A stretch of DNA of 64,000 nucleotides from Callorhinchus milii (taxonomy: Eukaryota), in NCBI RefSeq assembly GCF_018977255.1, contig NW_024704742.1, forward strand, positions 20,834,001-20,898,000, read 5' to 3'. Positions 1 through 64,000 of this stretch are shown here, piece after piece. The notes beneath the pieces were generated by a model. It was not told where the DNA came from, did not search any database, and was given only the letters and a program-made list of their open reading frames with translations. The position numbers and the translations under genes were made by a program. Position 1 is the stretch's first letter, and each line of letters begins with the position of its first letter.

Positions 1-102
1 TTTATCAGGCACTGCAAGGCATAAAATCTATGTGAACATCGTGAGCTGCAACTTGATAGAAACCAAATGGCTTTGTTTTTCCTAGTTTCTTAAGTGAGTT
101 TA

Positions 103-375
103 GATCAGGGCATCACCATTCAGCTCATTCCTCCAATGCACATACCAGCGCATGTTCCAGCACAAACCTCAGAATACAGATCAGGAGCGGGAACCCTGGT
201 TAATTGTGCCCTCCTCACCCAGGGGTGCTTAAGGTCAATTTTAACACAGTAAATGTTGTCCAACTGAGATCAGCTCACTCAGGAGGGATTTGGGATTCAA
301 ATCTGCAATTTTCTGGTCTAAACAGCCCAGTCTTACACTAGGATATTTCTTAGCCAACAGGGCCATCGGGGAGCT
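103..375 (-). mobile_element. Ancient tRNA-derived SINE, AmnSINE2/MamSINE1-like
   Basis: Minus strand reads GCTCCCCGATGGCC...GAGTGAGCTGATCTCAG...AAGCACCCCTGGG...CCAGGGTTCCCGCTCCTGATC, matching my recollection of the AmnSINE2 consensus. Confidence 0.65.
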
Positions 376-980
376 AAGCAGAAAATATATTTAAGTGAGT
401 GCAATGATATGAAATGATGGGTTCTTCAGATTGCTGCCGAAACAAAGGACTGTCAAATGCACACTACGTGCTCAACAGGCCTGGAGGTTTCAAGAAAATC
501 AAGGTACTATTGATGCAGGCAGAGCAACTCTGACAGAGTGAATGATATGCCTTTGATAGATGCAACTCACTCGGAGCACCAGTTTCCTTGAAACAAGGAA
601 ATAAACTCCTTTTTAACAGAAAACAATTCTGTTAAACTCCAGGAAGAATATCACGTGTGAGTCCATGTAAACAGAATAAATTAAGGTTAACTTGCTGCGT
701 AAAAGCATTTAAACACAATTGGGACTTTAAAATGATCGATGAGAAATAGGACAAGGGAACATCTTGAAGTGCAATAGGTTGATCAGGGCCAGACAGCACA
801 GAGTTAGGATTGGGAGATTGTGCTCAATAAATGTATTGGATTTCTTTGATGAAGTTACAGACCTACTATACAGGGATGCAACAATGGATACAATGCAGCA
901 AATTCATTCAAAAATATATTATTTTTATTTGTGATACTCCATTTAATAGAGGACTCGTAGAGAATTGTACCACATCACAA

Positions 981-1236
981 GGCAAGTTTCCTTGCTCCAC
1001 ACGCCTCTGTTTGTCCTGCAAAGCAGGAACCTGGTTATTAGTTGATTGGCGAATTTCTTTCTGGGGGTAATAATAATTATAATCATTCGGTCATTCAATC
1101 CACGAATGTTTGTGTCTCATTTCACCCACAAAATATACAGTCAATTCACTTTACGGTATATTCTGTGAAGCACCTTGAGACGCCTCAATTACGTGGTAAG
1201 GCGTTATATTAAATGCAAGGATCATTATTATTATTA
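981..1236 (+). mobile_element. Young tRNA-SINE family, long subfamily, 5'-truncated
   Basis: GGCAAGTTTCCTTGCTCCACACGCCTCTGTTT...AATATACAGTCAATTCACTTTAC...AAATGCAAGGAT(ATT)n, shared with many copies in the window. Confidence 0.85.
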
Positions 1237-2180
1237 ATAGTCAACTGAATAAAGCTCAGATCGAGATTTACAAATTACCACCAAATTGTGAACAGTAACA
1301 AATAATGAAAAACTCAATGTGCACTCAATTGAGGATCCAAACAATCTGAGCCAGAATGACAACTATTTGCATTTATAATGCTATTCACATAAAGTAATGT
1401 ACAAAGGCAAAATCAGACTACATTCAGTCACACAGGGACATAGCATCAAAATAAGAACAAATGAGCATATTAGCAATTTTGTGATTCTGTATGAACAACC
1501 TCTAGGTTCACAGCTTGAAGCACTTTAGCAGCAGGAGGGAGCAAGTGGCATCCACAAGAGCAATACAACCACAAAAGCCTAACCATCCAAAACCTTTCCA
1601 CTCTGTCCTACATTAACAAGCGAAGCTGTGAAATGATCATTCATCAGCAGAGTAGCTCCTTTAGCAACCATTTTAAATCTAGGTGAATCAAATCTTTTTA
1701 AATGTGAAAGCAGCACGGCACCATCTATGTACTGTGTAGGGATTGATGGGGTGGCGGGGGGTTGGCAAGTAATTTTGTTTCTCACAAATATATTAGTGAA
1801 TTGCTAACGGACAGAAGAACCTAGTTATATGCATTTTTTTGCTTCAGGGAAGAGCAATTGAGCTTGAACAGCTGGCAGATCAGTGCTCTTGGAAACCACT
1901 GAATACGCCAATGTACTTTATAGTGTTCGGATCCAACAACAACAACAACAATATTACATTTGTATAGCGCCTTTCACGTCGAGAGGATGATCCAAAGACA
2001 TATGTCACATTTAGTGACTCCAGGTTTTGGAATTTCCTCTCCCCTCCCCTTTAAGTTAAGGTTTATGTTGATCTTTCGATGTCTGCATATTTTAACGTGA
2101 TCTCTTAGTTTCTGCAAGGAAAGGGATTCTAATCACAGTAATTGCGAGATTTCATATACAATACCTAATGACACACAAGT

Positions 2181-2600
2181 GTGTCAGCCTGGCTCGGTCG
2201 GTAGCACTCTCCACTCTGAGTCAGAAGGTTGCAGTTTCAAGCCCCAAGTCGTAACTTTAAACTCAGTCTAAGCTGACACTGCAGTACAATGCTGACTGTG
2301 AGGTTCATTTTAGAGGTGCTATTCTTCGGATGAGAAGTTAAACCAAGGTCCCATCTATCTGTTCAGATGGGCATTGAAGATCCCAAACCACAACTCGAAA
2401 AGAGAAAGGAGTTTTTCCCCGTGTCCTGGCCAACAATACCCTGAGTAAAATTGGTCATCCACTTCATCTCTGTTTATGGGACATTGCTGTGCCAAATTGG
2501 CTGTTGCCTACAAAATTCAGTCACTACAAGTTACAGTATAGCCCGTGAAGCACTTTGAGACTTCCTCCCCACATGAAAGATACTATGTCAAATGCAAATG
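2181..2600 (+). mobile_element. SacSINE1/DeuSINE-like SINE, near full length
   Basis: tRNA-like head (GGCTCGGTCGGTAGCACTCT..CTCTGAGTCAGAAGGTT), Deu-like core GGGACATTGCTGTGCCAAATTGGCTG, L2-like tail. Confidence 0.75.
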
Positions 2601-4254
2601 TCCCTCTTGGGGGTCCCCTTGGAGCTGAATTGGCTCCACTGTGGCATGTTTGGCAAAAAAACGTTAGAATCATGTCAACCCTCTACGTGGTGGTCTCAAT
2701 AGTCCAGTTCCTGAGTCAGGTGGGTCCGCAGTACTCCGAGGCACTGCTACTGACAGACCAGCCAGCCTGATTCGTATAATTTGGAGAGGCAACTAACCCC
2801 ATAAGACAAAGCCCTAATGGGTAGAATGGTCTGAGCTGGACAAGCAACAGGATAACATATGCAGTGATAATTATATATTATGACACAGCACCACACAGGC
2901 AGTCTCACTTAGCACCCATGAGGGTAGCGGGTGTGAGAACACAGCACATTGCTGATGATAGATGATAAATTCAATGGGAAAGTGCAACAGCTTCACCCCA
3001 CATGTGAACCATGTTGGAACCAATTCCAAAATGCCTAACATCAGCACTAAGTGAGCAAAGAGTGGAAAAATGCTCCGTTCTTTCAACACTGATATGCCTC
3101 ACTTTGTGTGAGGTGCGAGAATAGATTAACATATTAATATGCTTTACATTCGACGTGCTTTGAAACCTGAGCTCTGAAGTTAATTAAATAACTGCATGGG
3201 ATCAGTCTATGATCTTATTATTCTCCCCAAACAACAGGAAGACCAATCGCCTTTCAGCTTTTCACTTTTACTGTTAACCTTTCTAATGAATAACAAATTT
3301 AATTAACACTCAGGATCAAATTCGCTTCCTATTTTGAAACTTAAAAACCTCAGGTAGTAAGCAGCAGTTCACTTTACCAACACTGACTCCCAGCAGAGTA
3401 GCATTTCAGGGGCAATGCACTATATGAATGGCCAGACTAAATCTTTTCCAGTACATTAGAAATCATTCGCAAGCAACACTCCCATCTCACCCTCCCAAGA
3501 TGTGACAAAAATATGTTATTCAGTGAAGCATATTATTTTGGCAAAATATATTCATATTAAATAGTTGAATATATTCTATTCTCTCATATGCATTTGAAAT
3601 ATTATTTACTCGCCTATAAATATACAATCACTGAACTTTCCAGTAAATCCTATGAATCACAACACTTTGAGATGTTTCGATAAAGGGGCTATATCACAAG
3701 CAAATATTATTTTATTTTTGTCCTTTGCCCTTAACAAGATCAGAAATTGTAATTGAAATTAAAACTAAAAATGAATCGTGAAGGTTTCCCAGTAAGTGAC
3801 AAGAAGATTAACTCTGGTCAGGGCTCAGAGTGTTTCCATGTCCTTACAAATGGGTTAAATGTTTCCTGCAGATAAAGAAAAACATTTGGCCTTTTCTTTC
3901 CCAAAATTATCTTTTCCTGACCTTCCTTAAATTTTGGCGTATCAATTGTATTCCGATTTACTATGAATGCAGAAGGCACCCAAGGATTATCATATCATGT
4001 GGGAAAGGTACTGAGTTCTTGTTTATAAATTTTGGTCCACACATTGGAAATCTCAAATGACTCGAATGGAACCTGCAATAAGCAGCAAGGTCATCACAAA
4101 TGCATTGAAGCAGACGTGGGAGCTCATTTATTTCACCGTCTATTTACAGACTTATGTACACTTAGCCTTTGTTGAAGTCAATCTTTTTTCATCATACATT
4201 TCAAGGTTTGGTTCCGAATCAACAACAGTGCACAGAAGGCTGAGCTAGAGGAAA

Positions 4255-4905
4255 GAACTTGCATTTATAGTGTGCCCTTCATGCGGGTTAGCTTCCCGGA
4301 GTGATTCACAGTGGCAGGGTCTGACAGTGAGCCAGAGAAAGAGGGAAGGGGCCGGTGACCGCAAGCACGATCAAAAAGGAAGGTCTTTAGGCAGGTTTTG
4401 AAGGTGGGGAGGAAGGGGGCAAGGTGCAGGGATTGAGGGAGAGAATACCAGAGTTTTGGGGTGTAGTGGCTGAAGGTGGTGGAACGGAGGGCACAAGGGA
4501 CAAACAAGAGGCCGGAGCCAGCCGAGTGGAGTCAGCGGGTGGAGGCGTAGTGGGGGGATAAGCAGGTCGGATAGGTAGGGAGGTGTGAGGGCATGAATGG
4601 ATTTGAAAATAAGCAAGAGGATCTTGGAATCGATCCGTTTGGAGGTTGGGAGCCAATGGAGCCTGACAAGGACGGGGGTACGGAGTTTTGTGCGGGTGAG
4701 TATCGGGCGGCAGAATTTTTAATTAATTGGATTTTCTGTGTGGTGGAGCTGGGGAGACCAGCGAGGAGGGCAATGGAATAGTCCAGCCCGGAATGGACGA
4801 AGGTGTGGCAAATACAGCAAAGACCTCTACATACATTGGAGGTGGCAATTTGGAGAAGGGGCTGAGTCAGGAGACGAGCAGAGCAGGGGTTGTGGAGACT
4901 GTATG
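4255..4905 (-). mobile_element. L2 LINE 3' fragment (frameshifted ORF2 C-terminus and tail)
   Basis: HTFVHSGLDYSIALLAGLPSSTTQKIQLIKNSAAR...LIFKSIHALTPPYLSDLL...FKTCLKTFLFDRA spread across frames. Confidence 0.9.
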
Positions 4906-5200
4906 AAAACGGGTAGCAAGTATTTACCATACATCTGAAGTTACAACAAGAAGAAAGCGTTTATTGACACTACAAAGAGAAACAAAAATGACATTGTATT
5001 TATATAGCACATTTCATATCAGGACACCTCAAAGTGCTTCACAGAGCCAGATGATAGGATGAGCTGAGTATCGTGGCATGGAGCTGAGGAAGGTGTGGGG
5101 GAAAGCAATGGTGGAAAAGAAAGTAATCCTTCTATGAGGAATGGAACATGTGATGATCCAAAGAAATTCAGATGGCACGTTTAGCCTTTTGATGAACACA

Positions 5201-5540
5201 ATAATAATTATCCTTGCATTTGATATAGAGCCCTTATGACGTCGTTGAGACGTCTCAAAGCACTTCACAGAGTATACTGTATATTTTGCGGATGAAACGC
5301 AGGAGGCAATTGTGCACAGCAGTGTCCCACAAACAGTCGTGGATTGAGTGACTTAGTTGGTTAGTTGGTTAGTTAGTTAGTTTTCTTTCTTCCTTCCTTC
5401 CTCCCTTCCTTTTATTTATTTGAACGGATTTTTACCCCAGAAAAGTGATCTGACAATTGAGTAACAACCGTGTTCCTAGTTAATGCTAGATAAAGAGGTA
5501 TGTGGAGTAAGAAAACTTGCCTCAGGTTTCGCCCAGCCCA
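5201..5540 (-). mobile_element. Young tRNA-SINE, long subfamily, with internal (TTAG/TTGG) and (TTCC) microsatellites
   Basis: Reverse complement of the SINE body and tail; simple repeats at about 5353-5420. Confidence 0.85.
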
Positions 5541-6879
5541 GGAATAATGAACGTGATGGCTTTAAGTTTCTACGTTCTCCACTCACAGGACAAGGAAGCA
5601 CTGAGACTTGGAAGACTAACAGAGCAGTGACTGAAAGCAGACGAGAGTAGGGTAGAGGGTATCTGCGGATATGCTCTATAGGCACACTTTTGCTAGGCTT
5701 CCATGACTGTAGTAAGTTTTCTGTCCACCCACTACCGAGGGGAAAGAACATGCAACAGCTCAGTCAATAGAGCATGAGATTTTGGGGGAAATAGCTAAAA
5801 AGTGGGATTAAAGAAGGATGACTAAAATACCAATACAGCAAACAATCATGATGAAACAACGGCCTCCGATTGTGCTTAAAATTTCTATTTAACGGATTGA
5901 TACATAGAATCCATCTATGGAGTGAGTGTTAAGCCCACTCTACAATGGCAAATATCTGTGGGTTCAAACAAACAATTTTGAAGTTTTTTTGTGGAAAAAG
6001 AATCTGCAGAAAAGGCAGAAATGTTGTCTTTTCAATAGGCTTTTCAATAGGCAGATCTCGTACTGCACTCCCTTCATTTGCTCAAAGTCAAATGTTTCAT
6101 GAATATGATTTTTTGTGCCTTATTAGAATTATCGTCTTACCCACTTCAAATGCAATCATTTCTTTATGACTGCATTCACAAGATATTTTTTCCTCAGTGG
6201 GCAGGTGATGGCAACATAACTGTCAATAAGTCTTAAAGGGGAAAAAAAAAGCACAAATCAGACAACTAGAGAAATGTAATTTCAAAGTCAATTTGAAAGC
6301 TATTACTAATCTCCCTAAGCAAATCTTAACTTCCTTGCGATTGCCATGGGATAATCAATCTAAAAATAAATCCTGACATGTATAATTCTAAGCAGCCCCA
6401 GTCTTCTATATCCTTTTCTTAACAACTGAGAAACTAGCATTAAAAAGTAATCTAAAAGATCAGGGCTCCTTAAAAATAATCATATCACATACTCCATGCT
6501 CACACAAGAGCTGGTAGGGAATATCATGGGGTTACTTCCAGTAGGTTTTTCATTTAGGAGAGCATTTTGATATGATTGAGGTTATTATATATAAAAAATG
6601 TGTCAATGGAATCTTTTGGGACATTTTATGAGTAGGCTAGATGGATGAATGGTGTATTCCTGCCTGAAACAGTTAATATTTTATTTTGAAATAAAACCCT
6701 GCTTCTTTTTACAACTGGGAAAAGTCACGTGCAGGTACAATCATTTCTTTATGACTGCATTCACAACCTATTTCTTCTAATATACGAGTGAGTGCACTCT
6801 TGTGCGTGGTTTAAAAGTCTATTTTTGAGCCCTCAGAGCATTCCCTTCAGCAAAGAACAAGAGCAAGTGGCAGGAATTC

Positions 6880-7255
6880 AAATAATATTCCTTGCATTGG
6901 ATAACGACTTTCATGGCAGGTGGATTGCTCAAAGTTCTTTACAGGATTTACTGACTGTATTTTGTAGAGGAAACAATGCAGTCATTTGTACACAGCAATA
7001 TCTCACAAACAACCATAATATGAGTGACCAATTTTTGTCTGGCGGAATTGTTCACTGGGACATTGGAAAAAACTCCCTTCTCTTTTGGAATATTGCCATA
7101 GGATCTTCAACATCCACTTTAACAGCCAGATATGACCTTGGGTTAATTAACACAGGATGGTTTCCGTGCTTGCAAATGCAACCATACGGAGATGGGGCTC
7201 AATTTGTATAACATTCCATTTGCTCGAATTGCAACCAACAGAGGGCAAAGTGCTG
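6880..7255 (-). mobile_element. Old SacSINE1/DeuSINE-like copy
   Basis: Degenerate match to the element at 2181-2600 (TGCCATAGGATCTTCAACATCCAC, AAAGTGCTGCTGAC). Confidence 0.55.
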
Positions 7256-8009
7256 CTGACTTACCATGAGTTGGTAATGTGCTCCTTGGGTGGGTCCTGG
7301 CACTGGGATAAACCCCAACCGTCCTCTGGCTGGTCTTTCCTACACATCCCCCTCCATCCACCATTGAGGTTTGGGAAAAGAAAAGTGGCACATCCACAGG
7401 ATCTGACATAGTATGACTTGGGATCCCAAATCTTTCAAGAATGGACCCACTTTGTAACTATGTTATAATAATAATATTGAAGTGGTTGTCAGTCATGTCC
7501 GGAAGGGCCCCTCTGGGCTCGTGCCAGTGTTGGGACAATTCTGGTTCGACAACAGACCCATGAGGGTATTCTTGAGGTCTAGAGGGATTACGCTGAGTTG
7601 ACAGCTGATCCAACAGGTTATAGCAAAGATCCATCTGCATTGGGGGTTGAAGGATCTGCCGGGAGACACAGAACAGATTGAAAGCCTTAACGACCCAATC
7701 CATTGGGAGGAGGTGGATTTCGCACAGTGGGGCCTTGCTAATGGCAAGGCAGCTTAATGCTCAACTTCTAAAAGCTGCTCTGAGGAAGAAGATGGGAGAT
7801 CGGTGAGGATCTTACGAATCCAAGGCAGGAACCTCCAACTCGCCTTGGAGCTGCCCTCCTCGTGCTAGTCAATAGGATTGTCTCTGAGGCACGCACTCCA
7901 TCAGCGTTCCAGAGTGTAATTGTGGTGTCTGTCAACAAGGATGACCCTAGTGAGACCGAGAACTAATGGGATCTCACAGATCGCAGAACTTTGTAAGGCT
8001 AAGGGGAAA

Positions 8010-8200
8010 CCTGTTACATTCCTCAGCTTCCGCAAGGCTTTTGATCTAATGCCTCATGAAGCCTTCATGATGAAACGGGAAGCCATGGTAGTGCAAGGCC
8101 AAATCCTGGATTTTATTCAGAATGTGTATTCCAGTTCCAAGATCCATGCAAAGGTCGCCAGTGGACTGAGCCCTTCCCTCTTGAAAGCGGGGTAAGGCAA
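8010..8200 (+). mobile_element. Non-LTR reverse transcriptase fragment (clade uncertain, RTE-like)
   Basis: TFLSFRKAFDLMPHEAFMMK...IQNVYS...VASGLS followed by GGGGTAAGGCAA (GVRQ in another frame) resembles the F.DF.KAFD...GVRQG RT motifs. Confidence 0.55.
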
Positions 8201-8455
8201 AGCCTATTTATTCCATGTATTCAGTGCCCAGATTCCTGCACCGTCCCACATTTTATGTTGTTGTGTTGTATTACTGGTTCCCCGGATCCCCCCTGAGAGA
8301 TTAAACCCATGTTGTTCTAGCCAGAAGTCCTGTGTGCGTCCGTATCTGCCTGGCCGGGGAGGGGGGTACATGCTACAATATTAAAGCTGCAGATTGGGCT
8401 CAATGTAAATACATGAATATTGCAACAGAACTTAAGAGTGTGAGTAGACTTTAGT

Positions 8456-8652
8456 AGCAACAATAACAATAAAATTAGATTTGTATAGCGCCTTTCACAT
8501 CGGGACGACTTCCCAAGGTGCTGGACAGACAGAGTTACGGACCCGAGCTGAGGGTCGTGGTGTGGGAGGGGGGAGGGTGGGGTTGGGGAAGCAGGGAGAT
8601 CGAAAGCACGGTCGAAGAGGAGGGTCTTGAGGTGGGTCTTGAAAGTGGCGAG
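8456..8652 (-). mobile_element. L2 LINE 3' end
   Basis: ATFKTHLKTLLFDRAF plus tail GTGAAAGGCGCTATACAAAT...(TTG)n. Confidence 0.85.
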
Positions 8653-8736
8653 CACAAATAAACTGGAAAGGAAATAATGCAAATAAGGAGAAACAGTGAG
8701 GCAGATCACACTTAAAGTTGTAAATGGAGTTCGGAG

Positions 8737-8742
8737 TTTATT
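8737..8742 (-). promoter_or_regulatory. Candidate NAF1 polyadenylation signal (3' UTR about 0.9 kb)
   Basis: First AATAAA I found on the minus strand downstream of the stop, followed by GT/T-rich sequence (AAGTGTGATCTG...TGTTTCTCCTTATTT); no transcript data. Confidence 0.5.
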
Positions 8743-9626
8743 ATGCATCAAACGTCAAAGGACCATGTTATGCATTTCTGACAAAAACAAAATTCAGCAG
8801 GTTTTTAAAATTTAGCAAAAATAAATTGTTCAGCCTATTTTTCTCACTCATTGTTACTTTAGGTCAAGAAAAGGCATTAGGATTCTTTAAGCCGTAGAGT
8901 TTCCTATCACAAACAAACAAATACTGACAANTTTTTTTGGTGGGGGCAGGTGGGGTGGGGGGAGCGAGCGAAAGGAAGTGTGTGTGTGTATGTAGGGGGG
9001 TTGCCAGCCAGGACTCATCTACACCATGGATAGGACAGTTTAAGACTTTTACTTAATTTTATAAACACAAACACATTGATACCAACTATGTTTCTTTACA
9101 CATATTACTTTCTAATTTAAATTTCAGTGATGGCAAGTGTAAGTGAAAGCAATAAAGCTGCTATGAATTAATAAGCCAATAATACGTTCCAAGGACGTGA
9201 TTCAATCATGGCCTAACAAGCACCTGTCTGACCTTCGCTACCCAAGTGATGTGCTGTCAATCAGCAAATACGAACGTGTGCGAGAAACAGTCATGCAACA
9301 GACTATTCCTAATGACTATTTACATAATCAAAAAAACACGAATGACAATAGTAATATTTTGTTATGTAAAATGACTACTGGCAGCACGGAGGGATGAGCA
9401 TCTCTGAGCTGCTTCCGATCATAATCATCTCCAAAGTTATATTTTTATATTAGCAGTACTCTCTCCTTATAGATCCAAACACCGTAAAATGTGTGTTATT
9501 TCTAAATACAGTCTGGTATTTGGAAGACATTTGGATCTAATTGTTGCCTCAGGGGAAATATTACTTGATTGTTTCCATGCAATTGAGGCACTTCAGACAG
9601 TTTTACAATTACACATGAATGGTTCT

Positions 9627-10078
9627 CTAATAGCGTGGTCTGTAGGCAGAACCTTGTGGAGGCAACGGTGGTGGTGGGAACGGAGGACTTGGCATGTGCG
9701 AAGAGGGACCACCTGGAAATCGAGATGTGTGAGAATTTGGAAAGCAAGGCGGGTACCCCATGTTAGGTTCTGACCAGTTACTGTACATTGGAGGTGGGGG
9801 CGGAGGTGGGGGAGTGGAGAAAGGAGACATATCACGTACGTTCATGGGCCAAAATGGTGGAGGATAAGGACATGACATCATTGGATTTGATATCATTGGT
9901 TGAGAATGCATCATATTAACTGGTGGTCTTGATGGGGGCCTTTGGTTAAATAGTGGTGGTCCGTAGGCTTCCCTTTGATGACTTGACGGACGAGGGCCAA
10001 ATCCTCTGCGTTGAAAGCCTCTCCTGTGCATTGAAGAAACTGGATTTTGCTGACAAGGCTGTCCTTCTTCACTTCCTC
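9627..10078 (-). CDS. NAF1: NAF1 terminal coding exon (exon 8), Arg/Gly-rich then Pro-rich tail
   Basis: CCATTTAG|GA is the only nearby acceptor that keeps phase 1 in frame with ORF 9627..10097; GSEEGQP...RRGFQRRGFGPRP...PPPPPPPMYSNWSEPNMGYPP...PPPPLPPQGSAYRPRY*, as in vertebrate NAF1 C-termini. Confidence 0.9.
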
Positions 10079-10756
10079 CTAAATGGATACCAATCACACA
10101 GATATACTGGCATTATTAACATAACCTATAACAGCAAATGGACTTTTTAAAGTCAAAACATAAAGCGTAAAAATAACACATCACTGTGCAATTCCAGTAC
10201 AAGGGATTATGGACTAAAACCTTGTACAATTAAGGACAATTGATGACTAATTTCAGAAAGGATTAGTAAAAGCATCATGATGAGCACATTTTAATTGAAC
10301 CCAAAACACATACCACCAGTAATCTAGGCCTGTCATTTCCCTTTATTACAAGATGACTGATAGACAGAACAACAATTTACATTAATGCAGTGTTTCATAT
10401 CGGGAGGATATCCCAAAGCAGAATCACTGAAAGCTTGCCTACTGATGGTGGGGCAGATCAGTTGAGGGACATGAAGCAGGCTGATGTTAGCTACGTGGAG
10501 GGAGTGGCTGAGGTGATACGGTTTGCAGGAGGTTGCAAAGGTGGGGAAAGTGAGGTCTTGGAGAGATTTAAATGAGGATGAGGATTTTGAATTTAAGCGC
10601 TCAGAGACACTACCTCGTGCGAATGGCGCTATATAAATACAAGTAGCTGGTGTTGAATTCGATCCACTGGGGAATGGGGAGCTAGTGGAGCCAAGCGAGG
10701 ATGGGAGGGGTGAGGGGAAGATAGGCTATCAGACCATTCAGAACTCTTCAGTTCGT

Positions 10757-10999
10757 GTCAGGGTGAAACCTTGGGCAAGTCTCCTTACTCCACATGCCTG
10801 ATAATAATCCCTCAAGAAAAAAGATTAATAAATTGGTCATTTCAAACCACGACTGTTTGTGGGACACTGCTGTTGCCAATTGGCTGCCGCATTTCACCCA
10901 CAAAAAAAGTCAATTCACCTTAGTCTATTCTGTGAAGCGCTTTGAGACGTCTAGAAGATGTGAAAAGCGCTATATCAAATGCAAGAATTATTATTATTA
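10757..10999 (+). mobile_element. Young tRNA-SINE, short subfamily, 5'-truncated, among L2 fragments
   Basis: GAAACCTTGGGCAAG...CCACATGCCTGATAATAATCCCTCAAG...(ATT)n; L2 pieces at about 10370-10720 (-), 11000-11385 (+) and 11390-11560 (-). Confidence 0.85.
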
Positions 11000-12204
11000 T
11001 CTCCTGCCAGACTCTGTGAGCCTATCACCCCCATCGTCTGACTCCCCACCCCCCAGAGGATCCTCGTCCTCATTTTTAAATCCCTCTTGCCCCACCTTTG
11101 CAACCTCCTCAAACCCTGCCAACCCTCACCAGCAGCATTCAGGCTTTCTCCCTGAACCTCTATCCTGGAGGTCCTTCAGCTCACCCCTTTCTTCACCTCC
11201 TTCAAGGTCCATCTAAAGACCTTCCTCTTTGACCGTGCCTTCGGTCATCTTCCCCGCTTCCCCCTAGGCCCCCAGCCCTCCCAAATTCAACTCCCCACTT
11301 GGATGCAAACTCTTGACCGTCCAGTGTCTTGGGGCCTCCTCCCAATGTGAAAGATGCTATATCAGTGCAAATTTGTTGTTATTGTTGATACGCACAGGAC
11401 AGTTGTGCATCAAACAAGACCATGGATCCAAACTGGTTCCATGAGGTGAGGTGAGCATCCATGCAGGTGAATGGGGTCAGGCCTGAGGTGAGAAGGCACT
11501 GACGGGAGCCAAGCAGGAGAGCCTTGGTCTTCCTGACATTTAGCTGTAGAAAGTTGGATAGCATTTTAATAGTTATGAAAACCCATAACCCATAATGTTT
11601 CAACAAATTCACGTAAAATAAATGATAGCATTCACAGTGCACACTGAAAAATTGTAAGTGAATTTGAGTCAAATATAATTGATGCCTCCTACTATATTAA
11701 ACAGCTTGTTATCGTATTTAACCATGCAATCGTTTCACAAAATGTGGTCCTTTAATGACACTTAATTGTACCAACGAGTTGAATGTAAGCGAATAATACC
11801 ACAATGATAAAAGCCCAGCACGGGACTTGTAATGGTTTTATAGCTTATGAACTTCAGGTATAATTGAACAATTTAAATGGGAAGCACAGTTTTCACTGTA
11901 TTTAGCTACTGTGATAGCGACACTGATTAAGGGGCTCCACTGGATGAAACTGCATATTTACCCCTGATTTGAAATAGCGACTTTGGAGAGTTTGGCGATG
12001 GAACAGTAATGACTGAATTGAAAAGTGAAACAGAAGCAAGAATGAAAGAAGTATGACTCAATATCCATTCTATTTCTTGTGCCAGCAACTGAACGGAATT
12101 AGCGACTGAAATTGAAATGAAATGATCATGAGACTGAATTTATTAAAACGTTACACAAAACCTCTGCAATGAGGTTAGACCTGAAGAGCTTAATAGAAAG
12201 CTTA

Positions 12205-12477
12205 AGCAAGTGTCCTTGCTCCACACAATTCTGTTTACCTAGCAGTAAGTAGGAACCCGGCTGATAGTCAATTGGCGGATCACTCTCCAGCAGTAATAAA
12301 CCCTCAAAAAAAATGTGGTTACCCAATCCACCATTGTTTATGGGACATGGCTGTGCGCAATTGGCTGCCGCGTTTCGACCACAAAAAACACAGTCAATCC
12401 ACTTCACACTATATTCTGTGAAGCGCTTTGAGACATTTCAATGACGTGATATGAAATGCAAGGATTATTATCATTAT
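12205..12477 (+). mobile_element. Young tRNA-SINE, long subfamily, 5'-truncated
   Basis: Contains CTGTTTACCTAGCAGTAAGTAGGAACC, the Deu-like core and the tail. Confidence 0.85.
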
Positions 12478-13201
12478 AGAAACAATGTCACAACACTTAA
12501 GACAATAAAAGTGGAAGGACAGATAGTTATCAATTTTGATGATAAATGAAATGCTCAAAGGATCTAAGAATCTAATTGACAGGATCATCATGCAAGCTAC
12601 GTTATGTTAAAATGTTTCTAATCAGCCATCAATACTTATATAACAGCATGACTAGAGTGATGGGCTCTTTCCAAAATAGAAACAGAGAGTTTATGAAATA
12701 ACAAAGGATCAGTGATAATTTAACCTCTGTACTGAACAATTAATACCTGTGATCGTATGGACAAATATTGTGTATACTGATAAATCAGATTCTGACCAAA
12801 CAGAAGTAAGATTAAGCACAGCTTTGACTGCCAAAATATTGAAATAGCAATATATATAAGAATGTACCGACACAAATTGAACACTCAAGTAAGGGCTGCA
12901 GAGATTATCGTCGTTTACAGGATATTGTTGGCACAGGTTAGCAGCTGCAGTTGCCTGTATAACAACATTCACTTCATTTCTAATCAATTATATTTTGTAA
13001 AGCACTTTAAGATGTTTATTTTTTTACATCAAAGGCGCTATATAACCACAAATTATTATAGTAGTGCAATATTAGCTCAGTGACATTTTTATACTTGTCA
13101 ACAGATTATCAAGAAAATATTATGCAATTAAATCTAAAATACCCATTAAATAAAGATTTAATAAGTCTTTAGCCACACTTAAATGAGACTAAGCGTATTC
13201 C

Positions 13202-13263
13202 CACAGTATTTTCCTCTTGTCTGGGTGCATTACCACAGTATTTTCCTCATGTCTGGGTACGTT
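13202..13263 (+). repeat. About 31-bp tandem duplication
   Basis: CCACAGTATTTTCCTC(T/A)TGTCTGGGT twice. Confidence 0.85.
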
Positions 13264-13911
13264 TAGTTCAATGCAATGGTGACCTTGGTTTAACTGCTAA
13301 TTATAACAACATTTATAGGCAACTTCTTGTTGCCTTTTCTCTATTGGTTTGTTAAATGATATTTACCCAGGGTTGCAAAGAAGTACTTCGGAAAACTGCA
13401 ACTTATCCTGCACACTCTAATTGGGCCTATTTATCAGCAGATTTCTTTGCAGATTGTCATAATGAGTGACAGGAGGCACATTCACCCCATTATTATTATG
13501 ATTATTATTATTATATAATCAGAGGGCAGTCAGAGCACAAACTATTGCATCATGTGCCTAGTCAGGAGGAAAATACTTTGGAAATGTGTTCGCACTACTG
13601 CCAGGCGTGGTCTGACCAGAGCATTGCACAGCTTCAGGTTGAATTATGGGGATCTAAACTCAACTGTACTGAGAATGTAGTGCATCTATTCATTACTGTC
13701 TCACAATGTGTTGAGTTTATCCTGATCCATGCCCGAGCACTGTGGTGCAGAGCGTGCCCATTTATGGTCTTTTAGGGGCTAAATTTGTGACATTTCATAA
13801 CAAATTGAAATTGAAATTGATAGTTATTAGATCAAATCTACTATGAAAAATGACAAACTTACCCTTCTATTAACTATTCCTGTGATGTATCACCACAAAT
13901 CAGACTGTAAT

Positions 13912-14086
13912 AATAATCACTGCATTTGATACAGTGCTTTATCACGTCTTCAAGACGTCTCAAAGCACTTCACAGAACATAATGTAAAGTGAATTGACTG
14001 TATATTTTTGTGGGCGAAACGCGGCAGCCAATTACACACAGCAGTGTCCCACAATCAATCATGGATTGAGTGACCACATTATTATT
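13912..14086 (-). mobile_element. Young tRNA-SINE 3' half
   Basis: Reverse complement of SINE core and tail. Confidence 0.85.
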
Positions 14087-14353
14087 AATAGATTGCAATA
14101 TTTAGATTATTTCCATCATTGTTTAACAACCTTGCATGGATGGAAGTTTGCAAATCCAGGTCATTAATGTGTATAAGGAACAAAATAGGATCCGGTCTCA
14201 GGTACCAGTCAATACCTCTCCCCTATTTTAACCTAAACCCCTTACCAAGAATCCTTGTTTCCTTCCCTTTAACCAGCTACAAAGCCACTAACATCTCTTA
14301 TCTCCGATACCCAGGTTCATGAGTTTCTGAATCAGATCATATTCTGTTACTGC

Positions 14354-15287
14354 CTGGACCCCTATTTTGTTATTCAGTAGGCCTTTGGGGACTTATTTGT
14401 AACCAAATAAATGTGTCTAAAACAGGCACCAAAGTGCATTGTCTAACTTTTCCAGGCTTCGCAATCCACCATTCACAGAACCACTAACTGAAAGGGGAGA
14501 AAATATCCGTAAAAAATAAGATTAAAACCTTTATTTTAAAAAATAACTAAAACTCTTATCAGAAGAATAGTAATTGTAATTCAGATTGCAAAAGCCAGCA
14601 GTTTCTGAGGATCATTATTGCATCCATTTTGTGTGTTGATTTAACCACATTGCTGGCGTCAGACACTGCTGGAGAGATGGGTATTAAAGAATGAGCTATT
14701 GGGCACAAATCATACCTAATGCTCAGCATATGACAGAATTATTAAATCCGCACTGCACCACTCTGCAGTCTCATAGATCAGATCTGGCTGAAAAGCTGCT
14801 AGGATGACGTTGTGGCCTCTTTTGAAACAGAGATTAAATATTCCAAGGACGAGAGGAAAATGATACGAAAAACCCCTTGTCTGATCTTAGATGATATCAG
14901 TCTTACGGTTCCTCAAGTCATTATCAGATCCTTCAAGTTTCCACAACCTCTACGTATCACCGTATTGAGACGCTATCAGGAAAGCATGTGGGGGGGTTGG
15001 TTATCAAAGATCTGGCTGTAAGTTTTTCAATCTCCAATTGTTATTGATGTGTAACATCGACTTTGTCGACTATCTCGGTCTCTCTCTCGAGTTAACCTTG
15101 TACATTCCATGCTTCTGATATTCCATGCTTACGGATATTTTCTCCCCTTTCAGTTAGTGGTTCTGTGAATGGTGGATTGCGAAGCCCGGAAAAGTTAGAC
15201 AATGCACTTTGGTGCCTGTTTTAGACACATTTATTTGGTTACAAATAAGTCCCCAAAGGCCTACTGAATAACAAAATAGGGGTCCAG
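14354..15287. repeat. 159-bp inverted repeat (arms 14354-14512 and 15129-15287, 616-bp spacer)
   Basis: Arms are reverse complements with one mismatch by eye (TCCAGGCTTC vs GAAGCCCGGA). Confidence 0.95.
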
Positions 15288-15399
15288 AATATACAGTCAA
15301 TTCACTTTACAGTGTGTTCTGTGAAGCGCTTTGGGACGTCCTCCCGACGTGAAAAGCGCTATATCAAATGCAAGGATTATTATTATTATTATTATTATT
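15288..15399 (+). mobile_element. 5'-truncated young SINE (3' 112 bp with long ATT tail)
   Basis: AATATACAGTCAATTCACTTTACAG...GCGCTATATCAAATGCAAGG(ATT)8; abuts the right arm of the inverted repeat. Confidence 0.9.
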
Positions 15400-15534
15400 C
15401 TGGCTGAACAGGAACCCATAACCCTAGTTAATGTCATTTTGACCAACATGCTAAGGGATGCTGCTTGACCAGTGAGTGAGCGGTTGCTTCCACAGAGAAA
15501 TCAATAGATTCCTAGCAGAACCATGGAGAGGGAA

Positions 15535-15965
15535 CCAATTAGATTCACGAGGATGATTCCAGGAATGAGGGGCTTGATTTATTGAGGAGAGACTACAGAA
15601 ACTGGGTCTGTTGTCACAGAATAGGGAAGGATGAGAAGAGATCTATGCAAGTGTTCAAAATGCTAGCAGAGAGGGAGGGAGGTGGGAGGGGTGGGGAGGT
15701 CAGCTGAGGTTAATAAGGTCAAAAAATGGAAGCTATTTGCACTTGTTGGTAGGTTGGTAACTGGTCAGTAACTTAGAATTAAGAATATGATATTTGCTGA
15801 TACTAAGGGAGAGGTTAGGAGAATTTATTTTGCACACCTTATTAGCACATGGAAAACGTCACACCCAAACGATGGCTGATGAGGAATATTTTAAAAGGTA
15901 ATTGGACAAACATTTTAAAATTGAATATAAGGGTATGGAGGGGAAAGGGGAAGGAAGTGGGACTA
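15535..15965 (+). mobile_element. Degenerate CR1 LINE 3' fragment
   Basis: AGATTCACGAGGATGATTCCAGGAATGAGGGGCTTG...GAGGAGAGACT (RFTRMIPGMRGL..EERL), homologous to 25184-25797. Confidence 0.7.
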
Positions 15966-17075
15966 AATAATAATATAACATTTCATACAGGGCATATATT
16001 TCTAAATTGTAATGCCTGTATTTTGCGGGTGAAAGAGCAATACCTCTTTAAAAGAGTCAACACAGGTTGATTTTAATTCTCAGAGCTGTGAATGTAGCAA
16101 TATTGAGACTAATGTTCAAACTCAGATTGCTTACTTAAAAGTACAGCACTTCAGTTAAAGATGGCACAGTACTGCCAAATGCAAACTCTAGCAAAAAACT
16201 GGACTCAAAACTTTCATCCCGATCTCTTTCCTTTAGTTTTATACAAAATGACATAATAAATATGACAAGATTATAATATTCCTCTTGAGGTGCTTTGTAG
16301 TTATTTTACAGTGACTCTTCTGTCAAGTAGCTTTTCTTATGTTTTGGAAAAATCCACCGACACTTGAATTGTTTGCAGGATTGGACAAAAGTGTTTTAAA
16401 TTCCATGTTTTTTTCTACGAAGATCCATTGATGTCGACAAATCTAACTGAACATGTATTTCAGTCAGAAGCAGCTCGGGGATAGCAGACGTCAATCTCTT
16501 GACAGTATGTCTTTAATGATTTTTTTAAAAAAATCATAGCTATCTAAGGGAAAACCTATATTTTAAAACTTACAACTTGCATTTATATAGTGCCCTTCAC
16601 GCTGGATGGCGACTCGGAGCTCTAAGTCTTCACGTGGAGATGAAATACTGAAATTACTTTCAGGAACAAAATATTATAAGCATTGCATTGTCCTGTGAGT
16701 TCAAAGTCTTTGATTTGCTGCCTTATTCTGCTCTGCAAGGCTTCAGATCGAAGCTACTTTATCCAGGTTTTGGATGAGGAAGGAACAAAATACAGGAGGC
16801 TACTATTGCCAATGGACTGCAAAATGCTCTCAGCAATTGCTTAGCTGCAAGACATAATGCTTTTATTACGGTAGCAAAATAACTGATTGTGCTGCAGTAG
16901 AACAAATGTTTCCGCACATAAAAAGAATTAAATCGTTAAAACATGGGATTTATTGACAAGCGGGACATTTATAACAGCTGATACTTTCAACTGAGCCATT
17001 GAATTGCACAGGATCGAAGTTGGGTTTGTGAAGTGTAAATAAAAAGGTTGGTTAATTTGGCCGGCAGTGACTCAC

Positions 17076-17163
17076 CGAGCCTGGTAGCTTTTTCTCCGTG
17101 ATTGTGTGTCTTCTTCTTCTTCTTTGTTAATTTCTCAATTTCGTCATCACTGAAATCCAGAGC
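17076..17163 (-). CDS. NAF1: NAF1 coding exon (exon 7)
   Basis: TTTTCCAG|GCT...CTCG|GTGAGT; 88 nt, phase 0 to 1; ALDFSDDEIEKLTKKKKKTHNHGEKATRL(G) has the conserved FSDDE motif followed by a basic, NLS-like run. Confidence 0.96.
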
Positions 17164-17315
17164 CTGGAAAATACCAAGGAATAATTTCATCCAATTCTTA
17201 ATTCTAATTTTGTAACTGCGAATCACACTTTGAAATGCAATGAACAGCCACGTGTACTGGCATTAAACCTAAACATTATCTAAAGATCCCTTTAATTTCA
17301 TTTTAATGACACTGA

Positions 17316-17600
17316 GGGGTTCTCTAGCTCAGTGGTTAGAGCACTCGCCTCACAAGGGAGAGACCTGGGTCTTGGGCAAGTTTCCTTACCCCACATGCCT
17401 GATAATAATCAAGAGAAAAAAATAATAAAATTGGTCATTTGAAACCACGACTGTTTGTGGGACACTACTGTGCGCAATTGACATTTCGCCCACAATTATA
17501 CAGTTAATTCACTTTACAGTATATTCTGTGAAGCTTTTTGAGACGTCTAGAAAATGTGAAAAGCGCTATATCAAACGTAAGGATTATAATTATCATTATT
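17316..17600 (+). mobile_element. Young tRNA-SINE, short subfamily (B box deleted)
   Basis: TAGCTCAGTGGTTAGAGCACTCGCC A box; ACCTGGGT joined directly to CTTGGGCAAG; full body and tail. Confidence 0.9.
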
Positions 17601-17688
17601 ACTGCTCTTGAACATTTAGCACAAGAACATTAGGCGCATAGATGATAAGTCTCACAAACGATATGCAATATGATGGGCATCATTTATG

Positions 17689-17801
17689 ATAATAATAATC
17701 ATCCTTGCATCTTCTAGACGTCTCTAAGCGCTTAACAGAATATACTGTAAAGTGAATTTACTATATATTTGTGGGGGAAACGTGGCAGCTAATTGCGCAC
17801 A
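17689..17801 (-). mobile_element. Young SINE 3' fragment, inverted relative to 17316-17600
   Basis: Reverse complement of SINE tail/body. Confidence 0.85.
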
Positions 17802-19936
17802 ATTTCCTACATAAATCATAATTCATAACAATACTAGAACAGCTGGAACAAAATCTAGTGTTTGTATGAGGGACGAGGAAGAGAGAATTGGGATTCTATA
17901 TTGCCCTATCAAGTTGTGGATAAATATAATTAAAAATATCAGAAAATAAGGGGTTCAGCAAAGTAAAAGAGGTTTATTTTTACATGAACTCCGAGATTTA
18001 CTAAACGTCAGCAGCATTTCACCCCCACTGTATTTTTAGAGTAGTTTATAATTTGGCCCCGACTTTCCTATGTACTCAAGTGCTGTGCAAAACGCAGCTC
18101 AAATTAAACGAATGTGAATCTAAATACTGGGAAGCCAGTGTTATTTTAAAGTAATTACTAGTTCACAGAGCAGCATCAGTATCTTGTACAAGGAGTAACG
18201 ATGTCTGAAAAAGGACCTGTGTCACAAGCACAGCTTTTTCTGCAGATTATCTTTAACCCCTGGTCCATGGAGTGATAATACCCTTAGAGTGATTTTTTAG
18301 GATGCCAATGAATGAAAATAGCTTTGGCTCACAATTCTATTTTACAGTCAAAACTCGATAATCACATATTCCATCCAAGTACACACATCTAATGTAACAT
18401 TCACGTTCCCTCCTATTACAAAGTGCTCTGATCCAAGCATTTGATTTCTCCGCACATCTTTCCAATTTAACGAAGACCTGACTGCACATCAAAAGCAGTT
18501 TCATGTTAAGTTGTCGTTAAGAGTGGAAACCTTGTCTTTACTTGTCACCACCCACAATGTTCGTATTTTATACCTGCCTTTAGCAATAACAATACTGCCT
18601 ATTGTACTGAAGTGTCTCAGAGTGTTTCACAGGTAACTCTGCAAGTGTAGTAACTGTGTATTTGTAGAAAAATGTAGCACTTAACTAGCACACAGCAGTC
18701 TGACAAACAGCAAGTAAATTAATTAAAAAAAAATTATCTGTAGGATTGTCAGTGAATTGGCCAGGAAAGGCAAATTAAACAAGAGAAATCACTAAAATGC
18801 AGCAGGAAAATTAAAAGCAATATTAAGAAATAGAGGAAGATTTACAACTTGCAGGGAGAGGGAGCGTCAAGCACAAGATTATACAGCAGCTGATAAAAAA
18901 AATTAGGGGAGGCAAGAGAGGGTCATAAAAGCAGATGTAAACCACATTGCCAAAGCAATTCTTCTAATAAATTGCAAGTAGGTAGTCAGAGAAGTTAAGT
19001 CTCCATAGAACCCAAATGGAGTTCAAAATGAAGGCTAACAAGAAAGTAAAAATATTAAATGAGTACCTCTTAGAAGTTTTTAAATGAGTGATTAAAGCCT
19101 ATGACATAATATCACAGTGACTTTAGTCAGGCAAAGATAGGCTTGAGGGATTGAAAGGGATACACAAGGCAGATAAACTACAGCAAAAGAGAGGAAACTT
19201 GTGCATTGATAATAATAATAATAATCTTTGCATTTGATACAGCGCGATAAACTGTAATTTAACATTTGATTCCAAACCACTTCCATTCATAAGCTTAAAT
19301 GCACAGCATTAGGCTGCGACAAATCTGTTGCAGAATAGTTCCTCCAAGTCTCTGAATGTTTCCAACAAGCACTACGGTACAATTTGAGTGACATCTGTCA
19401 CGCTGAAAGCAATCTGTGGTTGCATCCAGTTGTGCTGCCTGACACGAGCACCACCACCACTCACTGTAACCAGATTACACTGTAGTGAACATAAATCAGA
19501 TCAAAAGTCACACTGCAAGGACAGGACAGACCCCTCCCAAGTGCTGCTAACAAATGTTTTCCTCTCGAAAATTTAACATAATGCGACACAAAGCATTGCA
19601 AACGTCATACAAGTGGGACAAGGCACTGTTTATTTCAATGCAATGGACACTATGACTGACATAAGCAATGCTAATTAAGAGATAAAATACTATATTTTTA
19701 TTCAAAGATAAAACCATTGGATGATTTCCCTGACTCAAGTTTCCAGATTAATATTACATTTTCATCAAACTAAGAGCAGATGAAATAGAGGGGGGACGGG
19801 GGTGAGCGGGGAGAGAGGGACAAAAGAAGGGAAAACAAATGGACATGAATAAGAGCATGAGCAACAGCCTCCCTAAAGCCTTTGCAGTGCAAATGTGAAT
19901 TATGGGTAACTTATCAATCTTTGGATGCAGCAATAA

Positions 19937-20238
19937 GTGGAGTCCTGTGGAGTCCTACAGCTCAGTGGTTAGAGCACTCGCTTTGCAAGCGAGAGACCTG
20001 GGTTCGATTCTCGGCAGGGTGAAACCTTGGGCCAATTTCCTTACTCTACACGCCTGATAATATTNAAAAAATAATAAACTGGTCACTTCAATCCACGACT
20101 GTTTGTGGGATACTGCTGTGCGCAACTGGCTGCCGTGTCTCGCCCACACAAAAAAATATGCAGTCAATTCATTTTACAGTATATTCTGTGAAGCGCTTTG
20201 AGACAAGCGCTATATCAAATGCATGGATTATTATTATG
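19937..20238 (+). mobile_element. Full-length young tRNA-SINE, short subfamily
   Basis: A box AGCTCAGTGG, B box GGTTCGATTCT, TGC anticodon-like loop (tRNA-Ala-like), duplicated 5' GTGGAGTCCT, (ATT)n tail. Confidence 0.92.
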
Positions 20239-23099
20239 ATTATAAGAACAAAGTCTTTTGGCTGGAGATTGCATCAAGAATAAGGTTCGTAAGTAAAGGG
20301 GCCTGAATGGTGATCTTTTTGTTAAAAATCAATAAATCATTAATACATAAAATTTGCAATTATTTCAGTGTTAGTCTCCAACAGGGTCACAATCTTTAAT
20401 GGAACTGTAGCTGACCTGAAGTAGTTTACAGAAAGAGTTTCCGATCCTAGTTTGAAAAGTACAAGAAGGTGAGAATTACCTCAATTGTGACATTAAGGAT
20501 GTGGCAGCATTGCATGAAACACAGATTTCAATGGGAAATGTTAGTGAAGGGGGCAGGGGGATTAGACTGAAATGTGGTGGAGAACTGGCATAAGCATCCT
20601 GTGTCACAGAATATAGCAGGATTTCCTTTCCTAGGGCCAAAGGCACCAGGTCAATGTTGCCTCTGCTTCAAGATGGTCCTGCCAGAACATTATTGCTTTC
20701 AATGAGCTGAAGGCACAAGCAAAGGTGAGACAAAAAGAACATTGGGTTCTAATACATTCATGTCTCGCATGTGTCCTCAGACATAGTGAAGCGAGCACAA
20801 TGAGGAAATCAATGTGCAGCTTTCTCCTCAGAGGAAGATGGTGCACGGTTGAATCGACATGAGGGGAGGGGTTGGGGGTGGGGGTGCAGATGGTGGACCC
20901 TCCAACTACAGCTCAAACCCCAAAGAGAGTAAGGCAAGAAGTTCTGGGGGCTGGTGCTATGTCGGATCAGATATTCTGTTTCTATTGAGAGATGAATTAA
21001 AGTCTCTAGACCTATTCCTTGCTTCTATAATGGCTTCAATAGGGTACCTCTGTATTGTTAATGGCAAGCACATTATTAGGGGTGTAAATATCTCTCACAT
21101 TTGTTTGCCTTCCTTTAAAAAAGTATTTTTTATTTAATTTTTCAAACCTAACAGTTAGGATACTTTGCTTTCTTCTGCATGATAGTATTTTTGGTGCAAA
21201 TATATATTGTATACCATTCTTGCTATTGTTGGGAAAATATTACTATTATTATTGTTGTTGGGAAAATGTTTTAATTTCTGAACTCGTAGAAAACTAAGAA
21301 TTTTCAGTGGTTTTCACAGATCCACTTTATCATCAATAAACAGCATAAAGGGATTCAATCGTGCAGGGATTTAGGCTGTAAAATGAACACATTATTTCCA
21401 GTAACACACTACAACAGTCATCCCAGCTAACTTTCACTCAAGTAAGTTCAAGCCCTATTCCCACAAAAGATGAATGCTGATACAAAAAGCTCAACTGATT
21501 TACTTCAAGGTTGCCAGTAGAAGCAGTTGCTTTTCCTGCTTCTATCATTTACAATTCATGAAAATGGAGTCCAAAAATTTATGATTTTTTTCTGCCATGT
21601 TTCATATTTTAAAGAATAGAAAGGTGCCCAAACCAATCTGAATTCAACTGGAAAAGAGCTATTGTATGTGTTATTTGTTTGTTGCCATCCTTTATATTAA
21701 TCACAATATTCTGAGCAGCGGTAAACAACTTGAAGTTAGTTTACTTGACAGCATTTCTTAGTAACAGATTTGTGAGTGCAACGGAAATACGTGTGACAAA
21801 ACAACTTGCTTGATTTGTATGGAAACAGAGCATCAAGGCAGAAAAGCACACACCCCCTGGATCTCTCAGACAACAGACAATTGAAGTGATTTAGCTGAAC
21901 TAATTAAATTAAAGGTGATTATTAACGATATCGCACAGCAGCAGCCAACTGGTGAAAAACAAGCCATTAAGACTGCAAGAATGTAAGACTGCAAGAACTT
22001 AAAAGCCTGTGAGAGTATAGATAGATGAGAACATCAGAGGAAGGAGCAAAAAGCAAAATACACAGTAGATACAATGAACGGCGCACAAATGTTAGGCTTT
22101 GCAGTACTAAATCCTGCAGTAATAACAGCACAAATAGTGAGATTAGTAACAGCAAGACATAGCCACATTTATACCGCATATTTTTTTGCACTGGGAGCTA
22201 AAATGGCTAATCATCAGATTGCTTCCTACGTGTGCAGGAAATGATGTTGGTGGCAAACTAATGATTCTGAAGTCAGCCATTTTGCATATGCCGCACATTA
22301 CAACATAAACATTTGTGTAAACAAATCTGCGCTATAGAGAGTTATAATGAGGCTGTAATGTAGTCACCAATTCCCATTATATGATATAATCACTGAGTTA
22401 AATTATAATTTCCATGTGATGTGTTCCAAGTACCACAGGCAGGAAAAAAACGCCATGTTTGAACCAAGCCAGCTATATCTCACACCCATGTTTCCATTTC
22501 ATCTCCATTGTGTGTAAATGAAGCCCACATTAATACTTATGCATAATTCATAAAGTGACTATGTTTAAAATGGCCACCTGATGATATGCCAGCACAGAGC
22601 AAGTGTTTCCCTTACCTTTGACATAACGCTGAGGGGGTACAGAATTAACACAGACAGAAAATTGGACAGGTAGTGAATATAAAATATTCGGTATTGACAA
22701 ATAACTACAACTTAATATTCACAGCATTTTGGGACTGCCTGAAAAGCAAAGACAGTTTCTCCAGATACCCTGGCCAATAATCGTCCATATAAAATTGTTA
22801 ATTCACTTCATGCTTCAAGGACTTTGCTGGCGCAAATTGCCTGCAGTGTTTGTCTTTAAATCAAGTCAATGTATTTGACAAAAAATGACTTGCGAAGCGT
22901 TTGGGAAGTTCAATGTGATAAGATGCTATTAAAATTCAAGTTATTTATTTTCTTAGAGATTACACTTGGGAATTTCTGATTATTCTCATTCCATGCAGTG
23001 CTTTCAGATGTGCTTCTATGTGAAAGGTGCTACCTGAATGCAAGTTGCTATTGATCCGCTACGGACAGAAAATAAAATGGATTAAAACCCTCAACTGCA

Positions 23100-23241
23100 T
23101 GACCAAATTATTATTGTTTTTTTCTTGAGGGATTATTATCAGGCGTGTGGAGTAAGGAAACTTGCCCAAGGTTTCGCCCTGCTGGAAATTGAACCCAGGT
23201 CTCTCGCTTGCAAAGCGAGTGCTCTAACCACTGAGCTACAG
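23100..23241 (-). mobile_element. Young tRNA-SINE 5' half, short subfamily
   Basis: Reverse complement of the tRNA-like head and CCTTGGGCAAG segment. Confidence 0.88.
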
Positions 23242-23931
23242 AATAGCAAAGAAAAGTGAGCAAAATAGTGTTCATGGAAGGTCTATGTTGTATATTGTTT
23301 AAAAATGGATTTTAACTATATATACCTTCAAGTAGGATAATGTCTCCTAGTCCTTCACAGTGGCAGGGTTACATGCCGAGCAAGCGAGGTGACCAAAGAT
23401 GCGGTTGAAGAAGTTTTAAGTTGGGATTTAAAGATAGAGAGTGAGTTGGAGGAATAGACACACAGAGTTCCAGAGGTTAGGGGCTTAATGATGGTGACGT
23501 AGAGAAGGCAGGGGATGCACTGAATGGAGGGATCATGTGGGATCAGAGAGATAGGGAGGTGTTAATGCCTGAAGGGATTTATCAAATTTATATTTATCAA
23601 ATGCAAGGATTATTATTAGTAGTAGTAGTAGTATTATATGTGGGGCTGAGGAGAAGCCTCCCGAGAATTGGGGTGACGGGCTTAGACAACTATGCATTGC
23701 TTAAGATGTGGTCTGGCCTTATGTAAAAGACCATGAGCTGTTACTCAGGTTTATCACCTCTCTCTGAATGAATTGGAGAGTTCAAGGAAGATAACAACAA
23801 GGAGTCAATGTAGGTGACTGAACCATACTTTACCTTTGTATTTTGAGTCATGTAGTGTATATTTATGAGCTGGAAAATCACTACCCTGTGACCTGAGAAG
23901 AAAACAAGACAAGCTGTGCAATCACACTCAC

Positions 23932-23983
23932 CTCAAGTGGTGGCTCCTGGTCATTTCTCCACGACGCATCTGATCCTTTCTCC
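23932..23983 (-). CDS. NAF1: NAF1 coding exon (exon 6)
   Basis: TTTTTAAACAG|G...GAG|GTGAGT; 52 nt, phase 2 to 0; EKGSDASWRNDQEPPLE carries the NAF1 signature KGSDASW-NDQEPP. Confidence 0.97.
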
Positions 23984-24294
23984 CTGTTTAAAAATACATC
24001 GATATAAGTCACTTTTATATTTTTTTCAAAAATGCTGATGTGTGAATGGAGACGAATACAAATTCAAATGATTATTTGAAAAGAAGGGAGTTTCCCCCAG
24101 TGTCTTGGTCAACAATCTGCCAGATAAAATAGGGTCATTCACTTCAAAGCTATTTCTGGGACATTGCTGTGCGCAAACTGTTTGACATATTTGCCTACAA
24201 AATACACAGCCCTGAAGTGAAAGGCGCTATATCAAATTCAAGGATTATTAAAAATAATAATTAAAGTTAAAAAAAGGTATAAACTCACCCTAAC

Positions 24295-24440
24295 ATTTTT
24301 ATCCACGGAAAGTGATCTGCCAATTGAGCCACAAATGTGTTCCTACTTACTGCTTAGTAAAGAAAAGGCGTGTGGAGTAAGGAAACTCACTCAACATTTC
24401 GCCCTGCCGGGAATCGAACCCAGGTCTCTCACTAACCACT
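24295..24440 (-). mobile_element. Young tRNA-SINE 5' part, long subfamily
   Basis: GGGAATCGAACCCAGG (B box rc) and TTCCTACTTACTGCT; next to an older SINE copy at about 24065-24250 (+). Confidence 0.8.
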
Positions 24441-25183
24441 ATATTACGGGATTCCAAGTCAACAATGCAATGCAAATTTATATAGCGCCTTTCATGTTGG
24501 GAGGATATCCCAAGGAGTTTAACAATCCTAGCGCAGTACCCGAGCTGGAGGTGGGAGCCAAGCGGGATTGGGAAAGATGACCAAAGTGAAAGCCTCATGA
24601 CGAACATTGAAAGAGATCACGGGGAACATTTAAAATAAAATCCTGCTTTAACCAAGTAAATTAAATAACCGCTTAACCTTTATTATAAATTTTATATGGC
24701 TGTTGTGTGGAGTCATAGTCGATGTGTAGAATCACAAGTAATTCATTCTGACCATCTGAAAATGGGTTTAAAAAATTTACAAGTTAGTATGATTTTTTTA
24801 AAAAGAACCCCCAGTGTAAATATGTGCAATGAAACTGGAGGCCGAGATATGGTGGATTTATACCAAAGATGAAAAATAAGCGTTTCAGACGCAATGACAG
24901 ATAGAAGACTGATTTTTACCAATTGTATTTCCAACCTGTTTGAGTTTTGACCTAAAGTCAGAATCTGAGCCAGACTCCAATGTATCAAGGCTTGTTTAAA
25001 AAAAAGCTCTCATTTGCATTGCCTTGAATTTTAGCAAAGTCATAAGTCACCCCTACTCACTGCCCAGCGGATCAGCCCCCACCACCCACCCCATGACTTC
25101 CCAGTTCATAACCCACCTCCCCCCACGAATCTCCAATCCATCAACCCCCTCAACTGACTTCCCATTCCATCATCCTCCTCCCA

Positions 25184-25797
25184 TAAGAACATAAGAAATA
25201 GGAGCAGGAGTAGGCCATTCGGCCCCTCGAGCCTGCCCCGCCATTTAATAAGAGCATGGCTGATCTACTAACCTAATTCCATTTACCCGCCCTCTCCCCA
25301 TAAAAACTAAAAGATTTCCCTTAAATCTTTTAGTTTTTAAAAATCTATCCATCTCAGTCTTGAGTATGTTCAATGACTGAGCATCCGCAGGTTTCTGGGG
25401 TAGAGCATTCCATAAATTCACTACCCTCTGAGTGAAGAAATATTTTCTCAACTCAGTTCTGAAGGGCTGACCCTTAATCTTGAGACTATGACCCCTAGTT
25501 TTAAATTCTCCAACCAGAGAAAACAGTCTCACACTATCAACCCTATCAAGATTCTAAGAATCTTACAGGTTTCTATAAGATCACCTCTAATTCTTCTATA
25601 TTCTAGAGAATATAGGCCTAGTCTACTCAAACTCTCCTCGTAGGTCAATCCCCTCATCCCAGGAACCAAACTAGTGAACCTAAGTTGCACCCCCTCTAAG
25701 GTGTGTTTGTCCTTTCTTAGAAAAGGAGACCCAAACTGCACACAATATTCCAGGTGCGGTCTCACCGAAGCCCTATACAATTGCAGCAAGACTTCCC
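25184..25797 (-). mobile_element. CR1-clade LINE 3' end (HER1-like)
   Basis: VLLQLYRASVRPHLEYCVQFGSPFLRKDKHTLEGVQLRFTSLVPGMRGLTYEESLSRLGLYSLEYRRIRGDLIE, then TRGHSLK...FFTQRVVNLWNALP; CR1 3' UTR and (TTCTTATG)n tail; L2 tail follows at about 25800-25975 (+). Confidence 0.93.
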
Positions 25798-28483
25798 CAT
25801 TCACACCCACCTTCAAAGTCCATCTGAAGACCTTTCTTTTCAACTAAGTTTTTGGACACCCCCTCTTTCCTCAGATTTCTCCACCTCTGATATTGGTATT
25901 GTGCTGATTCTATGAAGCGCTAGGAGACTTCCTTTCGATGTGAAAGGTACTATATAGAAGTAAAGTTACTGTTGTCTTGCACGCTCTCACCACCACCATT
26001 TTGTCAATTACTTGGACCATTGCCTGGTCTCCCTCCGACCACAGAAAATTAAAAAAGCAGAGTAGATAGCAGAGGCATTAACAACTTGCTGGAGTGCTTG
26101 CTGTTCAGTGATCTCTGTTGAAATCACTTTGTAATCCTTTCCATCGGTTCTTAATTACATAATTAAGAGCATCTGTCATTCCATCTGTATACATGTTTTC
26201 ACACAAAATGAAAAATTTTGTTACATGTTTTTATATACAATTAACCCAACACATAAATTAGACCCTGGTGTCGCACAAATAGTTGACAACCCAATCTACC
26301 TGGGCTTTGGTAGATTCACCTGAACTTAAATTCCCAGTTTAATTTCATGTGCATAATTCACAATGTTTATAGCTGTAAATAGCAGTCAAGCTTGCAGATT
26401 TGGTTTCTGTTTATGTCTACAAAGTACTCAGCACTATTGTTTACTGGATGCTTAAACAGAATTTAATAAACATTTTTAAACAAAAATACCTACAGCAGCA
26501 AGCCTAATACCTATACTGATTTGCACAGGTCCCCATTCAAGATGTGAAAATTGACAGAGCAGGTACCTTGTCATAACACAAAATACAAATTAGTTTTCTA
26601 CTTCTCTCTTCACCTCTTTTGCTTTCTCTTACTGTGTGTCTGCTCACTCTCTCGCTGACTCTCCTGACTCTCGTTCAGATTCTTAACTGTACCCTGTGCC
26701 TGTAACAAACTGCTGAACAAACAGTTACTATACATCGCCAGATCACAGTCACACAACTAAACTAAAATTGTGTATCTGGAAGCAAAGAATGCATGCGCTA
26801 ACTAAACACCCCACACCCTACCATGGCAATGCAGCCCAACCTGTCCATGCATCTGATACGAATAGTTGGTGCCCTAATCAGTCTATCAGACTCTGGTCCC
26901 CCAGCAATACAAATGCTGAATATTCAGAACAGAACACAACTTGTGTTGCAGCATTTATAATGGATCGACTGAATACAACACAATAAGAATGAAATGAAGC
27001 ACAAAATGTAAGCAAAATAATGATGTAGATTCAGATGTTATGTGGAGCAACTTGTTTTAAGTTCTCTGAGATGCCACCCTGCACGAAGGGTGCTATATAA
27101 ATTCAAGTTGTTGTTGTTTTCATCTGAAGTGTTGGCATCTTCAGTGGCAGCCTGACTGATCGCTCTCTCGCACAAAAGGAGTTGGGATGAAAATACCATT
27201 GTTGGTGAATGAGCACGCCAAAATATCTAATTTTACCATGAAAAGCAGGGACACGTGATGTCTTGGATAGATTATCTCCTATATTTCATCTTCCTGAGCA
27301 TCTTCTTTTAATTAACATTTGTTGCATTTTTATAACACCCTATCACCTCAAAAAGTCTCAAAGTACTTCACCAATAATTACTGCCAAGTGTTTTTGTTGT
27401 GAGCAAACATAACAGCCATTTGCAGCTGCAGGATCCCACAAAACAGTCATGAAGCAAATGACCAATTAATCAGGAGGATTGTTTGGCCACCACAAAAAAA
27501 ACTGAACACATTTCATTTTCATTGAATCCTTCAATCTCTGCTTTAACAATACTTTTGCTGTATCATCAGAAGCCTTGTGCTAAAAAGTTAATTGACAGCC
27601 AATTTAATTGCATTTTGTTCAGGGTAAATTGATGTTTATTTTTAACCTTTATAAGACCACATATAATAAGTGCTGCCTCAAGCTATGCGCAATGTAAATT
27701 ACATTTCGTGCTGGAATGTAGTTCGCAGAGAACATGTTTGCGTGATTTCCATTTAAAAATGTACATACCACTCTAGCACAGTAGAGCAATCATGAACCAC
27801 TTGTTTGCTCATCTGCACAGCCTTTTCAAGCCACTTCTTTGTGCAGTCACAGGGTGAAATTCAATCTGTAGATGTCGGCATTCTACATTACATATTTTAG
27901 CATTGTCTGCTGCTGATTTCTCTCCCATATTCCATCTTTCCTAATATAACCATGTAAAGTTTGAACAGCTTGTAGCCATTTGATCGAGCTTCTTACAAGC
28001 TTTGTGTATGGCAAAATTTACAACAGCTATAGAAGGGATTTTCAAGATGTTATTTACAGTGCCTGCAATGGTTCTCCCACCCCACAAAAACAAAATTTCA
28101 ATAGGTAAGATGTACAACAAACTGCCAGCTAATTTCACTTAAATTCAGCTTCTTGCTCCAGTGTTGTTAAATGTTTTTATCCTTTACCACCTTCATCCTT
28201 GCTGATTTATTCCACAAAGCACAATTGTAACCTCCTACCTCAGACACTCTTCAATTCAGTCTTTGAATGTGTTCCATCGCAAATATTCTGTAGGGCGTGT
28301 ACAAGGATCACAAGAGGAGGAAAGAACGGAATTGGATACAAGACAAATGCAGAATTATTTATTATAATAATTTCAGGCCAGAGAGTGTAATGGGAAACAG
28401 GATAAAACATACACTATTCAAAGAACCCCCACCTGTTTGATCTCCTGGGAAACAGGATGCAGATATTTTATGAAACCAAAATG

Positions 28484-28863
28484 AATAATAATAAACCTTG
28501 CATTTGATATAGCGCCTTATCACATTGAAATGTCTCAAAAGCACTTCACAGGATATACTATAAAGTGAATTGACTGTATATTTTGTGGGCGAAATGCAGC
28601 AGCCAATTGCACACAGCAGTGTTGCACAACCTGCCATGGATTGAGTGACCAAACTATTGTTTTTTGATTTTTTTTTAAAAAGGGATTATTGCTCCCAGAA
28701 AGCAATCTGCCAATCGACTAACCCCGGTTCCTACTTACTGCTAGGTAAACAGAGGCGTGTGGAGTAAGGAAACTTGCCTAAGGTTTCACTCTGCCTGGGA
28801 ATTGAACCTGGGTCCTCTCGCTTGCAAGGCGAGTGCTCTAACCGATACGCTACAGGACTTCAC
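28484..28863 (-). mobile_element. Full-length young tRNA-SINE, long subfamily
   Basis: Head, CCTTAGGCAAG segment, about 65-bp extra segment, Deu-like core and (ATT)n tail. Confidence 0.92.
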
Positions 28864-31384
28864 AAAGTAATCAAGCAAAAAAAAGCTGAATATTCACCAA
28901 TTAATCTCCACTATTTACCCCAGCAACCTTCCCTTCCACAGATGGCATGCCAATCTCACTGGCACGGAAATCATTGGGTCCTGCGGAGCGTATTTGTTCA
29001 TCTTGGTCTCTACCTACTCCAATCTATCTCCACTGCTAGTTTCAACCAGAATGACATGCAGTTCTTTTTCTTGTTGGGAGTTAAATCGATCATTAAATTG
29101 TTTTCGTAACAAGTCTGTTCCATTTATTTGCTAACTGGTTAGACGGCATTCAAAAGTAGGTCAAAGTCATGTGGTTTTTGCTCCCACTTTTTCATCCAAA
29201 CCAGGGCAGGTTACCAGAGGCCATATACAGTGACGTCATTAAGTGCATCAATGGGGTGATATCACTTGACTGATGCACATTTCATACTGAGAATCACATA
29301 TTTTAAAAAATACCTTGTTACTGTAATTGCACAGTTTACAAGTTGCTTTGCTTTCAAAAATCTATTTTCCTCTCCCAAGTACTAAAACTATTGTTGTAAC
29401 TAATACAAACACTTCTATTAAATATTAACGACCAGGACATTTTATACAGTGTTAGGCTTAGGCTGAGTTGGTGTTTTAAAAGACTTTGGGAAAATTCTTA
29501 AGGTTAGGTTGGGAAGCTATTTTAACAACTGCAAAAAAAAACCTGGCTGCAGAATAAGACTGAATTTTAGAATTTGCAAAAAAATTCTACACAATTTTAA
29601 ATTTCAAGGCATTGGTCTTAAAGGGAAAGAACTTGAGATATTTGGGGCCTCAGAATTTGAAATGCGAATCTCCCCTTATTGCAGCTGCACATTTTGGACG
29701 ATGTGACTTGTCTTTTTTCTTTTCTGCTTCACATGTGTATAAATCTCTGGCACTTTCATTCCTGAGTTCCATGCGGTGATTTCCTGCTTGCCGGTCGCTC
29801 GATACATTTTCTTGCCTGGTGAGCAAATCTTCTTCCCTGGTCAGTAGATTTATTGACCTTGACCTGTTAAGCCATTCTGTTTCACTGAAAGCCTGTGCCA
29901 AGCCGGAAGACGTGAACACATCATGAGCCAGATGACTAATCCTGAGCCTCTTGACCCAAATACATGCCTCATCAGGTACTAAATTTTCCCCGTTAACTGC
30001 TGTGGGCAAGGAAGCTAGGCTGGACTATTTCTCCAGATACCAGGCCTTCCCTTCATCTGACCGCTGATAGTTACTTTGCCTGTGGGTCTGATTGCTATCA
30101 AGTGATTCACAATGTTCATTTTCATAGTCGAGCCTTTTTATTTTATTTTAAAATAAATATTGCCTTTGGTCCCCAGGAAGTTGCTCCCCCCAATGCGGTC
30201 TTGAGTTACATTCTGTGTAGTAATGATTCAAGTGCTCTGGGATGCTACCCTGCATGAGTGGTGCTATGTAAATGCAAGTTGTTGTTTTTGTTCTGTATTG
30301 TCATGTATTTGTGGTTTGGTGTTGTTCTGAGGATATTAAAACATGTTTACCCTATCACAGTTTTNAAAAAAATAAGATTGCTTGTGCAATGACTGGATAC
30401 AGAATATGTGTAATGATAATTGCTTTTGGTACCAGTGTTGAGTACTTGGGAAAGAGTACAGTAAAACAAATCCAGGGTATTCTGGTCTCAACTGGAAACA
30501 CAATTTTTGTGTTTCCATAGTTGTGACACCACATGAGGGTTATAACTAGAATATAAAAGTTAATAAACAACAGCCATCTTAAACTTCCATTCATGCGAAA
30601 GGCTAAGTACTACTGGCATGAATTTAGTTTATTACCACTTGTTCCTTACGAGAAAATGTTGGTGAAAAAAATCCAACCAATTATGTAAGTGCCATTATCA
30701 TCATTACTTTGAGGCAGAATTCACTACTGCTCAGTAAAATGACCAACTTTAACACTTCCAGGAACAAGATAGACTAACCCTCAAAAATCACTCAATTGGC
30801 AGCAACAATCAATCACAGATACACCACACATACTCACTGATCACTCAGACATGCATGAATATCAACCCCAATTGCACCAAGTCGTGCCCAGCGAGCTACC
30901 AGCCGTGTCCAACAAACACACCAACAGAAACGCAATATCCATTCCCTTGCAAGGTCAAAATATTTTATCTGTCAACTAACTTACAGCATCTGCAGAATGT
31001 TATGAATTTGTTCAACATAAAATGAAGAAGCAAACGTTTTTCTTTTTACACACTTGATTTCCAAACCATATTTCCTCATCAGTAGCCATTATAGTAAGAG
31101 TTAGACGGCACACTGAAACGTTTACTGTAAAGAGATCCAAGAAATGCTTGGCTTGATACCTCATCGAAGGAAAAAAAACAATTGTTGAAAAATTCATTCT
31201 GCAGTGCTTCCAATCTCTAAGGGAATCCAGAGAGGTAATAGGAAACGCATATAAAATAAAAGGATCCCCATAAACAAAGGTGACAAATCTTTTCATGTTC
31301 CTTATGGCTATGGGGAAAGGTTGGTAAATGGCACTGAAAGAATTCATCTTTGAAAGTACCAGCACAGACTGTCAATGAGGCATT

Positions 31385-31570
31385 TTCTTGGTATTTCCAC
31401 TACTCAAGCATCCTCCTCGCTGGTCTCCCCACTCCACTATTCACAAAATTCAACTAATTCAAAACTCTGCGCCCGTATTCTCACCCGCACTAAACTCTGT
31501 ATCTCCAATATTCCAGTCCTTGTCAAACTCCATTTGCTTCCTGTCACAGAGCCAAATGATTTCAGGACTC
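31385..31570 (+). mobile_element. L2 ORF2 fragment
   Basis: STIHKIQLIQNSA motif; similar piece at about 33070-33310. Confidence 0.7.
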
Positions 31571-32563
31571 TCACAATGGTGTAGTTTGATACTGAAACCT
31601 CAGCTCCCTGAGATGGCTAATTAGCACTGCAAACCTAGGTCTCAAGCTAGTGGCAAGTGCCAGTTTCCTAATCCAACATGGCCACAGAAAACGATGGTCG
31701 CGATGGCCCAAATGGAATTCTCTCATTGCACATGGTTTTAAGAAAGCACAAGCATATGCATTAGGCAACACAGAATTCCAGTCAAATAATAGTTTTTTTT
31801 AAAAATTCCATCCTATAACCTTTTGCCATTAAACAAGATTATTTATGAATAACACTATGGTATAACATTATAATACCCCCAACTTCGTGCCAAGGCAGTA
31901 CTGTTAAAGATCTTGGGACATCCCCCCGAGGTGAAAGGCACTATGTGAATGCAAATTTATATTGTATGGTAGGGCAGAAGTGAAAATAGACAACACTTGG
32001 AAGTAACTGTTGTATATAGTGTTTTCTTTTTTAATCTGTATATCTGAGGGACTGGTCAAAAGACACTGATAACCTCTGCTTCACACATACCAATTTGATC
32101 TGATACAGCTAAGACACAGGCCCCAAAAGTTAGTTAGTTTTAGAAAATTTCATCCTTCTCTATCTAAAAGCATGACAGCAATGCTGCCAATTCATTTCTG
32201 TTTGTTATTTAGATCGATATTGAATCTTTACTCTGTTAAAATTCCTACCACAAGGTTCAAGAAATGCTGTTTTTTTATGTTCCATCTGAAAATCCATTTA
32301 CAGTATGCTACGTAGCAGTAAATCACTAGTCTCAATAGGTCTTTCGAGCACTAATTCATTCACAAAGTAACCGCAGTTACTGAAATTGAAACAATATTTT
32401 CAAAGTCAATGTTTTTGATTAACATTGTGTAAGCAGCAGGAATGTAAATATGAATATTAAGATGGATTATAGAGGAGAATGAATCAACATGTTGGACAGC
32501 ACACATTAAACATTATTTGCCACAACTGACTTCCCTCATTGAACAATAACCCAGTATAAATTC

Positions 32564-33072
32564 TGTACCACGCTTGGGCTGGGAGTGAGGCCAGCCAGGA
32601 CCACATTCCTCCCATTGAACTTCTAGCCTCTGAGCTTGAATCGGTGGAGGTTGGAACGTGCCCAATCAGGATTGGGCAGCACAGGGATTCCACTTCAATA
32701 AAGAGGATGGAGCCAGAAGCTCGGAGCAGCACCAGCCACCAGCTCCAGGATAGTGAGGTTATCAGCCCCCAGCACAGTGCCCTCAACAGCCTGGAGCAGG
32801 CTCTCCCAATGAGATCTTCAGGCTCCCCTGCGGAAAGAATGCTTGTGGCTTGTTCTTGGGAAGGAACCTAGAGGGGCAAAAAAGAGGTACTGCCATTCCC
32901 AGGAGCTAAGAGTCTGTAGAGGAGCAGGTCAGGGAGTTGACATCCCTTACTGTGAACCCCACACGTGTGGTTTACGTGATCTGTTAGCTATATGCCTGAT
33001 AAAGTTTGTTTTGTTCAACAACTATGCTTGGTTTGATCATAGAGGCGGGTGACTGGGGCTAGAGTGACTACA
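32564..33072 (+). mobile_element. LTR-like segment
   Basis: TGTA...TACA ends, GC-rich island in AT-rich DNA, CCAAT dyad (CCCAATCAGGATTGGG), AATAAA, GT-rich 3' end; no TSD found. Confidence 0.45.
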
Positions 33073-36000
33073 CGCTAACTCCCTGCTCGCCGAACTTCCC
33101 AACTCTTCCCTCCACATGCAACGGACTATTCAGAGCTCTGCAGCTCGTGTTCTCTCTTGCATTGAGTTCCGTGAGCCGATCACCCCCATCCTCCCTGACT
33201 CCACTGGCTTTTCATACCCCAGAGGATGAGTTCAACATCCTCAACCTCACCTTTAAAAGCCCTCCATAGTCCTGTTACTCCCTACCTCTGCGACCTACTA
33301 AACCTTTACCAACTTTCTCCCGCAGTCTCAATGGTATCCCTAATGGTGGCAATATTACAGACAGTGGCAAATTCAAAAAAAATAAATGTAAACATTTGCC
33401 TCTCTTTATTCTTCTGTCTGTCCCAGTCAAAGAGTAATAGGGACACACAGATAATCTGATGGATACAGAGTAGCACAGAAGGTTCTTCAGTTTATGTTTT
33501 GAATGGGGGTATTGGCGTCATTACAAACAGCAGGAAATAAGCCACAAAAATAAACTGAAAATATCCTCTGAGGTTTCCTCTATGTATGGGAGCCCGTGTC
33601 TATCCATGTCAGCCAGTGACTGAAGCAGTCCAAAGATTTTAATTTTGATTTTGATTTGCTGCTTTTTTAAATAATGATAGCATGGAGATGCAGTGAACAT
33701 CATCGCAGACTGCGGGAAATTAAAATATACGTAAAATATATATGAATATAGATGTTGATTAAGTTGTCGATAAATTTATTAAAAAACAAGCAAGTAACCT
33801 ATTTTCCTCTTCATTGTTGTGAATATGTTCAGTCAACGGTTTGTGTATACGTTTATATACCTTTTAATGATTTTAGACTTGAAATAGTTATTTTGATATT
33901 TCGCTCTTGATTTTTTACCAATTTTAACATTTCTTAATTTTTTTTAATACTGTAACATTTCACATTTGTAATAAATGTTGCAGGTTGGAACCTGCCATCG
34001 TGAAATCCTGTATCCGCCTTTCACCAAGTACCATAAAGTGCCATCTGATATTTAGCATTTTCTCAAAAAGAAAAAATACATTACCACTTCAAATAATTTG
34101 CTCCGATATAGGGTACTTCTGCTCAATATTTTGTGATTGGTATTTTCTTAAACTCCCCCATTGAATTAGTAACACCCTGCCATAGTTTTCTACAACTACA
34201 GAAAATACAAAAATCTCACAGAATAAATTATTAAATGCTACATCAATACCCTGGTGGCACAGAATAAGTGGCCTTTCAGTCAGTTTGCCAAAAAAATGCC
34301 ATCCACTAATGCGAAAACAAAATACTAAAACATCACGACATGCTGTTAGGATCTGAAATAAATAATTGGATTTCAAGTATGATCTAGTATAAGACCATCT
34401 TAGGCTAAGGTTAAATAGAAACATCTTTACTTTGCATCTCTCCTGACTTGATCTCAGAATCATTGATGCTGATATGATGCAGGAAGCAGATAACTGCTAT
34501 CATCTCTAACAAAGACATTAATCTTGGTAATGTTTCAAACAATTATTGTGATATTTCGGGGAAATAACAAACTGTGCAATAATGCCAAACCACCTGAGAA
34601 CAAATCCAGACTTCTATTATTGATTTTCGTGGACCTCAAGAAAAGTCTTTGGGAGTCTCTAGTGAATATAAATGTAATCATTCTTAACAATGAATTTCTA
34701 CTGCAGAAACAAACTTTGCAACAGTTAGAAAGCATCTATAAAAGGCAGATTCTTCCTTATGTCAATATAATTGCGTACTCAAGGAAATACACTGATTTAC
34801 AAATGATTTGTTTTAAAATGCAAATCTTCTGCAATCCATTACACTTTTTGAAAAAAAAGACTTAATCCAAACAGAACTGAAAAGTGAAAATTCAATGAAG
34901 ACAAACTATAGCTTGATGCCATAGTGAAACAAAATTATGAATGATTTAGTGCGCATTGAGCCATGTCTGTGTTGTCCTAGTTTATATGACTAAATGTGTT
35001 AGCTGACAAAAGCAATGACCTAGTCATAGCTAATGAACTGTTCCTCGAATAAAAATATTTAAAATGAAATACGAGATTGACAAATCCAATTCAGTTGCTT
35101 GTTCAATCAGTAGGAAGTGTTAAGTTTGTAGACACAATGCTTTAGTGATTCAATTTCCAAAAGACAAATAAGCATGCTTGAGTATTCTTATGTGATGATA
35201 CAGTTGACACTGCACTCATCCATAATTCACGTTTGCGAAAACAGCTCAACAAATCTGACCAAGGTTTGGTCAAGATGTCAAAATTTATACATTTTTTGCC
35301 TTTGACTTTTCTGCAAATGAATTTGAACCATGAAATACCATGCATTTGGTGCTCTGTTGATAATCACCCTAATTTAAATCCACAAAAGACACTCAAAAAC
35401 TTTTACGGAACTACTTGAGAGAAGAGACGATTTGACTTGAATCTGTTTCCTTCCATTTGAGCTGAATTTGCAGTGGGGCAAGTGGAGTCCAGTTGAAACC
35501 ACCTGCCAAAGATTTTGTCAGCAATGAGGCTCCAACAAGAGTTTTTTCCTAAGCATGCTAGTGAAGTCAGATTTACACTGAGCTTATTTCCCATGAAGAG
35601 AAGGGTAAACAAGGCATGAATTATCACTTTGGAAAACGTCTCTCTATGGTTCTAGCTCCAAAATGATGGAACTAACGAACAACATTATTAACATACTTGA
35701 ACAATGTAGAGAATTCACATTGAACAAAAAACATAGGAATGCATGGAGCATGAAAGGGCCACTTGGCTGATTAACCTCACAATATACAGACTGAGTTTAA
35801 ACCAATAGACTAGTTTCCTGAGTTAACACATTCTCCGTTTTCTTTCACCATTTATAAGGGAGGGGATGATGGAAAAGCAAAATATGATTATATTGTCAGA
35901 GAGATTGAATGGATTTCTATTTCAAAAAAAATGTTTCCATTGTGAAGGGGAATTGCTTTTCCTTTGAGTCAAGATCAAACTGACTTCAAGCCTGTGGAAT

Positions 36001-36646
36001 CCATGTGCAATGCAATAATGAGGATGGCTTTAAAGGAGCCGTTTCAGCTCTCACACTATGGTTCTGAATAATGTTGCACTATACTGGCAAAATACAATTC
36101 CAATCTTCTGTCTTGGACTGGAAAAAGAGTGTTTCATAGAGTCTTCAGTTAGAATATATAATAATCATCCCTGGATTTCATATAATGTCTTATCAGGTCT
36201 CAAAGTACTTCACAGGATATACTGTAAAGTGGTGTCTCTATGTATTTTGTGGGGAAACTCAACAGTAAATTTGCGCACAGCAATATACAGAATGTAACCA
36301 TATTTTGCTTTCCAATTTGTCCCCCACAAACATCCATGCAGTGAGTGAGTAACCAATTTTATTCAGGGAATTGTTGGCCAAGACACCGGGATAAACCTCT
36401 CTCAATACTTGAACAGATTGAACTGGTGCACGTCAACTTAGACCATTTTTGAGGTGATGTTAATTCTCTGTCTAATGATATACAATGATATCCAAAATTA
36501 ATCATTTTGAGATCTTGCTCTTTAACATTCACACCCGATCAGCCTCCTCCCCTCCAGACTACCTGCTGATGTAAAACGTGTCAAAAGTAGAAATATTAAT
36601 TTGCACTTAGCACTTTTCAAGTAGTAATAATAGTTTTAAAAATATC

Positions 36647-36950
36647 ATAATAATCCTTGCATTTGATATAGCGCTATTCACGCCTTCTAGACGTCTCAAA
36701 GGACTTCATAGAATATACTGTAAAGTGAATTGACTGTATATTTGTGGAGGAAATAAGGCAGCCAATTGCGCACAGCAGCGTCCCACAAACAGTCGTGGAC
36801 TGAAGTGCCCAATGTATTATTATCTTTTTTCTTGAGGGATTATTATCAGACGTGTGGAGTAAGGAAACTTGCCCAAGGTTTCGCTCTGCCGGGAATCGAA
36901 CCCAGGTCTTGCAAAACGAGTATTCTAACCACTGAGCTACAGGACTCCAC
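36647..36950 (-). mobile_element. Full-length young tRNA-SINE, short subfamily
   Basis: GTGGAGTCCTGTAGCTCAGTGG head, B box GGTTCGATTCC, body and tail. Confidence 0.92.
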
Positions 36951-37374
36951 ATAATGGACTAGAAATGAAGTCAATGTCATTATATAGATAATTATGTTAG
37001 CCAATCTTATGCCAATGACTTCCCATAAAGAATGAGATGAAGAACCAGTTAATTTGAATTTGGAAGTAAATGTTGCCAGGGGAGGGGGGCAGGGGTGGAA
37101 TATAAGACAAGTTTTCCACTGACCTTTTCCCACCCAAACACACCCAAACAAACCCCAACCTGCAAATAGCCTGGGGGAGTGAAAAAGAAGTTGTTTCTGT
37201 GTTGTTTTTTTTCCGGAAAAAAAAGGGAAGAGGGTGCACAGGATGGCCCAAAACAGTAGTGAAATATACTTATATTGGGTAGGAGGTGGAATGGGGAGTT
37301 TTCCAGCCAGTGGAATTGATAACCCTCTGGGCCATTTTCTTTGCTATACATTTTTCAGTGTCTCTAAATTTAGC

Positions 37375-37445
37375 AAATGTATGTAAATTTATAAATATAT
37401 GTAAATTTATAAATATATGTAAATTTACTAAATGTATATATATAT
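37375..37445 (+). repeat. 18-bp AT-rich minisatellite (about 3.5 units)
   Basis: (ATGTAAATTTATAAATAT)n. Confidence 0.85.
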
Positions 37446-38225
37446 TTATTATAGATTGTGTTTCTGCACTGACAATTGGGCCTCACGTATCCGAATAACT
37501 AAAATATGCGACAAACAATGAACGTTACATTTTAATTGCTGTATGAAAACCTCTCATTCATATAAAACAAAGCACCCAATTTGTAGCAAACCATCATTCC
37601 ACCAATGTTTTCAAGGTTTACTAAAACTATACTGGTCGGCAATACATTTGGTACTGATTTTACTCAATGAAAACAACTAGAACACTCAACTATAGTGTTA
37701 TTCTTCCCTGCAGCTCACCTGAAGCTCTTATGATACCAGCAAGCAACAGGAGCAGTGAGCAAAAGAAGCGGTGGTCTCCTTAGCAACAAGATCCTCCTCA
37801 GTGTCCTCTAGGACTCCTTTAATAAATATAAGTAAATGCATATAAATTTACTACATAGATTGCACTTCTGCACTGATATTGGGACCTAACGTATCACAAG
37901 CTTCCAATTACTGCAAATGAGTCTTTCAGAAACTATGTTGAGATCCGTTGACTACAAAATGATGTCTGACCAATTCGGGCCCCAAGTCTTGCCTTATAAA
38001 GCTCTCATGTTGGTGGTGGCTCTGGCTCGGTCCTCTCTTGTGCTGAAGGTCAATCAGCAGTTATTGCAACTGTATCCACAGGATGGTTGGGTCTAGAGGG
38101 GGCTCAGTCCCACCTCCCCAAATATATCTACCAGCTCACCAACGTTTCTCCAGTTTGGGATAATGGATGTTGAGAGGCGGTTGGAGAGAGTCATTGTTGT
38201 AACAGGACATGAAGTAAAGCATGAA

Positions 38226-38519
38226 GTGGAGTCCTGTAGCTCAGTGGTTAGAGCACTCACCTAGCAAGCGAGACACCTGGGTTCAATTCTTCGGGCAAGT
38301 TTCCTTACTCCACACGCCTAATAATAATCCCTCCAAAAAACCAAAACAATATTTTCAATCCACGACTGTTTGTGGGACACTGTTGTGCGCAATTAGATGC
38401 CGCGTTTTGCCCACAAATATACTGTCAATTCACTTTACAGCATATTCTGTGAAGTACTTTGAGATGTCAAGAAGATGTGAAAAGCGCTATATCAAATGCA
38501 AGGATTATTATTATTATTA
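38226..38519 (+). mobile_element. Full-length young tRNA-SINE, short subfamily
   Basis: GTGGAGTCCTGTAGCTCAGTGGTTAGAGCAC...(ATT)n. Confidence 0.92.
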
Positions 38520-39371
38520 GATTATAAAGCGAGTGTAGCAGTCAATCCGTGAATGAATGAATGGGAGTTGGATCCAGTGCCGACACACACACAGACAAAC
38601 AGAAACACACATGCACTCTGCAGACTTCAGCGAAGTGCAATAAGGATATAAGAGAACTCAGTTCAGCCCCCCTCACGAAGACTATTTTCACCTGCCGCAT
38701 ATGACAATCCCAGTGTGCGTCAGTGCCTTCAGGAGAGGAAGGAAAAAACACTGAAAGGAGGGAAACTGTATTGATGCGGGACCCGAGAGGGCAAATCACC
38801 CATGGTTGAATAGTTCCTGGAGGCTGGATAAAGCACAATGTTGGCAGATCAACTGCTGATTTTCCAGCCAGCGGTATGTTTCAGGGAAACCTAAGGAGAA
38901 GTAGGATGGGGGAGGGAAGATATAAATAGCTATTGAAAAGTTAAAAATTTACCACAGTTAAAACAGTGCTGTGAATTATTTTAAATAAATTGCAGGTTCT
39001 AAATATACAATTCCGTGTTTCATATCTCAATAGGAATCTTATTAACTTTAAATTGTGCAAGTTCTGCGGTGCTTATTCAGCTCGGAAAAATCATAAAGAT
39101 CCCTTTTGGTTGACTTGCTTTCTTTTGGTTCATTGTAAAAGCACAGACAATAAAATCTAGAGGGCATTTACACATCTCAACGTTATCATTTTTTAGGTAC
39201 ATTAAACTCAGTTATCAAAACACAGAACACCAAAAGATCAGCCAGCCCCTTTCTCTGCAGTGTTGCACAGTAACTGCTAACTCTTGAGAGCCTGACCACT
39301 TCACAAATACAGTTATAAAGGATGCAGCTAGAAATCTTTAGTACATTGTTTTACTGGGGGAAGGGAACAGA

Positions 39372-39630
39372 TGCTACAATAGGACTCAAAAATTCTGCGC
39401 GAGGATGGGGTGGACTGGGTTTAACCAGAAAAAAGAAATCAGCCAACGTTCTCATTCTTCACTGTTATCCAATGATCCATATGCAAATGCAATGTACATG
39501 GATGCTTGGTGAGGACAGGATTGGACTCAGCTACGGTTCTCCCTCCCCCAGGTACTACCACAAATTAGGCTCAGATATGAAGGATGAGTACACAAGCAAA
39601 GGGCAGACAACTCCCATGGAACTGTATAGC
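39372..39630 (+). mobile_element. Degenerate AmnSINE2-like relic
   Basis: AAATCAGCCAACGTTCTC...GGTGAGGACAGGATTGGACTCAGCT...TAGGCTCA...CCCATGGAACTGTA resembles the recalled AmnSINE2 3' half. Confidence 0.55.
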
Positions 39631-40179
39631 ACGCAAACATCTGAGTGAGGGTGAAAACATACCCTGTTAAATTCAAAATGTTCACTTGTCAAACACCTCA
39701 GGGAATATCGTCAAAAAGAAATCAAAGGCAGTGTACAAACCATCTAATTTTCCCATCATTCGATTTATTAGGCTATCAAACTGCGATACATAAAAAGCTA
39801 CTTGTGCTCATTAAAGTGGGCATCCAAGCACTCGAAAGCCAGGCAAAGCTAAAAGTGTTCACACTACCCTCAATTTCAGCTATGTGGTTAGTGGAGGACA
39901 AACTAATAGCATTCAAAGGAATCTGCCTCAATTAAGTGAATGGAGTATGAAGCAGCTGATGGATTTTAATATGCATCAACTCAAGTTAACATCATTTAGA
40001 ACAGGATATATACAATGAAGGATGTCCATTAGCAAGGGTGAGAAAGGAAAAGGTTCTCTGTTAAATTATCAACCACTTACATAACATTTTCTCGTCCATG
40101 TAGATGTATATTGAAATGTACACCTCTGGCACATTTGAATACAAGTCAGAAACCAAAGTGCATTATGCTAGTCCTAACT

Positions 40180-40462
40180 GTACTTGAGATGAGACGTTAA
40201 ACCATGATCCTGTCTGTCTGTAAGATGTTAAAGATCGTTAAAGATCCCATGGCACTATTCTGAAAGAGAAAAGAGTTTCTCCCAGTGTCCTGGTCAACAA
40301 TCTTCCCGATAGATTTGGTCATTCAATTCATGACACTGTTGTGTAAAAACTGGCTACTGCCTTCATCTGTAAATACACAATCGCTAGACTTTACAATAAA
40401 ATCCTGAAGCATTTTGAGACTCCTCCCAACATGAAAGATGCTATACCAAATACAAGGATTAT
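40180..40462 (+). mobile_element. SacSINE1/DeuSINE-like 3' part
   Basis: GATGAGACGTTAAACC...AAAGATCCCATGGCACTATT...GTGTCCTGGTCAAC, homologous to 2320-2600. Confidence 0.75.
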
Positions 40463-42480
40463 GTTAGAATTATTCCAAACATCAGTGCTACAGGGATCCT
40501 CAAAATAATGCACATCACATGCACAAGGGAAATATCCAAAGGGCTTTAATTCTGTCGGAGGTTAAATTAATTTTATAAGTAATGTGTACAATAACAAAGG
40601 TATGAATACATGTAGGTATGTATACAATGATGTAGGTATGCTTGCAGGCAGAAATAAACCATCTTTTTGAGATAAGACTAGATAAACAGTTAAAAAAAAT
40701 TCAGCTGTTTGACACTGGATCGAGCAGTTACATTTTCTAACCGATTTGCTCACCGTCATACCCAGTGTCGTAATGTAGACCCTCTGTAGAGCTCTGCTCT
40801 TCCCTCTTTAATAATCTTTATTGCGCTACAGATGTTAGCTTGCACAAAGGCAATGGACACCAAGTCTCAGAACTCATCAACAGTTCCGCAATTTGTAAGA
40901 ACCACACAATTTTGAGCAAGTTACAGGTTCTTACCGAAATGTTATTAACCTTAAAATCTGCTCTAAACGATTCAATCGCCTATCAAAATCCCAGTGCCAG
41001 ATGGTGTTACTTTGTGAGATGAAGATGATTAAAATGCTGTGGATGCTGCCTTTCGATCATCAGAAGCAGGAAAGGCCAGTGCGCTCCTTCAGCAATAGCA
41101 AAACCTTGGCAGAGCTTTGACAAGCATCTGTAAAACTAGATATTTTTTTCTCACAGGTGCCACACTCAATTACTAACTGAGTAAGAAATTAACTGCTTTT
41201 AACATGAAATACACACATCTCACTTCATTAGAGATAAGAAGAAAGACTGCAAGTGCTGGAAATCTGAAATAAAGCTGCAAAATGCACAGAACATCAATCA
41301 GGTTTGAGCAAACATGACAGGTTCAAGTTACTGGTGTGAGCCTCCACCAGAACTAATATGGATGGAGTGCACGTTAAAGTGGCCCATTGATGAACAAGAG
41401 GAGGGTAAGAAAGACCAGACTCATTAGGCAAAGATATTTGGAAGAAATTTTAAAAAAATTTAGAAGTGGTTAACTACAAAGACAAAGAAAGTACTCAGTC
41501 AAATGGGTCATTAATACATTTTGACATCCTGGGAAACGTTATTAAAGAGCTCAGCAAGATACAAAAATAATGAGTCGGATACACAGGATAAAGCAATAAG
41601 AGATTCTTAGGAATGATCCAATGCTGCGTTTATGTCTGGGAATTAGGGCCCAGCATTGTTTCTCCTTTCACTGGCCACTGATCAATACCACTTTGAATGT
41701 CCTGAACAGCTGAAAGTCCTGCACCACCACAGGCTTTGTCACACACACCATGACATCAGTTTCTGACACAGTCTCTCTCTTGCATTCACTGTACTTTTAG
41801 TGCAACACACGTGCTCTATTATCTGTTCAAAAAACGTGGAAAGAAATGTGGGGTTCAAAGTCCAAAGTGGCCCAAACGTAGTCTCTAAAAGCACTCTGAT
41901 CTTAGTGCAATGGATGACTTTTTTTTTAGAAATTTTTCATTTTTTTTGTTGGGAATCACCAAAATACCTTTGTGTCTTAAGACCTGCAGAAAGCTAGTTT
42001 GCCATTTTTGCTACTGTCCACTACCTCAATAACACTGGCAGTAAAATTGGCCCAGGTAAAACAGTTTTCCAATGTTCAGCTGCACCTTTCAGGCTTCCCT
42101 TACCCTAATTTAAGTAGCAAACCGTTGAGAGAGTAATTGATGTATCAGTGATGGAGGGGAAAGCACAGTGGCCATTGTTCTCCATTGACAGTCAGTGGTC
42201 AGGGTCAACAGAAAATATACAATTCCACCTGGTTACAAGCAAAACAAGGAGCCTCGATCTGACCTACCTTCCACTGCCTCTTGCCTTCAGGAGGAGACAC
42301 AAGGAAAAGTGAGAGTGAAAAATAAAATAAGGGAACAGAAATAAACCAGAAACAATGCTGGGCAAAACGCCATCTTACCAAGATATTGGTTGACTGAACT
42401 GAGCTGGTTTTTTCTCTGTCTCTGAAGTATATTTCTTAAATTGCAATAGGGAAATGTCAATTATGGGAAAAACAAATTAC

Positions 42481-42641
42481 CTCTTGAGTTGTTCTGTGAA
42501 GATGTACTGAGTGAAATCCTTCACTGTGGGCGCAAAGTACAATGTCTCGTGTACCTTGATTCCCTTCACCGTGATGTTTTCAGCAGAATTGAAGCGCAGA
42601 ACGTAGAATGGATGAGAAACTTGGCCGAACACTTCAAACAC
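42481..42641 (-). CDS. NAF1: NAF1 coding exon (exon 5), core of Gar1/Naf1 domain
   Basis: TTTGCAG|GTG...AAGAG|GTAATT; 161 nt, phase 0 to 2; VFEVFGQVSHPFYVLRFNSAENITVKGIKVHETLYFAPTVKDFTQYIFTEQLK(R). Confidence 0.97.
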
Positions 42642-44078
42642 CTGCAAAGTCAAGGGAAAAAAAACGGTGTCACGGCAAGTTTGATAAATTCTTTACAAAA
42701 GTACTTTTGCAAGCCAAATACAAAGAGGAAAATAATTCTGTAGAGAATTCTATACAGATGTTTTGGGCAAAATCTGCATAGGTGTTAACTCCTGTGAACA
42801 AACTGGCTGCCACGTTCACCTACAAATATAGTCATTTCACTTCACAGTAAAATCCTGCAAAGCACTTTGAGATACCTTAACATGGTAAGGCGCTATGTCA
42901 AATGCAAGGATTATTATTATTGTAAACAATTGGACTTAGTATTAGCCTAGGCAGTGAGATCAGAGTCCCGATGAGGGGTTTGAACATTTAACTTTCTTGA
43001 TGAGAGGCGAAAGTGCTACTAACCGAGTCATTGTAGAAATGGAAATGAACAAGTTCCACATAAACCCAGAAAAAATTACTCAATAGATAAATACTTATCA
43101 GGAAACCTACCTACCTTCTCCTTGAAGTAGTGGAAATGTACAATATTTAGGAGACAATTATAAAACTTTCCTATCAGGATACAAGCTGAAAAAACCCTTA
43201 GGGTTTTGAGAGAAATTGAATTAATTTATGCATTGAAGGGTATTAAATGGCACTGTTGACAGATGGACTGACTTTTCAGTATTCGTTTCACTTTATAACA
43301 GCAAGAGATTCACAATAATATTTTTAATAAATGCCTGATGGAGACCTCCTGCTTGCAACTTTAAACAGCTGCCTTAGAAAGGGCAGAACAATTTCACTGC
43401 ACTGAATGACTGACGCCTGCTGATCAACCATCACCACTCAACAACATCAGCCTTTTACTCCTCTTCACTGACTGATGCTTCTCAACCACTTCACTATGTT
43501 CAGCTCTAAAGCTTCTTACCCACCCACTGCATTCAGCACAGGAGGAAAGCCACTTTTCATCCAAACCATTAAGGACTGCACAAACTCCTTAGCGATCTTG
43601 GTGTGCTCAGTACTGCATCATGCTTATTTTATGTTCACTCACCACATCACTAATGAAAAATGCCTTCCTCGCACATAACCTTTTTTTTAGAATCCACAAA
43701 ACGTTGAAACCACTTGTTTCTGGTGGACATTTTTGCAATAAATTTTCTAAAGCAAAAAAACGTGTAATGTATTTGGTGAACAACAAACATCATTTGTAAA
43801 TATAATGCATAAGAGAGCAAAAGTTCTAATTCTACCTTGGTGAGTCGGAAATGAATGCCCATAAAATTATAATTGCAAAAAGAATTGAAGGGGAGAAAAT
43901 CTTTCTATATACGAGTGTGGTTGGAGTATAGAATTTCTTGTCACAAGCCATAGTGAGATAGACTCCATTTTTGTAAACAAAAATAAGAAATTAATTAGTC
44001 GTTTGAATAGGAGGAATAGCGAAGGGTATGGGGGACTAGAAGTAAGCAGAGAAATGCTTCTACGTACCGAATTCACGT

Positions 44079-44646
44079 TGTTAGAATTTACACTCTTTCT
44101 ATAATGTTAGAATCATAATAGATGTTGCGAACGGGTTAACTTTTAAGTTAAGTGTGGGGGGCAAGTGGACTGAAACTCATGAGTTGACACTCACGAGATC
44201 ATGTGAGTGTCTCAACGACAAGATGTGTACTACTGTCCTGCATGTACACGAGATAACGGACTGTCTCAAGGACAGTGTGTTTGTGTGTGTGAGGCACGTA
44301 CACCCCATGAGATGTTCACGTGAACCCAGCATGATTTTGGCCAGGTGACCTAATGTCCGCACCATGATTGGATGGACACAAGCTTAAGACACCGTGCCCG
44401 ACCAAGATCGGTGCACCCAGGACAATACCTACTGTGGATGGAAGACTGAGAACTAGAAGGAAGAAGTAGACGACCATGAGGAGGGATTACGCGGTAATAT
44501 TGTTCTGTTAGTGAATCGATTGATTGTGCCTACTTGCCCACGCCCATCGGGAACTTGGACAGATCCTGGAGTTTAATAAACACCACTCTGGTCGCAAACA
44601 GTAGCTGTGTTTGATTGGAACTCGAAAACTCGTTTTTTTTCCAACA
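44079..44646 (+). mobile_element. Solo LTR (568 bp) with 4-bp TSD ACGT
   Basis: ACGT|TGTTAGAA...TTCCAACA|ACGT; TG..CA termini with 7/8 inverted match; AATAAA at 44575-44580; CpG-rich relative to flanks. Confidence 0.88.
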
Positions 44647-44972
44647 ACGTGAGGAACCTATTTACTCACAGACAAGAAATTAGGTTCCTCACGCAAGTAC
44701 AAGCATCTCCACAATCGGAAAGATTAGCTCATGTGGAGAAAACCATTAGCGTAAATGTGATGGGCCAAATGTCCTGATTCTGTGCTGATTCTAGGATTCA
44801 TCTTAAATAGTTAACAACAGCAATTTAGGAGAATCTGTCTCACTTCAAATAAAAATTAGTCAACTAAAGCATTTGCAACATTACATAGTCCAACATAATT
44901 ATCTTAACTTTTTTTTAAATATACTATACACTTAGCAAATATTTAAGAAGTGAATTGTTTTGGTACAATTAC

Positions 44973-45055
44973 CTTTCCAACCGAGTTGCAATCCTTTTTG
45001 AAAAGGACAGTTTCCTCATTAAGTGGCGGCTGGTCCTTCAACGATTCAACGATAA
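44973..45055 (-). CDS. NAF1: NAF1 coding exon (exon 4)
   Basis: CACACAG|TT...AAG|GTAATT; 83 nt, phase 1 to 0; (V)IVESLKDQPPLNEETVLFKKDCNSVGK, similar to human IIESMTNLPPVNEETVIFKSDRQAAGK. Confidence 0.96.
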
Positions 45056-48000
45056 CTGTGTGTGGGCGGGGGCAAGAAAGGAAAAACAGAGAAAGAAGTC
45101 AGAAATATCATTACAATTTTCCCCATGGTTTAATTTTTCGCTTGAAACATAATCGATTCTCCAGCAGGTGCAAAAGTCACAAATATTAAGGTGGAAATGA
45201 TGGTGTTTTAAACAAGTTGTTTCCTGCACAATGTCAGGGGAAGAGTGCCAACAAGCAACTTTTCAAGGAATTCAGCAACTTGACACCCAGACCAGAACTG
45301 CAGACCCAACCAGAAGGTTGTCTGAGGCATTATACACTGCGGAATCTGAAGGTACAGTAAAACTCGCATGTCTTATTTTTATAAATCATATACACCTCCT
45401 AAATCATAACACAGATCCCCAACCCTCTATGACTCCCGCGCTTACCGGAGACCTTCATTCATGTGAAATGACGACCATACCCATCGACGCATGTGCACTT
45501 ACATTGGATTGCAGGAAATATAACATGTCTTAACCTGTCGACTCATGCGCAGAAGTTCAATTCCAGCGATTCAATGCAATTCCTACATTGGCCAGTAAGT
45601 GCGCTTACAGTGACGAGTCAAGAGGCATTGAATCACGTGAAATGTAGTCTTAAACCATCACTGTATGTGCACTTACCGGCTGCATCAAATTATGCATGAT
45701 TGCTTAACTCGGATTTTGTATGACTTCTACAGTTAGCCTGCAACTCAGGCTTCATGTAAGTTATATTAAATGTTATGATCCTGACTGGTATGACTTATGT
45801 GAATTTTACTGTAATGCTGGCAACCTTTACCCTCAGTTCACAAAGTGGCAAAGCTGTGAGCGAGTTACAGTTTTGCCCCTCAAAAAGGATCCCAACCTTG
45901 ACCTGAGCAAACTCATATATTCCCATTATTGTGCATTACAACTGGAGTTTGTGGTAGCGTGTATCAATGTTCCAATTTGTTTCATCACAGTTAGAGGCGC
46001 AGAGACTAACTAAGTTTTCTCTTGTAGGACAAGAATTGAAAAGTTGTCTCCCCCCACACCCACCTCCACCGGGAACATTGGGTTCATACAAAAAGTAGGT
46101 CCAACAACAAAAATGTGGTTTGATGTCGACCTGTAAAATATGAAAATTATTCAATGAAAAATATCGTAGCAGAATAAGTAGGTTCTTCACACAGTTGCAG
46201 GATGCGTCTCCACAATCAGAAAGCATTTCTTCTATCAAACAACACAATATATTCTTTCACATCATCAAGGTCACTTTGTTCATCTGATCCTGCAGAGCTG
46301 TTCTTATGCATTTAGCGCAGCTGTCAATGTATCAATCCATCCACACTACATAATGTCCAGAATTACCTTGGACAATCAGGTGTAGAAATACAACAACTTG
46401 CATTTATTTAAAAATACCCTATTCATAAATATGCTGATAAAAATCAGAATACAGTAGTTTTCACTTCAGATTCTGCTAAGTATTCTTGTATTATATGTAA
46501 ATATAGGTCTTACGCAATTAATTATACAATTCATAACTATTAAAAAAACATTTAAATTGCATTAGTAAAGGCATCCGTAATTCCTTTTGTAAACGATTTT
46601 ATATTTAGGGCTCACAACATATCTAAACCTCTCCTGCCAGATGCATCAACACATTCATTCATTCATTCACTGTTAAAGTCATCTAACATTTTTGATTCAC
46701 AAATTTAGGTGTCAATAATGCAAAATTGTGTTACTTACAAAAGGTTACTCCAGAGTAGATAACAGCAGGAAATGATATACAAACACTCTTCGTGACTTGT
46801 CTGTGATGGTGTTAGCTAAGTCCGCCACTCTTAACCCATATACCCTTTAATATTATGAATTAAATTTCCTTTAAAATGCATATTGTAAACTCAATACCAA
46901 CAGCTATTGATATGTATTGTCAATCCCTCTGTGTAAAGAGAATTTTTTGTAATCTTCCTCCATTTTTTCTTCTATAACCATGATGATATCGTGAAACGAA
47001 ATCACGGCGGTTCAGTGAAACGAACTGTAAACTGAAATCATAGTTGTATTGTACATTGAATTAATTAAGCCTCAATTTCTCTGAGGGGGATTGCCAATAG
47101 GAAATCACACTGATGGTTTCTTTCCATCCCTGACATTGGCATCGAAGATAACTAGGGATTGGCAGGGCTGGACCTACAACACACTCAAGTCAATTTTCAC
47201 GCTCACTTCTTCATTAGTTGCAACACTGGCCTGTCAGGTTAGTTGCAAGCTGGTGAAAATCAATTCCACAAAAAGGTTGCTCCAAAGCACACAGTGAGAG
47301 CTGGAGAATGGGAAACGTCAAAGCTTTTGAAGTTAGAAATGTTAAAAAAAGAGTTACACATTACACAAAAAAGGCATAACATGGTATTTTAAAAGAAGCA
47401 GAGATAATAACAATAAAAAGAAAATCGGAGAAATAAAACAGGTGACAAAAAGTGGATGTAGTCATTCTTTTCAAAAATGTACTTTTGCGTTTATTTTGAA
47501 TGAATTAAACTTGTTCATAACACTATCCTATTGGGAGTCATTCCATTACTATAATTTGTTTTAGCATCACAGTGCAAGGCTAAACAATCTTTAGGATGGG
47601 TCAGTATAGAGAAAAGAATCTCCATATACCTGGTGGTAATCCAGGGTTAATTTTATTTCTGCTATGACAGAAACTGAGCACGTACCATACAAGTCTGAGG
47701 GCTTGAGCTATAACCTGGGAAATAATTATGCGCTGTGACAAAGCACAAGTTTCCATTAACCCATAGCTCAGCTTTCTTTGACCTGAGTTTGAGCTTGATA
47801 GTTTAATATAGGAGATACAGGAGATGCAAGAGGATCGGGTAGGAATGAGAAATGGCCAGGCAGCACATCTAGTATTCATGTACAGTATTAGCTCAGCCAC
47901 TTTCATGTTTCTCCTCATTGGCAATCAGCCAACCTGTCCATTTCCTTTCCGAGTCCTGCAACTGAGCTAACATTGCAAATACCAATTAACAAGTCTATTA

Positions 48001-48097
48001 AAATCACACAAATTCACTTCAAAAAGATTCACGCAACGGCTCTCAACATCACAGTACCCAAAGACTTGAAAATGGTCTGGAAATTGTCTGGTGAAAT

Positions 48098-48370
48098 TAA
48101 TAATTCTTGCATTTGATATTGTGCCTTTCACATCAGGCAGGTGTCCCAAAGCGCTTCACAGATTGTACTGGAGACTGACTGTGTATGTTGTGGATGAATG
48201 CGGAAGCCAATTGCCCACAGCAATGTCACACAAACAGCCACTGAATGAGTGCCCAATTTTTTTGGGGGGGATTGTTGGCCAGAACACCAGGAGAAACTCC
48301 CTTCTCTTTTCAAATAATGCCATGGGATCCTTAACATCCATCTGAACAGAGACGGGTCCTCTGTTTTAAA
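48098..48370 (-). mobile_element. SacSINE1/DeuSINE-like 3' part
   Basis: TGCCATGGGATCCTTAACATCCATCTGAACAGA; core and tail in reverse complement. Confidence 0.75.
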
Positions 48371-49229
48371 ACTCATGTTTACAGGCCTGTTCACAGCTCT
48401 GAGATGCTACACTGAGTGATGGGTGCTATATATCTACAAATTGCACTGAACAGGCCCATAAAGTACATTTCTCAGTTTACTAAACTCCACCAAATAACTG
48501 ACAATACAATAAGAACATAAGAAATACTGGACGAAAAAAGACCAAGGTCCATCTAGTTCGCCGTCCACCTTCCTGGCGGTCGCAAGCACATATGTCCCAA
48601 ACTACCTATGTACTAAATCCCATAATGTTATTTCCTAAAAGAAAACTGTCTAATCTGTGTTTGAAATAATCAACAGTTCAATAAAACTAATCCTCCCAGT
48701 TGACTTCTCCATGCGATTCACAGAAGTAGATTGCTAATTTGCACATAGCAATATCCCACGAGCAGCCAATGGAGTGACCATTTTTTATTTGGGGGATTTA
48801 TTGGCCAGGAAGGACAGCAGGAGAAACTTCCTTCTCTTAAGCACCTCATTAAGGTGGTGCACTTGTGGTGCACTTCCCGCTGTTGGAATAAATTGACTAT
48901 CACCTCGGAATACACTGGTATATTTCAAACAGCAACCGAATGTCCCAGAAGGTTTGGTAGTTAAATGGTTAAAAGTAGCTTTGCTGGACGGGCTGAGGTT
49001 AGCTTCTGATTACATTTTCATATTTTCCTGGGAAGATGTTCACTCCTCTGAGATAATGAGCAACTGGGTCCTTGAGCATAGATGTAAGAACAATGGAGCA
49101 CAGAAAGAAAAGGCTACAGCCTCAGACTCAAGGCTGAAAACAAGCAGGTTGTAGAAGGCTGCCCAGAGGTTGTCCATATCCGTGGGGACTATCTCTGTGA
49201 CCAGGGGAGTTGGATTCAGAAACACATAA

Positions 49230-50041
49230 AAGATGTAACTTTGAAATATTTGGAGTTGTGTAGAGGGTCAGCACACTTCCCAGTGGAATCGATATCTATG
49301 TAAATGTACAGGGCGAGGGAATTTACCTCCAGTAAGAAAGTAACCATTAAAAGTGAGAGAGGAGTAGTTGGCAGCACGAGTGAGGTGCTGGGCTAGGAGC
49401 TGATTGTTTCTGTTGAGTTACAGGAGCCACCCTCTGTGATTCTGTGTGATAGTTCTGTGATCTCTCCAATGTATGTCAAGGTGTGATCCAAGGTCTACTG
49501 TTTAGTCTGGAGTACGAAACAGTGCCTGGATGTGTGTTGTTGTGCCTATATCGTTAGTTCTACTGTTGTGTGTGACTGGTTGGGTCCGATGGTTTATCGG
49601 ATGCTGGTCCCAGTTTATTGTTGATATTGTGAGAGTCGGTTGCATCTGAGGGGTAATTCCAGAGGCTGATCTCTGCACAGAAGTTCGTTAAAGTATAATC
49701 TTGGGTGCCGTTCGTCCGGAGTACGAAGTGAGACCCAGATACGTACTGCTGGGTCCGAGGGTTTACCGGACGCCAGACTCTGTTTAGTATTTGTGTTACA
49801 GAATCAGTTGTCCCTGAGGGTTTTTCAGGGGCTGATCTCTGCTGTGTATTTTGTGCATGTTTGTCTGGAGTATTGAACAACCCCTGAGTGTGTGGTAAAT
49901 GTTTTGCTCACATAGATGTGTTGTACTGTTATTGTGTTGTTATATGTAGTATAATTTGATTACAAATTGTTAAGCCTTTTATGTTTCATCTTATGCAATA
50001 AACTCCATACTCTTACCACCGTCTGTCGAATTATTTACACA
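49230..50041 (+). mobile_element. LTR-like segment with internal about 170-bp degenerate duplication (5' boundary uncertain)
   Basis: AATAAA near 49997, then about 40 nt ending TTTACACA; repeated blocks GGGTCCGA.GGTTTA.CGGA, GGCTGATCTCTGC and GTC.GGAGTA; CpG retained; no TSD identified. Confidence 0.5.
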
Positions 50042-50192
50042 GCTTCTGGAGCAGACCAGCCAGCCTCCTGCATTAAACAAACAGTTGATTTCCAGGTTGT
50101 CAGGTTACCACCAATAACAACAAGATGCTTTTTATGAAAAAAATTCAAGGAACTCAAGATCAGTATGTATTTTTTGATCTGTTCAGATGGAT

Positions 50193-50390
50193 ATAATAAT
50201 AATCCTTGCATTTGATATAGCATCTTATCATGTCTTCGAGATGTCTCAAAGCGCTTCACAGAATATACCGTAAAATGAAGTGACTGTTTATTTTGTGGGC
50301 GAAATGCAGCAGCCAACTGCACACAGCAGTGTCTCACAAACAGTTGTGGATTCAAGTGACCAATTTATCATTATTATTATTATTATTTAT
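50193..50390 (-). mobile_element. Young SINE 3' half
   Basis: Reverse complement of core and tail. Confidence 0.85.
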
Positions 50391-51255
50391 AATGAGCAAG
50401 CTTTATCACATCCAGTAAAAGCTTCCCTCCGTTGAAATTTTAATGCCATGAAATTTAACTAAGGTCTTATTATTGNAAAAACTTTGGTACACTAAAGAAC
50501 ACAACATACATCAGCAGCAATGTGCAGTTATATAGCATCCATCATGCAGGGTAGAGTCTCAGAGTGCTGAACAGGCCCATAAACATGGGCTTTAAGATGC
50601 TTTAACTTTCATGGATGCACATGGTTTATAAATATATCAAAAAAGGCTTCAGTTATTTCTCGTGGACTACAAATAGGCAGTGAGTAGCCTTCGGTCCTCG
50701 ATGACCGTGTTATGTAATACAAACAGTTTCTGCACGCAAGCATTTCATCAGCCATCCCTGCACAATCCGCCACTTCACTGCTCTACAGTAGCGCAATGCG
50801 CCAATCGATGTGTTGGAACCTATAAAAATTATCCGATAAATTTAACTCAGTTTCATTCTCTCTGCGTATCACTCCAACTGAAATTAAATAGAACGGAAAA
50901 ACACAATTCAAATAGCTTCACCCGACAGAGGGCAGAAAAAAAAACACGTTGCTTTTTCTAAATGTGACATGTAGTGACAAGACCGTTTCCCGCCACCAGA
51001 AATGTATGTGTTGTTGATGGCTGTTTAGTCAAACTGTCAAGAAGCTACGTTTCACACAGTTGCTGACATTTAAAACTGCTACTCTGGTTATCTAGCTGTA
51101 CAGTAGGTTAGAACATGTCAATGGCACCAATGCATATCTGGCCCACTGTAGCAATAGCATCTCTCTTACACCATACTGTATACATAAAGCTAGCCACGCT
51201 GCACATATGGTAACTTCCATGTTATAACTAACTCACACACTAGCGCTGGGCTAGA

Positions 51256-51313
51256 TGAACCACCCAAGACTTAAGAGTGCTAACCTGGGCACTCTTTAGT
51301 CTTGGGTGGTTCA
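51256..51313. other. Near-perfect 58-nt hairpin (25-bp stem, 1 mismatch, 8-nt loop); candidate pre-miRNA or collapsed MITE
   Basis: TGAACCACCCAAGACTTAAGAGTGC-TAACCTGG-GCACTCTTTAGTCTTGGGTGGTTCA; the structure is certain, the function is not. Confidence 0.6.
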
Positions 51314-54300
51314 ACTGACTGTCCTTAGGCTCTTTTAATCAATTGTTGGGGAGATCTGGTAGCAGGTAGCATGCTCAGCTTTTTAATATTTTTTTAAAAA
51401 AGTGACCTTAACTGAGTCCTTGCATATGTAATGAACGTTTTAAAACACAGAACTACTGCCCCACCCCCACACAGAGCTAGGCGCCCTTTTTCTCTTCCCC
51501 ACCAACGCCCCCACACCCCCACCCCCCTCTCTCTACCCAACCTTCACAAAACTCTCCTCACACCTGCAGATGTGTAAGTACATTTTGACAGAACACAATT
51601 TATTTGGGTTTCCATTCTAAGTTGCTCACCTGCATGAAGCAATGCCATGAATCTGCAATGGGAACAGGATTAGGCAAAGCAATTCCCCAAGGATGAGCCA
51701 TTACAGAAGATGATTAACCATTGTCAGAAATAGCTTTTACAATATATATTCTCCCAAATCACTAAGAAATTGAAAATTACATGAGATCTTCAAAACCTTT
51801 TTATTGCTCCTCTGGCACAGAGGTGAAAATTGAATTATTCCTGGAGGCTAAATCCAGTGTGTAAAACAATTACAATTAAACCGGTACATTATAGTAAGTA
51901 AAATAAAGTATGTATCTTACCATTACTGTCTGTCTTTACTGTATTTACAGTATCTCTTAAAGATGCTTTGTTATAATGTGGGTTCGCTACCCGGACATTT
52001 TCTTAAATGAAAATCGAAAATCGAAATTGCGCCACCCACACGGGTCATTGATCATAATGTTGTGATGAAGAAGTACTGACTTTCGTCATTTCTTGATCGC
52101 ATCCTCATTATAAGGATCATTGAAAGTTATGGTCCCCATCCCCCAACTCTCACCAAATAGCATGATTCTCCTGCACTTTACACCTCTCCATACTGAATTG
52201 CATTAGTTACCCTTTGGCTGGAAGATCCAAACTGCATGCTGCGACAAAGATTTATTCAGACTTTTCGCCCCCGTTTGAAGAGAATAAATTCCTCTTTTGT
52301 AGACAAATGAAGATAAGGGTGTCAAGGACGCTGAAGCAATGTGATAAGCTGCATAAATTTGTTACAAAATAGAGAGAAGGGAGGCTATTACAGTGATTAT
52401 TTTCAGTGTGGAATGCCACAGGGATCAGCCCTAAACTCATTGTTCCTGTTCAACTTCATGAATTACATTACTGAGGATTCTTAGAAGGACATCAGCACAG
52501 CAAACTACTGGGTAGAAAGCGGAGCATGTCAAGGGAGGTAATTATGCAAGAAGATTTGGAGATATTGGTCACTGCAAAAAACAATGAACAAAGAATTGAG
52601 AAGCTATTATACTTTCAGGAAGACGAACATAATGGAAATACCAATTTGCTCAGTCCGTAAAATTGCAGGACTAAAAGCCCATATATATGTGGTACAAACA
52701 AAAGTATGGTTAATGGAATGGAGAATGTGTACCCAATAGCCTTGGGTGTACACTCATCTCTCAGAGATTTAGGTGTACATTTTATTGTTGTCTTCATTTA
52801 TATTACGTATATCTATTCCTTCATAAGAGATCTCAATACTTTTGTTACTTTTAGATTGTTGACAGGATTGTTGGCCAGGATACTGGGAGAAACTCCCTTC
52901 ACTTTTCAAATAATTCCATGGGATTTTTAACAAACCACAACAAATTACATTTGTATAACGCCTTTCACATCAGGAGGAAGTCCCAAAGCACTGGGTAGAT
53001 AGGGCATCCGTTTAACACCTCTTCCAAAGGACAGCACTTTGACAATACTATGTTAATGTATAGTCGCTTTTCCACCAAACTTGTAATACAAATCTGACAA
53101 TAATGTAGCTTTCCACCTCTTTCCCCTCCTTTAGTTGAATAACCCGCAAATTCCAAATGTCTTTTCACCCGTCGGTAAATATTACTCGCTACGCTCATTT
53201 CAATGCTGTTTTGTGGCACTCCTTCCAGTGCCAAAGATTATTGAACTGTAGCAAATCAAAGGCAAGTGTCAAAAAATCATATTGCAATTCACTTGAATGC
53301 ACTTCACTGAAATGTCTGCAAAGCAGCTAATGCTGCCGTTCTCTTAATGACTTCCTTCATTAATGACTACATCAGCGTGCCATCATATTCCCACACTGTG
53401 CAATAGCCTACGTTACTTCAAATCTGGAGCAGCAACACAGTAGGGAGATAACTGGTATTTCACACAGAAGCTTGAATATGTGTATCTGCAAATTTCAAGC
53501 ACGTCAATCCAAATAAAAGCCACATCGTAAATATAGTTTAGAGTGATGTACAACAGGTAAAAGCCCTTTTCACTAAATGTTTGACAGTTATGATAAAAAA
53601 AAGCCCTTGAAATTTGATACAAGAGTTCGAGATTTTCCTGACATTGGACATAGATTCTGCTTAACTCCCCTTGGCCAACAAGAATTAGCCGCAATTCCTC
53701 GTCCTCACCTGTAAACACTCCATAGTGTTGCTCCGCCCTAGCTCTGTAATCCCTACAATTTGTCCGCTCATTGCATACTATCTTATGCTACTAGCTGCTG
53801 ATCAAGTTACCTTGTGGTCGTGTTCTGTTTAAAATAATATGGTTGTATTGTGTAACCATCCTTTTCCACTTTGAATGCATTTTAATAAGCATATTGTTTT
53901 TGCGAGAAAATTATCTGACAATATATAACCCAGTTTGTGTAGAATATGAATAAGCAGGGACACACTGATGCTAGGTAATTACACAAAATCACCCATTATA
54001 TCCAACCAAATAGCTTCTGACAGAAAACGTGTTCCGTTGGCCCAGTTATGCACAAATGTCAAGGGAGACATTACACAGGCTGTCAGTCCAAATCTTCATT
54101 ACAAACAAACTAATCTGAATTAGAGAATGCAAGATTACACCACTCTGCAGTTAATTGTAAATGAAAGCTAACGCCACTCTCAGTTCGTCATTTTAATCTT
54201 CCTCTGATCTACTTCATTCTTCTAATTTATCTCCTTTCTTCTCTCGCCCCCCAAAAAACACTGCCTATGCCAAACATCACAAGCTATACAGGTAAACTGA

Positions 54301-54337
54301 ATTCTGTAAATTCCCAAAACTGTTCTGAACTATTATA

Positions 54338-54560
54338 TAATAATAATAATCCTTCCGTTTGATATAGCGCCTTATCACATTGTCCAGAGGCTTCGCAGAA
54401 TATACTGTAAACTGTTGTGACTGTGCTATTTTGTGGGCAAAATGCAGCAGCTAATTGCGCACAGCAGTGTCTCCAATCAGTCGAGGATTGAGTGACCACA
54501 TTATTATTATTTTTTGGAGGGATTATTACCCCCGGAAACCAATCTGCTAAACAACTAACA
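54338..54560 (-). mobile_element. Young SINE 3' two-thirds, long subfamily
   Basis: Reverse complement of tail, core and part of the extra segment. Confidence 0.82.
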
Positions 54561-57500
54561 ACCGATTAATTAACTTAACTGAGAAAACATCATTAAAACT
54601 AAATGCTCAAAATTATTGTATGAAACATTTCAGAAATGCCAGCCTTAAACCACACATTTCGGAAGATCTCTAGGTGTGAAAGGCGCTATATAAATGTAAA
54701 TTATTTGTTGTTTTATGTGTTGTTCTGAAGACATGTTGAACTTCAGATTGTTTCTGTAGTTCAACGATGTTTTTTTTAAATTCATTTTTATTTAGCATTA
54801 GCCATTTTAATTCTCTTCCAAACTGTAAGGACCGGAGCAGTGACCATGAGGTGAATTATCAATGTTTTCTGGAGGACAGCTGGATAGATCAGTGGGAGAG
54901 ATTCTCTCCTCTTTTCGAGCAGTGGCACGGAATCTTTCACACCATCTAAAGAGGAAGAGGATAAACACCTAATTTAATGAGCCACTCTCCCGGCTCTGGG
55001 CCAGAATGTCAGCCAGGACTAGAAACACAATTTCTGGCGTGGGTATGAACCCACAATGTTCTGATCCAGAGGTGAGAATGCTATTAACTGAGCCAAGTTG
55101 ACCGTTAGTTAATTAGCAGCTTAATATAAAGTCACAAATCAGAAACACAAATCTGCTCTTGGAGCTGGTTAGTTTAGAAGAATCTGAGGTGTTAATGAGT
55201 AATCTTTATTCAATCGTATCTTGCAATACTCCACTCAATGAGTTCTGACACAAATTTGTAGCTCTGGGGAACGACAATTTTTTAAAAATTTCTCCATTCC
55301 TGCAAGGACATTTGTAACACACATATTTATATTTCCAATTAAGAAAAGCAAAGACTATTTGAATTTCTAATTCCATCAAAGTACAGTACATAATTCCACC
55401 ATGTGGACACAATACGTATGTTCAATCAGGCAGAATCATGCATCTTAGGGAAATATAGCACCTTGAGGATTAGTTGAAACCAATTGATGAGAATTAATTT
55501 CTCTTGGTATCTTGGCCAATAATTTTCAGATATTCAATCAATTCATTTAATAAATGTTTGTGGGACACTGTTGTGTGCAAATTGGCTGCAATGTTCACCT
55601 GAAAATACAGTCACTACATGTTACAATAAAGCTTGTGAAGCGCTTTAAGCCATCCTCCCAATGTGAAAGGTGCTATATCAAATGGAAATAATATTATTTA
55701 TATTTTTAACCCAGTTACAGCTGTTTACTTCCTCTATTGAAGTGTAGTCTTACCTTCATTTCCAGACACCTTTAGTGGTCCTCCTAAAGCCCTGATCCTC
55801 CTATGAAGTTCATGTATAGATTTTGTGCACACTGAGTAGGTAGACTTGGATAAAGTCAGTCAGGCAACCCTGTTCAGTAGGTCTGCCCATACTATTTGAC
55901 TTAGTTTTGGTGGTTTTATAGACACAATTAATACGATACAATCCCAAATTACATTTGTAAGCGCCTTTCACGTCGGGAGGAAATCCCAAGGTGATGAACA
56001 GTCAGGGATTAGGACTTGAGCGGAGTGGGGGGGGAGGGTCTTGAGATGTGCCGTGAAAGAGGCAAACTTGAATAAAAGATGCCAACCCTCTTCGGTAGAA
56101 TAATGCTCTAGCTTAAAAAATACTTTCCTGCAGCTCAATGACTGGGTCCACAAAAAGGTACAGCTTTCTACATGAGGATTTGCAGCTAATACTGGCAGAA
56201 ATTAAAGAGCCAGTATTTGTGCTGGATTGCCTTGGGCTAAGCAGCACCAGCCAAAAAGATAAACACAGGTGGCATTGCAGGGGCTTACAGGGGAGTCAGA
56301 TCCAGGAAGAGTTCAGTGATTCTAAACCTTTTGGACAGGACACATTCACATTATGCTGGGAAACAAAATGCAACAATTTTCACTGCTTTGAGTTATGAAA
56401 CGCCATAAATGTCGAAACACAATCAGATGGCTAAGGAACTACTGGATAACAATCAATACACTAAGTCTGATAATAAGCCTTGCATTTTTTTTGATGTCTC
56501 ACATCTCAAAGTGCTGAACAGAATATACTGTACTGTATATTATGTGGGCAAATTGCTTTGGAGTTATGAAACTCCATAAATGCCATGGAGTTATTGATGC
56601 CTACTTTGCTTGCAAAAGGGTTGTGAATTTTCAGGCAAGTTCCACTCCACCCCCACTCTCAAAGAATATTCTTCACAGTTTATAACTTCACTTCCTCCCC
56701 ACAATTGGAGCAGTCAAAAATATATTTTCATACAGCTTTATATACCGTTACTGTAGGTTTAAGTTCCACAACCGAGCCCATAAACTGCTGACTTCCTAGG
56801 GCATTATGCCTCTTTAGCTGGCTGTTAGGAGGCGAACAAGGTCAGTCTTGATTAACCTGCCCTTCAATTTTTCTTCCTTCCCTGTGGGGAAATGTCTGGC
56901 CTCTCTATGATGCTATGTGCAGAAAGCCCAACTGAGATCAACATCACATCATGCAAAGAAACATTGGTAAGAAACAGCATTACACACAGGTTCAGCAATG
57001 TCCTGCAATAACTCCTAGAGATGGTGCCTTAATTTGTCAGAGGTGCGACCTATCAGAAGCTCTTACCTTGTTGCACATACAGTTTCAGGGTTGCATTCCC
57101 AGGTGTATATTAGCAATCTCTAAGCACTTCTCTCACAATATCCACAGGATGAAGCAAGCATTTTCTAGATTGAAACTACCACTTTGGGTGGATTTTTTGC
57201 TAATTTTTTTCAATAAGCATTTTTACGCACAAATAATTACACAAAAAAAAGCAATCCTCTCCCCAAACAAAGAAGTGGCAATGGGGGAAGAGAGAGCGGG
57301 TGGTGGTGGGGGGAGTGAAGAGATAACAGTGCCTGGTATATTCATAAATAATACATAGAGCTCAGGGAATAATAAGAGAAATTTCTCCTTCTTCTTAAGA
57401 AATATCATGAGGAGCAACATTAACAAAAGCTGCTGGAGCTATTTTTGTTTCACTTGTGCATGTGAATTCAGCTCCTTCACACGGTGACCTAATCAGGTTA

Positions 57501-57924
57501 GTTCCCCTGACGATGTCAATAGTACTTGCTTTTTAAAGACAAAAACCATATTCAAGAGAAAAGGTTAAAGAAGTGTTAAATAACAGCGTTTTTGGGGGGA
57601 GGGGAATAAGAGAATAGGGGAAAGCAAAACTTTTCCCCGCCCCGTCCAAACAGTCTTGATGGTGAGAATTTAAATAAATTAATCTCCCCCCCAAAAAAAA
57701 CATTGTGATTTAGCACAAAACTTCTATTTTTGACATACACTCATTTTCAGAGACACAGTTGTGCAATTAAAATGAACAATTAGAATAATTGTGCAAATAG
57801 AATGAAGTAAGTTCATTGGATCATTCAAGAAAAAACATAATATGGTTTGGTAGTACGATTTTTATTTTCTTCGTTGGGATTTCTTTAAATAGACCAAAGC
57901 AATCAAATACAATTATTGATGCTA

Positions 57925-58196
57925 CAATAATTACTCTTGCATTTGATAAAGTGCCTTTTCCACAGGGAAGATGTTTCAAAGCATTTTGCAGGATTCACTG
58001 TAAAGTGCAGTGACTGTATTTTAAAATCCTCTGTTTAACGTCTCATCCGAAGCACGACACTTTCAACAATGCAAGAGAGCCCCAGCAATGCACTGGAGTG
58101 TCAGCTTACACTATGTAAATTCAAACCCCGACGTGGGACTCAAACCCACAACCTTCTGACTCAGAAGGGAGGGTTCTACCACTAAACCAAGCCGGC
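57925..58196 (-). mobile_element. SacSINE1-like SINE with internal deletion
   Basis: Head rc (AACCCACAACCTTCTGACTCAGA, GCACTGGAGTGTCAGC, TTTAACGTCTCATCCGAA) joined directly to the tail; similar copies at about 54830-55105 and 62375-62730 (-). Confidence 0.78.
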
Positions 58197-58691
58197 ACCC
58201 AGAACACTAATACTAAAAATAGCTTTAAACAAGTAGAGCTTAAGAAAACAAACTGGTTTCAATTGAGGATTATGTTTCATTGAAACCACTGGCATGTGAA
58301 ATTGGTTATTGTAATTAAGTTAATATGTCTCATTTCAACAAACAACGTTTCTGGAAGGTTTGTGCTACAGGTGAACCAGACATATTTAAATCATTTCCAT
58401 CACAACTTCCTTGGAGACAAATACAGTTGCCTCACAATAGAAACTGTTGCTAGGATACATGATATTCACTACGGTCAAGGTAATGACAGTGCGTTTCACT
58501 AATACAACACCTTTGTCAAAGGGCGAAGGTCTCTAAGCACTTAACAGGACCAATGGGGAGCAATCAGCAGACAGGAAAGAAGTTGAGGGTGTTGACCGAA
58601 GTGAAAGTCAAAGAGATCGAGAGAGTTTTGACAGCAGGAAGAGATGGTACAAGGGAAGGAATTGGGGGAGATACATCTAGAAAGCGAGGAC

Positions 58692-59400
58692 ACAACAACA
58701 ACAACAACAACAACAACAAGATTCCATTTATAAAGCGCCTTTCACGTCAGGAGGACGTCCCAAGGCGCTGCACAGTTGGGTCATGACCCGAGCAGGGGGG
58801 AAATGGTCAGGGTGAGGGGAGGGAAGGGAGGAGCGAGGAGGGGGAAATGGTCAGGGGAGGGAGGGAAGGGAGGGAGCGAGGAGGGGGAAGAGAGTCGAGA
58901 GGGGAGCTGAAGGCACGGTCAAAGAGAAAGGTTTTGAGACCGGCCTTGAAGGAGGAAAGGGAGGAGGCGGCGAAGGCACTGGGGGATGGAGTTCCAGAGC
59001 CTCGGGGCTGAGAGGCTGAAGGCCCGACCACCGATGGTAGGGCGGTTGGGGCAGGGCACGTGGAGCAGACCAGAGCCAAAGGAACGGAGGGTACGGGCAG
59101 GTAGGTAGGGGGATAGTAGGTTGGAGAGGTAGGAGGGAGCGAGGCCGTGAATGGCCTTGTAGGTGAGGATGAGGATCTTGAAATCAATCCTCTGGGGGAT
59201 GGGGAGCCAGTGGAGGCGAGCGAGAGTGGGAGTGATGTGGTCCCGAAGCCTGGTGCGGGACAGTACACGAGCTGCAGAGTTCTGAATGACCTGCAGCTTG
59301 TGGAGGGAGGTGGCGGGAAGGCCGGCGAGGAGAGAGTTCCCATAGTCCAGCCTTGAGGTGACAAAGGCGTGGACCAGGGTTTCAGCAGCGTGAGGGGTGA
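58692..59400 (-). mobile_element. Young L2 LINE 3' fragment
   Basis: Open frame TLVHAFVTSRLDYGNSLLAGLPATSLHKLQVIQNSAARVLSRTRLRDHITPTLARLHWLPIPQRIDFKILILTYKAIHGLAPSYLSNLL...GGRAFSLSAPRLWNSIP, one frameshift, then SFKAGLKTFLFDRAF; (TTG)n tail. Confidence 0.95.
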
Positions 59401-59419
59401 GGTCCCATGAAAATAGGCC

Positions 59420-59860
59420 CAGTTCTTCTACTCTCTATTCACTGGTCAAATCACTCATGCCTCACTGGGTATGATCCAAGTAAATCTCCTATGCAGCCAC
59501 TCTACAGACTTGACATCCAATTAAAGTGAGGTGACCACAATTGGACATAATAGTCTAATTGGTCAAACCAAACATTTATACAGGTAAACATCATACTCTT
59601 TGGTTTCATATTTTATGCCCCCATTTATAAGATCACATTTGCTTTCTTCACAGTTTTGTCCACCTGTCTTCCCATCTTTAAAGATATATGAACATTAAAT
59701 CCTGAATCAGTCTCTCTGCTCTTCTTCCCCTTTTAAAATGTAATCATTTAGTGTTTAGATTTTCACCCTAAGCTTCCTGCCAAAATGTGTAACCTCACAC
59801 TTTTTATTCCATATGCCACCTCTCTACCCAATTTACTCATCTGTCTATGTCCTCCTGCAG
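59420..59860 (-). mobile_element. Degenerate CR1 ORF2 fragment
   Basis: GTGACCACAATTGGACATAATAGTCTAATTGGTCAAACCAAACATTTATACA corresponds to the LY..LV.P.L.Y.VQ.WSP region. Confidence 0.55.
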
Positions 59861-59927
59861 TTGCTTTCAATCTTCTTTATAGTTGTGCACTGGTTTGAGG
59901 GAGGTTGATGAACTTGCAGTGTACAGA

Positions 59928-60392
59928 ACAACAGCAGCAGCAAAAACTTGCACTTATATAGCCCCCTCCATGCAGAGTAACATCTCAGAGCTCTTAACAG
60001 TGGCAGAGTCTGACTCTGAACCGGTGGGGGTGGGAGGGCTGGGAGGTGGCCGTAAGCACGGTCGAAGAGGAAAGTTTTCAGGCGGGACTTGAAAAAGGGG
60101 AGAGAGGAGGCAAAGTAGAGGGATTGAGTGAGGGAGAGTGTTCCAGAGATTCGGGCAGTAATAGCTGAAAGCACGACCTCCAATGCTGGGGCGGGGGGTG
60201 CGAGGGACAAGCAGGAGGCCAGTGCCAGTCGAGCGGACACACCAGGTGGTGGATTAGGGAGTGAGAAGGTCGGAGAGGTAGAGATGTCCCAGAGAGTGAA
60301 GGGATTTGAGCAAAAGTGTGAGGATCTTGAAGTCAATCCGTTTGGTATGGGGAGCCAATGGAACCTGGCCAGAACTGGTGAGATGTGGGTAT
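59928..60392 (-). mobile_element. L2 LINE 3' fragment
   Basis: HTHISPVLARFHWLPIP...RIDFKILTLLLKSLH...FFKSRLKTFLFDRAYG plus tail. Confidence 0.9.
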
Positions 60393-60713
60393 GGAGTTTG
60401 GTTCCAGGAGAAGGAAATGCCACTGTGATTGGATTTGCAGAGATATTTGCAAATTACTAAAGAAGAATGCAATTCTACAGTAGTATTATTAGTTACATTA
60501 ATCGCACACAGAAGCTGGACCAGAGTTCCTCCAGGGCAGAAAAGTATTTTAAAAATCTACAATTGTGGGGTTCCTCTGTGAACTCCTGGAAAGGTACAAA
60601 GACACTAAATGGGGCAGAAGGGGAAAGCAAGAATAAAAGGTGTACACAGGACACTAACTTGAGAGGTAAGAATGAGAATTGTGTTTCATTCTGCTGCAAA
60701 GTATTTTACATAC

Positions 60714-60807
60714 CAAGTTGGTCAATAATGCTGGAGACGATTCCCACAGGTTCCAATTGAGTGTCTTCAGGAAGAACAAGATTTAGTTCGTCAACTGCCG
60801 GCAGGTC
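60714..60807 (-). CDS. NAF1: NAF1 coding exon (exon 3 by analogy with human), start of Gar1/Naf1 domain
   Basis: TTCTTTTTGTCAG|GAC...CTTG|GTATGT; 94 nt, phase 0 to 1; translates DLPAVDELNLVLPEDTQLEPVGIVSSIIDQL(V), matching recalled human ELPSVEELTIILPEDIELKPLGMVSSIIEQLV. Confidence 0.96.
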
Positions 60808-63234
60808 CTGACAAAAAGAAACACGATAAAATACAATTGAAATCCCTTTGATGTGACAGTCCCTGCCTTTAGTCACTGATGACTGAAAAGTACACTATAC
60901 AATGCCTCGTCACTCTGGCAACACAGGGTCAGCATGACAAATAATGTACATAGCCCTTGAAGGTCCTCTTTGAAACATATGTATTTTTTAATCCACTACC
61001 AAAAACCCGTTGGCAACCCTCCTTCAGAAATTCTCCAAACATAAGCTGAGCCAGGTCAGAGCTGGCGATCAGAGCTCGTTGTGGGAGCCAAGGAAAATAG
61101 CTTCAAACTTATCCATATTGAGCTGCAAGAAATTGTGACTCATCCAGGGCTTGATGTCTGACAGCAAGCAGACAATAATAATAACACTTGCATTTGATCT
61201 AGCGTCTTATCATGTCGTTGATACGTCTCAAAGCCCTTCACAGAACATACTGCAGCGACAACTATAACTTGCATTTATATAGCGCCCTTCACGCAGGGTA
61301 GCGACAGTTATTGTCCAACTTCCAAATACACATCCCGGAGAGTGTCAAAAATTCACATCCTCCAGTGCTATAGGACAGGTAACACTCTTCTTGTAATACA
61401 ATAATGCTCTTATATGCTGCTGCCATGGTATTGTAAATCGGACCCAAGAGATTTCAACCTTTCCTCAACAACGTTATTCTCCATTTTAGCAAAGGTTCCA
61501 TTTGAGTGACCTTAGAACACGGGTTAAATTATGGAATATATTCAATAGATCCTAAACTGTATAAACCTAGTTGCTGTAACCATGACCTCAGGAACAAAGA
61601 AGAAGGATCAGCACTCGTTTGCTACAATGCAATTGACTTGGGAGTTTGACCTTTCCAACAAATACAGGAAAACAACCACTGAATGAATTACTGCCCCTCA
61701 CGATATTGTACAATCCGTGCTTTCAATGTTCACATGCTTTTTCCAAATTCTCCTCACTGCTCTGCAAGAACCACAGCTGAGTGGCTCATAACTTACAATG
61801 TTTGCTGAGCTCCACATCTTCACACAAATAGCACATCTTAAATAACACAACTCCCTCTTTCTGCAGCAGAAAAGTGGGATCGCACCATTTGAAATGACAT
61901 GAGAGTTTTACGAAACAATCTTCAAATCGAGTGAAGAAAGACATAGAAATATCATTTATACATTAATGCATAGCAAAAATACGATATCCCATTATCCAAT
62001 AAGGAAAAATAAGTGGGACACTGTCCTTTAATAAAATTTCCCCCAGGCAATAGATGATCCTCCTCTGCTGTACATCACACCTCCTTTTCAGCTGCACCGT
62101 TAGGCTGTTTGCCATATGGTTTTGCTTTTGCAAAAGAAACAAGGCAATGCATGTGGCACCAGAGCACTTCATATCTTGCGGTGGTTCCACTGTTCCACCT
62201 CCTTCCTGCTGCTGTCCAGGTCTAACAAGTATTTACTCCAGTATTGCAACTTCAGTGACATGCATAACTTCACCATGCACATTTGCACAAAGCAAAAATG
62301 TGGAACAATATTTTAAGTCCTAATAATCCTAATACAGGGCAATCTGGCAATACAAATTTACAGCCAATATGGCATAATAATAATCCTTACATTTGATACA
62401 ACGTCTTTCACTTTGGGAAGACATCTCAAAGCACTTCACAGGATATTCTGTAAAGTGTGATGGCTGTGTATTTCTGAATGCAGTAGCCAAATATCCCCTC
62501 ACGGTCAAGGCATAGGAGAAACTCCCTTCTCTTTTTGAAGAGTGTCATGAGATCTTTAACATCCACCTCGAAGACAAACCTCGATTTATCTTCTGAACCC
62601 GAAGGACAGCACCCTCAACGATTCAACGCAGCCCTCAGCATTGAATTGGAGTGTACAAGTCCCAATGTGGGGCCTGAACTAGCAACCTTCGGTTTCAGAG
62701 ATGACAGTGATACAACCTAAGCCAGGCTGATACACTGCTTACTCCATTATCCCACGTTTACTGCATTATCTTTTCTGCATGCAATGGTGTAAACCTAGCA
62801 CAGGTGAGTGTAAAATTAACTAACTATTGACAATGTTTCTTCTACCATCTAAAAGTCATTTACATATCAGGAATTTGATATACACGGAATTCTCCTGGTT
62901 GATAAGCCACAGAAACCTTAGAAGGGTACACATGACCATGCACATTACTTACCCCCATACTCCTCCCAGATAATAATTGTACTGAACACATCTATTACAA
63001 TAACCAAATACATTTTTAAGCACAAGCACACTCTAATGTCTGGACCAGTCACTGTTCCTATATACTGTAAATGCCTGCCTCTGCATTATATTTTCTTTAG
63101 TCAAAATAATTCAACAGCACTGACACACTCACTCACTTTCCCACAGCCAAACTATCAGAATTGTCCAGACTGTGGCCATTGCTGCTCAACATACATTCCC
63201 ACTCACTGATCAATCAACTGATAAAAGTGGTGCC

Positions 63235-63462
63235 TTGCTTGGAATTCTCTCCTCCAAAAAGGCCGTGGATGCTGGATCCACCCACACCTTCAAGAGTGAG
63301 GTTGATAGGTTTTTGGTAGGTCAGGGTATTACAGGATATGGGGAGAAAGCGGGAAATTGGAATTGAATGGATTAGTTGAGGTACAGATCAGCCATGATCT
63401 AATTAAATGGCAGAACAGGCTCGAAGGACTGAATAGCCTACTCCTGTTCCTATGTTCATATG
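63235..63462 (+). mobile_element. CR1 LINE 3' end
   Basis: TGGAATTCTCTC...KAVDAGSTHTFKSEVDRFL; 3' UTR GATCAGCCATGATCT...GGCTCGAAGG.CTGAAT.GCCTACTCCTGTTCCTATGTTC. Confidence 0.88.
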
Positions 63463-64000
63463 TCTGGAAGCTCCATAAAACAACATCTCATTGAATCCCA
63501 CATCAATGAAATTAAATAAGATCTGAGTTTTTTGTCAAAACTTCCATCTAATCCAAGAATAGAAACAAATATTTATCATTTGTAATTTTCTTGTATTAAA
63601 CTATTCACTGCTATGTATTCACCAAATAAATGTAATACGATAAATTAGAATGTTATTTTAGTGCAGATGGCATTGTTAGGCAACAAATGCTCCCACGCAG
63701 CCATAAGCTACATTGCTTGTGGTTCTGTCATTTATTTACTACATCCCCAATTGCAATGCTTTAGTGCCTGTGAAATTCTGCCACTTAGCCAGCCATTATT
63801 TACTTTGTACTGTGTTACAAGCTCACCTCTACTGTATTACATTGATGAACAGTTGATGAAATGCGAACCATGGCTCTATAACATAAACAGCCCTATGCTG
63901 ATAACCCATAGTCTCTCCCTCGCATAATTCCTTCCACCTCTCTGATCAATCAAATCTGCTACAGGAGCTCATGTTTGCCTCAGGCTGGCCTACCACCTAT

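Follow-up and report, generated by a model that had tools for sequence, protein, structure and literature searches.

A 5'-truncated SINE joined to an inverted copy of neighbouring intron within the NAF1 gene of Callorhinchus milii

In the present study, we examined a 64,000-nt stretch of Callorhinchus milii DNA (the window; contig NW_024704742.1, positions 20,834,001 to 20,898,000, forward strand), where an inverted 159-nt copy of nearby host intron directly adjoins a 5'-truncated SINE inside the last coding intron of NAF1. We regard as the likeliest origin of this structure a single retrotransposition event, during which additional sequence was copied from a template at the 5' junction. As to how the extra sequence was made, our tentative first choice, which we put a little below an even chance, is one recent germline retrotransposition in which the cDNA switched to a local minus-sense strand. 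The first-pass annotation of this DNA had already proposed a chimeric insertion bounded by a target-site duplication (TSD). The structure, the gapless join to inverted nearby intron and the local template were upheld in our analysis, and the TSD had to be given up. The features to which the text refers are listed below.

14339 to 14346, plus strand: ATATTCTG, a possible microhomology of 5-8 nt, usable only given a 10-nt skip between two CTG triplets
14354 to 14512, plus strand: left arm, source sequence in its original intronic context; one of two genome copies, with read contigs continuous into the left flank
14513 to 15117, plus strand: spacer, single-copy host intron forming the hairpin loop; genome self-matches only, and within an unbroken 676-nt contig in 3/3 runs
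14783 to 14792, plus strand: TCTGGCTGAA, candidate left TSD of the first-pass annotation, judged to be no TSD
15113 to 15117 (left) and 15398 to 15402 (right), plus strand: TTCTG, candidate short TSD, whose right copy overlaps the last TT of the tail
15118 to 15130, plus strand: 13-nt junction filler, which repeats 15102-15114 in direct orientation (12/13) and holds the second ATTCCATGCTT; its last TT is common to the arm
15129 to 15287, plus strand: right arm, derived inverted copy of 14354-14512 in NAF1-transcript sense, with its outer edge at the SINE 5' break to the base
15288 to 15399, plus strand: 5'-truncated SINE, ~104 nt from the 3' end of a tRNA-Ala-headed element of ~325 nt, antisense to NAF1 and including the (ATT)8 tail at 15376-15399

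The two arms of the inverted repeat (14354-14512 and 15129-15287) lie 616 nt apart and are complementary at 158/159 positions (99%), which agrees with the one-mismatch reverse complement reported at first pass. When the whole window was scanned, 13 other inverted pairs of at least 45 nt were found with a complementarity of just 71-92%, and those of them which were placed by coordinates proved to be SINE-SINE pairs. The agreement between the arms cannot be the result of chance. At all four arm ends the homology breaks off sharply, with no run-on into either flank. The single mismatch is at 14454, a CpG site, where the left arm has A and the reverse complement of the right arm has G. Contigs of the public read runs X2 and X3 carry G at this position, and the arm contig of run X1 equals the right arm with 0 differences; the A of the window is probably a later CpG transition. 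Since the only difference lies at one CpG and the contigs of the three runs read in this way, the arms were probably identical at birth. The right arm is the derived copy, probably made along with the SINE insertion, because its outer edge meets the broken 5' end of the SINE exactly and the left arm lies in unremarkable intron.

Counting the arm genome-wide had been suggested as a test of local templating. The arm has exactly two matches in the 991-Mb genome, both at the NAF1 locus, as a local template predicts, and with just these two copies available the template must have been local. The halves of the spacer and its last 110 nt match only themselves in the genome and are thus single copy. 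In addition, contigs from four public runs were compared with the window. Runs X1, X2 and X3, all from one study, differ from the window at 14139 and 14333 and hence represent other haplotypes. In 3/3 of these runs an unbroken 676-nt contig (14483-15158) extends 30 nt into each arm with the full spacer between, so that both inner junctions exist in each of them. Run X1 also gave a separate 159-nt arm contig with a depth of 20.5 against 8.7-12.2, about twice single-copy, and a 57-nt contig (15258-15314) which bridges the arm to the SINE; among the contigs listed for X1-X3, this outer junction is contained in one of X1 only. In X2 and X3 the arm was merged with the left flank in one contig, where depth neither shows nor excludes two copies. 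Run X5 covers only 14688-14920, with no junction inside. To the right of 15400, every run had almost no read cover, and with this cover the X1-X3 contigs contained no allele separating the arm from the SINE and no empty allele. Overall, the structure is neither a misassembly nor a private event and is carried by several individuals.

Spurious inverted duplications can occur in long-read assemblies, and a second, minus-strand SINE copy (13908-14006) sits 348 nt left of the left arm. An origin as an assembly artefact, as the TIRs of a DNA transposon or as an inverted duplication which included that SINE was nevertheless found to be extremely unlikely. Misassembly was ruled out by the junctions in the contigs of three other runs, of one study, with their own differences from the window. 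A TIR or MITE was ruled out as well, since both copies of the arm are here and the spacer is single copy; furthermore, the outer flanks of the 934-nt unit differ, which leaves it with no TSD. As for a duplication including the neighbouring SINE, that copy is only 87% like 15288-15385, against 99% for the arms, and this candidate was also ruled out.

The SINE piece (15288-15399) corresponds to positions 221-324 of the 325-nt full-length copy L018, with 100% identity over 104 nt. The gapless join of the arm to a 5'-truncated SINE, which was noticed at first pass, is confirmed. In two alignments, the piece was compared with 12 copies from the window (13 sequences) and with 30 copies from the genome. 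Full-length copies of the family measure ~325 nt, and ARAGORN identified their head as tRNA-Ala (tgc) at L018:1241-1311; this head is absent from the window copy, whose start is position 221. The 98-nt SINE piece 15288-15385 has 35 matches inside the window, itself included, and a diagnostic SINE 30-mer with three CpGs has 34,516 matches at no more than 1 mismatch in the 991-Mb genome. Judging from the 100% identity to a full-length copy, the long perfect tail and the number of matches of the CpG-rich 30-mer, the insertion is young and belongs to a very abundant, active family with its CpGs still intact. The tRNA head of the family and the identity in the 3' region and tail are those of an (ATT)n-tailed tRNA-derived SINE mobilised by target-primed reverse transcription. 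The tRNA-Ala head, the length of ~325 nt, the very high copy number and the cartilaginous-fish host resemble the CmiSINEs (SINE2-1_CM) of holocephalans, to which the accessible part of the published account assigns a tRNA-Ala head, a CORE body and a tail common to the L2-2 LINE (PMC5499810). Membership of the CmiSINE family is offered as a lead, which fits that account in outline in a comparison by description only. The assignment of the partner LINE to L2 is taken from the available text of PMC5499810 and from the first-pass annotation.

The junction between arm and SINE (15287|15288) is blunt; the family reads CCCACAAATAT there, and its consensus has a base before the break which the arm does not share. 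In human DNA, localized inverted duplications also occur without any retroelement, as the accessible part of PMC5829575 describes, and such a duplication, made by replication template switching or repair, could have been followed or preceded by a separately inserted adjoining SINE. Two unrelated events of this kind are, in our judgement, very unlikely, as the edge of the repeat coincides with the truncated 5' end of the SINE to the base and both parts show about zero divergence. At the other junction, the 11-bp duplication noticed at first pass was found again, with ATTCCATGCTT at 15104-15114 and 15120-15130. The source of the filler lies 16 nt away and that of the arm 616 nt away, and the product consists of three templated pieces in a row, namely the SINE, the arm and the filler.

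The left boundary proposed at first pass was the TSD TCTGGCTGAA at 14783, or TCTGGCTG at 15011, by which the insertion would comprise 14793-15398 or 15019-15398. The words themselves are present as described, the 10-mer at 14783-14792 and 15399-15408 and the 8-mer also at 15011-15018, so that upstream TCTGGCTG words stand in the spacer at 14783 and 15011. An exact 10-mer after the tail which is repeated 616 nt upstream, with its 8-mer present twice, is in favour of this proposal, the base-composition expectation per kb being 0.0007 for the 10-mer and 0.007 for the 8-mer. A TSD at either place would count 336 or 110 nt of single-copy sequence as insert. Neither 14793-15128 nor 15019-15128 has a second copy in the assembly, and the event is so young that the source of captured sequence should be ~100% identical. 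The contigs are continuous over 14792|14793 and 15018|15019 in 3/3 runs; the duplicated arm interrupts contigs at its edges, and these breaks serve as a built-in positive control for duplicated sequence. Being single copy and within an unbroken contig in 3/3 runs, 14793-15128 and 15019-15128 are host intron rather than inserted material.

The behaviour of the family is also against a 10-bp TSD. We compared the 5' and 3' flanks of 69 other young copies whose tail could be recognised. The longest exact match measured 8 nt, and flank repeats of at least 6 nt were found in 17/69 copies against 173/1977 mismatched control pairs. By eye, the repeats which abut both ends measure 5-8 nt, and a clear one is absent from most of the 69 copies. 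The post-tail 10-mer was found again within ~1.2 kb upstream in three of the 69 control copies, and in none of them was it a TSD: the places were the body of the SINE, a microsatellite and, for L046, an old repeat. L046, a truncated copy whose post-tail 10-mer is repeated perfectly 61 nt upstream, was considered as a second case and rejected; other genomic copies of the old repeat align straight through the 10-mer and the 61 nt, which are therefore host sequence. The recurrence of TCTGGCTGAA is thus a real coincidence by composition, yet its empirical background is a few percent. With the interior single copy, the contigs unbroken and the flank repeats of the family no longer than 8 nt, we consider the words as a left TSD very unlikely. 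The shorter candidate, TTCTG, suits in its length the 5-8-nt flank repeats of the family; a 5-mer of this kind is expected by chance about once per kb, which makes it weak. Overall, no clear TSD bounds the insert.

The spacer has no similarity to other sequence of the window. It contains a 72-codon open frame (14803-15021), for which no family was matched in Pfam. The TCTGGCTG word occurs 5 times in the window against 2.3 expected, with three occurrences within 625 nt on one strand, and for this clustering we have no explanation. Around the three words, no extended similarity was found past 13-14 nt, which is at chance level in the 2-kb self-comparison (E = 4.6).

NAF1 is an essential gene which encodes an assembly factor of H/ACA RNPs. 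In the window it lies on the minus strand, and the Gar1/Naf1 domain exon is located at 42644-42480; the closest relatives are the NAF1 proteins of rays and sharks. Using three such proteins in tblastn, exons were placed at 60810-60715, 45056-44967, 42644-42480, 23991-23929, 17166-17074 and 10079-9708, each of them on the minus strand. The insertion falls within the last coding intron, between the exons 17166-17074 and 10079-9708. With respect to NAF1, the SINE runs antisense, and the right arm has the polarity of the transcript. An ancient LINE reverse-transcriptase fragment is located in the right flank. An old repeat spanning the insertion site, which could fix the pre-insertion sequence, was not found, the LINE homology of the right flank being confined to 15520-15665 and the spacer being without matches. 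A search of 13500-16000 with Rfam gave no family reaching the gathering score.

When the minus-strand RNA was folded, the arms formed one continuous stem, with -458.8 kcal/mol against -232 for shuffled sequences (z = -37.8). The near-perfect 159-bp dsRNA stem expected at first pass in the last NAF1 intron is supported by this fold prediction together with the exon placement. The primary transcript of NAF1 is thus predicted to contain a long hairpin, with the spacer as its loop.

For the origin of the inverted copy, we lean slightly towards switching of the cDNA strand over snap-back of the upstream target end. In the preferred account, the NAF1 intron would be nicked near 15400 on its minus strand by a LINE-encoded enzyme, which would prime at the (ATT)n end of a young tRNA-Ala SINE RNA and copy only the last ~104 nt of this RNA. 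The minus-strand cDNA would then leave the SINE RNA and continue on a nearby single strand of minus polarity (NAF1 sense) which spans 14354-14512. After this, the cDNA would anneal through AA:TT to the plus strand of the upstream target end, copy 13 nt (15102-15114, with one error) and finally be joined at ~15117, leaving the 616-nt spacer as untouched host intron. The order of these steps, the strand which grew and the nature of the template are our inference.

This route has the advantage that the direct orientation of the filler requires no extra assumption, since one nascent minus strand would be extended throughout on templates which are naturally single-stranded. The copied arm is in NAF1-transcript sense and the site is within transcribed NAF1. 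In addition, the junction of arm and SINE (15285-15292) has its reverse complement in ATATTCTG at 14339-14346, which could provide the cDNA end with a possible 5-8 nt microhomology. This word had been proposed as such at first pass; the complementarity is present, and it would be usable only if the 10-nt skip is assumed. Against cDNA switching, the join of arm and SINE is blunt in its present form, and the authors of the human L1 study, in the accessible part of their preprint, ascribe such templated genomic pieces to processing of the reciprocal end and not to extension of the cDNA (PMC11702581). Further points against this account are the missing clear TSD, the survey of 70 other young copies with no second case and the unexplained cluster of TCTGGCTG words.

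The single strand on which the cDNA would have continued may be RNA or DNA. The earlier proposal that the copy is in the sense of the NAF1 transcript was correct, as NAF1 is on the minus strand and 15129-15287 is the minus strand of 14354-14512; because of this sense, either the pre-mRNA or the minus-strand DNA could be the template. Nascent NAF1 pre-mRNA would be the simplest candidate and the non-template DNA strand the alternative. The sequence cannot tell them apart, because unspliced intron RNA and DNA read alike. That the reverse transcriptase which moves this SINE switched midway onto nascent NAF1 pre-mRNA, and wrote 159 nt of the intron back in antisense, is a possible reading, if less likely than not.

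The same single event could also have received its extra DNA from the other end, and this we regard as quite possible, if somewhat less so than strand switching of the cDNA. Here, following a staggered break, the upstream (reciprocal) target end would be resected, and its plus-strand 3' tail would snap back, anneal through TT:AA at 14511-14512, copy its own strand to 14354, be released and be joined blunt to the truncated SINE cDNA through end joining. Resection from 5' to 3' bares exactly the strand which is required, the polarity yields the inverted copy that is observed, and the inner junction shows a 2-nt microhomology. Moreover, in the available text of PMC11702581, the nearby-templated, inverted and inverted-duplication cases of human L1 are ascribed to reciprocal-end processing, including self-annealing. 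Against snap-back, the filler (15118-15130) requires a minus-strand template, and this same strand would then have to be resected over ~770 nt. A 2-nt anchor at a distance of 616 nt is also unspecific, and the freed tail must join the cDNA without microhomology.

The survey took in a further 70 copies from the young subfamily of the window copy (30 + 40); 22 of them begin past position 30, and segmental duplicates account for at least 5 pairs. For the 200 nt which precede the 5' end, a near-identical inverted copy in the neighbourhood was found in 0/70 copies, and the window copy itself, which served as positive control, was detected. With no second case among the 70, there is no series on which strand rules can be tested. 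The ~34,500 young copies of the family would permit such a test, which could distinguish the capture of RNA from the snap-back of DNA.

The locus is a natural example, carried by several individuals, of a retrotransposition which duplicated and inverted unique host sequence and thereby built a 159-bp hairpin in a transcript. Comparable events have been documented so far mainly for human L1 in cultured cells. That such an event took place in a cartilaginous fish, and with an (ATT)n-tailed SINE, suggests a side reaction general to target-primed reverse transcription. If the reading with nascent RNA as template were true, LINE enzymes other than that of L1 could capture local nascent transcripts in the germline, and insertion into transcribed genes would give rise to new long hairpins built from unique host sequence. 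Such hairpins would be potential substrates of ADAR or Dicer, and the present locus offers a defined substrate for asking whether they are edited or diced. As a single event of a known class, the case is of modest interest alone.

The closest relatives were found in a human L1 study (Mendez-Dorantes et al. preprint, PMC11702581), the accessible part of which reports 99 L1 and 235 pseudogene insertions. Beside these, 3 insertions contained genomic DNA templated near the site, and in 3 the genomic DNA was inverted at the reciprocal end; target sites also showed local deletions, inversions and inverted duplications, and the roles of ORF2p and of host polymerases were left open in the available text. 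Like those rare events, the NAF1 insertion is a typically 5'-truncated product of target-primed reverse transcription with a piece of nearby DNA, sometimes inverted, at its 5' junction; here, the source of this piece lies 616 nt off and has two genome copies, and the filler was taken from 16 nt off. The L1 events, according to the same text, were somatic, took place in cultured human cells and involved L1 ORF2p and poly(A) tails. Unlike them, the present event is germline, is found in several cartilaginous-fish individuals, was made by the enzyme which moves an (ATT)n-tailed SINE and has a 13-nt second filler in addition.

Two further systems, as far as the accessible parts of the sources describe them, are more distant relatives than the events of PMC11702581. 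In L1 twin priming or 5' inversion (cited in PMC11702581), an inverted segment likewise stands 5' of a truncated element after a single insertion, although the inverted part there is retroelement sequence from the same RNA and here it is host intron. In the U6-L1 chimeric retrocopies (Buzdin et al. 2002, cited in PMC5499810), a 5'-truncated 3' part is likewise preceded by a 5' part of RNA sense, and in our case the 5' part also matches a cellular RNA, the NAF1 pre-mRNA, collinearly and in the same sense. The partners in chimeras of that type are abundant small or processed RNAs from elsewhere, and the TSD is clear, whereas the NAF1 insertion has an unspliced intron partner 616 nt away and no clear TSD. 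As regards the predicted hairpin, inverted Alu pairs in introns and UTRs, which the available text of PMC11702581 mentions as ADAR substrates, likewise form an intramolecular duplex in a Pol II transcript; unlike them, the stem in NAF1 would be a near-perfect one of 159 bp and of unique sequence. In listings of open-access papers on retrotransposition with template switching and inverted duplication, and on chimeras of SINEs with nascent or intronic RNA, none was found which describes a SINE fused to its host intron in inverted copy. Equivalent events have already been reported in human L1 experiments, and the NAF1 case is a new natural example of this known class.

In the present study, the new SINE (15288-15399), a 5'-truncated copy joined to the right arm of the inverted repeat, was compared with 70 other genomic copies of the same young subfamily, with positions counted on a full-length copy of about 325 nt (L018). 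A shared start at positions 209-211 was seen in six of the 70 copies (L035, L036, L046, L059, L066 and L069), among which L035 and L036 duplicate each other, and this suggests either that truncation favours one point or that these copies represent a distinct short element. A head-to-tail partial dimer was also found at L008/L009 and L012/L013 (at roughly 28-31 kb and 54-58 kb on G000:C1), in which a full-length SINE and its tail are directly followed by a 5'-truncated copy starting from position 185; the dimer is seen twice because the surrounding region is itself duplicated. In three young copies (L028, L030 and L069), the sequence after the tail reads ...CTGTGAAGCGC..., the 3' part of an older SINE, which suggests that older members of the family have received insertions repeatedly at a single point. 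CTGG likewise follows the tail of the new SINE in the window.

Two further repeats were located around the inverted arms:

13908-14230, minus strand: older SINE copy of the same family, to the left of the left arm at a distance of 120-450 nt
15520-15665, plus strand: ancient LINE reverse-transcriptase fragment, a short way to the right of the SINE insertion

The older SINE lies in the orientation opposite to the new one and its 3' part is 87% identical to it, and together with 15288-15385 it makes up a second, weaker inverted pair (pairs I2 and I3). The LINE fragment carries an RFTRMIPGM-like motif, as translated by eye, and shows 72-83% similarity to many copies across the genome; within the window it also matches 25562-25709.

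When contigs from three other samples (public read runs) were compared with the window, differences were found at three positions:

14139: G in the window, C in all three samples
14333: C in the window, T in all three samples
14454: A in the window, G in two of the three samples

These differences probably reflect allelic variation in the assembled individual.

The spacer between the arms and the end of the SINE tail contained the following features:

14783, 15011 and 15399, plus strand: three TCTGGCTG words, all inside 625 nt
14803-15021, plus strand: 72-codon open frame, occupying the interval between the words at 14783 and 15011

The DNA of the open frame is single copy in the genome, and a Pfam search of the frame gave no match. 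On the minus (NAF1-sense) strand, every one of the three words reads as pyrimidine-AG and then CCAGA, which, judged from sequence, resembles a splice acceptor. In the plus-strand reading, GTAAGT comes after the word at 15011 and has the look of a splice donor.
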